From Octopus sinensis (lineage: Eukaryota): a stretch of DNA of 64,000 nt. The notes under the pieces were generated by a model. The model was given only the letters and a program-made list of their open reading frames with translations. It searched no databases and was not told the origin of the DNA. Every line of letters begins with the position of its first letter. Position 1 is the stretch's first letter. Both the position numbers and the translations under genes were made by a program. The stretch lies in the NCBI RefSeq assembly GCF_006345805.1, contig NC_043003.1, positions 68,200,001-68,264,000 on the forward strand, in the 5' to 3' direction. Positions 1 through 64,000 of the stretch are shown one piece after another.

Positions 1-69
1 TCTACGTCTCTCGCTGTATCTATCTATCTCTTTCAACTCACTTTATCTCTCACTATCTCTCTCTAAATA

Positions 70-79
70 TATATATATT

Positions 80-112
<33 letters not shown>

Positions 113-266
113 TATATATATACATACATATTTATACATATATGCATAAACCGATATATATATATACGTACACACACACACGCACACTCATATATAAATA
201 TTTGTGTGCATGTGTGTGAACAGAGCATATACGTTCGCTCGCGCAGGACGTACGTACCCGTGTAGC

Positions 267-323
<57 letters not shown>

Positions 324-410
324 ACATGTGTGTGTATGTATATAAATGTATATATGTGCATGTAGATATGTTCACACATAGATATATATATGTGTGTTTG
401 TGTGTAAGTG

Positions 411-504
<94 letters not shown>

Positions 505-520
505 CATAGATAGATAGATT
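70..520. repeat. Compound microsatellite (TA)n/(CA)n/(TG)n/(GATA)n
   Basis: Directly visible runs; explains ORFs 79-573, 266-580 and 372-641. Confidence 0.95.
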
Positions 521-1093
521 TGTGAGCAAATTGTCCAGATGAATGTATTGAATCCATTTTGTAACACTTGCACAGAACATTGAATTTATACAATGTTCGT
601 ATATAAATGTCGGAGCTGACCAGCTGGTGATAAACGAGCATGGAAAGGGTTGTATTGTTTCGAGACTATCATGAACAACACTGCCTTTTGCTTGGGCAAT
701 TAAATTTCTATCGGGTTAGTCCGCTCAATGGTTGTCGCTCCGTGTGCTGACAGCCCTGTTGATATGACGATTTATTTGTTGGTTAGCAATATCCGTTACT
801 AATGTTCTCTTTGGAATACTACCCGCTTAAAGACTGGCATGCTTTTGGTAGGAAATTAAATCTCTAATCCACTAAAAGATAAGAATATTTTGAGAATGTC
901 TACACGTCATGATAGTTATCTTTGTGATTCGGTTGACATGCATATTTTCATAGGCGTATTATTAATATACAAATGGGGTTTAGATGGGGAAAATGAGCTT
1001 TGATATACAAATAGCTTTCTAAATGGATCAATGTGAAATATGAATGTAGTATCAGAGAAAATAACACTATGGTAAGAGAACTTCTATAATTCC

Positions 1094-1652
1094 AATAAGG
1101 GTGAGTCAAAATGTAATGCTCTTTTGTTTAGGACAGGTATACTTACCAACACAGGAACATGTATCATACAATAAAATGAAGCTAGTCCTCTGCGGATCAC
1201 ATCCCTACTTCTCAACATAGCAATGTTTCCCTCAATAGCAAAGTTCCGCTTTCCAGTGAGAGCGTACATCCCTGCCCCGTAAAATTCTGTTGACTGTTCT
1301 TTGAGTCACTTCTTCACTACGGTTTTCACTTCCCCGTCACAGGAATAATGTTCACCTCTCGTGGCGCCGAAGAGATGATAGTCTGAAGGCGCTAAATTAT
1401 TCTAGTGACGAGGAAATGAAAACTGTAGTGAAGAAGAGGCTCATAGAACAGTGAACGGAATTTTACGGGGCAGGGATACCTGTTTTCATTGGAAGATGGA
1501 ACATTGCTATTGAGGGAAGCGGTGACTAAGTTGAGCAGTAGGGATGTGACTCGTAGAGGACCAGCTTTATTTTGATGTATGATACATGTTCCTGTGTTGG
1601 TAATTTTACCTGTCCTATACAAAATGGCATTACTTTTTGACTCACTCTCGTA
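1094..1652. mobile_element. Fold-back non-autonomous mariner derivative made of two transposase 3' ends in inverted orientation
   Basis: Left arm (~1094-1360) is the diverged reverse complement of the right arm (~1385-1652). The right arm translates to NYSSDEEMKTVVKKRLIEQ*TEFYGAGIPVFIGRWNIAIEGSGD*VE, typical of a mariner C-terminus. Ends are (aa)taagggtgagtcaaaa and tttttgactcactctcgta. Confidence 0.85.
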
Positions 1653-1834
1653 ACAACAGTAACAATGATTTTGAAAATGCAAGCAGTAGCACAAGATACG
1701 TTGATATGGCACTCAGCTTTACAAATCACAAATGAAAAGTAATGTAGACAATTTTACGACGAAGATGCCAACTGTGATGCTCATGTTGATGATAACAATA
1801 ATCCTTTCAACTATAGGCACAAGACCTGGAATTC

Positions 1835-1985
1835 CGGGGAGGAGATAGTCGACCCTAGTACAAAGCTGGTACTTATTTCATCGACGACAAAACAATGAAA
1901 GACCACGACAGCATTTGAACTCAGGATGCAAGGAATGGCGAAATACTGCAAAACTGAGCATTTTATCTGATTTAGACAATAAAAA
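1835..1985 (-). mobile_element. Degenerate SINE fragment, family D type
   Basis: gtcgaccctagtac..ctggtacttatttcatcgac..atttgaactcagga resembles the copies at 8640-8796 and 52225-52458. Confidence 0.55.
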
Positions 1986-2172
1986 CACGTCAGAACAACA
2001 GAATTTCCAACGGATAAATTGGAAAATGCCTCACAATCCGACATATCTACTCTAAACAAGTTAGGTAGAAATTATGGAATAGTTCAATTTTTTCAACAAA
2101 AATCCTACATAATTTTCTAGAATAAGCTCACCCATCTACAGACACATGCACACATTCATACACACGCACATA

Positions 2173-2507
2173 CTTATTCTTTGTAAGCCTAGAACTTATT
2201 TTATCGGTCTCCTTTGCCGAACCACTAATTTGTGTGGACAAATATATATATATATATATGTTTGTGTATTTCTGATTATCTCCGTCGACCGTCGCTTGAC
2301 AACCAGTGTTGGTGTGTTTTTGTCCACACATATATATATATATATACGACAGGCTTCTTTGCAGCTTCCGTCTACCAAATCCACTCGCAAGGCTCTGCTC
2401 GGCTCGCAGCTACTGTAGAAGACACTCGCGCCCAAGGTGACACGCAGTGGGTCTCAACCCAGAAATATGTGGTTGAGAAGCAAGCTTCTTACCTCACAGA
2501 TATGCCT
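2173..2507 (-). mobile_element. tRNA-type SINE family A, rearranged copy
   Basis: Reverse complement of the family A head (cgacaggcttc..ttccgtctaccaaatccactc..) and tail; a small middle piece (gcttgacaaccagtgttggtgtgttt) is in the opposite orientation. Confidence 0.8.
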
Positions 2508-2629
2508 ACACATTTATACATATGCATTGGTTTGAAATTTTGGCGCAAGACCACCATATATATATAAATATATATATATATGTATGTGTGTGTATGTGTG
2601 TGTGTGCGCGCGCGTATGTGTGTGTTTGT

Positions 2630-2790
2630 GACGGGCTTCTTTCATTTTCCGTCTACCACATCCACTCAAAAGGATTTGGTCGGCCGAGGCCATGGTAGAA
2701 ACTCCCTCGCAAGGTGTCATGCAGTGTAACTGAACTAAGATCCATGTGGTTGAGAAGCAAGCGTCTTACCACTCAGCTACGCCTGCGCCT
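2630..2790 (-). mobile_element. SINE family A head
   Basis: gacgggcttctttcattttccgtctacc..cttaccactcagctacgcctgcgcct is the reverse complement of the family A 5' end. Confidence 0.85.
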
Positions 2791-3807
2791 ATGTATATAC
2801 ACTTTAAAATATTCGGTTTCTTTAGTTCTATCATCACATCTACCAATTCCTGCTAGATTTTTCCTTTTTTTAAAAAAATTGTGTGTCCCGGTATGGCGTC
2901 ATTTAGCTAATTTGTACTTTTTAAGACATATGTCCATAAGAAGACTTTGCTATTGGTGAAAAACTTACGTTCTAAGAAAGAAAATTTTTAAAATGCTGCG
3001 ATGTCAAAGAATACTAATACTGCTGTAGTCAGCTTAGATACTAAACAAGCTAAACACTGCTCAGTCTACATTAACTGCTGCGTAGTCTTTAAATGCGATT
3101 CAGATGCCATCTAATGTACTCAATCGTGATAACCTTCTCAAAGTTATTACATGGATAGTTATTGTAGGTGTAAGAGTTTTTCTCTGCTCTCAGCGTCGCG
3201 TCCAGTTTTTAAAGTAGGCCATTCTCAAGTTTCAATGTAACAAGCTAGTTCAGGAATTCGGTGGTTACATTTTTTATTTCTTAAATAATCCATAGTCAAC
3301 TAAGCATGCGCCAAATCTCAACCTGAAATACAGAAACGTTAGAGTAGAAATAGTCGAAGGCTTAGTGTATTGCGCATAAGAAAACTTAACTTATAACAGC
3401 TCTTCATAGAATCGCCTAATTCAGTCATTCTCATAAATTTTGTCCTGGTTAGACACATATTAAAAACGTTGTTAGTTACTTATTACGGTTTGAGCCTAAG
3501 AAAATAAGATAAGATTTGCTATAAGAGATACACATCAGTAGTTTAACAATCTTTTAGATTTCATGGTACGAGTGTAATTAATTCCTATGATAGAAAATGC
3601 GTCAGATGCATTAGGAAGAATATTGTATTTCAAAAGGGAAAAGCAGAATATTAAAGGATGTATTATAATTAATATCACTGTATTTTCATTTTTAGTATTA
3701 AAGGATAATAAGAAATAGGTTGTTGTTGATTATATATTCAGCGACACACATGTTAATTCAGGAAATAAATTATATATAACGAATTCATATATGCATATAC
3801 ATACTTG

Positions 3808-3891
<84 letters not shown>

Positions 3892-4030
3892 CGTATGTAT
3901 GTATGTATGTATGTATGTATGTATGTATGTATGTATGTATGTATGTATGTATGAATGTATGTATGTATGTATATATGTATGTATGTATGATTGCATGTAT
4001 ATATGTATGCATGTATGCGGATGTATATAC
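3808..4030. repeat. (CA)n(TA)n(TATG)n microsatellite
   Basis: Directly visible. Confidence 0.95.
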
Positions 4031-4821
4031 TTAGAAATTCAACACGATCTTGTAACGAATATTTTTTGCTTAATACACTTTTTACTTCACACCACATGTA
4101 TACATTTGAAATTTGTTTATTTTATTCATCAACTATTAGAATGAAATGGCTGAATCTCAACAGCCTATAAAGTTAACAAAAATCAATATTCCTAGCTACT
4201 CACATGGTATTTCCACAAAAAAATATGTCCGTTTTTGTATCTCATCTGAATTATAAAATCTTTCCTTTCCATGCGGACTGAATAATATTATCTGATCTCG
4301 TTTTATGAATTTATTTTAAGCTTTCGTTAGTTTCATTCATGTTTAAATTCAGTGAATTCAACACAAGATACAATGCATAAATTATTGACTTCGGGGATTT
4401 ATATCTGTTAATATTTAGACACTGTTCTACATTTCAGTTTATCTCCTGAGGTTTATATCCCATGCTTTAATGCTGAACTAATTGGGTGTAAGACGAGGCC
4501 TCCATAATTCATTCATTCTGAATATATTTCACCTCAGTACAGAAGAGAGCAGAGCGACTATACTATCTATTATTGTTATCGTGCATACATATATGTGTGT
4601 GTGTGTGTGTATTTATATATACATATATATTTTTTGTCCAACTAGATACACAAACAATTTCGCATAAAATGAATGATTATTCAATACTTTAAGTAGAGTA
4701 GATGTTACGAAACTTATACAATAGTAATTATAGTGACTTAGAAAATTCGATCTCGTAGCTTTCAACAGATTTTACTGCACAATCGCTACTTTTTGCATTA
4801 TGTAGTCTTTGACAGGTTGCC

Positions 4822-5290
4822 TCTTTAGGTGATGCTATATATATTGTCCAATAATTTGAGATCTGGAGAATTAGGAGGCCAAATGTTAGGGGTTATATGG
4901 GCATGAAATTTTTCAGTCATCCATTCCTGTGTTAACAGAGCCACGTGCGACAGCGCAGAGTGTGACTGAAAGACATCTGGCCTTCCGTTGAATACACTGT
5001 CTATCCAGGGCTTAACAATTATTTCAATGACTTCAATTAGGCGGCAGAGGCCTTGTGGAAAGAAGTAAAGAGGCATCACTTGTCCTTCATTCTGACAATC
5101 CCTAAAATCATGACAGTTGCAGTAAATTTTCTATGCATAACACTTGGAACTTCAGAAGGGTCTGCACATAACCATCTGTCATTCCTTCTGTTAAATTTTG
5201 ATCTTGGTCAAAGTTTATCGCGTTTGAGAAAAGCAGCTTCTTTGTCTTTATAAAGAGCAAAAACCCAGAAACCATTCCGGAGATGTTGCT
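4822..5290 (-). pseudogene. Decayed Tc1/mariner transposase, DD37D (maT)-like
   Basis: ORF 4825-5079 reads VMPLYFFPQGL..IVKPWIDSVFNGRPDVFQSHSALSH..TQEWMTEKFHAHITPNIWPPNSPDL, matching the QQDSAPSH and WPPNSPDLNP motifs; stops and frameshifts present. Confidence 0.8.
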
Positions 5291-5474
5291 TTATTCTGGA
5301 TGGGTGTGATGGGCTCTTTGTTCGAAAATACAAAGGACACAGATATTGTCATATAGCCTGCTGGAAACGATGTTTGTTGGGGTTAAATAACATTAACTAT
5401 CGCCCCATGCAGGGCAGCCACATTGTGTCGGAAAATAGTCTTTAATTTATATATGTGTGTGTGTGCGTGTGAGT

Positions 5475-5511
<37 letters not shown>

Positions 5512-5526
5512 GGTGCGTGTGCGAGT

Positions 5527-5778
5527 GTGGAGGCGCGTGGCTTAGTGGTTAGGGTGCCAGCATCATGATCGTAAGATTGCGGTTTAGGGTCCTGGACCGG
5601 GAGACGCATCGTGTTCTTGAGCAAAGCAGTTCCTTTCACGTTGCTCCAGTCCACTCAGCTGGCAAAAATGAGTAACGCTGCGATGGACTGGCGGCCCGTC
5701 CACCTGGGGAACACATACGCCAAAGAAACCTGGAAACCGGGCCCATGAGACTGGCTAGGCTTTAAAAGGGCGCATTTA
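5527..5778 (+). mobile_element. tRNA-type SINE family B (Meta-SINE-like core), monomer
   Basis: A-box-like tggcttagtgg and a degenerate B box, followed by gtgttcttgagcaaa..gctgcgatggactggcg..gaaaccggg; same family as the 48055-49341 array. Confidence 0.85.
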
Positions 5779-5997
5779 TATAAATAAAATCCTTATATGT
5801 AAATTTTACAAATATTATAATAATTATATATATTATTATAACAAGGGATTGGAATTATGCCTCTCCATGCGCTGAAAATAGACACCAAATGACGGCAGAA
5901 ACACCTTAAGAACTAAAAAAAAATACACATGTTGTAATCAAGCAAAAAGAAGATAATGAATTAAACTTTTGGTTAAACGTGTACAAGATCTCGTCTC

Positions 5998-6153
5998 AAG
6001 CTTAAGGTAAAAATTTATACCTACTGCTATCTTCAGCAACGTTATTCCGTAGTATAAAATTACAAGTATTTACAGATACGTTCAATTGTAAATTTATACT
6101 ACAGAATAACGGTGTTGAAGATAATAGCAGGTATAAATTTTTACCTTAAGCTT
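5998..6153. repeat. Fold-back hairpin / MITE-like element, 68-bp arms with 20-nt spacer
   Basis: aagcttaaggtaaaaatttatacct.. (5998-6065) versus ..aggtataaatttttaccttaagctt (6086-6153). Confidence 0.85.
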
Positions 6154-6447
6154 CGGCTCAAGATCGAAAGGTCGTGAGTTCAATTCCCTGTGACGCATTG
6201 TGTCCTTCAGCAAGATACTTTATTTCACGTTGCTCTAGCTCACGCGACTGGCAAAAATGAGTAGTGCCTGTATTTCAAAGGGCCGGCCTTGTCACACTCT
6301 GTGTCACTCTGTATCGCCCTGAGAAGTATGTTATGGGTATTCGTGTCTGTGGAGTGCTCAGCCACATACACGTTAATTTCATGAGCATGCAGTTCCGTTG
6401 ATCGGATCAGCTGGGATCCTGGTCGTCGTGACCGACGGAGTGCTCCA
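6153..6447 (+). mobile_element. 5'-truncated tRNA-type SINE family C
   Basis: ggtcgtgagttcaattcc B-box region; core shared with family B (tgtgtcctt..tttcacgttgct..ggcaaaaatgagta); distinct 3' tail. Confidence 0.75.
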
Positions 6448-6472
6448 TGATATATAAATATATATATGTATA

Positions 6473-6539
<67 letters not shown>

Positions 6540-7155
6540 ATATATTACTTTATACTATATTTTTACGTCTTACGTTCTAGGTGTTGTAATGGTTTTTTAA
6601 AAAAAATATATTTTTCTTAATCGCTAAAGTATTCACTTTTAACCGTGATGAACTATATTCACATATATTCACACATTTTTTCTCGCACTTTCTTATATGC
6701 TTGTACAGATGAATTATATTCATCTTCCGTGATGTCTAAATGTATTTTCTATGATTAAATGTTCGAGTTATGAAATGTTATTGGATGACCTTGCAATTGT
6801 TTGTTCTATAACTTTGGTTTGATATATTTGGCTCATTCAATTGAGTACTTCTATAACAGTCCTATTAAACATTTTGTTCCTGATGAGAAACAATCAGTGT
6901 ATTATTGATATATATATATATATACATATATACACATATATAGGTGTGCGCGCTTGTGTGTGTATTTACATAGGAGTTACGGAATGGAGTAGGAAGAATC
7001 CGGGTCGCCTATGTTTCATAGAGAGCGGAACTTCAGAAGTGCTAAAATTCAAGTGAGGTGTATACTGCCGGGTCTCTTCAAGCCGTAGATATCTTGATTA
7101 GGTTGAATGTTAAATTGTCGCAAGGAAGGTTCAATCCATCAATACATATGTACAT

Positions 7156-7238
<83 letters not shown>

Positions 7239-7241
<3 letters not shown>

Positions 7242-7707
7242 GGTCCCGGGTTGAGTCGGGGTTAACCACAGTAAATACGTACTCAATACATAGCAGAGTA
7301 AATTAATTTATTTTTTAGAAGGAGCTTCTACAGGACTAGAACTGTTTCATTCAAATGAAATTACCAGGAAGCTGGCTGTTTTTTCATGTATATTTATCTA
7401 CTTCTTCCCTCCACTTAATAACAACAACAACAAACTGACTAAAAGCAATAATCTTCTAATTTACCTAAAACTCTATTCAATTATTCTATTTATTCTTTTA
7501 TTTATTTTATCACTGATTCTTTTGACCACTCCCCTAAGAACGACAGTTTGTGCCCCGCTTACCCAAAAAACGTCCCCCACCACCACCCCATTAAATCTGC
7601 CTAAATGTATAAATACTAGACCTTATTTTGACAGCCAGCTTCCTGATGATTTCATTTGAATGAAACAGTTCTAGTCCTGTAGAAGCTCCTTCTATAAAAT
7701 AAAAAAT
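7239..7707 (+). mobile_element. Short PLE-like element with inverted terminal segment, embedded in (TA)n
   Basis: Inverted arms at 7305-7379 and 7631-7707; the right arm holds a hammerhead fold; TA runs on both sides. Confidence 0.7.
7637..7687 (+). ncRNA. Type I hammerhead ribozyme motif
   Basis: Stem I agcttc/gaagct; core CTGATGA (7643-7649); stem II ttc-attt-gaa closed by a U.U pair; GAAA; stem III acag/ctgt with an 8-nt loop; GUA cleavage triplet (7679-7681). Confidence 0.75.
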
Positions 7708-8489
7708 ATATATATATATACATGCATACATACATACATACATATGCGTATGTATGAATGTGTGTTTGTGCATGTATACATATGAGTGAATGCTACTATA
7801 ATTACATGATTGTATATTGAATTGTATATCCCTATCCTGGTAATTTATATATTTGCAAACTATTTCCAGTTATTGATTGAATATGGCAAGATATGCGTTT
7901 GACAGAAATATATTACCATTCTGTAATAGTAAAGGACATTAATTATACGACATTATAATGTTTATGTATGTTGGTCTTAAATGATTACAAACTTATTTTG
8001 ATAGTAAATCAGGAAATCGGCATTTGAAATTTAATCGAATTCAATTAATTGATGCTGATATAAATCAGTAGTTATTTAAGTTTTAATTTTTAAAAAACAA
8101 AACAGTGTGTTGCAAATTGCAGCATATTTCTCTCCGTTCTTTATATCACTTGCTAAATGAAACATAAGCTGTTTAGAATATATTCATGTCACTGAATCCC
8201 GTTGTCTCTCCAGGACAGTTTTAATGAACCTGCTACATAATAATATTCTATTTAGTGTTTTGAGCTCAAGCGTGTATTCACTCAAGCAGCCATTGCAATG
8301 AGATGTTGTTTGACGTCATCCATATAATGGAGTTTCAGAAAGCAGAAAGCAGAAAGCGTAGCAAATACTGCAATGCATTTTTCCCGACAATCTAACGATC
8401 CTTACCCACAGGGGTTTCAATAGACACAATCATATTCGAAGAGGTTTAAGCAGCTGTTGACAAGTTATAGAAAGATAATCAATGCCCGA

Positions 8490-8820
8490 AATTCTGGGAG
8501 AGGGGGCCCGTCGATTACATCCACCTCGGGAGGTAACTGGTACTTATTTAATCGACCCGGAAAGGATGAAAGGTAAATTTGAGTTCGGTGGAATTTGAAC
8601 TCAGAACGTAATGGCAGACGTAATACCTATTTCTTTACTACCCACAAGGGGACAAACAAGGACAGACAAACGCATTAAGTCGATTATATCGACCCCAGTG
8701 CGTAACTGGTACTTATTTAATCGACCCCGAAAGGATGAAAGGTAAAGTCGACCTCGGCGGAATTTGAACTCACAACGTAAAGACAGACGAAATACCTATC
8801 TCTTTACTACACACAAGGTG
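8490..8820 (-). mobile_element. SINE family D, head-to-tail multimer of partial units
   Basis: Repeated gaccccgaaaggatgaaagg..ggaatttgaactc; aatacc|tat junctions at 8627/8628 and 8796/8797. Confidence 0.85.
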
Positions 8821-9815
8821 TATTGAGAAGTACTTAATAAAATCAATAATAAAATTAAAACAAGGGCGTTGATTAAGATTCATTAGAGTGAACACACGCG
8901 CAAACGACGAAATTTATAAGCGGCCCCAAGAATGTTACTTCACAGCAAAAACTACCCAAATATTGACGGACTAGTAGGCATATGCTATTGAGAATTATAG
9001 CAAGACCTGAGAGAGAACAGATTTGATCCAAAATGAGTCAGACATTTTTCAATTGAACACCAGAAAACAGCATGAAAAGAAATTAATCAACAGAAAAAAT
9101 GAAACACGTATTACTATTTCGTGACATTCAAGAGGATGAAATATTACAAGAAAAAATAGAACAAGAATATACGAATAAAAAAACAACAATAAGAGAGGAA
9201 GACAATAGAGAAGCAAAGGAGTAGGATAAATATATCAGGAAAAAACATTATTGTGAGACATAAAATATGTTAGCGATGAAAAAGGTAGTAAAATATTATA
9301 TAGATATATTAAGAAGGATACACCAGTATCAAAGTAATTTCTAGTGGGCTAAGAGGTAATAAGAAGAGAGAGAGAGACATTGAGAACAAATCGAGAAGCA
9401 GAAAACATGAGAAGATTAAAAGAAACAATAAATCCGCATGGTCCACCACACCTCGACAAGGTACTGAGGATATTAAGGACTGCAAGCAAACGGAACCTGG
9501 AATTAGTGAAGCCCCGATTTCTGTTATTCTTCCAGTCTCAGATGATGGATGTGTAGCAACAGATGTGTAATGACAATATTGTGTTCACGTGTTGGCTGCG
9601 TAGATTCAATACCTGAATATTTACGGGAGAGAAAGTGATTTAATTGATAAAAGCAAACTCACCGGTGATTCTTATAAAAATGGAAGAGGTCACGTTTTTT
9701 TTACCAGTGATATACAAATATATCTTTAACCCCCTAATCTATAACAAGGAATAGACACAACTGGAATATTTTTAGAGAATATTTCTAGAGAAGTAGGAAA
9801 CAAAATTAAAGCGAA

Positions 9816-10130
9816 AGGCGGAGCGAGCTGGCAGAAACTTTAGCACGCAGGGCGAAAAGCTTAGCAGTATTTCCTTTGTCTGAGTGCAAACTCCGCAGAG
9901 GTCGACTTTGCCTTTTATCCTTTCAGGGTCGATTAAATAAACACGAGTTACGCACTGGGGTCGATATAATCGACTTAATCCGTTTGTCTGCCCTGGTTTG
10001 TCCTCTCTGTGTTTAGCTCCTTGTGGGTAATAAACAAATAGGTATTTCGGCTGTCGCTACGTTCTGAGTTCAAATTCCACCGACGTCGACTTTGCCTTTC
10101 ATCCTTTGAGTGTCGATAAATTTGGGTTTC
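9816..10130 (+). mobile_element. SINE family D, one full unit plus a partial second unit
   Basis: ggcggagcgagctggcagaaac..gtgggtaataaacaaata|ggtatttcgg..gagttcaaattcc. Confidence 0.85.
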
Positions 10131-11030
10131 GAGCCTTGTACCTAGAGTAGACAGCCAAACTAAAGTGATGTAAAGCATTGTATGGCTGTATGGAACGGCT
10201 ACAAGTAAACTGAATTGATATAAAATGCAACCAAACGGCGAAAGCGGATTTTATGATGGCTTGTTTTGCATTTTTACTAAAATGAATTTGATATACCTCG
10301 CTCTCCGTTCATGTAGGTGCTACATCGTGCATGCCATCTCAAGAAGGAAAACAAATGTATCATTTTAAGGCAAACAGACGATGAGCGAAATATATTTTCA
10401 CTCAGTTTCGCCATTATTATCAAATCTTTCTGGTATATCATAAACAAATATATTATAATCATTATCTGCTATCAATATAGAATATGACGTTTAAATATAG
10501 AATATGACGTTTACGGTGAAAGAAGGAGTTAACGAAGCTACTAATACAATGCATGAATCCACCGGAAACATAGTAATGAGATAGGATTAGCAGATGCCCA
10601 ATATATCAATATTGGGGTTGCAAAATGTTGTAGAGATCGCAGTATCAGAAAATTTAAACAGCAACACTCATGCAGATACTTATTAGATGGAAGCCATAGA
10701 AATTAAAGGTAATACAATTATAAAATGAAACTACTGTAGAAACAGTTGACAAATATTGAAACAATATATTCAATGTTCGAAGTAAGATGTGAATACACTA
10801 CATAGACTAGGTGTCAAAAGCCTAAATGCACTAGATTTGGTGCGAAAACACTGAACACAGTAAATGAGCCGCTTATATGCAACCAACTCCACGTTTGTGA
10901 TTAATGGAAAGTAGGTCAGGATATAAGCCAGAGAAATTAAACGGATATTTGTATCAATGACCCAGGCTACAACACCAAATATTGTCCCAGGCTACAACAC
11001 CAAATATTGTAAAAATATAGATAGGTAGCT

Positions 11031-11395
<365 letters not shown>

Positions 11396-11819
11396 CGGGT
11401 ACACACACTCACAAAATACACGCACAAGCACACCCACACATATATGTATCAATCAAATACAAGATATCTAAAGCTACAACAAAAGACCAAAGGGCTTTCA
11501 AAGAAAGTGATATAAGTTTTACGCTCAAAGAAAAGATTTGTAAATTCTAAGTTATCGACGAAAGATGTCGAACACAGTCCTGCGTTGGAGACTAAATCAA
11601 AGATTAGGAAGAGACAGGGAAGAGTAGCAAGAACAAAGGGGAGAAGAGAGCCATGCGTAAACCCACCTGGCTTGTGAATATATGCGTGAGTACGCGCATG
11701 TGTTAGAGGATGGATGCACGATATAAAGTGAGAGAAATTGAGGTTTTTGTGGGTAAAGAATGAAACACGAATGTCTGAAGGTATGTGTGTATGCAAGTTG
11801 ATATGTGTCTTTGTATAGG

Positions 11820-12147
11820 CAGGCTATTTCTGGTTGCCCTAAGTTGATCTATGGGTATTTCTCTAGCATGCTCTATACCATTTTCTATATGTAGAGACGG
11901 GTAATTTTATTTGAGTAGAAATTATTTGAGTCCTGTTATATACATATTCCACAATGGTACAAATTTTCTGGTTAGGCAATATGGGATATTGTGCTTTGTA
12001 TGTGTTGGATGACACGATTTAAAGTTGAGGTATTGATGCGCCCAGCATTAATATAGCTGGTCCAACAAGCCTTGCCCACCGTCAAAGCAATTTTATTGAC
12101 ATCATTTTGAAACCATTATGTACCCACATACATAGTTTCATCCGGAA
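11820..12147. pseudogene. Penelope-like RT fragments in opposite orientations
   Basis: Minus strand ~11820-12012 gives SCHPTHTKHNIPYCLTRK/ICTIVE (PLE RT thumb motif). Plus strand ~12040-12147 gives IAGPTSLAHRQSNFIDIILKPLCTHIHSFIR (PLE RT N-terminal region). Confidence 0.7.
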
Positions 12148-12189
12148 AGACATCGACTGCTGTAGTTTGCAATTTTGTCATGGGCAAGA

Positions 12190-13302
12190 ACCTGGAATGG
12201 AGATTCAATGTAAAATTTTGAGTTCAAGTTGAGCTGTCTCCTGTAGAGACATTGAGCATTTTTCAGCAAGCTTACAGCGACGAGGCAACAGGTTTATGCG
12301 AACGTTTGAGTGGCACGGATGCTTAAGTGTCTGAAGACCATTACTGGAAGATGAAGAGTGATCTGGCAGACCTGCCAAAAGAGGTACCCCAAGAAATGTG
12401 GATAAAATTCAACAGCTGGTGCATGAAGATCGCCGGAGGAAAATCAATGGCATTGCTGATGTTTTTGATCCGTCGTTTGGGTCCGTGAAGGCAATCTTAA
12501 CACCTGGACTGAACACGCGGTGTGTATCTGCCAAGTTTGACGCCCACTGACCACCAGGCAGAACAAACGTCGCATCAAAGTCTGTCAAGATCTCCGACAG
12601 CATACCGCTGATGATCAATCCTTCATGTCGAAGATCAGCACCGGTGACGAGAGTTGGGTCTACGGCTACGAATCTAAGAAGAAGCAGCAGTCGTCACAAA
12701 GGAATAGCATTTCATCTCCACGACCGAAGGAGGCTCGACCGGGCCGCTGTTCAATCAAGTGCATGGTCATCGATTTTTTCGACATTTGCAGTATTGTGCA
12801 TCAAGAATTTCCTCAGGGCCAGACCCGTCAATCGAGATTTCCACCGCGACGTTTGGAAGCGTCTAAGAGAGGACATTCGGTGAAAATAACCGAACCTGTG
12901 GAGCGCAAAGAACTGGATTCTCCACAACGACAATTAACCCTGTCACCGAGCTCTCCTCGTGTGTGACTTTCTCGCCAAAAATAACATGGTATCTCTTCTG
13001 TAATTGCCCCATTCACCAGATTTTCTACCTGCGAACTTCCACCTCTTCTCCAAGACGAAAAGACAACTCAAAGGTCACCATTTTAACACTGTTTTCGACA
13101 ATAAGATCGAACGGCAGAGGATCCTAGATTCACTTACGGAAAACGACTTCCAGGCCAGATTCCAAAAGTGATAGGAACGCTGAGACCGGTGTATTGCTGC
13201 GCAAGGTGACTATTTCGAATAGGATGATGTTAAAATTTAGGTAAATATGTTATTTTCTTATTAAACATAGCTAGCTCGAAAAATTTTTGATACCACCTCA
13301 TA
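12190..13302 (+). mobile_element. Decayed mariner (DD34D-type) transposon
   Basis: ORF 12625-12966 reads MSKISTGDESWVYGYE..SSPRPKEAR..MVIDFFD; degenerate HTH region at ~12200-12400; 3' TIR-like aaatttttgataccacctca followed by TA at 13301-13302; many stops and frameshifts. Confidence 0.9.
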
Positions 13303-14164
13303 GAAAAAGAAATTTTTTTTCGTTTTACTGTAGTTTAATTTCAAACGAGGAGAAAAATAAACATAAATATATGTTGGTGTATAAAGCAAGAAAAATATTA
13401 TTTAGACGAATAACACAGCATAGCTTTAACATCATATATTGTTCGTATGTTAAAGGAGCTCCCCGAATGATAACAGATGCTCTGTTTTTCAAATAATGTC
13501 TTTTAAGATAAGAAAACTGTCACAACCTATCGCTTCATTTGTCAGTATATTTTGCGAAACATTAGTCGGAAACAAAGGAAAGAATAGATGAGTTCGCTTC
13601 GTTGTGCTTATACATATACAGATCATATGTGTGTTTGTGTGCTTGCGCGTGTGTATGTCTATATGTGTGAGTGCGTATGCGTACATGTGTGGGTGGGGAT
13701 ATGTGCGTTTGTGTGTGACTGTGTATGGATATGTAATTACTTTGGTGGTCTTGTGGGTAACAGTACTTATAAAGTACTAGCTTATATACGTAGGTTGAGG
13801 TCTCAATATCTGTAGGGATTTTAACTGGGTAAAATCCAGGCTACTTATGCTCCTTAACCAGCTAATAATCTGATGTAATAAATAATTAACCTGGGGTACC
13901 TGACTTAGCTGTTCATCAAACCGAAAATACCTTAATTACACGAAGGTTACATTGGTTGCTAACCTGAAGCAATACAGACACTCAACTTTTCGAATTTCTT
14001 ATTGACTTCGATATAGGAAAGATGTGTAACCTTCCGCACCGATAAATTGTTACTGTTCTGGACCGTACGCTGACCGCTTTCTGTTTTCTTTACCTGTCAT
14101 GGTATGTTTGAAGCTTTCAAACTTCTTACACTTGGATCATCTGGATCTTACCCGTATATATCCT

Positions 14165-14203
<39 letters not shown>

Positions 14204-14408
14204 GTAATATAAATATATATATTATATATATATATATATTATATATATATATATAATATATATATATTACATATAACCATGAATTATATTTGTGTAAACA
14301 CACACTCACACAGGGTCAGGTGCACACACAAGTACTCATATATATGTAAGTATATATATTTATTTATATATTATTTACATAATCATGTAAATATTTACCT
14401 GTATATAC

Positions 14409-14441
<33 letters not shown>

Positions 14442-14536
14442 CAACATATACATGCATACATAGTATATGTGCAAGTATACAATATATGCAAGAAATGACG
14501 TCGATGATTTATTGTATACATATGTAAGTATGCAAG

Positions 14537-14619
<83 letters not shown>

Positions 14620-15710
14620 GCGTGTGGGTATGAATTTCAAGTAAAACATAATGGATAGAGAGAAAAGATGACTAACATGTTATCATTTCAGACTGCTTAC
14701 TCTATCACTTTTGACAGGTTCAGTTAAAATGTGTCAAATTATAAACAATTGTCAGTTCATATGATTGTCGTGCAAAAATATACTTTTGATTTCGATGGCA
14801 AACAAGGAAATACGTTTTTATTTTTATTTATCGTATATGTTGCCCGATAACAGCCGAATACAAAAGAAAACGCAGATATTATTTAAATCACCGTTTTATT
14901 AACGATGAACATACAACATAAGTATTCTCATAAGTATTAAGAGAAAATTCAAGAAGAGTTATTTACAATTACCAGTAAATTGTACAATATTATTTAAATT
15001 GAAAATAGCTGTTAAGACATATGATTCTAGTACTTTGTGGGTTGAGTCTGTCTCGTGAGAGTACTTGTGTGGAGTATTCCTTTGTTCGTAAGTTATAATA
15101 TCGCTACTACGTATTCGCTGCAAGGTGAGAATTTCATTTGAATAATAAAGATAAATTTTCATTTTCAAAAAGAAAAGAAAATACGTAACTCTCATTCTAC
15201 TTGAATTCTTCTGCAAGTACTGGAAAGCAAATAAGTAGCTTACATCTTCAATTTAATGGTAATCTTTGAATAGCTTGTATGGTATAAGAATCGAAGACAC
15301 GATATCACAATGAGTATATGAGAGCATTGGGGAAACTTCAGGTAACGGAAAGAAATGGTGTATTTTACATTGGGTTAAAACCGTTACGTAAAGACGCCTG
15401 ATCCCCCAGGTATTTCTAAATATGCAAGGATTTGAGCGAAAACAAGTATAAACAATAAAGTTGATAGAATTAAGTTTAATGAAGTAGTGCATTATCGATT
15501 ATAATTAGGGATAGTTACAGCCAATAGCTTTGGAAATCGATATTCAATGACGATACAATGAAAGGTAGTGAATTTTTGGTTCGCAAAAAGGAATCATAAT
15601 CATATCGACGAGGGATATTTGGACCAGAATACTTTATAAATGTATTATATTATTCATTGCACATTTATCATTATCCATCTCATTATACACACACATGTAT
15701 ACATATATAT

Positions 15711-15758
<48 letters not shown>

Positions 15759-15861
15759 CATGTGTGTGTGCCCGTCTTTATCTTTATATAAGTATATGCA
15801 TATATCGATGTATATATGTGTGTTTACCCATTCTTTTATTCATTTATTCTTTTTCTTTCTG

Positions 15862-16095
15862 TGATTCGACCGCGGCCATATTGGAGCGAGCACTCTCTCA
15901 AGGCATTTAAGTCGGAGAAATCGACCCTAAGACTTATCCTTTGCAAACCTAGTACGTATTCTATCGGTTTCTTTTGCCGAACAACTAGCTTACGGGGACA
16001 CAAAGCGCCATCATCGGTTGTCAAGTAATGGTAGGAGGACAAACCCAGACACATGCACATTAATACATACATATATACATACATACATATATATA

Positions 16096-16136
<41 letters not shown>

Positions 16137-16260
16137 TATTGTTTGAGTCTACCAAATTCACTCATAAGTTCGAGGCTATAGTAGAAGACGCTTTCTCAAG
16201 GCACCAAGCAGTGTGACTGAGCTAGAGCCATATGGTTGGGAAGAAAGCTTCTTACCACAC
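15862..16260 (-). mobile_element. SINE family A with internal microsatellite, degenerate
   Basis: Tail gcggccatattggagc.., middle ggttgtcaag, TA run, head ..cttcttaccacac. Confidence 0.8.
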
Positions 16261-16829
16261 ATTTGATACAGATTTCTCCGGATGTGGCTGTTTAATTTAA
16301 AATATTCGCTTCGTGTGTAGTGTTAGCAACCATTCGGGAAAGTTCCTTTTATAAACCAAAAGATCGACCAAAATTCTTGTTTCGCGAAATTAATAGTCGT
16401 AAGATGTATGGATGCCCACCAGAGAAATATCACTTGTTCAAGGTTGACAGACATTATAGAGCAACGTATAACATCAGTGCGGTGACCCAGCATGGCAACA
16501 GTGTATGACTGAGACAGGTGTAAGATTTTTAATCAACGTACGATGTGCAAAGTATTTCAGTACGATTCAAACCGCAATACCTATTTTAGGTCAGACATCC
16601 ACGTTTCGCATAACTTCTAGTTCCTAATTGGCATGGTTGTCTCCAGGAAACCCATAAAGCCTACTCTTTCACCTGTAACAAAATTATATATAAGGCACTC
16701 TTATACGAATAGAGACATAATATTGCAATTCAAGAGTCCCATAGAAAGGACTCTTGAAGGATTTGATAATGCATTTCATATTTTTGACGTACGCCAATAT
16801 ATTTGTTTAGGTATATACATATATCTCTC

Positions 16830-17100
<271 letters not shown>

Positions 17101-17283
17101 TGTTAACTCCTCTACTTCTTAGAATGTGCTTCTCCTTCGGATTTATGTATTTCTACAAACGATATATATAAATAAAAAAAGAATATATATATATATATGT
17201 GCGTGTATGTGTGTATGTGACCGCGTGTTTATCGTTGGCGATTTTCTTTCTCCGTCTTCCCTCCCTTGGACCTTTCTTTTTTC

Positions 17284-17320
17284 TGTTTTTGACGAAGAGC
17301 TCCGCTTGAAACGTTAAATC
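17284..17320 (+). ncRNA. Minimal PLE-type hammerhead-like motif (second copy near 17865-17902)
   Basis: ttgacga-a-gagc-tcc-gctt-gaaa-cgtt-aaa: C3 is replaced by U; palindromic ACGU stem III. Confidence 0.5.
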
Positions 17321-17462
17321 CTCCTTCTGTCTTTCCTTTCCTGAGCGTCCAATAACACTATACTTGTTCCACGTCCTCGCGTTGTTGTGTTTTCTCTTTG
17401 TTCATATTTGGCGTAACTATATACATACATATACATATATATACATACATATATATATATAT

Positions 17463-17514
<52 letters not shown>

Positions 17515-18720
17515 TATAGTGAGTTAGGCCGGTTTATGAGGTTAGCCTGGGTTTCTCGCTCATACGGGCTTTAAAGATGTCTCAGGCCTGTAGTGTTTCG
17601 GGTTCTGAAGATACGCCATAAGGCTAAACCCCATAGGAGCGAGAAACCCAGGGTAACCCCATGAACCGGCCTATCCCACTATAATGTTAACTCCTCTACT
17701 TCTTAGAATGTGCTTCTCCTTCGGATTTATGTATTTCTACAAACGATATATATAAATAAAAAAAGAATATATATATATATGTGCGTGTATGTGTGTATGT
17801 GACCGCGTGTTTATCGTTGGCGATTTTCTTTCTCCGTCTTCCCTCCCTTGGACCTTTCTTTTTTCTGTTTTTGACGAAGAGCTCCGCTTGAAACGTTAAA
17901 TCCTCCTTCTGTCTTTCCTTTCCTGAGCGTCCAATAACACTATACTTGTTCCACGTCCTCGCGTTGTTGTGTTTTCTCTTTGTTCATATTTGGCGTAACT
18001 ATATACATACATATACATATATATACATACATATATATATATACAGTTATATTGATTGATTGATTTTGCTTGTTAAAGTAACATTCAATGAAATTACTCA
18101 ATTTCAGGCCACATAAGAATCGCATAATATTGAAGAAAAGGATTTTTATTTACCTGGAGTTACAGTTTCTCATTAAGAGCATTAATTCCATTCTCATTAA
18201 GAGCTTTATTTCCACCAATTTGGTGCTACTCCACATTGGGACTATCATTTGGCATATTTGTTATCGAAGTTGACTGGACGAAGAGGATCGTGAGAATATG
18301 CTTGACACACTCGCACCATTGAGTTTTCTTATAAGGTTAATTATATGATAAAATTTATGGTAAAAAAGGGAAAAATGGACAGCCATTTCTTTTGATGTTT
18401 GCAATTCCAGCCTCATCAACAGTGCACGGAGCAGAACTGGACTCTCGGGAGTTTTAAATCAGGCGTTCATAAAAATAACATATCTTGTCTGGAAAATATA
18501 ATAAAGTTTTGAAAGAGAGTTGTAGTTGAATAAACACTGACTTTATACTCATTCAAACTATGTATACACACACACATGCGCGCGCATATGCATGCACACA
18601 TACACGTATATATATATTCATATATGAATATAGATCTATAAATATAACTATAAACATGTATATACGCTTATTTATATATATACACATATATATGTATGTA
18701 GACATATATATTTATATACG

Positions 18721-18767
<47 letters not shown>

Positions 18768-18787
18768 TATATATGTATATGTGTGTG

Positions 18788-18837
<50 letters not shown>

Positions 18838-20508
18838 TTTGTTTCTGTGTATGCGGATGGTGTACCTATACTACGAGCAGCAAAAGTTCATGACTAAGGG
18901 TGAAAAAAAGATTAACTGACATAAAAAAATTATAGCTGTCTAAACAATGTCTGCAACAATTTCCATCTTTCTGTTTGAAAAACATATTAAACTGTTGCAG
19001 TTACCAAACTATTGCAACATTGTAGACGTAACATTTTACACTAGGAAATTGGTTTACTATATCATAGCATTAGTTTCCAATCTTTGCAATATTTACTACA
19101 ATCATATGTACCTTAATTCTCTCAGCAAATGTGTCATAATATCTTATAGTAAATCATGTATTTATATATACATACACACATTCCAACAAGCATCCCCTCT
19201 ACCTCTCTTTGTCTCTCTCACACACACACACAAACACGCTCAACACCACCCCTACACAGATACGACACACACACATTCACCACCACCTCCTACACGCACG
19301 CACATGTATATATTCTCTCTTTATCCCTGATGCCAGGTTTCACCATCCATGCAGGTCCACCTGGAAGGGTTTAATCTAAGAAATCCATCTCAATATTTAT
19401 ATTTTAAATCCGGAACTCCTTCACCAATTTCTTGTGACGGTTTGTGTGCACACGTGTATTGACTGTCTGTAAAAGAAATATTTTTCCAGGAAAATGCAAG
19501 GTATTAACACAGAGCCTCGTATGAAAGCGCCCCCCACCCTTCAGATTAATGGCTCCCTGCCTATGCATCTACAATTTACCGAGACGTCTACTATAGCTAG
19601 GATATTATTCTCCTTTCTACAACAGCTACGTCTCCATACAACAAAACCTTCAATCTCAACACGATTGCATTTTCACATTCTACCAAATTCAGTTCTTAGT
19701 AGGTCACTGCATTTTCCAGCGCCTATAAAATTGATAGTCGTTAAAGACACCTAGATACCTCTAAAAAGAGACCTTTTGAGATTGCAATTGTTCCGATACA
19801 CTGAGGTTACCTCGATACAATATCTTCTGTAAAGTGAAAGACTGGACTCTTCCATAGTTGTATGCGTAAAATTCATTGATAGTCATTTGTAAGAGAAGAT
19901 TTAACAAATATCTACACACGTTGTGGAATCTCGCTAATAGGAAATCTGCTTAAACACAAAATGCATCATTAGAACACATACCATCCAAGACCTGATTACT
20001 GTTGCTACCTCAGCATACTATATCCCATGTGACCCACGTGCGATAACAGCCACAATCGACCTAGGTGTGAGCCAAGTAAATATTGGCATCATGTTTCCGG
20101 GTGCTCACCTAAATTCTTTCGCTCCAAGTTTTTAATTCGATTTTTGAAAACAATATTAGTTATTTTCGCCATTGTAAGACATCAATTTTTGAATTCTTTC
20201 AGTTTACGTTCTCTCCAAAATACTGAGTTATTTTTTCTTCTTTTAACTGCATAAACTATTGAAATGTTAGCATTATCTAACAGTTAAGTTTATCTAAAAT
20301 GAGTGAAGCGAAAACATTGTAGTGCTAGGCGCTTTCTTGACAAATTGCAAATTTTCGATATTGGAAATAGCATTTGCATTGTTGACATATATAGTACTGT
20401 TTTATCGACAAATAGTTGAAGAAAGAAAAAAAAATGTTAGTAATTTATATGTATAAGATATGAAAGTTCTGCATTTCGATTCATTTGTCTGCTTCCATCT
20501 AGTCAATT

Positions 20509-20747
20509 TGTGTAATCAAATTGCCAAAATTACAGATGGAAACATACTGCTGAAAAGAAATGAAAACACATGTTTATTCAGTAAAGATACGTTATTTTAT
20601 TATCATAACTTAATATTTGATAGTAAAGAAAATCAGAACTTACTAACAGAAACACGTGCGGCGAAAGCAATTACGACGACAACAGAATTTATGTCATTCT
20701 GCTTGATTTATGAAGCGCAAAACGTTTTGTTTCGCCTTAAATTGTGA
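20509..20747 (+). CDS. Possible exon of an unidentified host gene
   Basis: 95-aa non-microsatellite ORF with a candidate acceptor (tttgtctgcttccatctag|); no recognisable homology. Confidence 0.2.
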
Positions 20748-20889
20748 AAACACATAGGCAAAATTTTACATAGCTAAGTTGTTAAAAAGTAAAAAAAGAT
20801 TCTATATAGCTAAGTCGTACAAAAAGGATCCGTAAAATATTTAATAAACACACCCTGAGGTTATAATTTTGTTGTGCACCAATGTAAAA

Positions 20890-21470
20890 AAAGTTATTAG
20901 AAGGTATTTCCCTCTTCAGCCAGAGGTAGGATGCTCATGTAGGGGTAATACATGTCCACTGAACGGCCACTGTAATAAGAAATATGAGGCCCAGTTAACA
21001 GGAATTTGTGCAATTGGTCAACCGAACGTGCAAAAGTACGTAGGAGTAATTGAAGACCACTTCAGAACCCCATATAACAACCGCAAGTCCTAGTTCAACA
21101 TCCCTGAATGACGAAAGGCTTCAACCCTAGCCAAGCACATATGGTTGTTGAAAGAAAGCGCTACCAAATACAGCATAAAGTGGGGGATAGAAAACAAATG
21201 TAAAGCATACTTCAATAGCAGTAGGGAGTGCGGATTGTGCTAGGCTGAGTAGAATCATATTAAATCTGTCTCAGCACCTAGACATCTATCTACAACAGCA
21301 GTAGTGAAATTGCTAATCTTTGCCTACATGAAGGGAAGTATATTATTCTATCATAACTAGTTGCCCCACCGGGACTATAACCACCAGCTGCGACCCTTCC
21401 ACCACCAGTATCTGAGAACTATGATAAGAGTTTCACCAGAACATATACAAACGCACTCATAGAAAAACAC
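20890..21470 (+). pseudogene. Penelope-clade GIY-YIG endonuclease relic
   Basis: CSCRGNTCPLNGHC..KYVGVIEDHFRTPYNNRKS*F..ASTLAKHIWLLKE..YSIKWGI..CGLC*AE: Penelope endonuclease pattern with stop codons. Confidence 0.85.
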
Positions 21471-21865
21471 ATGTTCTAACATGGCGGACATCCAACCAAT
21501 TAACCTTTTTCTCCCCCATTATAAGGCCCCACACACACCTACACAAACTTCATACATACATAAATGCCTCAATGAATTTAACCATAGATCAACCACCACC
21601 ACCCCCACAATTACTTTCACTGAAAACGCTACATATGTAGTACCTTTGTACATATTGCATTTCTACGAGAACACCAACCCTAAAACTTACATATCTTTTA
21701 CCCATACACAATTTTCCAGAAAATTCTTGTTGATTTGCAACATCCTCAGATGACTGACTAAATATTAAATAAAATTTGGTTGGCATATGTACATTTTCGA
21801 AAATTTCAGTCTTCACAATGGTCGCTACTTGTGTACAAACATGACTATACCGTATTCATTTTCAG

Positions 21866-22043
21866 AATATTTAGTTTGTTTATTCCAAGGTTTGGCTACG
21901 AACAACTGGTGCTCCATGAAACATGTTAAAAGTTCGTCACAAAGTCTGGCTTTTGCGCTGTTTTCTTTAGGCATTCATTTCATCTCACGCTGCTCTGCAA
22001 TTAGTCATACCTCTGCTGTGTGGTACACAATGCACCTATACAG
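21866..22043 (+). CDS. Possible internal exon (strand uncertain)
   Basis: Acceptor attcattttcag| and donor cag|gtaaag bracket an open frame. The minus strand also has an open frame (MPKENSAKARLCDELLTCFMEHQLF..) ending at acg|gtatag. Confidence 0.25.
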
Positions 22044-23249
22044 GTAAAGTCAATTTCGTGGAGAGATTGAGATGTACAGTAGATGCATGTGATCAATATA
22101 AACAAATCATTTTGCAAGTTTTTTCATCAACATATTACAGAAACGTCTATTTCAGACTAAAAGAGACTACCATCATACTTACTTTCCTTCAGTTTTATAT
22201 ATATTCTTTTGGTAAGTTAATCTTTTGTGGGTATATAGAACATTGTGAAAGATAAGTGTGGTTTTGTTACATTAGGACATAATTTTGTAGGAAGATGAAG
22301 ACGATTGGTGAAAAGTATGTGATTAAATGTATGGACTTACAGGAAGTTAATAAGAGGATATTTATTTCGATTAAGGGGTGAATTTTTTTATTGCTCCACT
22401 CCACGCAAAAATGGAATTAAACATATATAGAAAACGTTTATTATTATCATTTTGCATTTAAATCACCTTTGCTTTTATTTCAGTTTCTGTTATTTCTATG
22501 GTCTCCAGAATATTAATAATAACATTGAAGTGTACATCGAGCTTTAATAAGTTTTTAAGGTGGTATCGTAAGTTAACAATGTTGATCAGATATCCAGGAA
22601 CGCAGTTATACCATAACGGTCCGGTGCCACTGTGGGTGTTGTAATTTTGTATCTATAGTAGACATATAACGCACCATCATCCTTCATTTAACATTGGTAG
22701 TTGCATAGGGTTTCATCTTCCCATCACACCTGCTTCTTTCAATTATTTTTACCTCTAAGGAAGAGTATATATATATATATATATATAATATCATTTAAAG
22801 TCATCTACAGTTTATGGTTTTGTGTCTTAATAGACTTTGTGTTATCACTGCATTGTCAGAGGAAGCAATTAATTTGTAAATGACTTCATTATGTTAGAGA
22901 AAAGTGTAAGGTACGCAATCAATGTTATTCAAGGAAGGGTTTACATATGCACACACTTATACTCACAAACACATATACATTTACATTCCTACATACTCAT
23001 ATATGTATTATATACAAACGTGTAGCTATCTATAAAAGTACATACGGTGGCTTACGTATTCGTGTGTGTGTGCGCGCGTGTCCCTCTAGACATATATGTA
23101 AATATATCTACACATATAATATATGCATCATTACAGATATATATATACACACACATATACATATATATATATATGTGTATATATATGTACACACACATGT
23201 ATTTATATGCATGTAGATATATCTCTATATATAATATATATATATTTAC

Positions 23250-23297
<48 letters not shown>

Positions 23298-23946
23298 ATG
23301 TATGTATGTATGCATGTGTATAAATATGTAGTGTATATGTGCATGTGTTGTGTGTGTATGTATTTATGTATGTCTACATATTTCTATACACCCGCCCACA
23401 CACACAGTGAAACGATTTATGACTTCTGATTGTGTTTTTATGCGTGCATATCGGCATAGATGTACTTACTTTGTAATTTTCCATACATCATTTTGTGGAT
23501 TTTTGTTTTACATATTGCCTTGTCCCTAATAGAAGATAAATGCTACCAGTGGAAAATAGAAGTGAAGCAGAACATTTCTTACTTCGTTTAGCAAAATGGT
23601 ATATAATTATTGTCAATATCGAATCGAGAATTCCAGCGAACGACTCTATTTCATACAACCTCTATAACATGAACATATGCCTGTGTGTATGTGTGTGTCT
23701 CTCCCTCTGCCTGCCTGTCTATCTGTCTCTGTATGTAGTTGTGTATGCGTGTGTGTGTCTATGTATATGTGTATGCATACACTGAGACAAAGTTGGAGGA
23801 TAGAGAAAAAAGACAGACAGACAGACAGACAGACAGAGTTAGGTTGATAACCTTATACACATGTACATACATGTGTGTGCTTCTGGAAATACACGGATAC
23901 ACACACACACATACATCCACAAAAACGCGCGCACAAACATATATGC

Positions 23947-24015
<69 letters not shown>

Positions 24016-24921
24016 ATATAATATATATATATATATACATATATACATACATATCTATGTAAGTGACATCTGTGAACATACAGAGAGAGTGATATATGTG
24101 AGATATACAATAAAAAGCAATTTTAGCCAGCGAAAAGAAGTATTTGTTCCAATTAGATACAATTAGGCCCAATGGTCCTTATGCCTATTCCTGGATACAA
24201 ATATATACTTTGCTAAGACTATCACCATTATCATTTCAATTAGTAACAACGCGTACCATAGTTCCCCTGGGACTTGAGTATTTTTAATATTTGAGCGAAT
24301 AGAACTATTATGGAAGGTGTTGTTTTTTGGCCAACTAGGATTTTTATATATATACTTTCTTGTATTTGAGATGGGAGGTTGTGAGTTTTGATAGATTTGG
24401 TAACTCGTTAGTTCTTATTTCGCTCTGTTATAACTTTGTTACTGTTGTTATCATTCTACGTAGGTCAGACGTGATAATGCAGGAAGTGGTATGATTTCGA
24501 ATGCTGAAAATCGTTGTTCCGTAAATATAATGTATTTAACGCCAGGATGTACACTGTACTTTCCACCTTAAAACTGTAAGATATCATTGAGTGAATTTAA
24601 CCTACATTTTTAAATATCAGACCGAATTATATTACGAAAATCTAATTTCTCAAGTAAATAATTTAACTTTATGTAGATAATCGTATTTTATTGTCTCTTG
24701 CAAAGGTCATTATGCCATTACTAAACACATACTATTCGTATCTCACTGCTGCTATTTCTGAACTTCGGTGTGTGATGAGGCAATTCTTTGCTGAAACATT
24801 TTTATTAGTATTACTAAAATTTACCGTGTAACGGTCCTCTTTTCATACCGAATTCTACTTGGTGAAATTTATTGATTACTTCTTAATTAATTCATTTTAC
24901 CCTTTGTTATTATTATTATTA

Positions 24922-24958
<37 letters not shown>

Positions 24959-24975
24959 GTGTATATATATATATA

Positions 24976-25065
24976 GGCGCAGGAGTGGCTGTGTGGTAAA
25001 TAGCTTACTTACCAACCACATGGTTCCGAATGGATTTGGTAGACGAAAACTGTAAGAAGCCCGTC

Positions 25066-25133
<68 letters not shown>

Positions 25134-25368
25134 GTGTGTGTCTGTATGTGTATATGTGTATGTGTGCGTGTATTTGTTTGTCCCCCGAACACCGCTTGAA
25201 AACCGATGCTGGTGTGTTTACGTCCCCGTAACTTAGAGACAAAAGAGACCGATAGAATAAGTACTAGGCTTACAAAGAATAAATCCTGGGTTCCATTTGT
25301 TCGACTAAAGGTGGTGCTCCAGCATGGCCGCAGTCAAATGACTGAAACAAGTAAAAGAATAAAAGAAT
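24976..25368 (+). mobile_element. SINE family A with head deletion and internal (TA)n(TG)n
   Basis: ggcgcaggagtggctgtgtggtaa..ggttccg/aatggatttggtagacg..ggtgctccagcatggccgcagtcaaatgactgaaacaag. Confidence 0.9.
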
Positions 25369-25754
25369 ATATATATACGATCATGTACCAGGCTCAAATA
25401 CATTATAGAATTCTGCGAAAAGTATTAGGGTTTTGTTTTTAAAAATCATTTAGGAAATCGACCTGTCATATTTATCGATATAGCGCCTTATGATTTTCAT
25501 GTATTAATATGTCCGCTTCACATTTTTTAGACACATTATAGATTTACTACGTTTCTCGCTCGAAGTAAAATGGAAGCGAAATGAAAATTCTCTTTTATTC
25601 TTAAATGATATTCGCTTTTATATTAAACCGTGAGCTTAAATGATGAAACATCATGAGGAAGAAATTTTGTACTGCTTCAGTTGTCTTAGATAACAATTGA
25701 ATAGTGTGACTGTAGAATATTCAAGAAAGAAAAGGCTTCGTCGACGTGAACGAA

Positions 25755-26272
25755 GAAGAAGAAGAAGAAGAAGAGGAAGAAAAAGAAGGAGAAGAAGAAG
25801 AAGAAGAGAAGAAGAAGAAGAGGAAGAAAAGGAGGAGGAAGGAAAAGGGAGCAGAAGAAGAAGAAGAAGAGAAGAAGAAGAAGAGGAAGAAGGGGATGAG
25901 GAAGGAGAGGTGGAGAAGAAGAAGAAGATAAAGTAGAGGAAGAGGGAAGAAGGAGAAGAAAAAGTAGAGGAAGAGGGAAGAAGGGGATGAGGAAGGAGAG
26001 GGGGAGAAGAAGAAGAAAAAGAAAAAGTAGAGAAAGAGGGAAGAAGGGATGAGGAAGGAGAGGTGGAGAAGAAGAAGAAGATAAAGTAGAGGAAGAGGGA
26101 AGAAGGAGAAGAAAAAGTAGAGGAAGAGGGAAGAAGGGGATGAGGAAGGAGAGGGAGAGAAGAAGAAGAAGAAGAAGAAGAAGAAGAAGAAGAAGAAATG
26201 AAAAATAGAGGAAGAGGGAAGAAAAGGAGGAGGAAGGAAAAGGGAGCAGAAGAAGAAGAAGAAGAAGAAGAA
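25755..26272. repeat. Polypurine (GAA/GAG) tract with higher-order repeats
   Basis: Nearly all A/G; block gatgaggaaggagaggtggagaagaagaagaagataaagtagagg recurs about 155 bp apart. Confidence 0.9.
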
Positions 26273-27278
26273 GGATATTGAAGACGTATTTACATTCCCA
26301 ATCACGCACACTCAAACACACTCACATATATACAGCCACACGCACATATATACATACACACATCACACACATAAGGATATATACAATTGCACATATAATC
26401 ATACACACAGAATGCTTCAAATATACTTATATATGTGTGTGTGTGTGCGTATGCTTGTGTGCGTGTAAACTCATATATGTACATGAACACAGCACGTAAT
26501 CACATATATACGTATACATATATACAGAGACGTGTTTGTATATGTGTTTGCTCATTGTGTGTATGAATGTGTGTGTGTGTGTGTGTGTGTGTGTTCATGT
26601 GTATGGAAGCACTGTATCTCAGTTAAACTACGTAAATAGCTATTTTGCTCCGCTGTTACCTAAAGCGCTCCATTCAATAAATGGCAACGGAGGCAACTGT
26701 CTGATGTCAATGTAATTACTTCCCATTCTGTAGAGAATACGACTGATTGCTAAATCTATTGTCGGTTGTTTGCTAGTTTTATTTTATGTGCACATTTTAT
26801 CGATAATAATCATATCTACCTGATTATGCAATATGATAAATTAGATCGCGCTGTTTGAGGTATTGCCTTGTTTTTAGTCTTGTATTAGTACATATGCTAT
26901 GTTGTTCATGTTCTTTTTGTCGATACAACAGCCAGGAAATGAGTTGATGGTCGCGCCACCTACTAAATATAAGGTTGACATTGGTATTACTTATATACCA
27001 CTATAACGATGTACTACATTCTTATATAAGTATCACCTGAAAATGAATGTGATTTTTCAAAAGTGTCGGTTCCATCCCATCTTTTCTGGGGGAGCCCAGC
27101 AAACAATTGCGTAGGATGCATCAGGCCATGGATGTGTATGAAATCAGTTCCCTTGGCAACCATACCGCTTTGCGTTTAGACCGAAATAAGCAGCATATTG
27201 GGCAATTAAATTCTGCCGTAATCTCAGTTTCACCAAGAAATTCTAATTGAACTTTGATGTGTGTGTGTGCGTGTGTAT

Positions 27279-27461
27279 TCTTTTATACTTTTATTTCTTT
27301 TGTCATTTGACTTTGCCATGCATTTAGTCGACCAAATCGACCCCAGGGGGACGTAAACACACCAGCATCTGTTGTCAAGTAACGTTGTGCGGACAAACGT
27401 AGACACACAAACATATACACACACATGCATACATACATACATACATACATACATACATACA

Positions 27462-27494
<33 letters not shown>

Positions 27495-27662
27495 GTGTAC
27501 GAGGGTCTTCTTTCCGTTTCCATGTGCCAAATCCACTCACAAGCCTTTGGGCGGCCCGGGGCCATATTAAAAGACACTTGCGCAAGGCTCCACGTAGTAG
27601 GGCTGAACAAGAAACCATGTCGTTGGTAAGCGAGCTATTTACCACACATCCAGTCCTGCGCC
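27279..27662 (-). mobile_element. SINE family A with internal (TATG)n
   Basis: Reverse complement of head (..ttaccacacatccagtcctgcgcc), middle and tail. Confidence 0.85.
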
Positions 27663-27849
27663 TATAGGTATGTAAATATCTGTGTGTATATATATATAAT
27701 CATACATACATACATACATACATAAATACATACATATATACATACATATTTATTGAAGTATAAAATGTTATATATTTATTACGGCTGATCTTACCAATCT
27801 GTTTAACACTAGGATTCAACGGAGTGTAACAGTATGAGCCTGCGCTCAT

Positions 27850-28260
27850 CAGATGTTAATGTACACATCCTGTTTGTGGTTGCTGTGAAGAAGATGATGA
27901 AGCATCATCTCTGGAGGCGCTTTTGTTGCCAGTGGGCAAAATTTGTCTGGAAAATGTTTTGTAAGAAATTTGTGTGTCTTTAAGGGTTGTGCACCTGTGG
28001 AAACGGAATGTATGCAGTGGTACCATATGTATAGCTTTTGTGGGATGGGGCCATACACATCAGTACTCGTTAGTTTGTTACCTTTCTGTTATGTATTGGT
28101 TAATTTCGTGCGGCATTTATGTGTGCATGTTTTTGTGTGTAGCGGTACAATGTGTAGAAGTTTATATAGGAGGAATTGGGAAATTCTGAATGTCCGCCGT
28201 GATGGGATGGGCGAGTTTGTTTTTGTCGAATTAGTGTATGTTCTGGTCACACTCTTTACT
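27850..28260 (-). pseudogene. Possible Penelope RT-endonuclease linker relic
   Basis: Minus frame IWYHCIHSVST..FLTKHFPDK loosely matches the Penelope IWFNPP..FL.LI.KHFP region. Confidence 0.35.
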
Positions 28261-28329
28261 GGACTGGTGGCAGACTAAGCTGCCCTAACCACTGGGCCAT
28301 TGCGCCTCATATATATATATGTATGTATG

Positions 28330-28433
<104 letters not shown>

Positions 28434-29945
28434 CATCCTCATGCATATGTACACACGGTCTAGTAAACATGCATATACTCGTGCACGTAGGTTCGCACAC
28501 GTATAACATGAACCCGTGTATGCATCAGAAACTGTACATAAACGCACTCATACAGCTGGTATACACACATTCTTGCTGGCTATGTATCCAATGTCACTCA
28601 AGTCTCTTCAAATAGCAGCCTGACAGCCAGTTACACCCAGCCTCGTGTCTAGCCAAACGGGCCAAGGAACCCCTGTTTTTAATGAATATGGTATCGCTGA
28701 AATTTCGATTCCACTTCTAATGACACCATCTCAGCCACCTTGACCAGCAGCAACCCAGTTTCAAGCAGTCATCGTGGACTTCTTGCACATCTGCATTCGG
28801 TTACCAGAGTCCGAGAAGCTACGTTTCTATGAGATTTGACGTTGCATTTCTCCATTGTCTTTTTGCTAAATTTTCATTACTTTTACAATGTATTCGTACG
28901 TGTTCATGAGCTTGTGTGAATATATATGTAAGGGCTTCTGTAAATTCATGGGTATACACTATAACGTTTAGAGATTTATATGAAAGCAAATATAACTTAA
29001 GAATAAAGGAGACTTTTCATACACAGCGATGTATACAGGTAAAAGTATAAGAAACATCGCTGAAAACCATATATAAAACTGTTTACCATCCCAACTATTT
29101 CCCAGACCATGGTTTCTAACTATTTCCAGCAAAAAAATATTCGCTGAAGGCCAATTTTCATCAGTGGGATAGCCTTTAGATTTCAGACATACAGACAGCC
29201 AGATCCACATGTAGAACTAACTGGTAATAATAATTTATTATTACCCTATGTATTACGTTTAAATATATATATATATAAATATTGCATGATATAAATTAAA
29301 TTGATAATAGCTGCTTTGGCGTTGCTCTTGTGCTTCTTGTTCAATTAGTTATCAGAGAAATTTCTGTGTATCAAAGCCGTGATCAGATAACATTGTTCAA
29401 GCCACCATCTTTTCTGATCTTGCTAAAATACTGTATCAAATTCGACAACATTGTCTGTTGACGGCTCAAAAACTCCAGGTTTTGTAACGTTGTATGTAAT
29501 AAATAAGTAAAAAGTTAACATTAACATTTTCCCTTGAATAGGTAATTCATGCTTCAGCTATGAATATGAAATATTATAAGAAATATTCTATTATCAAATA
29601 AAATCAATAATCATTGAAGTGATATATATTAACAACCTAGGTGGTACGGTATAAGAAGGAAAATGTGTCTGCCTGGTATAGAATAACATGTGTGTTTGTG
29701 TTTCCTTATTTCTCTCATGTGAACATTTAGATAAATCGAGCGCAAATGATGTTATTAGCTAATATCGCGTATTATATTTCTTTTGAAGCAGAACTTAGGC
29801 AATTTCATGAGTTTAAATAACGCTAATGAAAATAATGTTTCCTTTCATAAACTGTTAAATACTCATTATGTTAGTACGTATATACACACATGTACGCCTA
29901 TATTATATAAATGTTTATGTGCACCTGTATAAAGAGAGCTTCATA

Positions 29946-29979
<34 letters not shown>

Positions 29980-29980
29980 C

Positions 29981-30032
<52 letters not shown>

Positions 30033-30034
<2 letters not shown>

Positions 30035-30153
30035 GTCAGCATCATGATCGTAAGATTGTGGTTTTCGTTCCAGGACCGGGCGACGCGTTGTCTTCTTGAG
30101 CAAAACACTTCATTTCATGAGTAACGCTGCGATGGACTGGTGGCGCATTTATT
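30033..30153 (+). mobile_element. Internally deleted SINE family B
   Basis: catcatgatcgtaagattgtggtt..gcgacgcgttg..gagtaacgctgcgatggactgg. Confidence 0.8.
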
Positions 30154-30155
30154 AT

Positions 30156-30460
30156 GTGGGGGTGCAATGGCCCAGTGGTTAAGGCAGCACACTCGCGGTC
30201 GAGGGATCGCCGCTTCGATTCCCAGACCGGGTGTTTTGTATATTTATTGAGCGAAAACATCTTAAAGCTCCAGGAGGCTCCGACAAGGGGTGGTGCCGAA
30301 AACTGTTGTACTCTTTCGCCACAACTTTCTCTCAGTCTCTCTTGGTGTTTCTTGAGTAATGCTGCAATGGACTGGCGTCTCATCCAGCCGGGGGAAATAC
30401 ATACGCCACGGAAACCGGGAAACCGGGCCCATGAGCCTGGGTAGGCTTGAAAAGGGCGAC
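30156..30460 (+). mobile_element. SINE with a different tRNA head and body but a family B 3' tail
   Basis: Head gcaatggcccagtggttaaggcagc..ttcgattccc; tail gctgcaatggactggcg..gaaaccgggaaaccgggcccatgagcctgg. Confidence 0.8.
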
Positions 30461-31664
30461 GTTTTCTTAATCAATTTTTATGTAAATATATACGCATATG
30501 TGTATATCATATCTATGTGTACATAAATATTTATATGTATATATGTATATATATACGTACACATGTACGTATGCATATATGTATATAACTGTGTGTGTGC
30601 TTGCGTGAGAGTTTGCGTGGGTGTGCGTGTGCGTGTGCGTGTTTGTGTGTGTTTGCACACACATACATTCAAAGAGGTTTGCGGCCTCCTTGTTCTTCAT
30701 CTTTATCAATAGCATTCCTGATTGTCCATGCCTCACTTCTGCCGTTGTGGATCTGCATTGTTTGAAGCAATGGGTGAAAGTTGCAAGTTACCGTCCACTT
30801 CCGACTGGTTAGGTCTGCATATGCCACCATCATCTTTCGCTATAGCACTTTCAGAAACTGGAATGGCAAATGATGTCACCATAATCAGACGTTTTCATGC
30901 CATTAACCTATAGTGATAAACCCTTGTAGAACACGAGTCCCGCTCTCTGAGTCCATGATATTAGTAACTATTGGTACGCGGAAGTTAGATGGCTAGTAAT
31001 CACGTGAAATCACAGAGTTTACATCCGCTTAGGCGAAAAATAAGAATTGGAAGAAAAAACAGATTAGGTGAAAAACAGGTGAAATTACGTAGATATGAAA
31101 GTCACTTTGTTTATGCGGTTGAGTTCTTGTTTATATTATTTCATAACATTGGCCTCTTTTATTCGTAAGTTGCCAGTGTTCTGTAGAGTAGCTTTTCGAG
31201 AACGAATTAAAAGTGTATGATAACATGTAAAATGCAATGTTAAGCTTGATAATGAAATGTTTCAGAATGCAAAAAAGCCGAGTTTTAATCGACTACTAAA
31301 TTGTGATGACGTTTATGGGCATAAATTTAAAATAATGTAAAATTTATTATATCATTTGATCGACGATCTCTTTTGCCCTAACGGTTGTCTTGTTAAACGT
31401 GGGAAAAAAAACTTCATTTATAATTTAAGTGAACGTGAATGCCAAGTAGAATCTAATCAACCGGACAACAGCACACAACTACATTAGCTCTTTAAAGGAA
31501 AAGACGTTGTCACCACTCAAGAAATTACTGTAACGTTGACTCATTTAACGTAGTTGAGTTCCACACATGTTGCTTTGAGTGAGGTCTCGTTGTGGTTATT
31601 CTGTAGTAATAATAACAGTGGTCAACAAAATGATACTTTTTTAATCATCAGAGATACTGATTGA

Positions 31665-32700
31665 CTTTTCTGGGTTAGTGTTTGATGCTGGTTACGAATC
31701 TGAAGTCCGATTTCCGCTATCAGGTCACATTTTCATGTTAATGATACCTGCTCTTTTAACTTATAGGATACGTAAAGCATATCTATATAAAGTATATTGA
31801 ATATAAGATACGATAATTTCATGGCATTTTATAGTACAAAATTAAAATTATTGTGTACACATAAGTTAGAATACACTCGAATGCATAACAATTTAAAATC
31901 TTTTGGGATTTTGACTTTCTATTGTGTTTTGTTTCACGTTCAACCCTGTATAACATCCAACAGTAGTTACGTAACATTCCTGCATTCCAAAATCCTTGAT
32001 ATCGTTGTTCCATCGATGCAGTATCCTGATGAAGGCGTTCCCTTGCTCATCAGTCACTACTCCAAGATTCCCAAGGAAATGGACTCTTAGTGACATGCGG
32101 CAGCCCATTGCAGCGTAGGAGTCTTAAAGACATGTCACTCCATTTCTAAATTCTAGAGATCTCTTGTTGCCTAGGAAATTTCCACAGAGCTATTTGAAAG
32201 ATTCCCGGGATTTAAGCTCTATCTCATCCAGTGCTTGAGGAAGTGGTTGTCCTTCAGGAATTCTTTTATCTGCGGACCTATGAATACGCCCTCCTTCAGT
32301 TTTGCCTCGGTGATATTTGAAAATTTGGCCTTTACATATTCAAAACCTTTTGAGCATTCCCTGGCAAGTGTCTTCACGAATTGTTTCATGAGGCCAAGCT
32401 TTATGTGAAGAGGGGGAAGAAGAACATTTTTGGGTTTAGAAGTGGCTTACACTGGATGCTAGAAACTCCCGGCCCATATGATTTTGCAATCACTCTGATT
32501 GCATATAGTGCTTGTTAGTTCCACGACTGTCCCATAGGCATAAAAAGCAACAATATTTCGTGAACCCAGATTGCATTCCCATCAACATTTCAATCACCTT
32601 CAAGTCTCCATATTTTTTCCAGCTGTACCTCTCTTATCTCATCTGAAAATCTGTGACTGATAGAAGGAAAGCGATTACATTTTTGAAATTACCTATAAAA
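31665..32700 (-). mobile_element. Decayed Chapaev3-like (CMC superfamily) DNA transposon
   Basis: Minus frames read GDLKVIEMLMGMQSGFTKYCCFLCLWDSR, PLHIKLGLMKQFVK, AKLKEGVFIGPQI, GCRMSLRVHFL, MEQRYQGFWNAGMLRNYCW. Confidence 0.8.
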
Positions 32701-32827
32701 CACCATATAATATCCCTGATGAATATTGGCTGCTGACCAGTGTAATTATTCTAATGGTGGTGAGCTGACAGAGTAGTTAACACGCAAGACAACATAACCA
32801 GCGACATTTTCTTCCGGTTTAAGTTCT

Positions 32828-32945
32828 GAGTTAAAATGTGACATAGGTCGACCTTGCATTTCATCCTTTTTGTGGTCGATAACATTATGACCAGTTGAGT
32901 GTAGAGGTCAATGTAATCGACTTCCCCTCCCTTCAACATCCCTGG
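32828..32945 (+). mobile_element. Degenerate SINE family D fragment
   Basis: ggtcgaccttgcatttcatccttt..gtcgataa..aatcgactt. Confidence 0.6.
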
Positions 32946-34639
32946 TATAGAGTCAAAATTAGAAAGTATCATACCTTAATAATATTTCAACTGAGCGGCC
33001 CATTTTAGATACATATACGTATATAGTTATCGACAGTGGCTACAATATTGGCGACGTTCAGAAACAGTTATGTGATTTACAGTGAGGGTTTCCCTTCAAG
33101 ACTGACTCCCATAAAATTACACAGCCAGTAGTTATTCCAGGCCCACCAGAAAATAACTATATTCAGCCACAGAAAATACTGAAAATAGCAATGACATCTC
33201 CATCAAATCACACTTTAAATATTCAAAAAATGAAATCTGATTAAATGTTTGGACATCAAAAAACGATAAAGATCCATCTACTTTTTCTTTCAAGTATTTC
33301 AGCTTTAAAGCTACGGTCACGCTGGAGCATGAGTTTGTTGTGTATCAATAGAAGGCAACCCTGTTTTCATTTCCTTTACATTTTTTTATTGTGTCTAAAG
33401 TTATAATTAATTTTTGATTGACCACATATCGGTGACAAGTGAATTTCGCCTGGAACACCAGTGTACAATCTTTACTTCTTTTCCGATATAATATTTTTTA
33501 CATAGTCATAAGTCATTACTTTTTGCTTGATGGTTCGTCACCCCTGCAAATATGACTATTGCTTTAACAGGAAAATGGTCAATAGTTTTCTGTTCCTTTA
33601 TTACTCACCCATACATAAAATTTGCGTTTATTACATCTAAATGACGAAAGAAATTTACGAGAGAACGCAAGTTTTAAGTTACATAACAGAATAATAAAAA
33701 TTCTTTTCCTCCCACTTCGTCTTCATTAATTAAATACCAGATTTATTTAACCCTTCCGTCGAAATGAGATATATATGGCATTGCAAAAGTCAATGATCAT
33801 TACCAGAGTTTCAGTAGAGTAGGTGACATTTCTCAACCGACAAATTTGCTGTCTTCATTTAAAGATAATAGAAGTAAATACGATATATATTACTTGGTAT
33901 AATGAACTAGAAACTAACTATGGTATACAAGATAAATTTTAAAGCAAAGTTCCGTGCCAATAGTTAGAGTGGCACCAATTATGTTTGTACTACAAAGAAA
34001 GTCAAAAATGTAATAGATTATTTCCTCGCCGTCTATATGCTTGGTCATAAAAGACAGTAATGTGTATTTTCAATGTACCCGGTTTCAGTCATTGATATTT
34101 TAATTTTTGGAACAAAATAGTCAGCTGGACATAGACAATTAGAGTAACATTTCTAGATGTTTCTAGACGTTTCTAACATCATTAACTATGCTCATTATAC
34201 ACGGGAGAATTAAGGTGGTAAAAGCGAATTTAATATCAATCTCATAAATACTTGTTCGAAATCTTCACTTTTAGCCTTCAGGCAGTTACTAATTGCAGGC
34301 TGTATTGGCAATAAATAAATCTATATCAAGTTGAAACATGTCATCAAATTGGGAGGAACAAATTTGTTAAGAACAATAGTTGTCTATCGTTGTCTATATA
34401 TATTCTTAATTGCTGGCTGTATACATTAAATATATATATGTGTGTGAAAGTGTTTTTAAGTGCGTATATATATATGTGTGTGTGTATGTATGTGTGTGTA
34501 TGTGTGCGCGTGTGTGTGTCTTTGTATGCATTTGCCTTAACTATTCTCATTCTCATTGCTGAGGGCAGGGACTAGGTTGGATGAACCCTCTCTCTCCATC
34601 GATCCCTACCCCGTCCCCCAAAACTGTATTTTCAGTCAG

Positions 34640-35300
34640 GGATCTTTTTGTGCATACTTTGATGACTTCCAACCAATGTCCTCTCGGTCTTCTTGGTTTT
34701 CCACTGTCACTTCCATGGGCGCAAATTTCCGAACCTTAATGAAATATCAACAATACTGCAACTTTCTCTTCCTGGTAATTGCCAAAAATTCTCTTTCTGT
34801 TATTCAAGTAGTGACTTCTTTGTTCTCCAGTCAGTATAGGTAACACCGTATTCTTCGATAACATACGATTTCTACTGGTTTTAGTATTCGAGGAGCCATT
34901 TTGCGTATAGTCTACCTTTATGTGCAATAGACCACGGTAGTATCATTAGGAGCTTTATTCTGTGATCTTGCTAAGAGCTCTGTCTTTCCAGATTGTACTG
35001 TGTGCTTATATGTCTGATCTCGCTGCTCCGAATTATGCGCCTATTTCATGGCCCCCGTTTTCTGATTGTTCTCTGATAGCACCGAAATATAAGTAATCAG
35101 TTGTAAAGTAATTCTTTGGTATTAGATGTTGAGCTACCCTGAAAAATTTTTTTTTATTCCTTCGTATTGATTTCGATCTCCAACTTGTATTCAATCTATA
35201 TACTTTGTACGTTTTCTTTTAAACTCTGTAACAACCCTCGTGTTGCTGCGATCAGTACTATATCGTCAGCAGCTCATTGTTGATGCCATTTCCATAGTTG
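34640..35300 (-). pseudogene. Possible highly decayed LINE (RTE-like) endonuclease region
   Basis: Only weak, frameshifted motif-like fragments (QEEK..KVRK); unverified. Confidence 0.25.
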
Positions 35301-36883
35301 GTGTTTACTATCCGACTGTGTAAGTATATCTGATTATCATTCTATTTCCAGAATGGGAGTTCAGGTCATGGCTGAGACAAGACAAAGTTGACGAAGTCAA
35401 CACCTTTTTTTATACAGAATCCACCTCTTTGTCCTTTCTCCGCTTTAACGGTTGATTGTTGTCTCCGGTAGAAATTAACAATCAAGGTGGCAACTTTAGC
35501 ATTCACCTCTATTATTTGTATGCATTAATTTGGTCGTAACCCTAACACTCACTCATATACAGAGGGACATTCAATTCTAATGATTTTTCCATGATGATAT
35601 ATATCACACCTTATTCATGATTTCTTTCAAAATCTCGCCTGTAATTCTGCAAACTGTTACTCAGCGCTTCTCTCTCCTTAGAAGCCAGTTCTGCAGAGGG
35701 ATTTTCATTCTTCTTTAGTTAGCTCAATGACGCAATATTTGGTGCATTCAGTAGGTCTTAATGTGTTCGGTTTCGAATATGGAAACAATTACCGTATGGA
35801 TACATTCCGGCACCTGTTTTTCCAATGCCAAGATTCTTATTGCTGACTTTGCATAGCAACTTGATCATCATTGGAGATTTTGGTTTTAATAGTTTCGCAC
35901 GAAGATTGTCAGTTTCAGCAGATTCTTATCTCTTTTAAGTTTTCCTACACTACCCCTCTGCTTCTGAGTCGAACAGTGTTGGATAGTCGGACTGATTCCT
36001 GCCGGTTTTGAGATATCATTATCCTAATACAATGTTTTCCTGCATTCTTTCCACCGTTTGAGACTGTTTTTGAGCATTTAACTTTCTGAGTCTTGATGTT
36101 TATCTGCTTCCGCTGGAATCTCTTTTGGTAGGGAGTTGGTAATATTGCTCGCCTTAAATTTTGTCTAAATTTTGTTATGACTATATTGCTCTTCAGTCTC
36201 AGCTCATTTCTTTATGTGTGTGTGAGCGCGCGCGTGCATGTGTATGTGTGTGTGCGTGTGTCTGTGTATGAGTGTATATGTGCGTGTATGTGTGTTTGTG
36301 TACATATGTTCCTAAATATATTCACATACGTACATTTAAAGATAGATTGATAGATAGATAGATAGACAAAGTACATATATATGTGTACGTATATATGCAT
36401 CTATCAATATATATATATGTGTGTGTGTGCGTGTGTGTGTGTGTGTGTATGTATGTATATATGCATGTATTGGTATGTGTGTGTGTGTGTTTGGTAGTGA
36501 GTGAATGATGTGGATGTCTTTATTCAAGCGAGGGACCAAGAAATAGCATCTATTGTGTCGTCCTAGCATTTTTGAAAAGAAGTCTCGTACAACTTTCTGT
36601 TAACATTGCGTATATTATATTAACTACTAACAGGCATTTATACCAGCAGGTAAGTCTCTAAGTGGCTTATTAGATGCTTCTAATAAGCCCTGAATATCAT
36701 ACACTGTAAATGGGTTGTTAAGGATTTAAATGTCAAGCTGAAATATTTATAGATTTCAAATTTTGAAACATCGAGTGACATAAAACTGAAGACTAAATAT
36801 TAGTTGCCTTGAAGTATTGAAATATAGAAACCATGTGTTCAAAAAGGGTCGACTATGAATAAACTTTTAACAATCGAACATAA

Positions 36884-37052
36884 TGGAGATCGGTTGACTG
36901 TGTGGTAGGAAGCTTGCTTACCAACCACATTATACCGATTTCGGTCACACTGCGTGGTACTTTGGGTAAGTGACTTCTACTATAGCGACGAGCCGACCAA
37001 AGCGTTGTGAGTGGATTTGGTAGAGGGAAACTGAAAGCCCGTCGCGTGTGTT

Positions 37053-37101
<49 letters not shown>

Positions 37102-37320
37102 GTAGAGGTGCGTATATGTGTATGTGTTCGTCTACACCACCGCATCCCCACTTGACAACCGGTGTGTCTACGTCCCCGTAACTTGGAAGTTCGACAAAAG
37201 AGAATAAGTACAAGATTTTAAAAAAAAGATAAGTACTGGAGTAGAATCATGCGACTAAATAATCTTGAACGTGCTGCAGCAGCATGGCCGCAGTCTGATG
37301 AGTGAAACAAGCAAAAGATA
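36884..37320 (+). mobile_element. SINE family A, degenerate, with internal (TA)n
   Basis: tgtgtggtaggaagcttgcttaccaaccac..gtggatttggtagaggg..acgtccccgtaactt..gcatggccgcagtc. Confidence 0.85.
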
Positions 37321-39585
37321 AACGTCGTAAATGACAAAAGAATTATGTCGACTGATGTCTAACTTTTGCCATTTCGCTTTACGCTGCCCGTTAATCATCG
37401 AATTGTAAGAGAGAGCACCTGTTCAGACAAAGAGAGTAGCGTAATTATTTACCATTGCTATACAACTATGGATATATTTTATCACGGCAGAAAGAACTTC
37501 AGCTTTACTGAAGTAAATGGCATGTATCAAGTTCTGACTAATTTTCTTTTTCTTTTATTTTGGTTTGGCAAAGAGTAAAATCTTATTCCCAATAATTATA
37601 CACGGCCATACTTTCAACACAGAATGCTTTAATCAACGACAACGACTCAACATGTGTTTTAGCTACTAGAACGACATGAAGCACAATTGTTTTGGAAGGT
37701 ATGTAATTAATTCATAGACAAAATGCAAACCTAAATACAAATCAATACAATTATATGATAATAAATTTTCGCACTCGTGTGATTATAGAAATATTACGTA
37801 TAATTTTATATAATTTATAGATTACTGTAGAGAGACGGAAAATTTATGAGTTGAAAAGACATTCGACTATCGGTATCTGAGTTAAGAAATTATACTTATT
37901 GCAAATCTGAAGAAGTATAATTAATTGTAAAGTTCATGAAACTCTCCACAATAACTACCAAAACTGTGTATTATAGGTTCTCCTTGACGCTATAGAACAT
38001 ATTCTTACTATTAGTAAATGTAATTACAATTGTATATAATTATATCGTTGGAGTATTTTATTTCATATTATTTTAGGGTTGGATCTCAGCTGAAACTTTA
38101 GCGAGAAAATTACGAATTGATTTACGTAGGAGGAAATATATTCTGTTACACTGTTAGCTTAGAAATATAATCAACTCTCCAAATCATTCTATATTTCTTT
38201 GAAACCGACTGGTAAGGTTGATGATATTATCTCAGCTAATCCTTATCTGCAAAGGAAAAAGATGACAATGTTTTGAAAATAATTTAATCACTGGTTCCAC
38301 TGAACAGCGCCAAATTGCGTCTATGTAATGCACACAACGATTTCCAATTATGCAGTTTTTCCAATGAAAATGAAAATAGTAGTACCAGTGATATAAGTAA
38401 TAGCATACCAGTGATCATAACCCCCTCCTGCTAGAGATACAATACTTGAACTTTCAGTTAGTGATATTTTCATGGACCCTGATATGATGAAACGCAAAGT
38501 CGAACGCGGTTTTGGAAGACTAGTACTTATCTATCAATTTGTTTGAAGAACTGCAAGGTTACTGGACGTAAACAATCACACTGGGAGAAACTATACACAC
38601 ACACGACGATACACATACATAGATATTCATAAGATGGGCTTCCCAATAGTTCCCATCTGCCAAAATCATTCACAAGGCGTTAGTTGGCTATAGTAGAAGA
38701 CAAATCCCCCAAGTGTCAACGGGCGGAAGCCGACACCGAGTGGATGTAAACAGCGAGATTCTAAAATCACTCAGTCATAGTTGCATAATATTTTTGATGT
38801 TAGCTATCTTTGGCAGATAAGAACTTAAACTATGTAAAGAAAACATCAACGCAGTATCATCATTTGTACCGTTCAATAATCTGCAACACTATACAAAATC
38901 ATTAAGGACAAATCATTAAATAGATTAATCACCCTTATATGCAAAATCTGAATATATTTAGAAAACCCCGTCTTTGAAGTCATTAAATCTTTATACCTAG
39001 TCTAAGAGGACATATATCACACAGAGACCGGCCTTCTACTAGGAACTATTAAATCTACCTTTAAACAGTATCACCAAAGAACATCGAATGCATCGAACCG
39101 TCATATCCGACAGCATTCTCGCAATAATGCTAACCTGTGAATAGTCACAATATCTACACTGAAGATCACAGATCAAATGAGATTTAGCGGACTATATGTT
39201 GTTTGCATGTAACAGAATTGGTTTTGACAATAAATTTATTTCCTTCGAAATGGTAGTCGAAAATTGTCGGAATATGGAATTCATTATTTCGGAACTTTTT
39301 TCATGCATCAAAAGAAACTGAAATACCGGCCAAACTACTTCAGCAAATACGACAGCAACATAGTCGTGGTAATGGTCGCCTCCAGCGTATTTGCCGGCAG
39401 GCTGCAAATAGCGCGGTGGAGTATATACCCTCTCATAGCGCTTGATGTTAAAACACCACTGAGTCTTGGAGAGGTAAGATAACTCACCTCCAATCCAATC
39501 TAGGATTCATGGTAATCAATGATTCGCCATTTCTGTGGCTTGTTAACGATGCATTTGTAATTTGACAAATGCTTAGCAATCTTAC

Positions 39586-39783
39586 TCAGTAGTGAAGATA
39601 TAAACTGAACGAAATATCGATTTCGGCTTTAATATACTAAATTCTATTGCGTATACTTGGGAAAAGTGTTCTTGTATCTGTTGCTTGACTGACTTCAATT
39701 GATGGATGTGGAATGAACTCGCCAGTTCATGACTTGTATTTTCATAGCTTGCAAAGCCATGTAGTGGTATGCTCAGAATATAC
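39586..39783 (-). CDS. Candidate 198-nt symmetric (phase 2-2) exon of an unidentified gene
   Basis: Acceptor tttattcttacgtag|G, donor GA|gtaaga, and a stop-free frame YILSIPLHGFASYENTSHELASSFHIHQLKSVKQQIQEHFSQVYAIEFSILKPKSIFRSVYIFTTE. Confidence 0.4.
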
Positions 39784-40484
39784 CTACGTAAGAATAAATT
39801 TAAATATGTAATTGAAGCAGCTTTAGTAGAATGTATGCGGCTATGGATGTATGTATGGATGGATGGATATGTATGTGTGTGCGCGCTCGCGAGTGTGTAT
39901 ATGAGCAAGTGTAGCAAAATGAATGTAGCAAAATATTTTTTCTTTGAGATTATTCGCAATTGTAAACCAATTAAATGATATTGATAAACTGTCTTAGCTA
40001 TCAAATTATCAGCGAAGCAAAGTATTGAAGAGGCCTTCTCTGAAGATAAGGTTTTTTGATACATCTGTGGCATTTGAATTTCAACACTGTTCAGTAAAAA
40101 AAGAAAAAGCTATGTTTTCAAAATTATGTTATCAATGGTTTCTAATCTACATAGAATTAAGTTTTAGCTGGTAATATCAGTATTAAGTATATCATAGACA
40201 TTCGGACTGCATCAATGTGCGAAATTCAAATTTGTTTCCGTTTTTCATTATTTAACCTTTCTATTAACATTTAGTCAAATATATCGGAATAGCAATTGAT
40301 ATATCAATGAACTTATTTACAGAAATGATTAGAGTTAAATTAGCCATTGTTGAAATGTTATCGTTTCCATAGCACGTTTCCATAGTTACTCCATGAAGTA
40401 TATAATATTGATTACATCTTTTAGCACAAGACCAGCAAGTTCTGAGAAATGGGTCAGTGCAGTACATCGGCATCAGTACTCAGC

Positions 40485-40612
40485 TGGTGCTCATTTATCG
40501 ACATCGAAAGGCTGAAATGCAAGGTCGACCTGGGCGGGATTTGAACTCAGAACGTAAAGACGGACCAAATGGGGTGAAGTATTTCGGCCGGCCTTCTAAT
40601 GTTTCTGCTATC
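40485..40612 (-). mobile_element. SINE family D fragment
   Basis: tttatcgacatcgaaaggctgaaatgcaaggtcgacc..atttgaactcagaacgtaaagacgg. Confidence 0.7.
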
Positions 40613-40812
40613 TCGTCACAATTTCGACGTATATAATATTGTCTTAATGATGTTAATGTGAACGACATTTCAACTTATTAACTCTTATCAAATATGAACG
40701 ATACTCAGTAGTGAAGATACATTCAGTTCAGCTTTATTATACTAAAGTCTATTGCGTATACTTGGGAAAAGACTTCTTGTATCTGTTCTTTTACTTACTT
40801 CAATTACTAGTT

Positions 40813-41020
40813 TGCCACTATACTAGAGCACCGCCTTGAAGAATTGTTGGTCGAATATTTTTTATTCTCTCTTAAGCCTAATAAGTATTCTATCTGTCCT
40901 TTTCGCTGAACTGCTAGGTTACGGGGCGCAATAGTAGAAGACACTTGCTCAAGTTGCTACGAAGCGGAACTGAATCCGAAATTATATAGTTGGGAATCAA
41001 GCTTCTTACGACGAAGCCAC
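40813..41020 (-). mobile_element. SINE family A copy lacking the internal microsatellite
   Basis: Tail gagcaccgccttg..ttacgggg joins directly to head atagtagaagacacttgc.. Confidence 0.7.
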
Positions 41021-41646
41021 GCATGCACCTCTGTTTTTAATCTTCGAAATAGAGTTGTAATTACCTCAGCGCGTACGTATGTCTAATTACATATCTTTAA
41101 TTAGATATGTAAAGGCACATTCTGTATCAGATATGTTAACACTTAGTTTTTAATTACAAATACACTTGATATAGAAATGTACATCTTCACGTGTGTTCTT
41201 GGTTTCATTTCATTCTTGAAATCTGAAGTAGTTAGGTTTTTACTTCCTCACCGTAATCTATTGTCTACTAAATCGTTTACCAGCCTTGTATATATTGATT
41301 CTGCAGAAACTAAACTTCATGTTGTAGTATATCATATATCCAACTAACAAATATCTATGTTAACTAATTTTATTCATAAACGGATTTTCTTATGAAACCA
41401 ACGGTGACCTCTGAAGATGGCCAGTTGATCTACAAGAAACTGCCAATCTACTTCCCTGTAGCCTGAATCTTATTTACCTACTTAATGTAAAATGCACATT
41501 CTGAAACCTGCAGTGCTTAAAACAAAGGATTAGCAAATTAAATTACTTGTAATATCCCATTTGAAGCTAAATGTTGATAAAAGAACGATAACAGAAATGT
41601 AAAGTAATATTTAAAAGATATTTTCAAACACACATACACACACACA

Positions 41647-41688
<42 letters not shown>

Positions 41689-41689
<1 letters not shown>

Positions 41690-41722
41690 TAGCTTCAGGT
41701 GGCCCGCTCTACGTGCGGGTAA
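41689..41722 (-). mobile_element. Helitron-like 3' terminus
   Basis: Minus strand reads cccgc-acgtaga-gcggg hairpin, 10 nt, then CTAG|T next to a TA run. Confidence 0.55.
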
Positions 41723-41754
41723 GAGTGTGGTTGTTACTTTCTGTTGCTTCCTTT

Positions 41755-42065
41755 CAGCACGTAAAAAGCAATATCCGAACGTGGCCGATGGCAGCGCCGC
41801 CTTGACTGTCTTCTGTGCCGGTGGCACGTAAAAAGCACCAACCGATCGTGGCCGCTAGCAGCCCCCCTGGCACCTGTGCCAGCGGCACGAAAAAAGCGCC
41901 CACTACACTCACAGTGGTTGGTGTTAGGAAGGGCAGCTGTAGAAACAGTGCCAGATCAGACTGGAGCCTGGTGCAGCCTCCTGGCTTCCCAGACTCTGGT
42001 CAAACTGTCCAACCCTTGCTAGCACGGAAAACGGACGTTAAACGATGATGATAATGATGATGATG
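41755..42065 (+). mobile_element. 3' end of a LINE or LINE-related SINE ending in (GAT)n
   Basis: Three gcacg(t/a)aaaaagc modules, gttggtgttaggaaggg, then ccaacccttgctagcacggaaaacggacgttaaacgatgatgat. Confidence 0.7.
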
Positions 42066-42899
42066 ACGAATCTCCCTCTTTGTTTCTCTCTCCTTTCCTT
42101 CTCACTTTCCCACACTCTTACTTTTCTTTTCTCTCGGACTCTCCCTCGCTTTCTCTTACTCTCTATCTTTATCTATCTCTCTCCCATTTATAAACAACAA
42201 AAGATCTTGAGTAAGTTGAGAAATAAAATATTTTGAAAGATCAATCATAAATATCAGGCAGTGACAACGGGAAGGTCTGCTTCAAGGCAGACAGCAAAAC
42301 ACTAACATTTAAAAGGGACAGACGAACTTACGAGCTGAATAAAAAATAATAAAATATTGGAAACCAAAGTTTGATGGGATAGAATCTGAGGATAGTAGAG
42401 TCACCATTTCTTAACGACGGACAACAACGTATTGACAGTTTAACGGCTGGCGTAAAAGTTTGAACTTGATGTAAAAGAAAATTCCTAAACACCAAGTTTT
42501 GAAGTGATTCTTTCTCACGACAGTAGACTCACCATGGCAAGCATTCAAAACTTCTTCATCATGGACGGCAACACATTGACAATTAAAAGGCTGGAGCAAA
42601 TTTTTTAGCTTGAAGTAACAGAGAATTCGTAAACACCCGCTCCTGTAAATTTTAATCCCCTTCTAGCCCCATTTAGACCTCTTTTCACATTTTGGTTAAT
42701 ATAACCCGATTTCATTCGGGTGTAGTGGGGCCACATTTTATAAGATGAGGAATTTTGTCCTAGAGGTCACGCCTTTCATTTGAGGAAAAAATAGTTGTCA
42801 TGCAAAATCGCCAGCACTTTTAACATATATGTATATATATATATATATGTGTGCGTGTGTGTGTGTGTGTGTGTACGCATTATATATACAAATGTATAC

Positions 42900-42968
<69 letters not shown>

Positions 42969-43299
42969 AAAATTAAATTAGAGATAAAACAACTAATAGG
43001 CAAATCAAACAGTGAAAAACATAAACCAAAACATAAAAATAAAAATATAATATACAAAATATGTAAAATATAAAATTGAAAACTTTAAATTATTTAAATT
43101 TAAAATTAAAATTATTAATTTATATTTATAATTTTAAAAATATATATATAACTATCAAAAAGTATTACAAAGTTTAATATACATAAATACAGCTATATAC
43201 ACTTTGTATATATACATTATATATACATATTTATATATAGAACATACACACACACACATATATAAATTAACCCAATAACTATCTCATTTATAATATTTG

Positions 43300-43360
43300 T
43301 TCTCATGATTGCGTTGTGGTGGTGGCGATGATAATACTCTCTATGAATGCAGACAGACGT

Positions 43361-43391
<31 letters not shown>

Positions 43392-43755
43392 TGTGAAAGC
43401 GCTGTCGAAGGCGGGAAGGGGGAGATATAGAACTCTGTGAAACGACGTTATAAAGAGAAATTGAAGGGAGATAGACGCTGTGAAACGACGTTATAGATAG
43501 AATGTGATGGGAAAGGAGGAAAGAGAGTGAGTGATGGAGGAAGACAGATACATAAAAGAGAGTAGATTTGTCAAAGTGCGTTTTTGGCCCTAGCAACGAT
43601 ACCTTTTAAGATGGGGATTTCTAACCTAGCCCACTCGCATCCTTACCTCATTTTACATGTCCCTGTAAATTTGGGAGTCAATCCGACTGGTTCTAGTGGC
43701 CTTTAACCCGTTCTCAATGCCAAAACCAGACAAACAAACTTTTCGCATTTCAGAT

Positions 43756-43765
<10 letters not shown>
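43300..43765 (-). mobile_element. Non-autonomous Helitron-like 5' portion
   Basis: cagacaaacaaacttttcgcattt..tataata resembles the reverse complement of Lep1-type Helitron 5' ends. Confidence 0.4.
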
Positions 43766-43815
<50 letters not shown>

Positions 43816-43818
<3 letters not shown>

Positions 43819-44220
43819 AAACAAGTCAAAAATAGAAAATGCTAAGATAATTTTATAGTGAATCTTTCAGTACCGGTTTCGGTCATTTTGAGACCTTTTC
43901 AACTGTAACGAATAAATAATTAAATTTAGAAAAATTAGAAGAAAAGTTTTTTTTAAAGGAATATTTCTATAGTAGTGTTCAGATATAAGTGGCATTCTGC
44001 CTTTCTCTGACTCCCTTGTTTGCACTTGTGTGTTCGAGGTCGTTGTGAGTTCTTGGTAGGGTAGAAGAAGCAGAAGGCTGATGTGGAGAGGGTGTGGGGA
44101 AATCTGGGAATGCCTTGATGGTCGTATTTTGAATGGTCAGTGGCGGACAGCAGTCGCAGTTCAATTCAGGAATTGTTTATGGAATTTGCGTAGGCGTTAT
44201 ACTGAAAGGCATTAGTGACA
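43816..44220 (-). mobile_element. PLE-like 3' terminal region beside (TA)n
   Basis: Contains the hammerhead-like motif at 43868-43905; abuts a TA run. Confidence 0.6.
43868..43905 (-). ncRNA. Minimal hammerhead-like motif with mutated core
   Basis: Minus strand reads cag-ttgaaaa-ggtc-tcaaaat-gacc-gaaa-ccggt-a-ctg; stems I and II pair, stem III is palindromic ACCGGU, core is UUGAAAA rather than CUGANGA. Confidence 0.55.
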
Positions 44221-44231
44221 AGGTTAAGGGG

Positions 44232-44450
44232 TAGAAGGTGGAGAAGTAGAAGAAGAAGAAGATGACGATGTTGATGATGATGATGAAGAAGAAGAAGAAG
44301 AAGAAGAAGAAGAAGAAGAAGAAGAAGAAGAAGAAGAAGAAGAAGAAGGAGAAGGAGAAGATGATGATGATGATGATGGTGGTGATGATGATGACGACGA
44401 TGATGATGATAATGATGATGATGAAGAAGAAGAAGAGGAAGAAAAAAAAC
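44232..44450. repeat. (GAA)n/(GAT)n compound repeat
   Basis: Directly visible. Confidence 0.95.
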
Positions 44451-44563
44451 AGAGAAGGGAGAAGGGTGAAAGTATAGCTGTGATGGGGCTGATTAGTAAT
44501 GGATTCTATGGAATGTAATATTTGTGTGTGTATATATTTCTTTTATTCTAAAGTTGAGGCATA

Positions 44564-44903
44564 TTAATTGTTTGTCGTAGACCCGTTAAGAAGTGGCCTG
44601 TATTTTGTAATAAAGAGATTTTCTTTACTTATTCGTTGTCTCGAGGTTGTATCGTCTCTAAATTGGTAGAGGGGGAAAACCCTGAAGTTTGGTGTTTTTT
44701 TGTTGGCACAAGTATATATGTGTTGGTTCAAAGCTATTTTTCTGTTTTGGGGAATTTTTATCTGGGATCTGTGCAGGGCCATTCGTTTACGCAAACCATT
44801 TTTTGTTTGGCCTATGTACTGCTCTTGACACCCGGAGCAGGTTAGTGAGTATATTAGGTTCTCCGAAGCACATGTGAAGTTGCTTTTCAGTGTAAACCGT
44901 TGT

Positions 44904-44906
<3 letters not shown>
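44564..44906 (-). mobile_element. 5'-truncated PLE GIY-YIG endonuclease domain (Neptune-like), open frame
   Basis: QRFTLKSNFTCASENLIYSLTCSGCQEQYIGQTKNGLRKRMALHRSQI..QHIYTCA..RISKENLFITKYRPLLN with no stop; begins at a (TA)n run. Confidence 0.9.
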
Positions 44907-44962
<56 letters not shown>

Positions 44963-44963
<1 letters not shown>

Positions 44964-45167
44964 GGTCAGGACGCCATGATAGATCGTTAGCTCCTACACT
45001 CATTTTTTCTCTCCTTGTTTTTTCTGTGTATCTTTCTGTCGAAGAGCGTAGGCTCGAAACGTAAAGGACTTGTTCTATTTCTATTCCTGAGCTCCATACT
45101 AATACATTTGTTTGTTTGTACTCCACCTGCCTTCGTCTTTTGTTTATTTTCGTAAACCTTCCCGTTA
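44963..45167 (+). mobile_element. ~200-bp solo PLE-terminus-like element inside (TA)n with a hammerhead-like motif
   Basis: cttt-ctgtcga-a-gagc-gtag-gctc-gaaa-cgta-aagg at 45032-45067; TA runs on both sides. Confidence 0.65.
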
Positions 45168-45169
45168 TA

Positions 45170-45234
<65 letters not shown>

Positions 45235-46439
45235 GTATGTATATATATATCCATATGTGCATAACGTCCACACATATAAACACATGTCCATACAAACACA
45301 CATGCACACTCAGAAATTTCTGAGTGTATATTTTCGAAAGAGTATATCAATAGCTCGCACCATTGTGTAGTATTTCGGATATGACTTTTCTCTTGGGAAT
45401 TGTATTATTCTTCTAACTTGCGACAATGCCTTCTTCAATATTGTTGGATGAACGGTTTTCATGACATCGATCGTTACTTGACAATAGAAACAATTTAAAT
45501 ACATGTCTTATTTACAAAGATATGCATACATATTTATTTTTAATCTGTACATGTTATTCTTTGAGGAATAATTTCGCCTTCACAGAAATCCATTTTGTCA
45601 CGAGAAAAGTTGCAAAAATGTTTTTTTTCTTATTTCAGTTAATACAATTCTAGGGATTGTGAAGATGTAAATGTGATGTAGTTTGTGTGTTCATGCCGGT
45701 TTTATTCAGATATATTTGCATACATTTAATGCATGCTTTGTATAGAAACATTTGCGTGCATATTTCTTTATTACACGAAAGTGAGTGAGGAAGGGGTTTT
45801 TTTGGTGGGGGGGTCATATTTATGTGCATGTATATCATATGTAGACACGCCATTCCTTTTCTCTGTTCATTTAAAGAAATACGAGTGAAGAATTATGGAA
45901 TGTTTTACAAATTTTACAATACCGTTAATAGATCGGTTTCGTAAATGCAAGTTAATTTATTATATTTTAAAAAGAATTGCATGAATCCTAGGCTTCTAAT
46001 CAAGACTAGAGGAAAATATGGTAGTGCGTGCAAAAAGGAATTTCTAGCCGACATACAAGGGATGTAAGTTGTGCATTAGTTCTCAATATATATTCATTAG
46101 TTTCACAATTCTAAGCTAAGCATTCGGATTCACAGGGCAGATAAACACTAGTTCACAGCATGACAACTTATGCCTCCTTCAGAAAGATATTAGACATATT
46201 GGTTTTGCACCAATCTGAAAATGTTACAATAATATTCCTCATTTATAACGGTTTGTGTACATTGTGGTTTTGATACGCCATATATATGATGGATGACCAG
46301 GGCACATATAACGCACATTATTTAAAGCGTCCATGAGTTAAGCAGACGTAATTTCATGTTCCTGAATAGTAAAGGGATACCCCACTAGGTATTATGTGAT
46401 ATAGCGATATATCAAGAATATATATCCCAGAATAGATAC

Positions 46440-47500
46440 ACTTCTCTTGAATGAAGTTTTTTCTATGGCTTGTACCATATTTAGCCATACATACCTTAGC
46501 TTGCGGCTGCTATGTGGAGTATTTCCTCGCTATTGTGCTTACCGGGTTTTGTCAAGCTACATTCTGCTTGTACACTGAAATATTCTTTGCATGTGTCACA
46601 ACCGACTGTCGTGATGTAATTTCGTCTAACGTGCACATTTCTCTCTTAAGTGATCCCTAAATGGAGCGTGAGTGAAAATACGTGACACTCAAAGACAGTG
46701 TGGTATGGCCTTATCCGTCTTGTATCTAACATTCAGTCTAACGTAGATGTTCTTAGTGTCACTACGCACATGCAATCGTTAGAGGGGTAAGTATACTTGA
46801 TACCAATTCAGAGTCCTCTCCAAGTATCCAGTCTAATATCCGAATGTCGATCCCAACACCGGTTCTGTAATGGTGTCACGGAAGACAAGTATCATCGATT
46901 TTCTTAACGTCTGACTTCTACGGATACTTTTTTGTCAGTAGCTTTCATGACACCATCAGAAACTTACACAACATTTCCACTAATTTAGATATAAATAAGA
47001 CATTTATTCTTTTCTAGACATACGAAGTGGAAAAGTCTTTGATTACCGTATTCTCTATACATTGCTCATATTAGTCATCTATTCAAGATTAACTGGTAAA
47101 TATGAACATTTACAAACAGGGCACTGAAGCGTTCCTTGCTTTGAGTAAAAGAAAATACAGGCGGAACAGTTAAGATTTTATCCAGCATATTCCCGCCTGA
47201 CATCCACGCACTAAATGTATTTAGTCCTTCAGTGCTTCTACGCCCTGTCAAAGAACTCGGAATGTTGGAGGCCCCAACCAAGTCTTTTACAATACTTTCA
47301 GTACCAGGAACGTTTCGGGATCTCCTCGTATACTAACTAAAAGGCATTCCGTGAGAATGGTGTAACGAGCTGTTTTGTTATCTTTGCATATTCACTAAAT
47401 TATCTTCGTCAGTTTTATAGATAAGGTGTCGCAGTAGCATATTCCTTGCCATCATGGTATGGAATCATGAATGTTTGGCAATCCTTCGAAAATATTTAAA
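46440..47500 (-). pseudogene. Possible very old LINE RT relic
   Basis: Higher-GC block with fragmentary protein-like frames; family not resolved. Confidence 0.25.
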
Positions 47501-47571
47501 TGGAATTCAGTACTCTGACCAAGCGAATTCGTAATAAGTTGTTACTTTGAAAATTTATATATATAAACCCG

Positions 47572-47898
47572 ACAAGATTCTTTCAGTTTCCGATTAACAA
47601 ATCGACTCACAAGGCTATGGTTGTCCTGAGGCTATACTAGTATACACTTGCCCAAGTTATACGCAATAGTACCGAACCCGAAACCATGTGGTTGAGAGGC
47701 ACACTTGTTACCACGCATCTAACCCTGGGCTATATATACATATATATATATATATATAGTACTGGAGTGGTTTCTTTCCACGTAACAAATCCCTTCACAA
47801 GGCTTTGGTCATCTTGGCTTTTTAGTTGAAGAAACTTGCCCAAGATGCCATCAATAACTAATTGGTTGGGAAGCAAACGTCTTACTACACAGCTGGTT
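47572..47898 (-). mobile_element. Two degenerate SINE family A heads
   Basis: ttctttcagtttcc..tcacaaggct..cttgcccaag..ccatgtggttg, twice. Confidence 0.7.
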
Positions 47899-48054
47899 TT
47901 GTGCCTTAAATGTATAGGTAGCAATAAACGCTACGTTCACATAGAGTAGAGATATTGTGTCTAAAAGTACAGAATCAAATGGAGTCGTTTAATTATGCGT
48001 TTCGTACATATTGACTATATTGTTCAGCATTGTTCTCAAGTACTAGTTAAGCAC

Positions 48055-49341
48055 GTGGAGGCGGGTGGCCTAGTGGTTAGAATGTCATAACCATGATCGT
48101 AAGATTGTGGTTTCGATTCCTGGACCTGGCGACGCGTTGTGTTCTTGAGGAAAACATTTCATTTCACGTTGCTCCAGACCACTCAGCTGGCAAAAATGAG
48201 TAACGCTGTGATCGACTGGCGCCCCATCCAGCTGGGAAACACATACGCTATAGAAACCGGGAAACCGGACCCATGTGCCTTGCTAGGCTTGAAAAAGAGC
48301 GCATTTATTTTTGTGGAGGCACATGGCTTAGTGGCTAAGGTGTCAGCACCATGATAGTAAGATTGTGGTTTCGATTCCTGGACCTGGCGACGCTTTGTGT
48401 TCTTGAGCAAAACACTTCATTTCACGTTGCTCCAGTCCACTCAGCTGGCAAAAATGAGTAACGATGAGATCGACTGGCGCCCCATTCAGCTGGGAAACGC
48501 ATACGGCATAGAAACCGGGAAACCGGGCCCATGTGCCTTGCTAGGCTTGAAAAAGAGCGCATTTATTTTTGTGGAGGCACGTGGCTTAGTGGCTAGGATG
48601 TCAGTACCATGATAGTAAGATTGTGGTTTCGATTCCTGGACCTGGCGACGCGTTGTGTTCTTGAGCAAAACACTTCATTTCACGTTGCTCCAGTCCACTC
48701 AGCTGGCAAAAATGAGTAACGATGAGATCGACTGGCGCCCCATTCAGCTGGGAAACACATACGGCATAGAAACCGGGAAACCGGGCCCATGTGCCTTGCT
48801 AGGCTTGAAAAAGAGCACATTTATTTTTGTGGAGCCACGTGGCTTAGTGGCTAGGATGTCAGTACCATGATAGTAAGATTGTGGTTTCGATTCCTGGACC
48901 TGGCGACGCGTTGTGTTCTTGAGCAAAACACTTCATTTCACGTTGCTCCAGTCCACTCAGCTGGCAAAAATGAGTAACGATGAGATCGACTGGCGCCCCA
49001 TTCAGCTGCGAAACACATACGGCATAGAAACCGGGAAACCGGGCCCATGTGCCTTGCTAGGCTTGAAAAAGACGCATTTATTTTTGTGGAGGCACATGGC
49101 TTAGTGACTAAGGTGTCAGCACCATGATAGTAAGATTGTGGTTTCGATTCCTGGACCTGGCGACGCGTTGTGTTCTTGAGCAAACACTTCATTTCACGTT
49201 GCTCCAGTCCACTCAGCTGGCAAAAATGAGTAACGCTGAGATCGACTGGCGCTCCATCCAGCTGGGAAACACATATGGTATAGAAACCGGGAAATTGGGC
49301 CCATGTGCCTTGCTAGGCTTGAAAAGGGGCACATGTAATTT
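48055..49341 (+). mobile_element. Five-unit head-to-tail array of SINE family B, 258-bp period
   Basis: Units start at 48055, 48313, 48571, 48829 and 49086; flanked by tactagttaagcac at 48041-48054 and 49342-49355. Confidence 0.95.
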
Positions 49342-49466
49342 TACTAGTTAAGCACACATCTAGACAATATTTTCTTCTGAAGCTTATCAGTCACCAAATA
49401 GTTCGTTTCGCAGTGATCCTGTAGACATGGGTATCTGTTTGTATGTGCTTTGTTTGTGTGTGTGTG

Positions 49467-49564
<98 letters not shown>

Positions 49565-49770
49565 GTGATGGGGTCTCTATATTTTGTAGAAAGGTTTGAA
49601 ATATCCTTCAAGCAAGATTTGTTTACATTCGGATTATTTCGGTATTTAACAGAAAACATAACTATATTAACTGGCAGCAGGTGAAAGGAAACATGTTTAC
49701 ACTGGAAGAATGAAAGTGTATTAGTAATTTTCCGAAATAATAACAAACACAGCAACGCAAATTTAGAAGC

Positions 49771-49792
49771 AATGATAATAATGATAATAATA

Positions 49793-49855
<63 letters not shown>

Positions 49856-49943
49856 TCAGGAATAAGAACAAACATGAATCAAATCAATAGTAGTAGTAGT
49901 GGTGGTGGTGGTGGTGGTGGTGGTGATGGTGGTGGTGGTGGTA

Positions 49944-50019
<76 letters not shown>

Positions 50020-50023
50020 TAGC

Positions 50024-50054
<31 letters not shown>

Positions 50055-50055
50055 A
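49771..50055. repeat. (AAT)n, (GGT)n and (AGT)n microsatellites
   Basis: Directly visible. Confidence 0.95.
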
Positions 50056-50399
50056 TTATCAATGTCATAGGTAAAATAATATCGACGCCAACTATGTATT
50101 GCATTTTGAGAAGTTGTTTATGAAACGGCTTACAGTAAACAACTTTGAGAATGCTAAAATAAATTCTTTTTAACAAGAGCATACTTTATGAATATCAAAA
50201 TGTTATTTGTATTTCCACATTTTTATTTCCTGTAGAAATTATTATTCGAAACTCAAAATTAAGTAACAATATATGTATATTCGAATTTTTTTTATTGATA
50301 TTGTATTTTTCCTCTCACTTGCTCCACGTCACTCAACATATGTACGAGTATTAAATACAGAGAAATAAATACATGCATGCATACATGCAAGCATATATA

Positions 50400-50940
50400 G
50401 GCGAAGGAGTGTCTGTGTAATAAGTAGCTTGCTGAAGAACTACATGGTTCCGGGTTCAGTCCCACTGCGTGGCACCTTGGGCAAGTGTCATCTACTATAG
50501 CCTCGGGCCGTCCAAAGCCTTGTGAGTGGATTTGGTAGACGGAAACTATAGGCGTAGTAGTGGCTGTGTGGTAAGTTGCTTGCTTACGAAGCACATGGTT
50601 CTGGGTTCAGTCCCACAGCGTGGTACCTTGGGAAAGATTGTTCTACTATCGGATCGGGCCGACCAAAGACTTGTGAGTGGATTTGGTAGACGGAAACAGA
50701 AAGAAGCCCGTCGTATATATGTACATATATATGTATGTGTGTGTATAGGTTTGTGTTTGTCCCGCCATCATTGCTTGACAACCAATGCTGGTGTGTTTAG
50801 CGGTTCGGCACAATAGACCGATAGAATAAGCACTAGGCTTCCAAAGAATAAGTCCTGGGGTCGATTTGCTCGACTAAAGGCGGTGCTCCAGTATGGCCAC
50901 AGTCAAATGACTGAAACAGGTAAAAGAGTAAAAGAGTACA
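50400..50940 (+). mobile_element. SINE family A with duplicated head
   Basis: Head 1 at ~50400-50548 and head 2 from ~50549, followed by the middle and the tail ..ggcggtgctccagtatggccacagtcaaatgactgaaac. Confidence 0.9.
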
Positions 50941-50944
50941 TTTA

Positions 50945-51049
50945 TATAAAAAGAGATAGACATGCATACATACATACATACATACGGACGGACGGACGGA
51001 CGGACAGACAGACAGACAGACAGCCAGACAGACAGACAGACAGACAGAC

Positions 51050-51114
<65 letters not shown>

Positions 51115-51115
51115 T
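50945..51115. repeat. Graded tetranucleotide array (CATA)-(CGGA)-(CAGA)-(TAGA)
   Basis: Directly visible. Confidence 0.9.
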
Positions 51116-52224
51116 GTATATGGTACTTTCAGATCATAATATCTGAAGGAGCAGATGGACTTTAGAATCATAACATTTCCCTATATTATGTCTTGCATTA
51201 CATGGCATTGTATGATTTGCATAAAATTGTATGTGATGTTCAATAAATATGCTGTCAGTTCACGGCAACATTTGTAATGTCAGTTTGACTTCTTCTTTCC
51301 TCATTTGAATTATTCATTTTACTTTTCACTCCGCGGTGTATATTTTAAGCTTACTGCTTCTTACCTGGGATTGTGTAGTACTCCCATTTATATCGACCAA
51401 ATTCTTATGGATATACTGATTTTGGAATACTACGCTTGCCAACATCCGGCATGATGTGCTAACGAGGTGATAGTCACGATTATATCATCTCCTCAAACTG
51501 CGTACATATGTGTGTGACTACATATACAAAATTAAGTGTGTGTACACATGCTTATGTATAAACTAGTGTGTGAACACATGCCTATATATACGGCTACAGA
51601 GCCTCGATTAAATAAAAAAAACATCTGAACAGTACCGGATTGGTATTTATATTCTTTATCTCACCAGAAGAAAGGACGTACGATTCAAAATCGTTGATAT
51701 CATAACTTCAAACTGAAACAGGCGATACTAAATATATTAAGGATTGTTTCTTCCTTAATTTTAACACTCCACGAATATCGAAAACGGTTAAGTTCTAAAT
51801 AGTTGTCACATATTCTATAAATGGCAGTTAAATATATCTTAATCTTCACATTACACTTTTAAAAAGAAGACTAACATTGAATATTATATAGTCGAAAACA
51901 TTTGATCGTTCATCCAGTCTTCCTTTGAATAGAATAATATCATTAAATAGCATTAAATTCTATTATAGAAACTTAAATATCTAATCCATTTTTATCTCCT
52001 ATTTTAACTACTATAGACAACATATATATTTGTTTCGAAAATTCACGGTGATAAAATTGTACAGTACTCTTCCGGTAATTTGCCACCCCTTCCGACAAAA
52101 TAATTATTGTTGGGACTATATTATTTCCGTGAATAGTGATGGTATTATATAGGCTGTTATCCGTGGTATTTAGCAACAAATACAAAAGAAAATGTGAAGT
52201 ATACTACAATATACTGGGACATAT

Positions 52225-52458
52225 ATTTCTTTATTACTCACAAGGGGCTAAACATAGAGGGGACAAACAAGGACAGACTAAAGTATTAAGTCGATTACAT
52301 CGACCCCAGTGCGAAACTGGTACTTTATTTTATCGACCCCGAAAGGATGAAAGGCAAAGTCGACCTCGGCGGAATTTGAACACAGAACGTAACGACAGAC
52401 GAGATACCGCTAGGCATTTCGCCCGGCGCGCTAACGTTTCTGCCAGCTCGCCGCATTC
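52225..52458 (-). mobile_element. Full-length SINE family D monomer with 16-bp TSD
   Basis: atatactgggacatat at 52209-52224 and 52459-52474 flanks the element. Confidence 0.92.
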
Positions 52459-53514
52459 ATATACTGGGACATATGTGCCTCTTGAACTATTGGATACGGG
52501 TTTAAATATAAATATACTGTATCCCGATTTCGTTTACTGAGATGCATTACAATTATCACAAATTTCCCTAGCGCAAAGTAAATTCTGACTATGCCGAAGT
52601 AAAGAACATATTCACTAAATTAAATAAAAGAAGTCACCAGAGACACAATTATGGAGACAGAATACTAAGAACAATAGAAGGCATAATTTCTGACAAACAC
52701 ACGTAAAGACACATACACGTACGCACAAACACACACTTACACATATAGAGTCACACACAGATCTTGTCAAAATAGATTAGTTTCCAAGACCAGCAGAAAT
52801 ATGCATGAGCATGGTTGCTTATCCAGTTGGAATTTTGCCAAAAACAAACAAAAAATAATGGTAAAGAAAATACCTCATAACATGGAGAAAATATTTGTAT
52901 ATTCAAAACATCAATTTTCATTATTTCTAATATAACTAATATTAGCATTATCGACAGTTAATCTCTCCGGTTCTGTTGTTTCAGGAATATTTAATTACTT
53001 TTTCAGTAGTTAATTGTATTATTTCAGTAAAGATGTAGACACTTTTTATCCTATTAGACTTATAATAAACATTAAATACACATATACGCACACATATTTA
53101 CTGTTAATTCATTACAGATTTAAAATAATAGTATCAGTTATCAATGGTTTTGGTATTAAATATACATGCCCTGGCCATTGAAACTATATCTTATGAAACT
53201 TTTAGAAGTGAATTATTGATCACGAGTCATAGTTTAATTCCTTTTAATTCTATTTATATCTTCGTTTTTTTTCTCTATATTTTCCCCTTGTTTATACACA
53301 ATACTCAAACAGCGAAAGTATATTATTAGGCTTTGAAATTATAGGAGGTTAGTTCAGATCGTTTGCGAACATTTGATTAAGTTTGGGTAAGGATCATTTC
53401 AGGGCGAATAAATAAATTTGTCTTCTGAAAATATGGAAATATCAAAGTCTCTGACTCTGTTTTTCTCTTCCTTTCCAACTTTCTCTCTCACCCTGGCTTT
53501 CTCTTTCTGTCTCT

Positions 53515-53633
<119 letters not shown>

Positions 53634-54235
53634 ACTGTTTCGCCTATTTCATCATGCAATGAACTTCTAATTGAGCCATGTTTGATCATTTCTGTTTCCA
53701 TTTTTCGTCTTCATTTCTTATTCCTGTGAAATACTTCTAAATTACTTGAGCGTAAACCTCTGTCTGTCTCTCTGTCTCTCTCTCTCTCTCTCTCATTCTC
53801 TTTCTCCATCTCACTCTCACACTCTCTACATCTACATCTTTCTCTCTCACTTTCACTTTCTCTTCTCTTCCTTTGTTTCTCTCTGTCTACCTATATATTT
53901 GTAAGTAAAAAATTTTCAGGGTGATGAAGGTGTGATTTACCTAATGGTTATGTGAATCCACCACTGGTCGTCCACATTTGGATTTGCGAACATCATCTGC
54001 CGATATTATTACGTCATTCCGATCACCCAGAAACAGATGTCGCACCTATGATACCATACCTTCTCCCTTTTTTTCTTTGTACTTGAGTAAATCCACTGTG
54101 CTAACAGAAGACTAGTTAGATATTCACACCTGAATGCTCATCGTTTTAATATATTTGTCTCTATTTATTTACGTGTAGCTACGTATGTAAAAATTATATA
54201 TGTAGCCAAAGCGGTTTTACATATAAATTTACATC

Positions 54236-54279
<44 letters not shown>

Positions 54280-54508
54280 TCTTTCGCTTTGCCTGTCACT
54301 GTATATATATATATTTAGATTTGGATATATTTCTTGTACTTTAGGATAACAATATAAGCATTTATTATTAGATAATAAGTTCTCAATTTATTTCTTAATC
54401 CTATGATTTGGATTATACATGGCTTAAAATGTTTTGGGGAATTTTATCAAAACTTTTACAAAATTTCTTTATAAAAGTCTTTGAAATGTATATTTTTATC
54501 TACATATA

Positions 54509-54583
<75 letters not shown>

Positions 54584-54723
54584 AAAATTACTTGGAGAAA
54601 TAAGAAAGTGACGCGATGCGTTCAATCATATAATCACAATTTAACAAATAAAACATAAGCATACATACATACATATATGTACGTACCTACATCTATATGT
54701 ATATATACATGCATATATATATA

Positions 54724-54774
<51 letters not shown>

Positions 54775-54776
<2 letters not shown>

Positions 54777-55024
54777 TACAGGACACCACAAATAAACGTA
54801 GAACACAACGAGAAACGAAAACATAAAATCAAACAAGGAAACGGACTTTTTTATAACAACGAAAAAACAGAGTACAAGACAAACAAAACAAGGAATATTC
54901 TCTTTCATCACCTGCTCCTGGTTCGACTCAATGCGGGGAATATTCCCCTTCATTGAGGGGAATATGTTTGATTTTTATGTTTTCGTTTCTCGTTGTGTTC
55001 CACGTTTATTTGTGGTGTCCTGTA

Positions 55025-55026
<2 letters not shown>
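54775..55026. mobile_element. Element with ~61-bp inverted ends embedded in (TA)n
   Basis: agtacaggacaccacaaataaacgt..aaatcaaaca versus tgtttgattt..acgtttatttgtggtgtcctgtact. Confidence 0.8.
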
Positions 55027-55069
<43 letters not shown>

Positions 55070-55179
55070 TATATATATATATATGCATGTATGTATGTAT
55101 ACATATAGATGTAGGTACGTACATATATGTATGTATGTATGCATATGTTATATATATATATATATATATATATATGAAT

Positions 55180-55299
55180 TAAAAAGAAAAATACAAAATA
55201 AAAGCCTATTTAAAAACAACTTATATTATATTATATTAGAAATTAAATCAAACATATATATATATATATTTATTACATTATATTACAAATCAAATCAAA

Positions 55300-55335
<36 letters not shown>

Positions 55336-55410
55336 TTTGATTTAATTTGTAATATAATGTAATATAAGTTGTTTTTAAATAGGCTTTTATTTTGAATTTT
55401 TCTTTTGAAT
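55180..55410. repeat. (TA)n-centred AT-rich fold-back
   Basis: aaaataaaagcctatttaaaaacaacttatatt..aattaaatcaaac versus gtttgatttaatt..aatataagttgtttttaaataggcttttatttt. Confidence 0.85.
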
Positions 55411-56770
55411 TTTTGATTTTTAATTTTTAGAGGTTTAATTTAGGTTTATTTGATATTTTGAGACGGAAAGAATTTTTCATGCAATTTTTAACTTTGAGTT
55501 GTTGTATGAAGTACGTTTCAGTTAATAATATATTTGTTTTTAATTTTTTTAATCTTGCAATTAGCTAACTGTATAATTCTTATTAGTTAATGGCATATTT
55601 CTTTCATTAACTTGTCTCTAGATTAATGCTAAATGTCGTTAAGTAATATGTATTGTGAATTCTTAATTGAATCAACGCTCAATTGGATTTATATATTGTT
55701 TTCCTGGTTTTGATTGGCTTAGCGTTCGGATATTTTTTCATTCATAATTTAATTGTATAGAATTTATGTGCATAGAGATTAAGCAAAAATGCAACAAGCA
55801 TATAATGAAATATTATAGAATGCATTAATTAGTAGGCAAATGAGAATGTGTTATTACGTGAATATAAGCATATGTATACACGCATGTGTATAGTAAATAT
55901 AATTAATTAATTATAGGCAAAATACGTGCTAAAATTTTATGTGAAATTAATATATAAAGTATATAGTAATCTAAAACATATAAGGACTTAGGACTATATA
56001 AATTTAATGCTAAAGCTTAAGTATTATATATTGTATATAGTCACGCTTAGAAGTATATTAAGTTCAATAGTGTTTAATGGAGATGGAATCAAATGCTAAA
56101 CCAATACGGTAATGAGTAAGCAAATAAATAAATAAATGAGTACAAATATGTTTAATATAGGTACATTTTTGTAATGTAGGAGAGAGTAACACACCTAAAA
56201 TTCATATTGAATTCATCAAATAAGAACATAAAAATCCATTGGTTAAAATTTTCAAATAACATCGTACTGTGAAATAAGTCTAGGTAACGGAAATAGAGTG
56301 AATATACAATGGAGGGAAGTGATGAGAGAGTATGGCAGAGGAAAATAATTTAGGTGAAGACTATAAAGTAAGGTGGGAGTACATCAAAGTTTTCAAATAA
56401 ATAAAGATATTAAAAGCGTCAATAGGTGGGAATTTGCTAAGAATTGCTTTTAATAAGGTTGGCTTCGATACCAGGAGTAGGAATATAGTTTGGGGAGAAA
56501 AAAGGGGCGGGAAGAGAAGAATGACGTAGGAGAAAAGCTATATAATATCAATACAGATAAGTTACGATTTATGTACTATTAAACTATAGTTTGCTACTGC
56601 TATAAATAAATAAAGAGGTTAATAAACTTATTAACAAGGAGAAGAAGCAATTTCGGTTAATATGTTTTATTCTATAAATGGAAAAAAATTAGGTGAAGAT
56701 ACGTAAAGGTAGTAATGTACAAGAATTAAGTTAAAATGAATTAGAAGTTATAAATAATTGAATAAGATTA

Positions 56771-56807
<37 letters not shown>

Positions 56808-57939
56808 ATATGCATATATTTTGGCTCAATAAGAAAATAATTAAATGGATAAATAATAAATAAATAAAAATAAAGTAGCTAAATAAAATCAATTTAGTTA
56901 CTGTGATGTAAGATGTGTACATGTTATAATGGGGATAAAATGTGCTAATAAGATGTATAAAGGTTTAAAATAATATATATAACTGCATATAATGGTTAAA
57001 TAAGTAAGCAATGTAAGTAAACATATATATATAAGTAAGTAATAGTTATTTTTTTAAAATTACTAAAGTAAATAGGAAGATCCAATAATTGCATAGCAGT
57101 GTAATTATAAATAGGTAGGAATAAACACAATGGACGGAAAGAAGGGGTCACTAACAATATAGGTAGTCTAAATTATATTGGTGGTACCTAAATAATACAT
57201 GAATAATGCATAGGAGTGAGAAGTTTAAATTATCAAATAAATCAAATAAATAATAACAGCGATTGAGGAATAAGATGTTGATATATTAGTAAAAAGAATA
57301 TTAAGAATTAATTGTCAGTTAATCTATATTTAGAAAAAAAAAAATTCCCATGCGTAGACCAGATTTATCTCGCCCGTCTCTAAGTTTAAGAAAAGGGAAT
57401 TTTGCAGAGCGGATGAAACATTTTTCATTTAAGCATAAACAAACATTTTTTCTTATTAACTTGATAAGAAGGTGTAGAGGCTAATATGTCCCCTTTAAAT
57501 CGTAACGTATGTTTTTCTCATTTAACTACCAGATAAATGTACTTAGTCCAGTAGAGTGAGAGTTATACTTATTCCTAAAAGTATAAAGATGCGTTATTTC
57601 GGTTGAGTGGTCCCAATATGAGAATGTTTATTTGCTAAAGCTGTTACAGTGCATCGATGTAATACACTTTTTCTTCTGCATGCATGCTTTAGTAAGCAAT
57701 TATTTATAAACCTGCAATCACAATTGCTGGTTACATTTTATTAAGCTTGTTAGATGGGGCGAACCCTATTACATATATTTGTGTTGTTCTGCAAGATTGG
57801 GTTATTGTGAGGTGTAATATTATCATAGTTATCTTGGTTAAAAGAACATGCATTAACCATTGGGGGATTAGGATAATTAATGATATTCTTCTTCTTCTTT
57901 TCTTCTTCTTTTTCATCTTCTTCTTCTTCTTCTTCTTCT

Positions 57940-58944
<1,005 letters not shown>

Positions 58945-58961
58945 ATTATTATTTATTCAGC

Positions 58962-59029
58962 CACAGCCTGGAGTGGAACTCAAAATTTTGGGGTTACTAA
59001 TCCGCGCTCTTAACCACTACGCCATATGC
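58962..59029 (-). mobile_element. tRNA-like SINE head fragment
   Basis: Minus strand reads gcatatggcgtagtggttaagagcgcg..gagttccactcc (A- and B-box-like). Confidence 0.55.
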
Positions 59030-59332
59030 TCTCTCTCTCTCTCTCTCTCTCTCTGATCTCTCTCTTTCCCTCTCTTTTTCTCTCCTTTTTCTTTCTCCTC
59101 ATTACATTCCGTCTACTTCACACCATGGACGCTTCTCTCCACATTTCTCCCTCCTTTTTCTCTCTCCTTCTCATTCTCCTGCCTCTTTTTAATCAGCTGA
59201 ATACGTTGCAGACGGACTAAGTAACGTAATGACAAGCAGAATTATCATAAGATGTCATTGTGTTGAGAGTAAGGTACAATACAAAACTGACATATTGTAT
59301 CCTGCAAGAGTAAATTTCCAATAAATTCATAT

Positions 59333-59674
59333 GTAAAGATTTTTGCCAACATAACAAGTCAGTCCTGGTTTAGGACGAATTTTGCTCTAATTTAGCTCCA
59401 GGAGACATCGTCTCCAGCTGGCTATAAGACACGATCTGTGTTCTTATATTTTCGAACAAGGGAATCTAGAACCACCAGTCAGGTCAAAACAATATCTGTG
59501 TATCGCTATTTCCAGATGTATCGTGGTTTCCGATATTGTTTTCAGCATGTTCGAAAATATAAGGACACAGATCGTGTCGTATAGCAAGCTGGAGACGATG
59601 TCTCCTGGGGCTAAATTACAGCAACATTCGTTCTAAAGCAGGACTGCCATGTTATGATGACAAATAATCTTTAC
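59333..59674. repeat. MITE-like fold-back, ~126-bp arms with ~89-bp spacer
   Basis: ..atttagctccaggagacatcgtctccagctggctataagacacgatctgtgttcttatattttcgaaca versus tgttcgaaaatataaggacacagatcgtgtcgtatagcaagctggagacgatgtctcctggggctaaat.. Confidence 0.88.
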
Positions 59675-62669
59675 TCCAAAGTACTGTTGCTGAATATCTC
59701 CCGTTGTGCGATTTACAAATAGTAATTTTCTGAAATCATGTGTATTTTCTACATTTTGCTACTGTTTTTAAAATTAACATTATGAATCGTTTGCTTAAAT
59801 AAAGAACATAGTAACAGTATGAAGAATAATTTGACTGAAATACAAGCTTTTGTCGTCAAAAATTCTTCCGATGTAATTTAGATGTTATCAATAATATGCC
59901 GTCATACGCTTCGCTTCTTTTTTGAAAACTGAAAGAGAGAATATGACATTAATCACATCGCAAACGTTGATGAAAACAGTACAACGAGTTAACTGACTGA
60001 TTGATCGAATGACTAGTGAAACACTTTATTAGTTTGTATAATTTAATAAGTTACTTATTTTATTACAATAGCAAGAAGAGGAATATAACCTGCAAGTATG
60101 CTGTTATTATGAAACTGACCCTTTAAACCTCGAAAATTATAATCTTTCCAGCAAATATCTTCCAAAATAAGTACAACACCTAAATACTGAGAGTTCTATT
60201 TTGATAGAGAAAGGCGAAACGTGACAGAATTGGTAGCATGAAAGAAAAAATAAATTTATTAATTTGGTTGCCTGAGAATACTGTTATATTATCTATGCAT
60301 CTTGATTAAAAAGAAAATAAACAGAATAAAACAAGCTAGCTCCGATCCAAAATTATTTTATTTTATTCTATTTTTAAAGACATTATTTTTGGAAAGATGA
60401 ACGACAATAAAAGTAAATCAGATGTCAAACAAACTTGCAAAATTTAATAACATTCGTATACCCTGAAAATCTAATCCTCCATAAAGTTAATTTGCCTTCT
60501 ACTTGTAGTTATTTCATTATTTACCTTTCAGGTGTACTTATTGTATAAAACCCACCGGAGCTGATACAATAACAACCAATACTATCTTTGAGAAAATTAG
60601 ATTATCTACAATATCCGCTAAAATATAACTAGTCATGCCAAGTATATAAAATATTCTTATTCTCTGTGTGTGTGTGTGTGTTGGTGTGTATATGTGTTTG
60701 TGTGTGTGTGTAATTAATCTTGTCTGCCATAACAGTGAACGCAACAATTACAGCAGAATCTCTGTTTACACGGTGCCTTGTTGCTTCACAATATGTTGCG
60801 CAATATATGAGCAAAAATATCGCCTTAGCACTCAGACGATACGAAACAGAGTAATGTTTCACACCGTAGTGCACGTAACATAGGAATTGGCTTTGACTGG
60901 AATGAATATATCTATAGTGTTAATGTTTCGGTTGAAACAATCACAGAAATATATTATATCGTCATTTGCTTATGGTTGTGAATGACATAGCACTGGTGTA
61001 GTAAATTTGATTCAGAACAGGTGAACACAGAGCAAATTGAAGTAAGGTATATGGTTCAGTTTTTAGCGTTTCTTATGCTACCAAGTTTGAACGTCGTTTT
61101 CCTTTGCGCAGAGGCAATAGCCATGCCGGAGATTAATTCGGAAACCTGAAAGTAATACTATAACTGTGTAGACTTCCATAAATTTCGAAAATTCTGATAG
61201 ATTTCACAATGATTTCTTCCTAAGTTCTACAATTTATATACATCGGATATAGAGTTGAAATACTGAAAATACAATTCCTTTTGGCTAAGAACTTTAGATA
61301 AATTCTCGGCGATATATTTTAGGATGCCATCAGCATGACAAGTAATCTGTCTTAATTATTAGAAGAAACCCTGTATGACTTTCCATGCACCAGAAGCATA
61401 CATTTGTATGCAGTTTACTAGGTTTTACTATGAAATAAAGCAGAGACATTCACAAAATGCATCCAAGTTGATATAATAATATTAGTAATGTACGGGTACC
61501 TATTCAATTGACTGTAATCCATATCGCGAACACGATTTTGCCTATGTTAGAATTCTACATTTATCTAAAATTAAAAAGAAAGTATAGTAACTCTATCGAC
61601 CATCTACAGATTTACATGCTAGGTCTAATCTTAATTTTGGTAGTTATAATATTGATTTTTATACAGAAACAAAAACACAGGGGAGATATTGAATTGTGTA
61701 ACAACACATCAGTTTAATAGCAGATTCGATGTATTTTAGTGAATAAGAAACTGGACTTCGGTTATGCTCTGTTTTGAAACAAATCTGATTGATCCTCTAC
61801 AACTACTAAATTTCTGGCGATTTATATAGCCATTGTACAATACCGCTTTGTTAACTGTAGTATTTGACAAAAGAATGCACTTAAGAAATAACAAATGATT
61901 ATAGATTGTTTTTACATAACAATTTGAATGAAAATTATTGTTACCATATAGTGCATAGTTTATCACTGCAGACGATGTTTATATTAATACTACGCTATTT
62001 ACAAAGTTCGTCTGCAATAAAATAAATATTCTAGATATCTGCTACGTTAACGCCTGGAAGGTGCCTGTGTGATTGGACATATTCTAACTCTTGTTGTCCT
62101 ATATCGATTTATCTTGACATTGTCTTTCTTTAAATCCTGACCCGTTCATTTTCTGCAGCAAAATAAAACAAGACCATATTGATAAGGACAAATCAAATAT
62201 TATAATTCTGATCAATGATTTGTGTTGTCTCGTAATTCATTAATAGTATGTACCGACACGGACACCTAGCACTTATCTTCCTTCGTTCTTTCATTTAGGA
62301 GACAAGTTTTCTAATCTGATAAATCTGTTAGTAATTTTATTGAAATGACTTACTGCAATAGAGACAACGTGATGTTGCTACTTATGCAATGTACCTCTAT
62401 GAATAATATTAATATTCAGCCGCACATGAGGATTTCTACTAACAAATGATCTACACTTGATTCTAGATCCTGTTTCCTCCTTGTTTAAAGAGGAATATGT
62501 ATGTGGGCTGAATAAAGACAGAAAGAGAGAGAGAGAAAAACTATTTCACCTTCATTCTTATGACGAAGTAAGTGTAACCGACCGAAGGTATAATTGCCAA
62601 GAGAATGTATGCCATTAATACGTGTAGTATTGACTTCAAAACACTTAGACGTTTGTAATGGTTTCGTTG

Positions 62670-62732
62670 TTATTTGCCATTTAGGCCAGTGTTCAATTTG
62701 GTAGATGGAAACTGAAAGAAGCCTGTCGTATG

Positions 62733-62766
<34 letters not shown>

Positions 62767-63465
62767 CAAATTTTGGGGTATATTTCACAGGCGAAATAAA
62801 CCACTAGGTGCGCTAGGTAAATAAATAAATATAATATAATATAACATATATATTTTTTTTTCTAGTTTCAGCTCAGAGCTGCGGCCATGCTGATGCATAT
62901 TTATTTATGTTCCCGTAACGTATCGTTTCGACCACAGACACCAATAGAATAAGTGTTAGGCTTCAAAAATAAATAAGCTCACATGAGGATTTGTTAACGA
63001 CAAAATATTTGAAAAATATTCATTTTATGCCATTTACTCTTATCGATTTTTTTTTTTTTTTACTTCAATTGTATTATAAACATTTTCATTTTTCATGAAG
63101 TTTATGTAAATACTTCGCTACTAAGTATGCATTATTATAGCTGTTTTGATAATACAGAGCTCTAACTCCCAGGCACAAGTTTTGTCATATACCGCAACTA
63201 TATTCAACGGAAAACGTCTCACTTTTACAATAAAACGCTTAGTATTAGCGACATAGAGTAACCGAAACTGGTTCTAAAACGGCCAGAATCAGAATAAAGA
63301 GAAACACTCAAATGCATGTATGTTCATACACATATATTTATAATATCATATAACATCATGTAGGATCAGGCGTGGCACCTTGGGTAAATGTCTTCTACTA
63401 CCGATGAAAGCTTTGTGAGAGGATTTAGTAAATGGAAACTGAAAGAAGCCTGTCATATATATACA
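62670..63465 (+). mobile_element. Degenerate SINE family A fragments
   Basis: tttggtagatggaaactgaaagaagcctgtcg (~62700) and gcgtggcaccttggg..ggaaactgaaagaagcc (~63370-63455). Confidence 0.65.
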
Positions 63466-64000
63466 TATATTAATAATAGAATTATATATATATGTATGTA
63501 TATATATGTGTGTGTGTGCGTGTGTGTGTGTGCGTATATTTGAGTGTGTGTGTGTGTGTCTTTTGTCCTTGCATAACCAATTCTCGACAAAAATATAGAG
63601 TAACTGTTTAGATTAATGATGAATTGATTTATTATATCTGGACATAAAAACTAACATAAATATTTATAAATATGAGAGGAATTGAATGTGTGTTTGTATG
63701 TGAATATTCATGTGTGTATGTGTGTGTGATATGTTTCTACAGTTCACATCAACCAAATTCACTTACAAATCAGTTTTAGTTTAATCGTAGAAGCCATTGC
63801 ACCCCCGTGAGATTGAATTTGTATCACCTTGGTTGCAAAGAAACTTCTCTGAACTCAAATCCATACAAGCACTATATTTGTGTGAAGAGTAAAAAGGTTA
63901 CAAAGAAAGAGATTCAGAGAAAATAAGTGATAGTGTTGCAAGTGTGAAAGTGCAATCATAATCAAATGCAATCTTGAATAACATATTACATATAAGTATA

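What the first reader, a model, noticed from the sequence alone, without database searches (positions are those of the whole stretch)
48041..49355. SINE pentamer bracketed by a single 14-bp target-site duplication
Seen: five full 258-bp units joined directly (..gcatttattttt|gtggag..). The TSD tactagttaagcac occurs only outside the array, not between units. All units share variants absent from the monomer at 5527 (gatcgactggcgc, atgtgccttgctagg). Units 2-4 share extra variants (gatgag, cattcag), while units 1 and 5 differ. Known: TPRT makes one TSD per event, and unequal exchange through TSDs would leave TSD copies between units. Inference: a multimer inserted in one event (concatemeric or circular template, or RT re-initiation) and the middle then expanded or homogenised. 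This is a SINE caught turning into a satellite, with five Pol III promoters in tandem.
Basis: partly seen in the sequence, partly recalled or inferred. Interest (0 to 1): 0.8.

Follow-up and report, generated by a model that had tools for sequence, protein, structure and literature searches.

The report
SINE dimer expanded to five tandem units
Five full-length copies of a short retroposon sit head-to-tail inside one 14-bp target-site duplication, but their variants show the three middle copies arose on the spot by unequal crossing-over from a two-copy seed, which is a tidy example of a known process.

Summary
Positions 48055-49341 hold five complete units (258, 258, 258, 257 and 256 bp) joined tail to head with nothing between them. 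They are bracketed by TACTAGTTAAGCAC, which occurs only at those two places in the window.

The unit is a CORE-type SINE with A-box and B-box motifs and a T5 run at its end. No tRNA or ribozyme model matches it.

A one-step pentamer insertion is not needed.
- Units 2-4 are hybrids. Their 5' part carries derived states of unit 5 (positions 9, 23, 44, 194). Their 3' end carries derived states of unit 1 (positions 242, 244). Permutation p = 0.005.
- This is the recombinant expected from unequal crossing-over in a [U1][U5] dimer.
- Unit 2 shows a second mosaic (p = 0.0016).

So a dimer with a flush junction and one TSD was the seed, and the rest grew in place. How the dimer formed cannot be decided here. 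The candidates are an RT template jump, a second insertion into the first copy's tail, or a dimeric source.

Full-length SINE multimers and TSD-(SINE)n-TSD arrays are already described. I rate this a new member of a known kind, of modest interest.

The parts
48041..48054 (+). Left copy of the 14-bp target-site duplication, TACTAGTTAAGCAC.
   Evidence: It is one of only two exact occurrences in the window on either strand. It is flush with the first base of unit 1.
48055..48312 (+). Unit 1 (258 bp), the edge unit of the 'U1 type'.
   Evidence: It keeps ancestral states G9, T23, C44 and C194, which it shares with the outgroup copies. It has about 10 private changes, mostly in the 5' part. It shares derived A242 and A244 and the T5 tail with units 2-4. 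Its A box is TGGCCTAGTGG.
48313..48570 (+). Unit 2 (258 bp), a hybrid unit with a second mosaic.
   Evidence: Its first 35 nt match unit 5 (A11, A26, G28, C35) and the rest matches units 3 and 4 (max-chi-square permutation p = 0.0016). It has two private changes.
48571..48828 (+). Unit 3 (258 bp), a hybrid middle unit.
   Evidence: It is 98.4% identical to unit 4, with a 173-nt exact shared run. Its 5' part is unit-5 type and its 3' end is unit-1 type. Motifs are the A box at 12-22 (TGGCTTAGTGG), a B-box-like GGTTTCGATTCC at 55-66, and T5 at the end.
48829..49085 (+). Unit 4 (257 bp), a hybrid middle unit.
   Evidence: It has three private changes (C7, C181, 1-nt deletion at 245) and is otherwise the same as unit 3.
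49086..49341 (+). Unit 5 (256 bp), the edge unit of the 'U5 type'.
   Evidence: It shares derived A9, C23, A44 and G194 with units 2-4. It keeps ancestral G242 and G244. It has about 9 private changes, mostly in the 3' part, and a variant tail CACATGTAATTT.
49342..49355 (+). Right copy of the 14-bp target-site duplication.
   Evidence: It is identical to 48041-48054. The start-to-start spacing is 1301 bp, which is 1287 + 14.
5527..5781 (+). Solitary older copy of the same family, used as an outgroup.
   Evidence: It is 84-86% identical to the units over the full length. It has different flanks and lacks the 14-mer.
30034..30462 (+). A second flush tail-to-head SINE junction in the window.
   Evidence: A 5'-truncated, internally deleted family copy (30034-30152) ends in GCGCATTTATTAT. 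It is followed directly by GTGGGGG..., a SINE with a different head (30154-30462) whose last ~100 nt are 80-85% identical to the unit's 3' part.

Best explanation
A CORE-type SINE entered this site as a head-to-tail dimer [U1 type][U5 type], with a flush junction and one 14-bp target-site duplication made by target-primed reverse transcription. Unequal crossing-over between the misaligned units then produced a hybrid unit (5' part of U5, 3' end of U1) lying between the two parents. Further unequal exchange or conversion multiplied and reshuffled that hybrid into units 2, 3 and 4. The two edge units were left out of the homogenisation and kept their private changes.

**Shown.** The array, the single TSD, the complete units, the identical junctions, and the hybrid and mosaic structure of the middle units.

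**Inferred.** How the seed dimer formed. I judge the most likely route to be an end-to-end template jump of the partner reverse transcriptase. It would jump from the 5' end of the first SINE RNA (now unit 5) to the 3' end of a second SINE RNA (now unit 1) within one insertion event. I put that sub-step at about 0.35-0.4.
For: - **Array and junctions.** Five units are joined flush, and all four junctions read CATTTATTTTT|GTGGAG.
- **TSD.** One exact 14-bp repeat lies only outside the array and is unique in the window.
- **Unit ends match a Pol III transcript.** The start lies 11 nt upstream of an exact A-box match, and units 1-4 end in T5.
- **Polarised variants.** Derived states at 9, 23, 44 and 194 are shared by units 2-5 but not unit 1. 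Derived states at 242 and 244 are shared by units 1-4 but not unit 5. These two groupings cannot both be clades on a tree without recombination.
- **Position of the matches.** Sites where the middle units match unit 5 lie 5' of sites where they match unit 1 (Mann-Whitney p = 0.0019; max-chi-square permutation p = 0.005).
- **Direction.** This is the recombinant expected from a [U1][U5] dimer.
- **Second exchange.** Unit 2 shows a second breakpoint between positions 35 and 97 (p = 0.0016).
- **Private changes.** Unit 1 has about 10, unit 5 about 9, and units 2, 3 and 4 have 2, 0-1 and 3. Diverged edges around a homogenised middle is the usual pattern for arrays that evolve by unequal exchange (established knowledge).
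- **A second flush SINE-SINE junction** lies at 30152|30154.
- **Literature.** End-to-end template jumping is a documented activity of non-LTR reverse transcriptases (R2; cited in PMC2881922, and see PMC8594491). Template switching is the standard explanation for composite SINEs (PMC4758252).
Against: - Polarisation rests on only one to three old outgroup copies (84-86% identical), and only six polarised sites carry the hybrid argument.
- One site (195) needs a parallel change.
- The mosaic could have evolved at a source array elsewhere and been copied here whole.
- The intact TSD has no power to date the insertion against the 11% divergence between units 1 and 5. About 1.6 differences would be expected in 14 bp, so P(0) is about 0.2.
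- Nothing here separates a template jump from a second insertion into the first copy's tail, or from a dimeric master copy.
- No other genomic copies could be retrieved.
- Unit number was not checked against reads.
Confidence: 0.6

Rival explanations
1. Two separate insertions made the seed dimer. A resident monomer, which owns the 14-bp TSD, received a second copy of the same family exactly in its T-rich tail. The bottom strand of that tail is perfectly complementary to the U-rich 3' end of an incoming SINE RNA and would prime reverse transcription. The second TSD would consist of tail bases and so be invisible. Expansion in place followed, as in the best explanation.
For: - Head-to-tail SINE pairs formed through tails are very common in mammals: about 40% of B2 and 49% of Dip copies, with multimers of up to eight units. 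The authors there leave open whether they arise by tail insertion or from dimeric templates (PMC8466645).
- The junction lies within a T5 run, which could hide a short T-only TSD.
- Two of the three family loci in this window carry a flush tail-to-head junction, as expected if tails are preferred targets.
Against: - The visible TSD shows a 14-nt stagger at this site. A similar stagger in the tail would leave a duplicated tail segment, and none is seen.
- If the tail itself served as the TSD, the junction tail and the final tail should start out identical. They differ at 3-4 of 14 positions (GCGCATTTATTTTT against GCACATGTAATTT). This is weak evidence (P about 0.2 at 11% divergence).
- The heterodimer at 30152|30154 also has unlike tails.
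- No target preference of the unknown partner element is known.
Confidence: 0.2
2. The whole multimer (three to five units, or a dimer from a dimeric master copy) was copied by retroposition from an array that already existed elsewhere. The transcript would have started at the first unit's start site and ended at the last unit's terminator. The mosaic structure evolved at the source locus.
For: - The array has a whole number of units in natural phase with a single TSD.
- Dimeric SINEs that move as dimers are known, for example Alu (PMC10702118 discussion).
- The TSD is perfectly intact although units 1 and 5 differ by 11%. That is easier to explain if the divergence predates the insertion.
Against: - Units 1-4 each end in T5, a Pol III terminator-like run. 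A Pol III transcript would have to read through up to four of them.
- The pattern of diverged edge units around a homogenised middle is what in-place evolution predicts, and here the edges coincide with the TSD.
- No second multimer of this family is in the window.
- This explanation only moves the question of how the first dimer arose to another locus.
Confidence: 0.15
3. A rolling-circle copy of a circular RNA, as proposed for retrozymes, gave a concatemer that was inserted in one event.
For: Animal non-LTR retrozymes are tandem arrays of roughly 300-bp units, from dimers to large multimers, sometimes with TSDs longer than 4 bp. They occur in molluscs (PMC7229834).
Against: - No hammerhead or other ribozyme model matches at E <= 10, even when one unit is searched alone.
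- There is no CUGANGA box on either strand.
- The array starts and ends exactly at the natural unit ends. For a rolling-circle product that needs a roughly 1-in-258 coincidence at the 5' end.
- The units were not identical, and they show a two-parent hybrid structure.
Confidence: 0.03
4. Assembly artefact: the true locus has fewer units, and the assembler expanded a repeat.
For: Tandem repeats are prone to miscounting. Units 3 and 4 share a 173-nt exact run. Reads were not available.
Against: - Every unit has its own differences. Artefactual expansion would give identical copies.
- The window carries many long microsatellites and a 99%-identical 456-bp tandem repeat assembled through. That suggests long reads, which would span 1.3 kb (inference).
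Confidence: 0.03

Closest known systems
Full-length head-to-tail SINE multimers in mammals (B2, B1, Dip, Ves; PMC8466645, PMC10702118)
   Same: Complete SINE units are joined tail to head, with up to eight units in jerboa. The open question there (insertion into a tail, or a dimeric template) is the same one left open here.
   Different: Those junctions run through A-rich tails, which are L1 endonuclease targets. Here the junction is a T5 terminator run with no A-tail. The middle units here can be shown to be in-place recombinants.
TSD1-(SINE)n-TSD1 arrays in the blood clam Scapharca broughtonii (PMC11481361)
   Same: It is a mollusc, the SINEs are tRNA-related with a conserved central domain, the arrays have 4-15 units, and a single TSD pair lies outside the array.
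   Different: There the first unit lacks its tail, the inner units are truncated at both ends and only the last unit has a complete tail. That is an internal segment duplicated in place. Here every unit is complete, so the first junction cannot come from an internal duplication.
SINE-derived satellites of squamate reptiles (PMC10702118)
   Same: Tandem repeats arise from SINE sequence. Short loci have variable units, and homogenisation increases with array length.
   Different: Those units are portions of a SINE with one longer terminal unit. The arrays reach about 1000 units at many loci, often subtelomeric. Here there are five complete units at one locus.
Animal non-LTR retrozymes (PMC7229834; bioRxiv 10.64898/2026.07.22.740005)
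   Same: The unit size (about 300 bp), tandem arrangement, occasional long TSDs and presence in molluscs all match.
   Different: Retrozymes are defined by a type I hammerhead ribozyme in each unit. None is present here. This unit has Pol III A-box and B-box motifs and a CORE domain instead.
CORE-SINEs (MIR; octopus OR1/OR2 as cited in PMC4824008 and PMC4758252)
   Same: Unit positions 3-144 align collinearly with the head and CORE domain of the MIR consensus.
   Different: Identity with the named octopus families could not be checked because no reference sequence was available. The source organism is not established; its cephalopod look is my own impression.

Membership tests
SINE (Pol III-type, tRNA-related) | Internal Pol III promoter with A and B boxes at tRNA-like spacing. 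| tested here: met
   TGGCTTAGTGG at 12-22 matches TRGCNNAGTGG exactly in units 2-4. Units 1 and 5 differ from them at one base each; only unit 5's change breaks the consensus. GGTTTCGATTCC at 55-66 matches GGTTCGANNCC with one extra T in all five units. This is a motif match only; transcription was not tested.
SINE (Pol III-type, tRNA-related) | A head recognisably derived from a tRNA. | tested here: inconclusive
   ARAGORN finds no tRNA in the window. Rfam gives no tRNA match at E <= 10, even for one unit searched alone. The head does align with the tRNA-derived head of MIR.
SINE (Pol III-type, tRNA-related) | Short, non-coding, dispersed copies in unrelated flanks, with target-site duplications of variable length. 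| tested here: met
   The unit is 258 bp. Copies lie at 5527 and 30034 in different flanks. A 14-bp TSD surrounds the array. No TSD is detectable around the older copies.
SINE (Pol III-type, tRNA-related) | A 3' region shared with a partner LINE. | not testable with these tools
   The window contains no LINE or reverse-transcriptase ORF, and no eukaryotic genome collection was available. A second SINE with a different head shares the last ~100 nt, which fits a common partner.
CORE-SINE superfamily | The conserved CORE central domain downstream of the head. | tested here: met
   The local alignment to MIR scores 31, against 11.3 +/- 1.8 for shuffles (0 of 500 reach it).
Non-LTR retrozyme | A type I hammerhead ribozyme in every tandem unit. 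| tested here: not met
   No Rfam ribozyme family matches at E <= 10. There is no CUGANGA box on either strand.
Non-LTR retrozyme | Expression as unit-length circular RNA. | not testable with these tools
   No transcriptome data were available.
Satellite DNA / SINE-derived satellite | Long arrays at many loci, homogenised within and between loci. | tested here: not met
   There are five units at one locus in 64 kb. The genome-wide state is unknown.
Clam-type TSD1-(SINE)n-TSD1 array (internal duplication) | Inner units truncated at both head and tail. | tested here: not met
   All inner junctions consist of the complete tail plus the complete head, equal to the outer ends of the array.
Array expanded by unequal exchange through TSDs, TSD1-(SINE-TSD1)n | A copy of the TSD between units. 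| tested here: not met
   The 14-mer occurs only at 48041 and 49342.

The most novel reading that the evidence does not exclude
In this genome the reverse transcriptase that moves this SINE family (a LINE or a Penelope-like element) routinely strings complete Pol III transcripts together by end-to-end template jumping during a single insertion. Flush SINE dimers and heterodimers would then be a regular product. Two of the three family loci in this window have such a junction. These dimers would then seed tandem arrays by unequal exchange, giving a general and directly observable route from SINE to satellite.
Probability: 0.2. Interest if true: 0.55.

Novelty: new member of a known kind. Interest (0 to 1): 0.3.

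Why it matters
The locus preserves each step of array birth. It shows an intact TSD, two diverged parental edge units, and middle units whose hybrid structure records the first unequal crossover. That makes it a clean teaching example and a useful anchor for a genome-wide census. It does not reveal a new mechanism. Full-length SINE multimers, single-TSD SINE arrays and SINE-derived satellites are already described. [quoted passage not shown]

Tried and rejected
- **Metagenome scan for a conserved 23-mer of the family.** It gave 0 hits.
- **Metagenome scan for the degenerate junction 22-mer.** It gave six hits. All are chance matches in unrelated DNA of 37-55% GC, five of them copies of one unrelated sequence, with no similarity beyond the pattern.
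- **Protein-database search with a 71-aa spurious ORF spanning a unit junction.** The aim was to fish out other multimers. No homologue was found.
- **Search for a paralogous empty site for the flanks inside the window.** Only an unrelated SINE upstream and microsatellites matched.
- **Search for a partner LINE or any coding sequence.** All ORFs of 130 aa or more are low-complexity or microsatellite translations.
- **Rfam and ARAGORN searches for tRNA and ribozymes.** Nothing was found.
- **A first stringent local alignment to MIR.** It was not significant. Only a more permissive scoring gave the long collinear match.
- **In-place exact duplication of a monomer.** Rejected, because there is no microhomology at the breakpoints and both breakpoints would have to fall exactly on the element ends.
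- **Four successive insertions.** Rejected, because four flush events with identical T5 junctions are far less likely than one junction that was then copied.
- **Dating the insertion from the TSD.** Rejected as uninformative, since P(0 differences) is about 0.2.

Full report
**Observation**

Window 48055-49341 is a tandem array with a 258-bp period (TRF: 4.9 copies, 95% matches). The motif GTGGAG marks unit starts at 48055, 48313, 48571, 48829 and 49086. The units are 258, 258, 258, 257 and 256 bp long.

The four inner junctions all read ...CATTTATTTTT|GTGGAG..., with nothing between tail and head. The 14-mer TACTAGTTAAGCAC occurs exactly twice in the 64-kb window on either strand, at 48041-48054 and 49342-49355. 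Both copies are flush with the array, and their spacing is 1301 bp, which is 1287 + 14. A given 14-mer is expected about 5e-4 times by chance in 128 kb, so the bracket is real. The 14-mer is absent from the flanks of the solitary family copy at 5527-5781, so it is not part of the element.

**What the unit is**

- The unit has an exact A-box match (TGGCTTAGTGG, positions 12-22) and a B-box-like GGTTTCGATTCC (positions 55-66). The unit start lies 11 nt upstream of the A box, and units 1-4 end in T5. The unit boundaries are therefore those expected for a Pol III transcript.
- Positions 3-144 align collinearly with the head and CORE domain of the mammalian MIR consensus (score 31, against 11.3 +/- 1.8 for shuffles; 0 of 500 reach it). 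A stricter scoring was not significant. Octopus OR1/OR2 are cited as CORE-SINEs in PMC4824008 and PMC4758252.
- ARAGORN and Rfam do not recognise a tRNA in the unit, even when it is searched alone at E <= 10. The tRNA origin of the head is therefore not demonstrated.
- No ribozyme family matches, and no CUGANGA box exists on either strand.
- Other family members in the window:
  - a full-length older copy at 5527 (84-86% identical);
  - a truncated copy at 30034-30152;
  - a related fragment at 6146-6286;
  - a SINE with a different head at 30154-30462 that shares the last ~100 nt.
- The window has no real coding ORF. Its AT-rich, microsatellite-dense, SINE-rich make-up looks cephalopod to me, but that is my own impression and was not tested.

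**How the array formed**

Exchange through the TSD would leave TSD copies between units, and there are none. An in-place duplication of a monomer would need both breakpoints exactly on the element ends. No microhomology exists between ...AAGCAC|GTGGAG and ...ATTTTT|TACTAG. So the first tail-to-head junction came from the retroposition process itself. The question is how many units that process delivered.

I polarised the variable sites with the outgroup copies.
- Four derived states (positions 9, 23, 44, 194) are shared by units 2-5 but not unit 1.
- Two derived states (positions 242, 244) are shared by units 1-4 but not unit 5.
- These two groupings overlap without nesting, which a tree without recombination cannot produce.

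Across all 24 sites where units 1 and 5 differ, the middle units match unit 5 at 5' sites and unit 1 at 3' sites (Mann-Whitney p = 0.0019; max-chi-square permutation p = 0.005).

Unequal crossing-over in a dimer pairs U5 of one chromatid with U1 of the other. The product is U1-[5' U5 + 3' U1]-U5, which is the hybrid observed. It also explains why all four junctions are identical: they are copies of the single original U1-tail|U5-head junction.

Unit 2 carries a second mosaic. Its first 35 nt are unit-5-like and the rest is unit-3-like (p = 0.0016), so at least one further exchange or conversion occurred.

Private changes number about 10 in unit 1 and about 9 in unit 5, but only 2, 0-1 and 3 in units 2, 3 and 4. 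Arrays that evolve by unequal exchange typically show diverged edges and a homogenised middle. A two-unit seed therefore suffices, and a one-step pentamer is not required.

**How the seed dimer formed (inferred)**

Three routes give a flush dimer with one visible TSD.

- **(a) Template jump.** The reverse transcriptase jumps end to end from the 5' end of one SINE RNA to the 3' end of another within one event. Non-LTR reverse transcriptases are known to do this (R2; cited in PMC2881922, and see PMC8594491). It is the usual explanation for composite SINEs (PMC4758252).
- **(b) Second insertion into the tail.** A second copy lands in the resident copy's T-rich tail, whose bottom strand would pair with the incoming RNA's U-rich end. 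This is the analogue of the tail insertions proposed to explain why 40-49% of B2 and Dip copies lie in multimers (PMC8466645).
- **(c) Dimeric master copy.**

The evidence bearing on these routes is limited.
- The junction tail and the final tail differ at 3-4 of 14 positions. This weakly disfavours the version of (b) in which the tail is the TSD.
- The T5 run between units disfavours Pol III read-through, which (c) needs.
- A second flush junction at 30152|30154, between two different SINE families, suggests that concatenation recurs in this genome.

I favour (a), but the locus alone cannot decide.

A rolling-circle or circular template is unlikely. The array holds a whole number of units in natural phase, the units have two distinct parents, and there is no ribozyme.

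The possibility that the whole array was copied from a source array cannot be excluded. The intact TSD has no dating power, because about 1.6 differences would be expected at the 11% divergence between units 1 and 5, giving P(0) of about 0.2.

**Comparison with what is known**

- Full-length SINE multimers of up to eight units are described in jerboa, and tandem B2/B1 pairs are abundant in mouse (PMC8466645; PMC10702118 discussion).
- In the blood clam, tRNA-related SINEs form arrays of 4-15 units of two types, TSD1-(SINE-TSD1)n and TSD1-(SINE)n-TSD1 (PMC11481361). In the second type the inner units are truncated at both ends, which means internal duplication. Here they are complete.
- SINE-derived satellites in squamates are built from portions of SINEs and reach about 1000 units (PMC10702118).
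- Animal retrozymes resemble this array in unit size and arrangement but are defined by a hammerhead ribozyme (PMC7229834), which is absent here.

The locus is therefore a new member of a known kind. Its particular merit is that the order of events can be read from it.

**Limits**

No other genomic copies could be retrieved. Two metagenome scans and one protein search found nothing relevant, and no eukaryotic genome collection was available. Genome-wide frequency, subfamily structure, the orthologous empty site, read support and the partner element all remain untested.

**Verdict**

A one-step pentamer, a circular template and 'turning into a satellite' are not supported or are overstated. Interest 0.3.

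Noticed in passing
window 30034-30462: A 5'-truncated family copy with two internal deletions (unit positions ~113-142 and ~167-245 missing) ends in GCGCATTTATTAT. It is joined flush to a SINE with a different head (GTGGGGGTGCAATGGCCCAGTGG...) whose last ~100 nt are 80-85% identical to the 3' part of the array unit. So two head types share one 3' module, and this is a second flush tail-to-head junction.
   Followed up: partly
window 50396-50697: The 5' 151 bp of another tRNA-like SINE, of a different family, is duplicated in tandem (2.0 copies, 84% matches). Both copies begin with TATAGGCG. The normal continuation (AGAAAGAAGCCCGTCG...) follows only the second copy. This looks like an in-place internal duplication of the kind described in the blood clam.
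   Followed up: partly
window 5454-5526 and 29984-30033: Both other family copies are immediately preceded by a (TG)n microsatellite, including the 5'-truncated one. The array itself has a (TG)n stretch 96 bp downstream (49451-49567). This could be coincidence, a target preference, or microsatellite birth at SINE 5' ends.
   Followed up: no
window 5998-6153: An inverted repeat with 68-nt arms (90% complementary, 20-nt spacer) lies directly upstream of a 5'-truncated related CORE-SINE fragment at 6146-6286.
   Followed up: partly
window 57942-58893: A 456-bp unit is repeated 2.1 times at 99% identity. Each copy contains (TTA)n and (TTC)n microsatellites, so this is a very recent tandem duplication.
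   Followed up: no
window 25752-26273: A GAA-rich stretch is organised as a 153-bp higher-order repeat (2.9-3.3 copies, 81-87% matches).
   Followed up: no
window 47550-47850: A reverse-oriented copy of the other SINE family (70-79% identical to 50438-50730) lies about 200 bp upstream of the array. The 200 bp immediately flanking the insertion on each side are unique in the window.
   Followed up: partly
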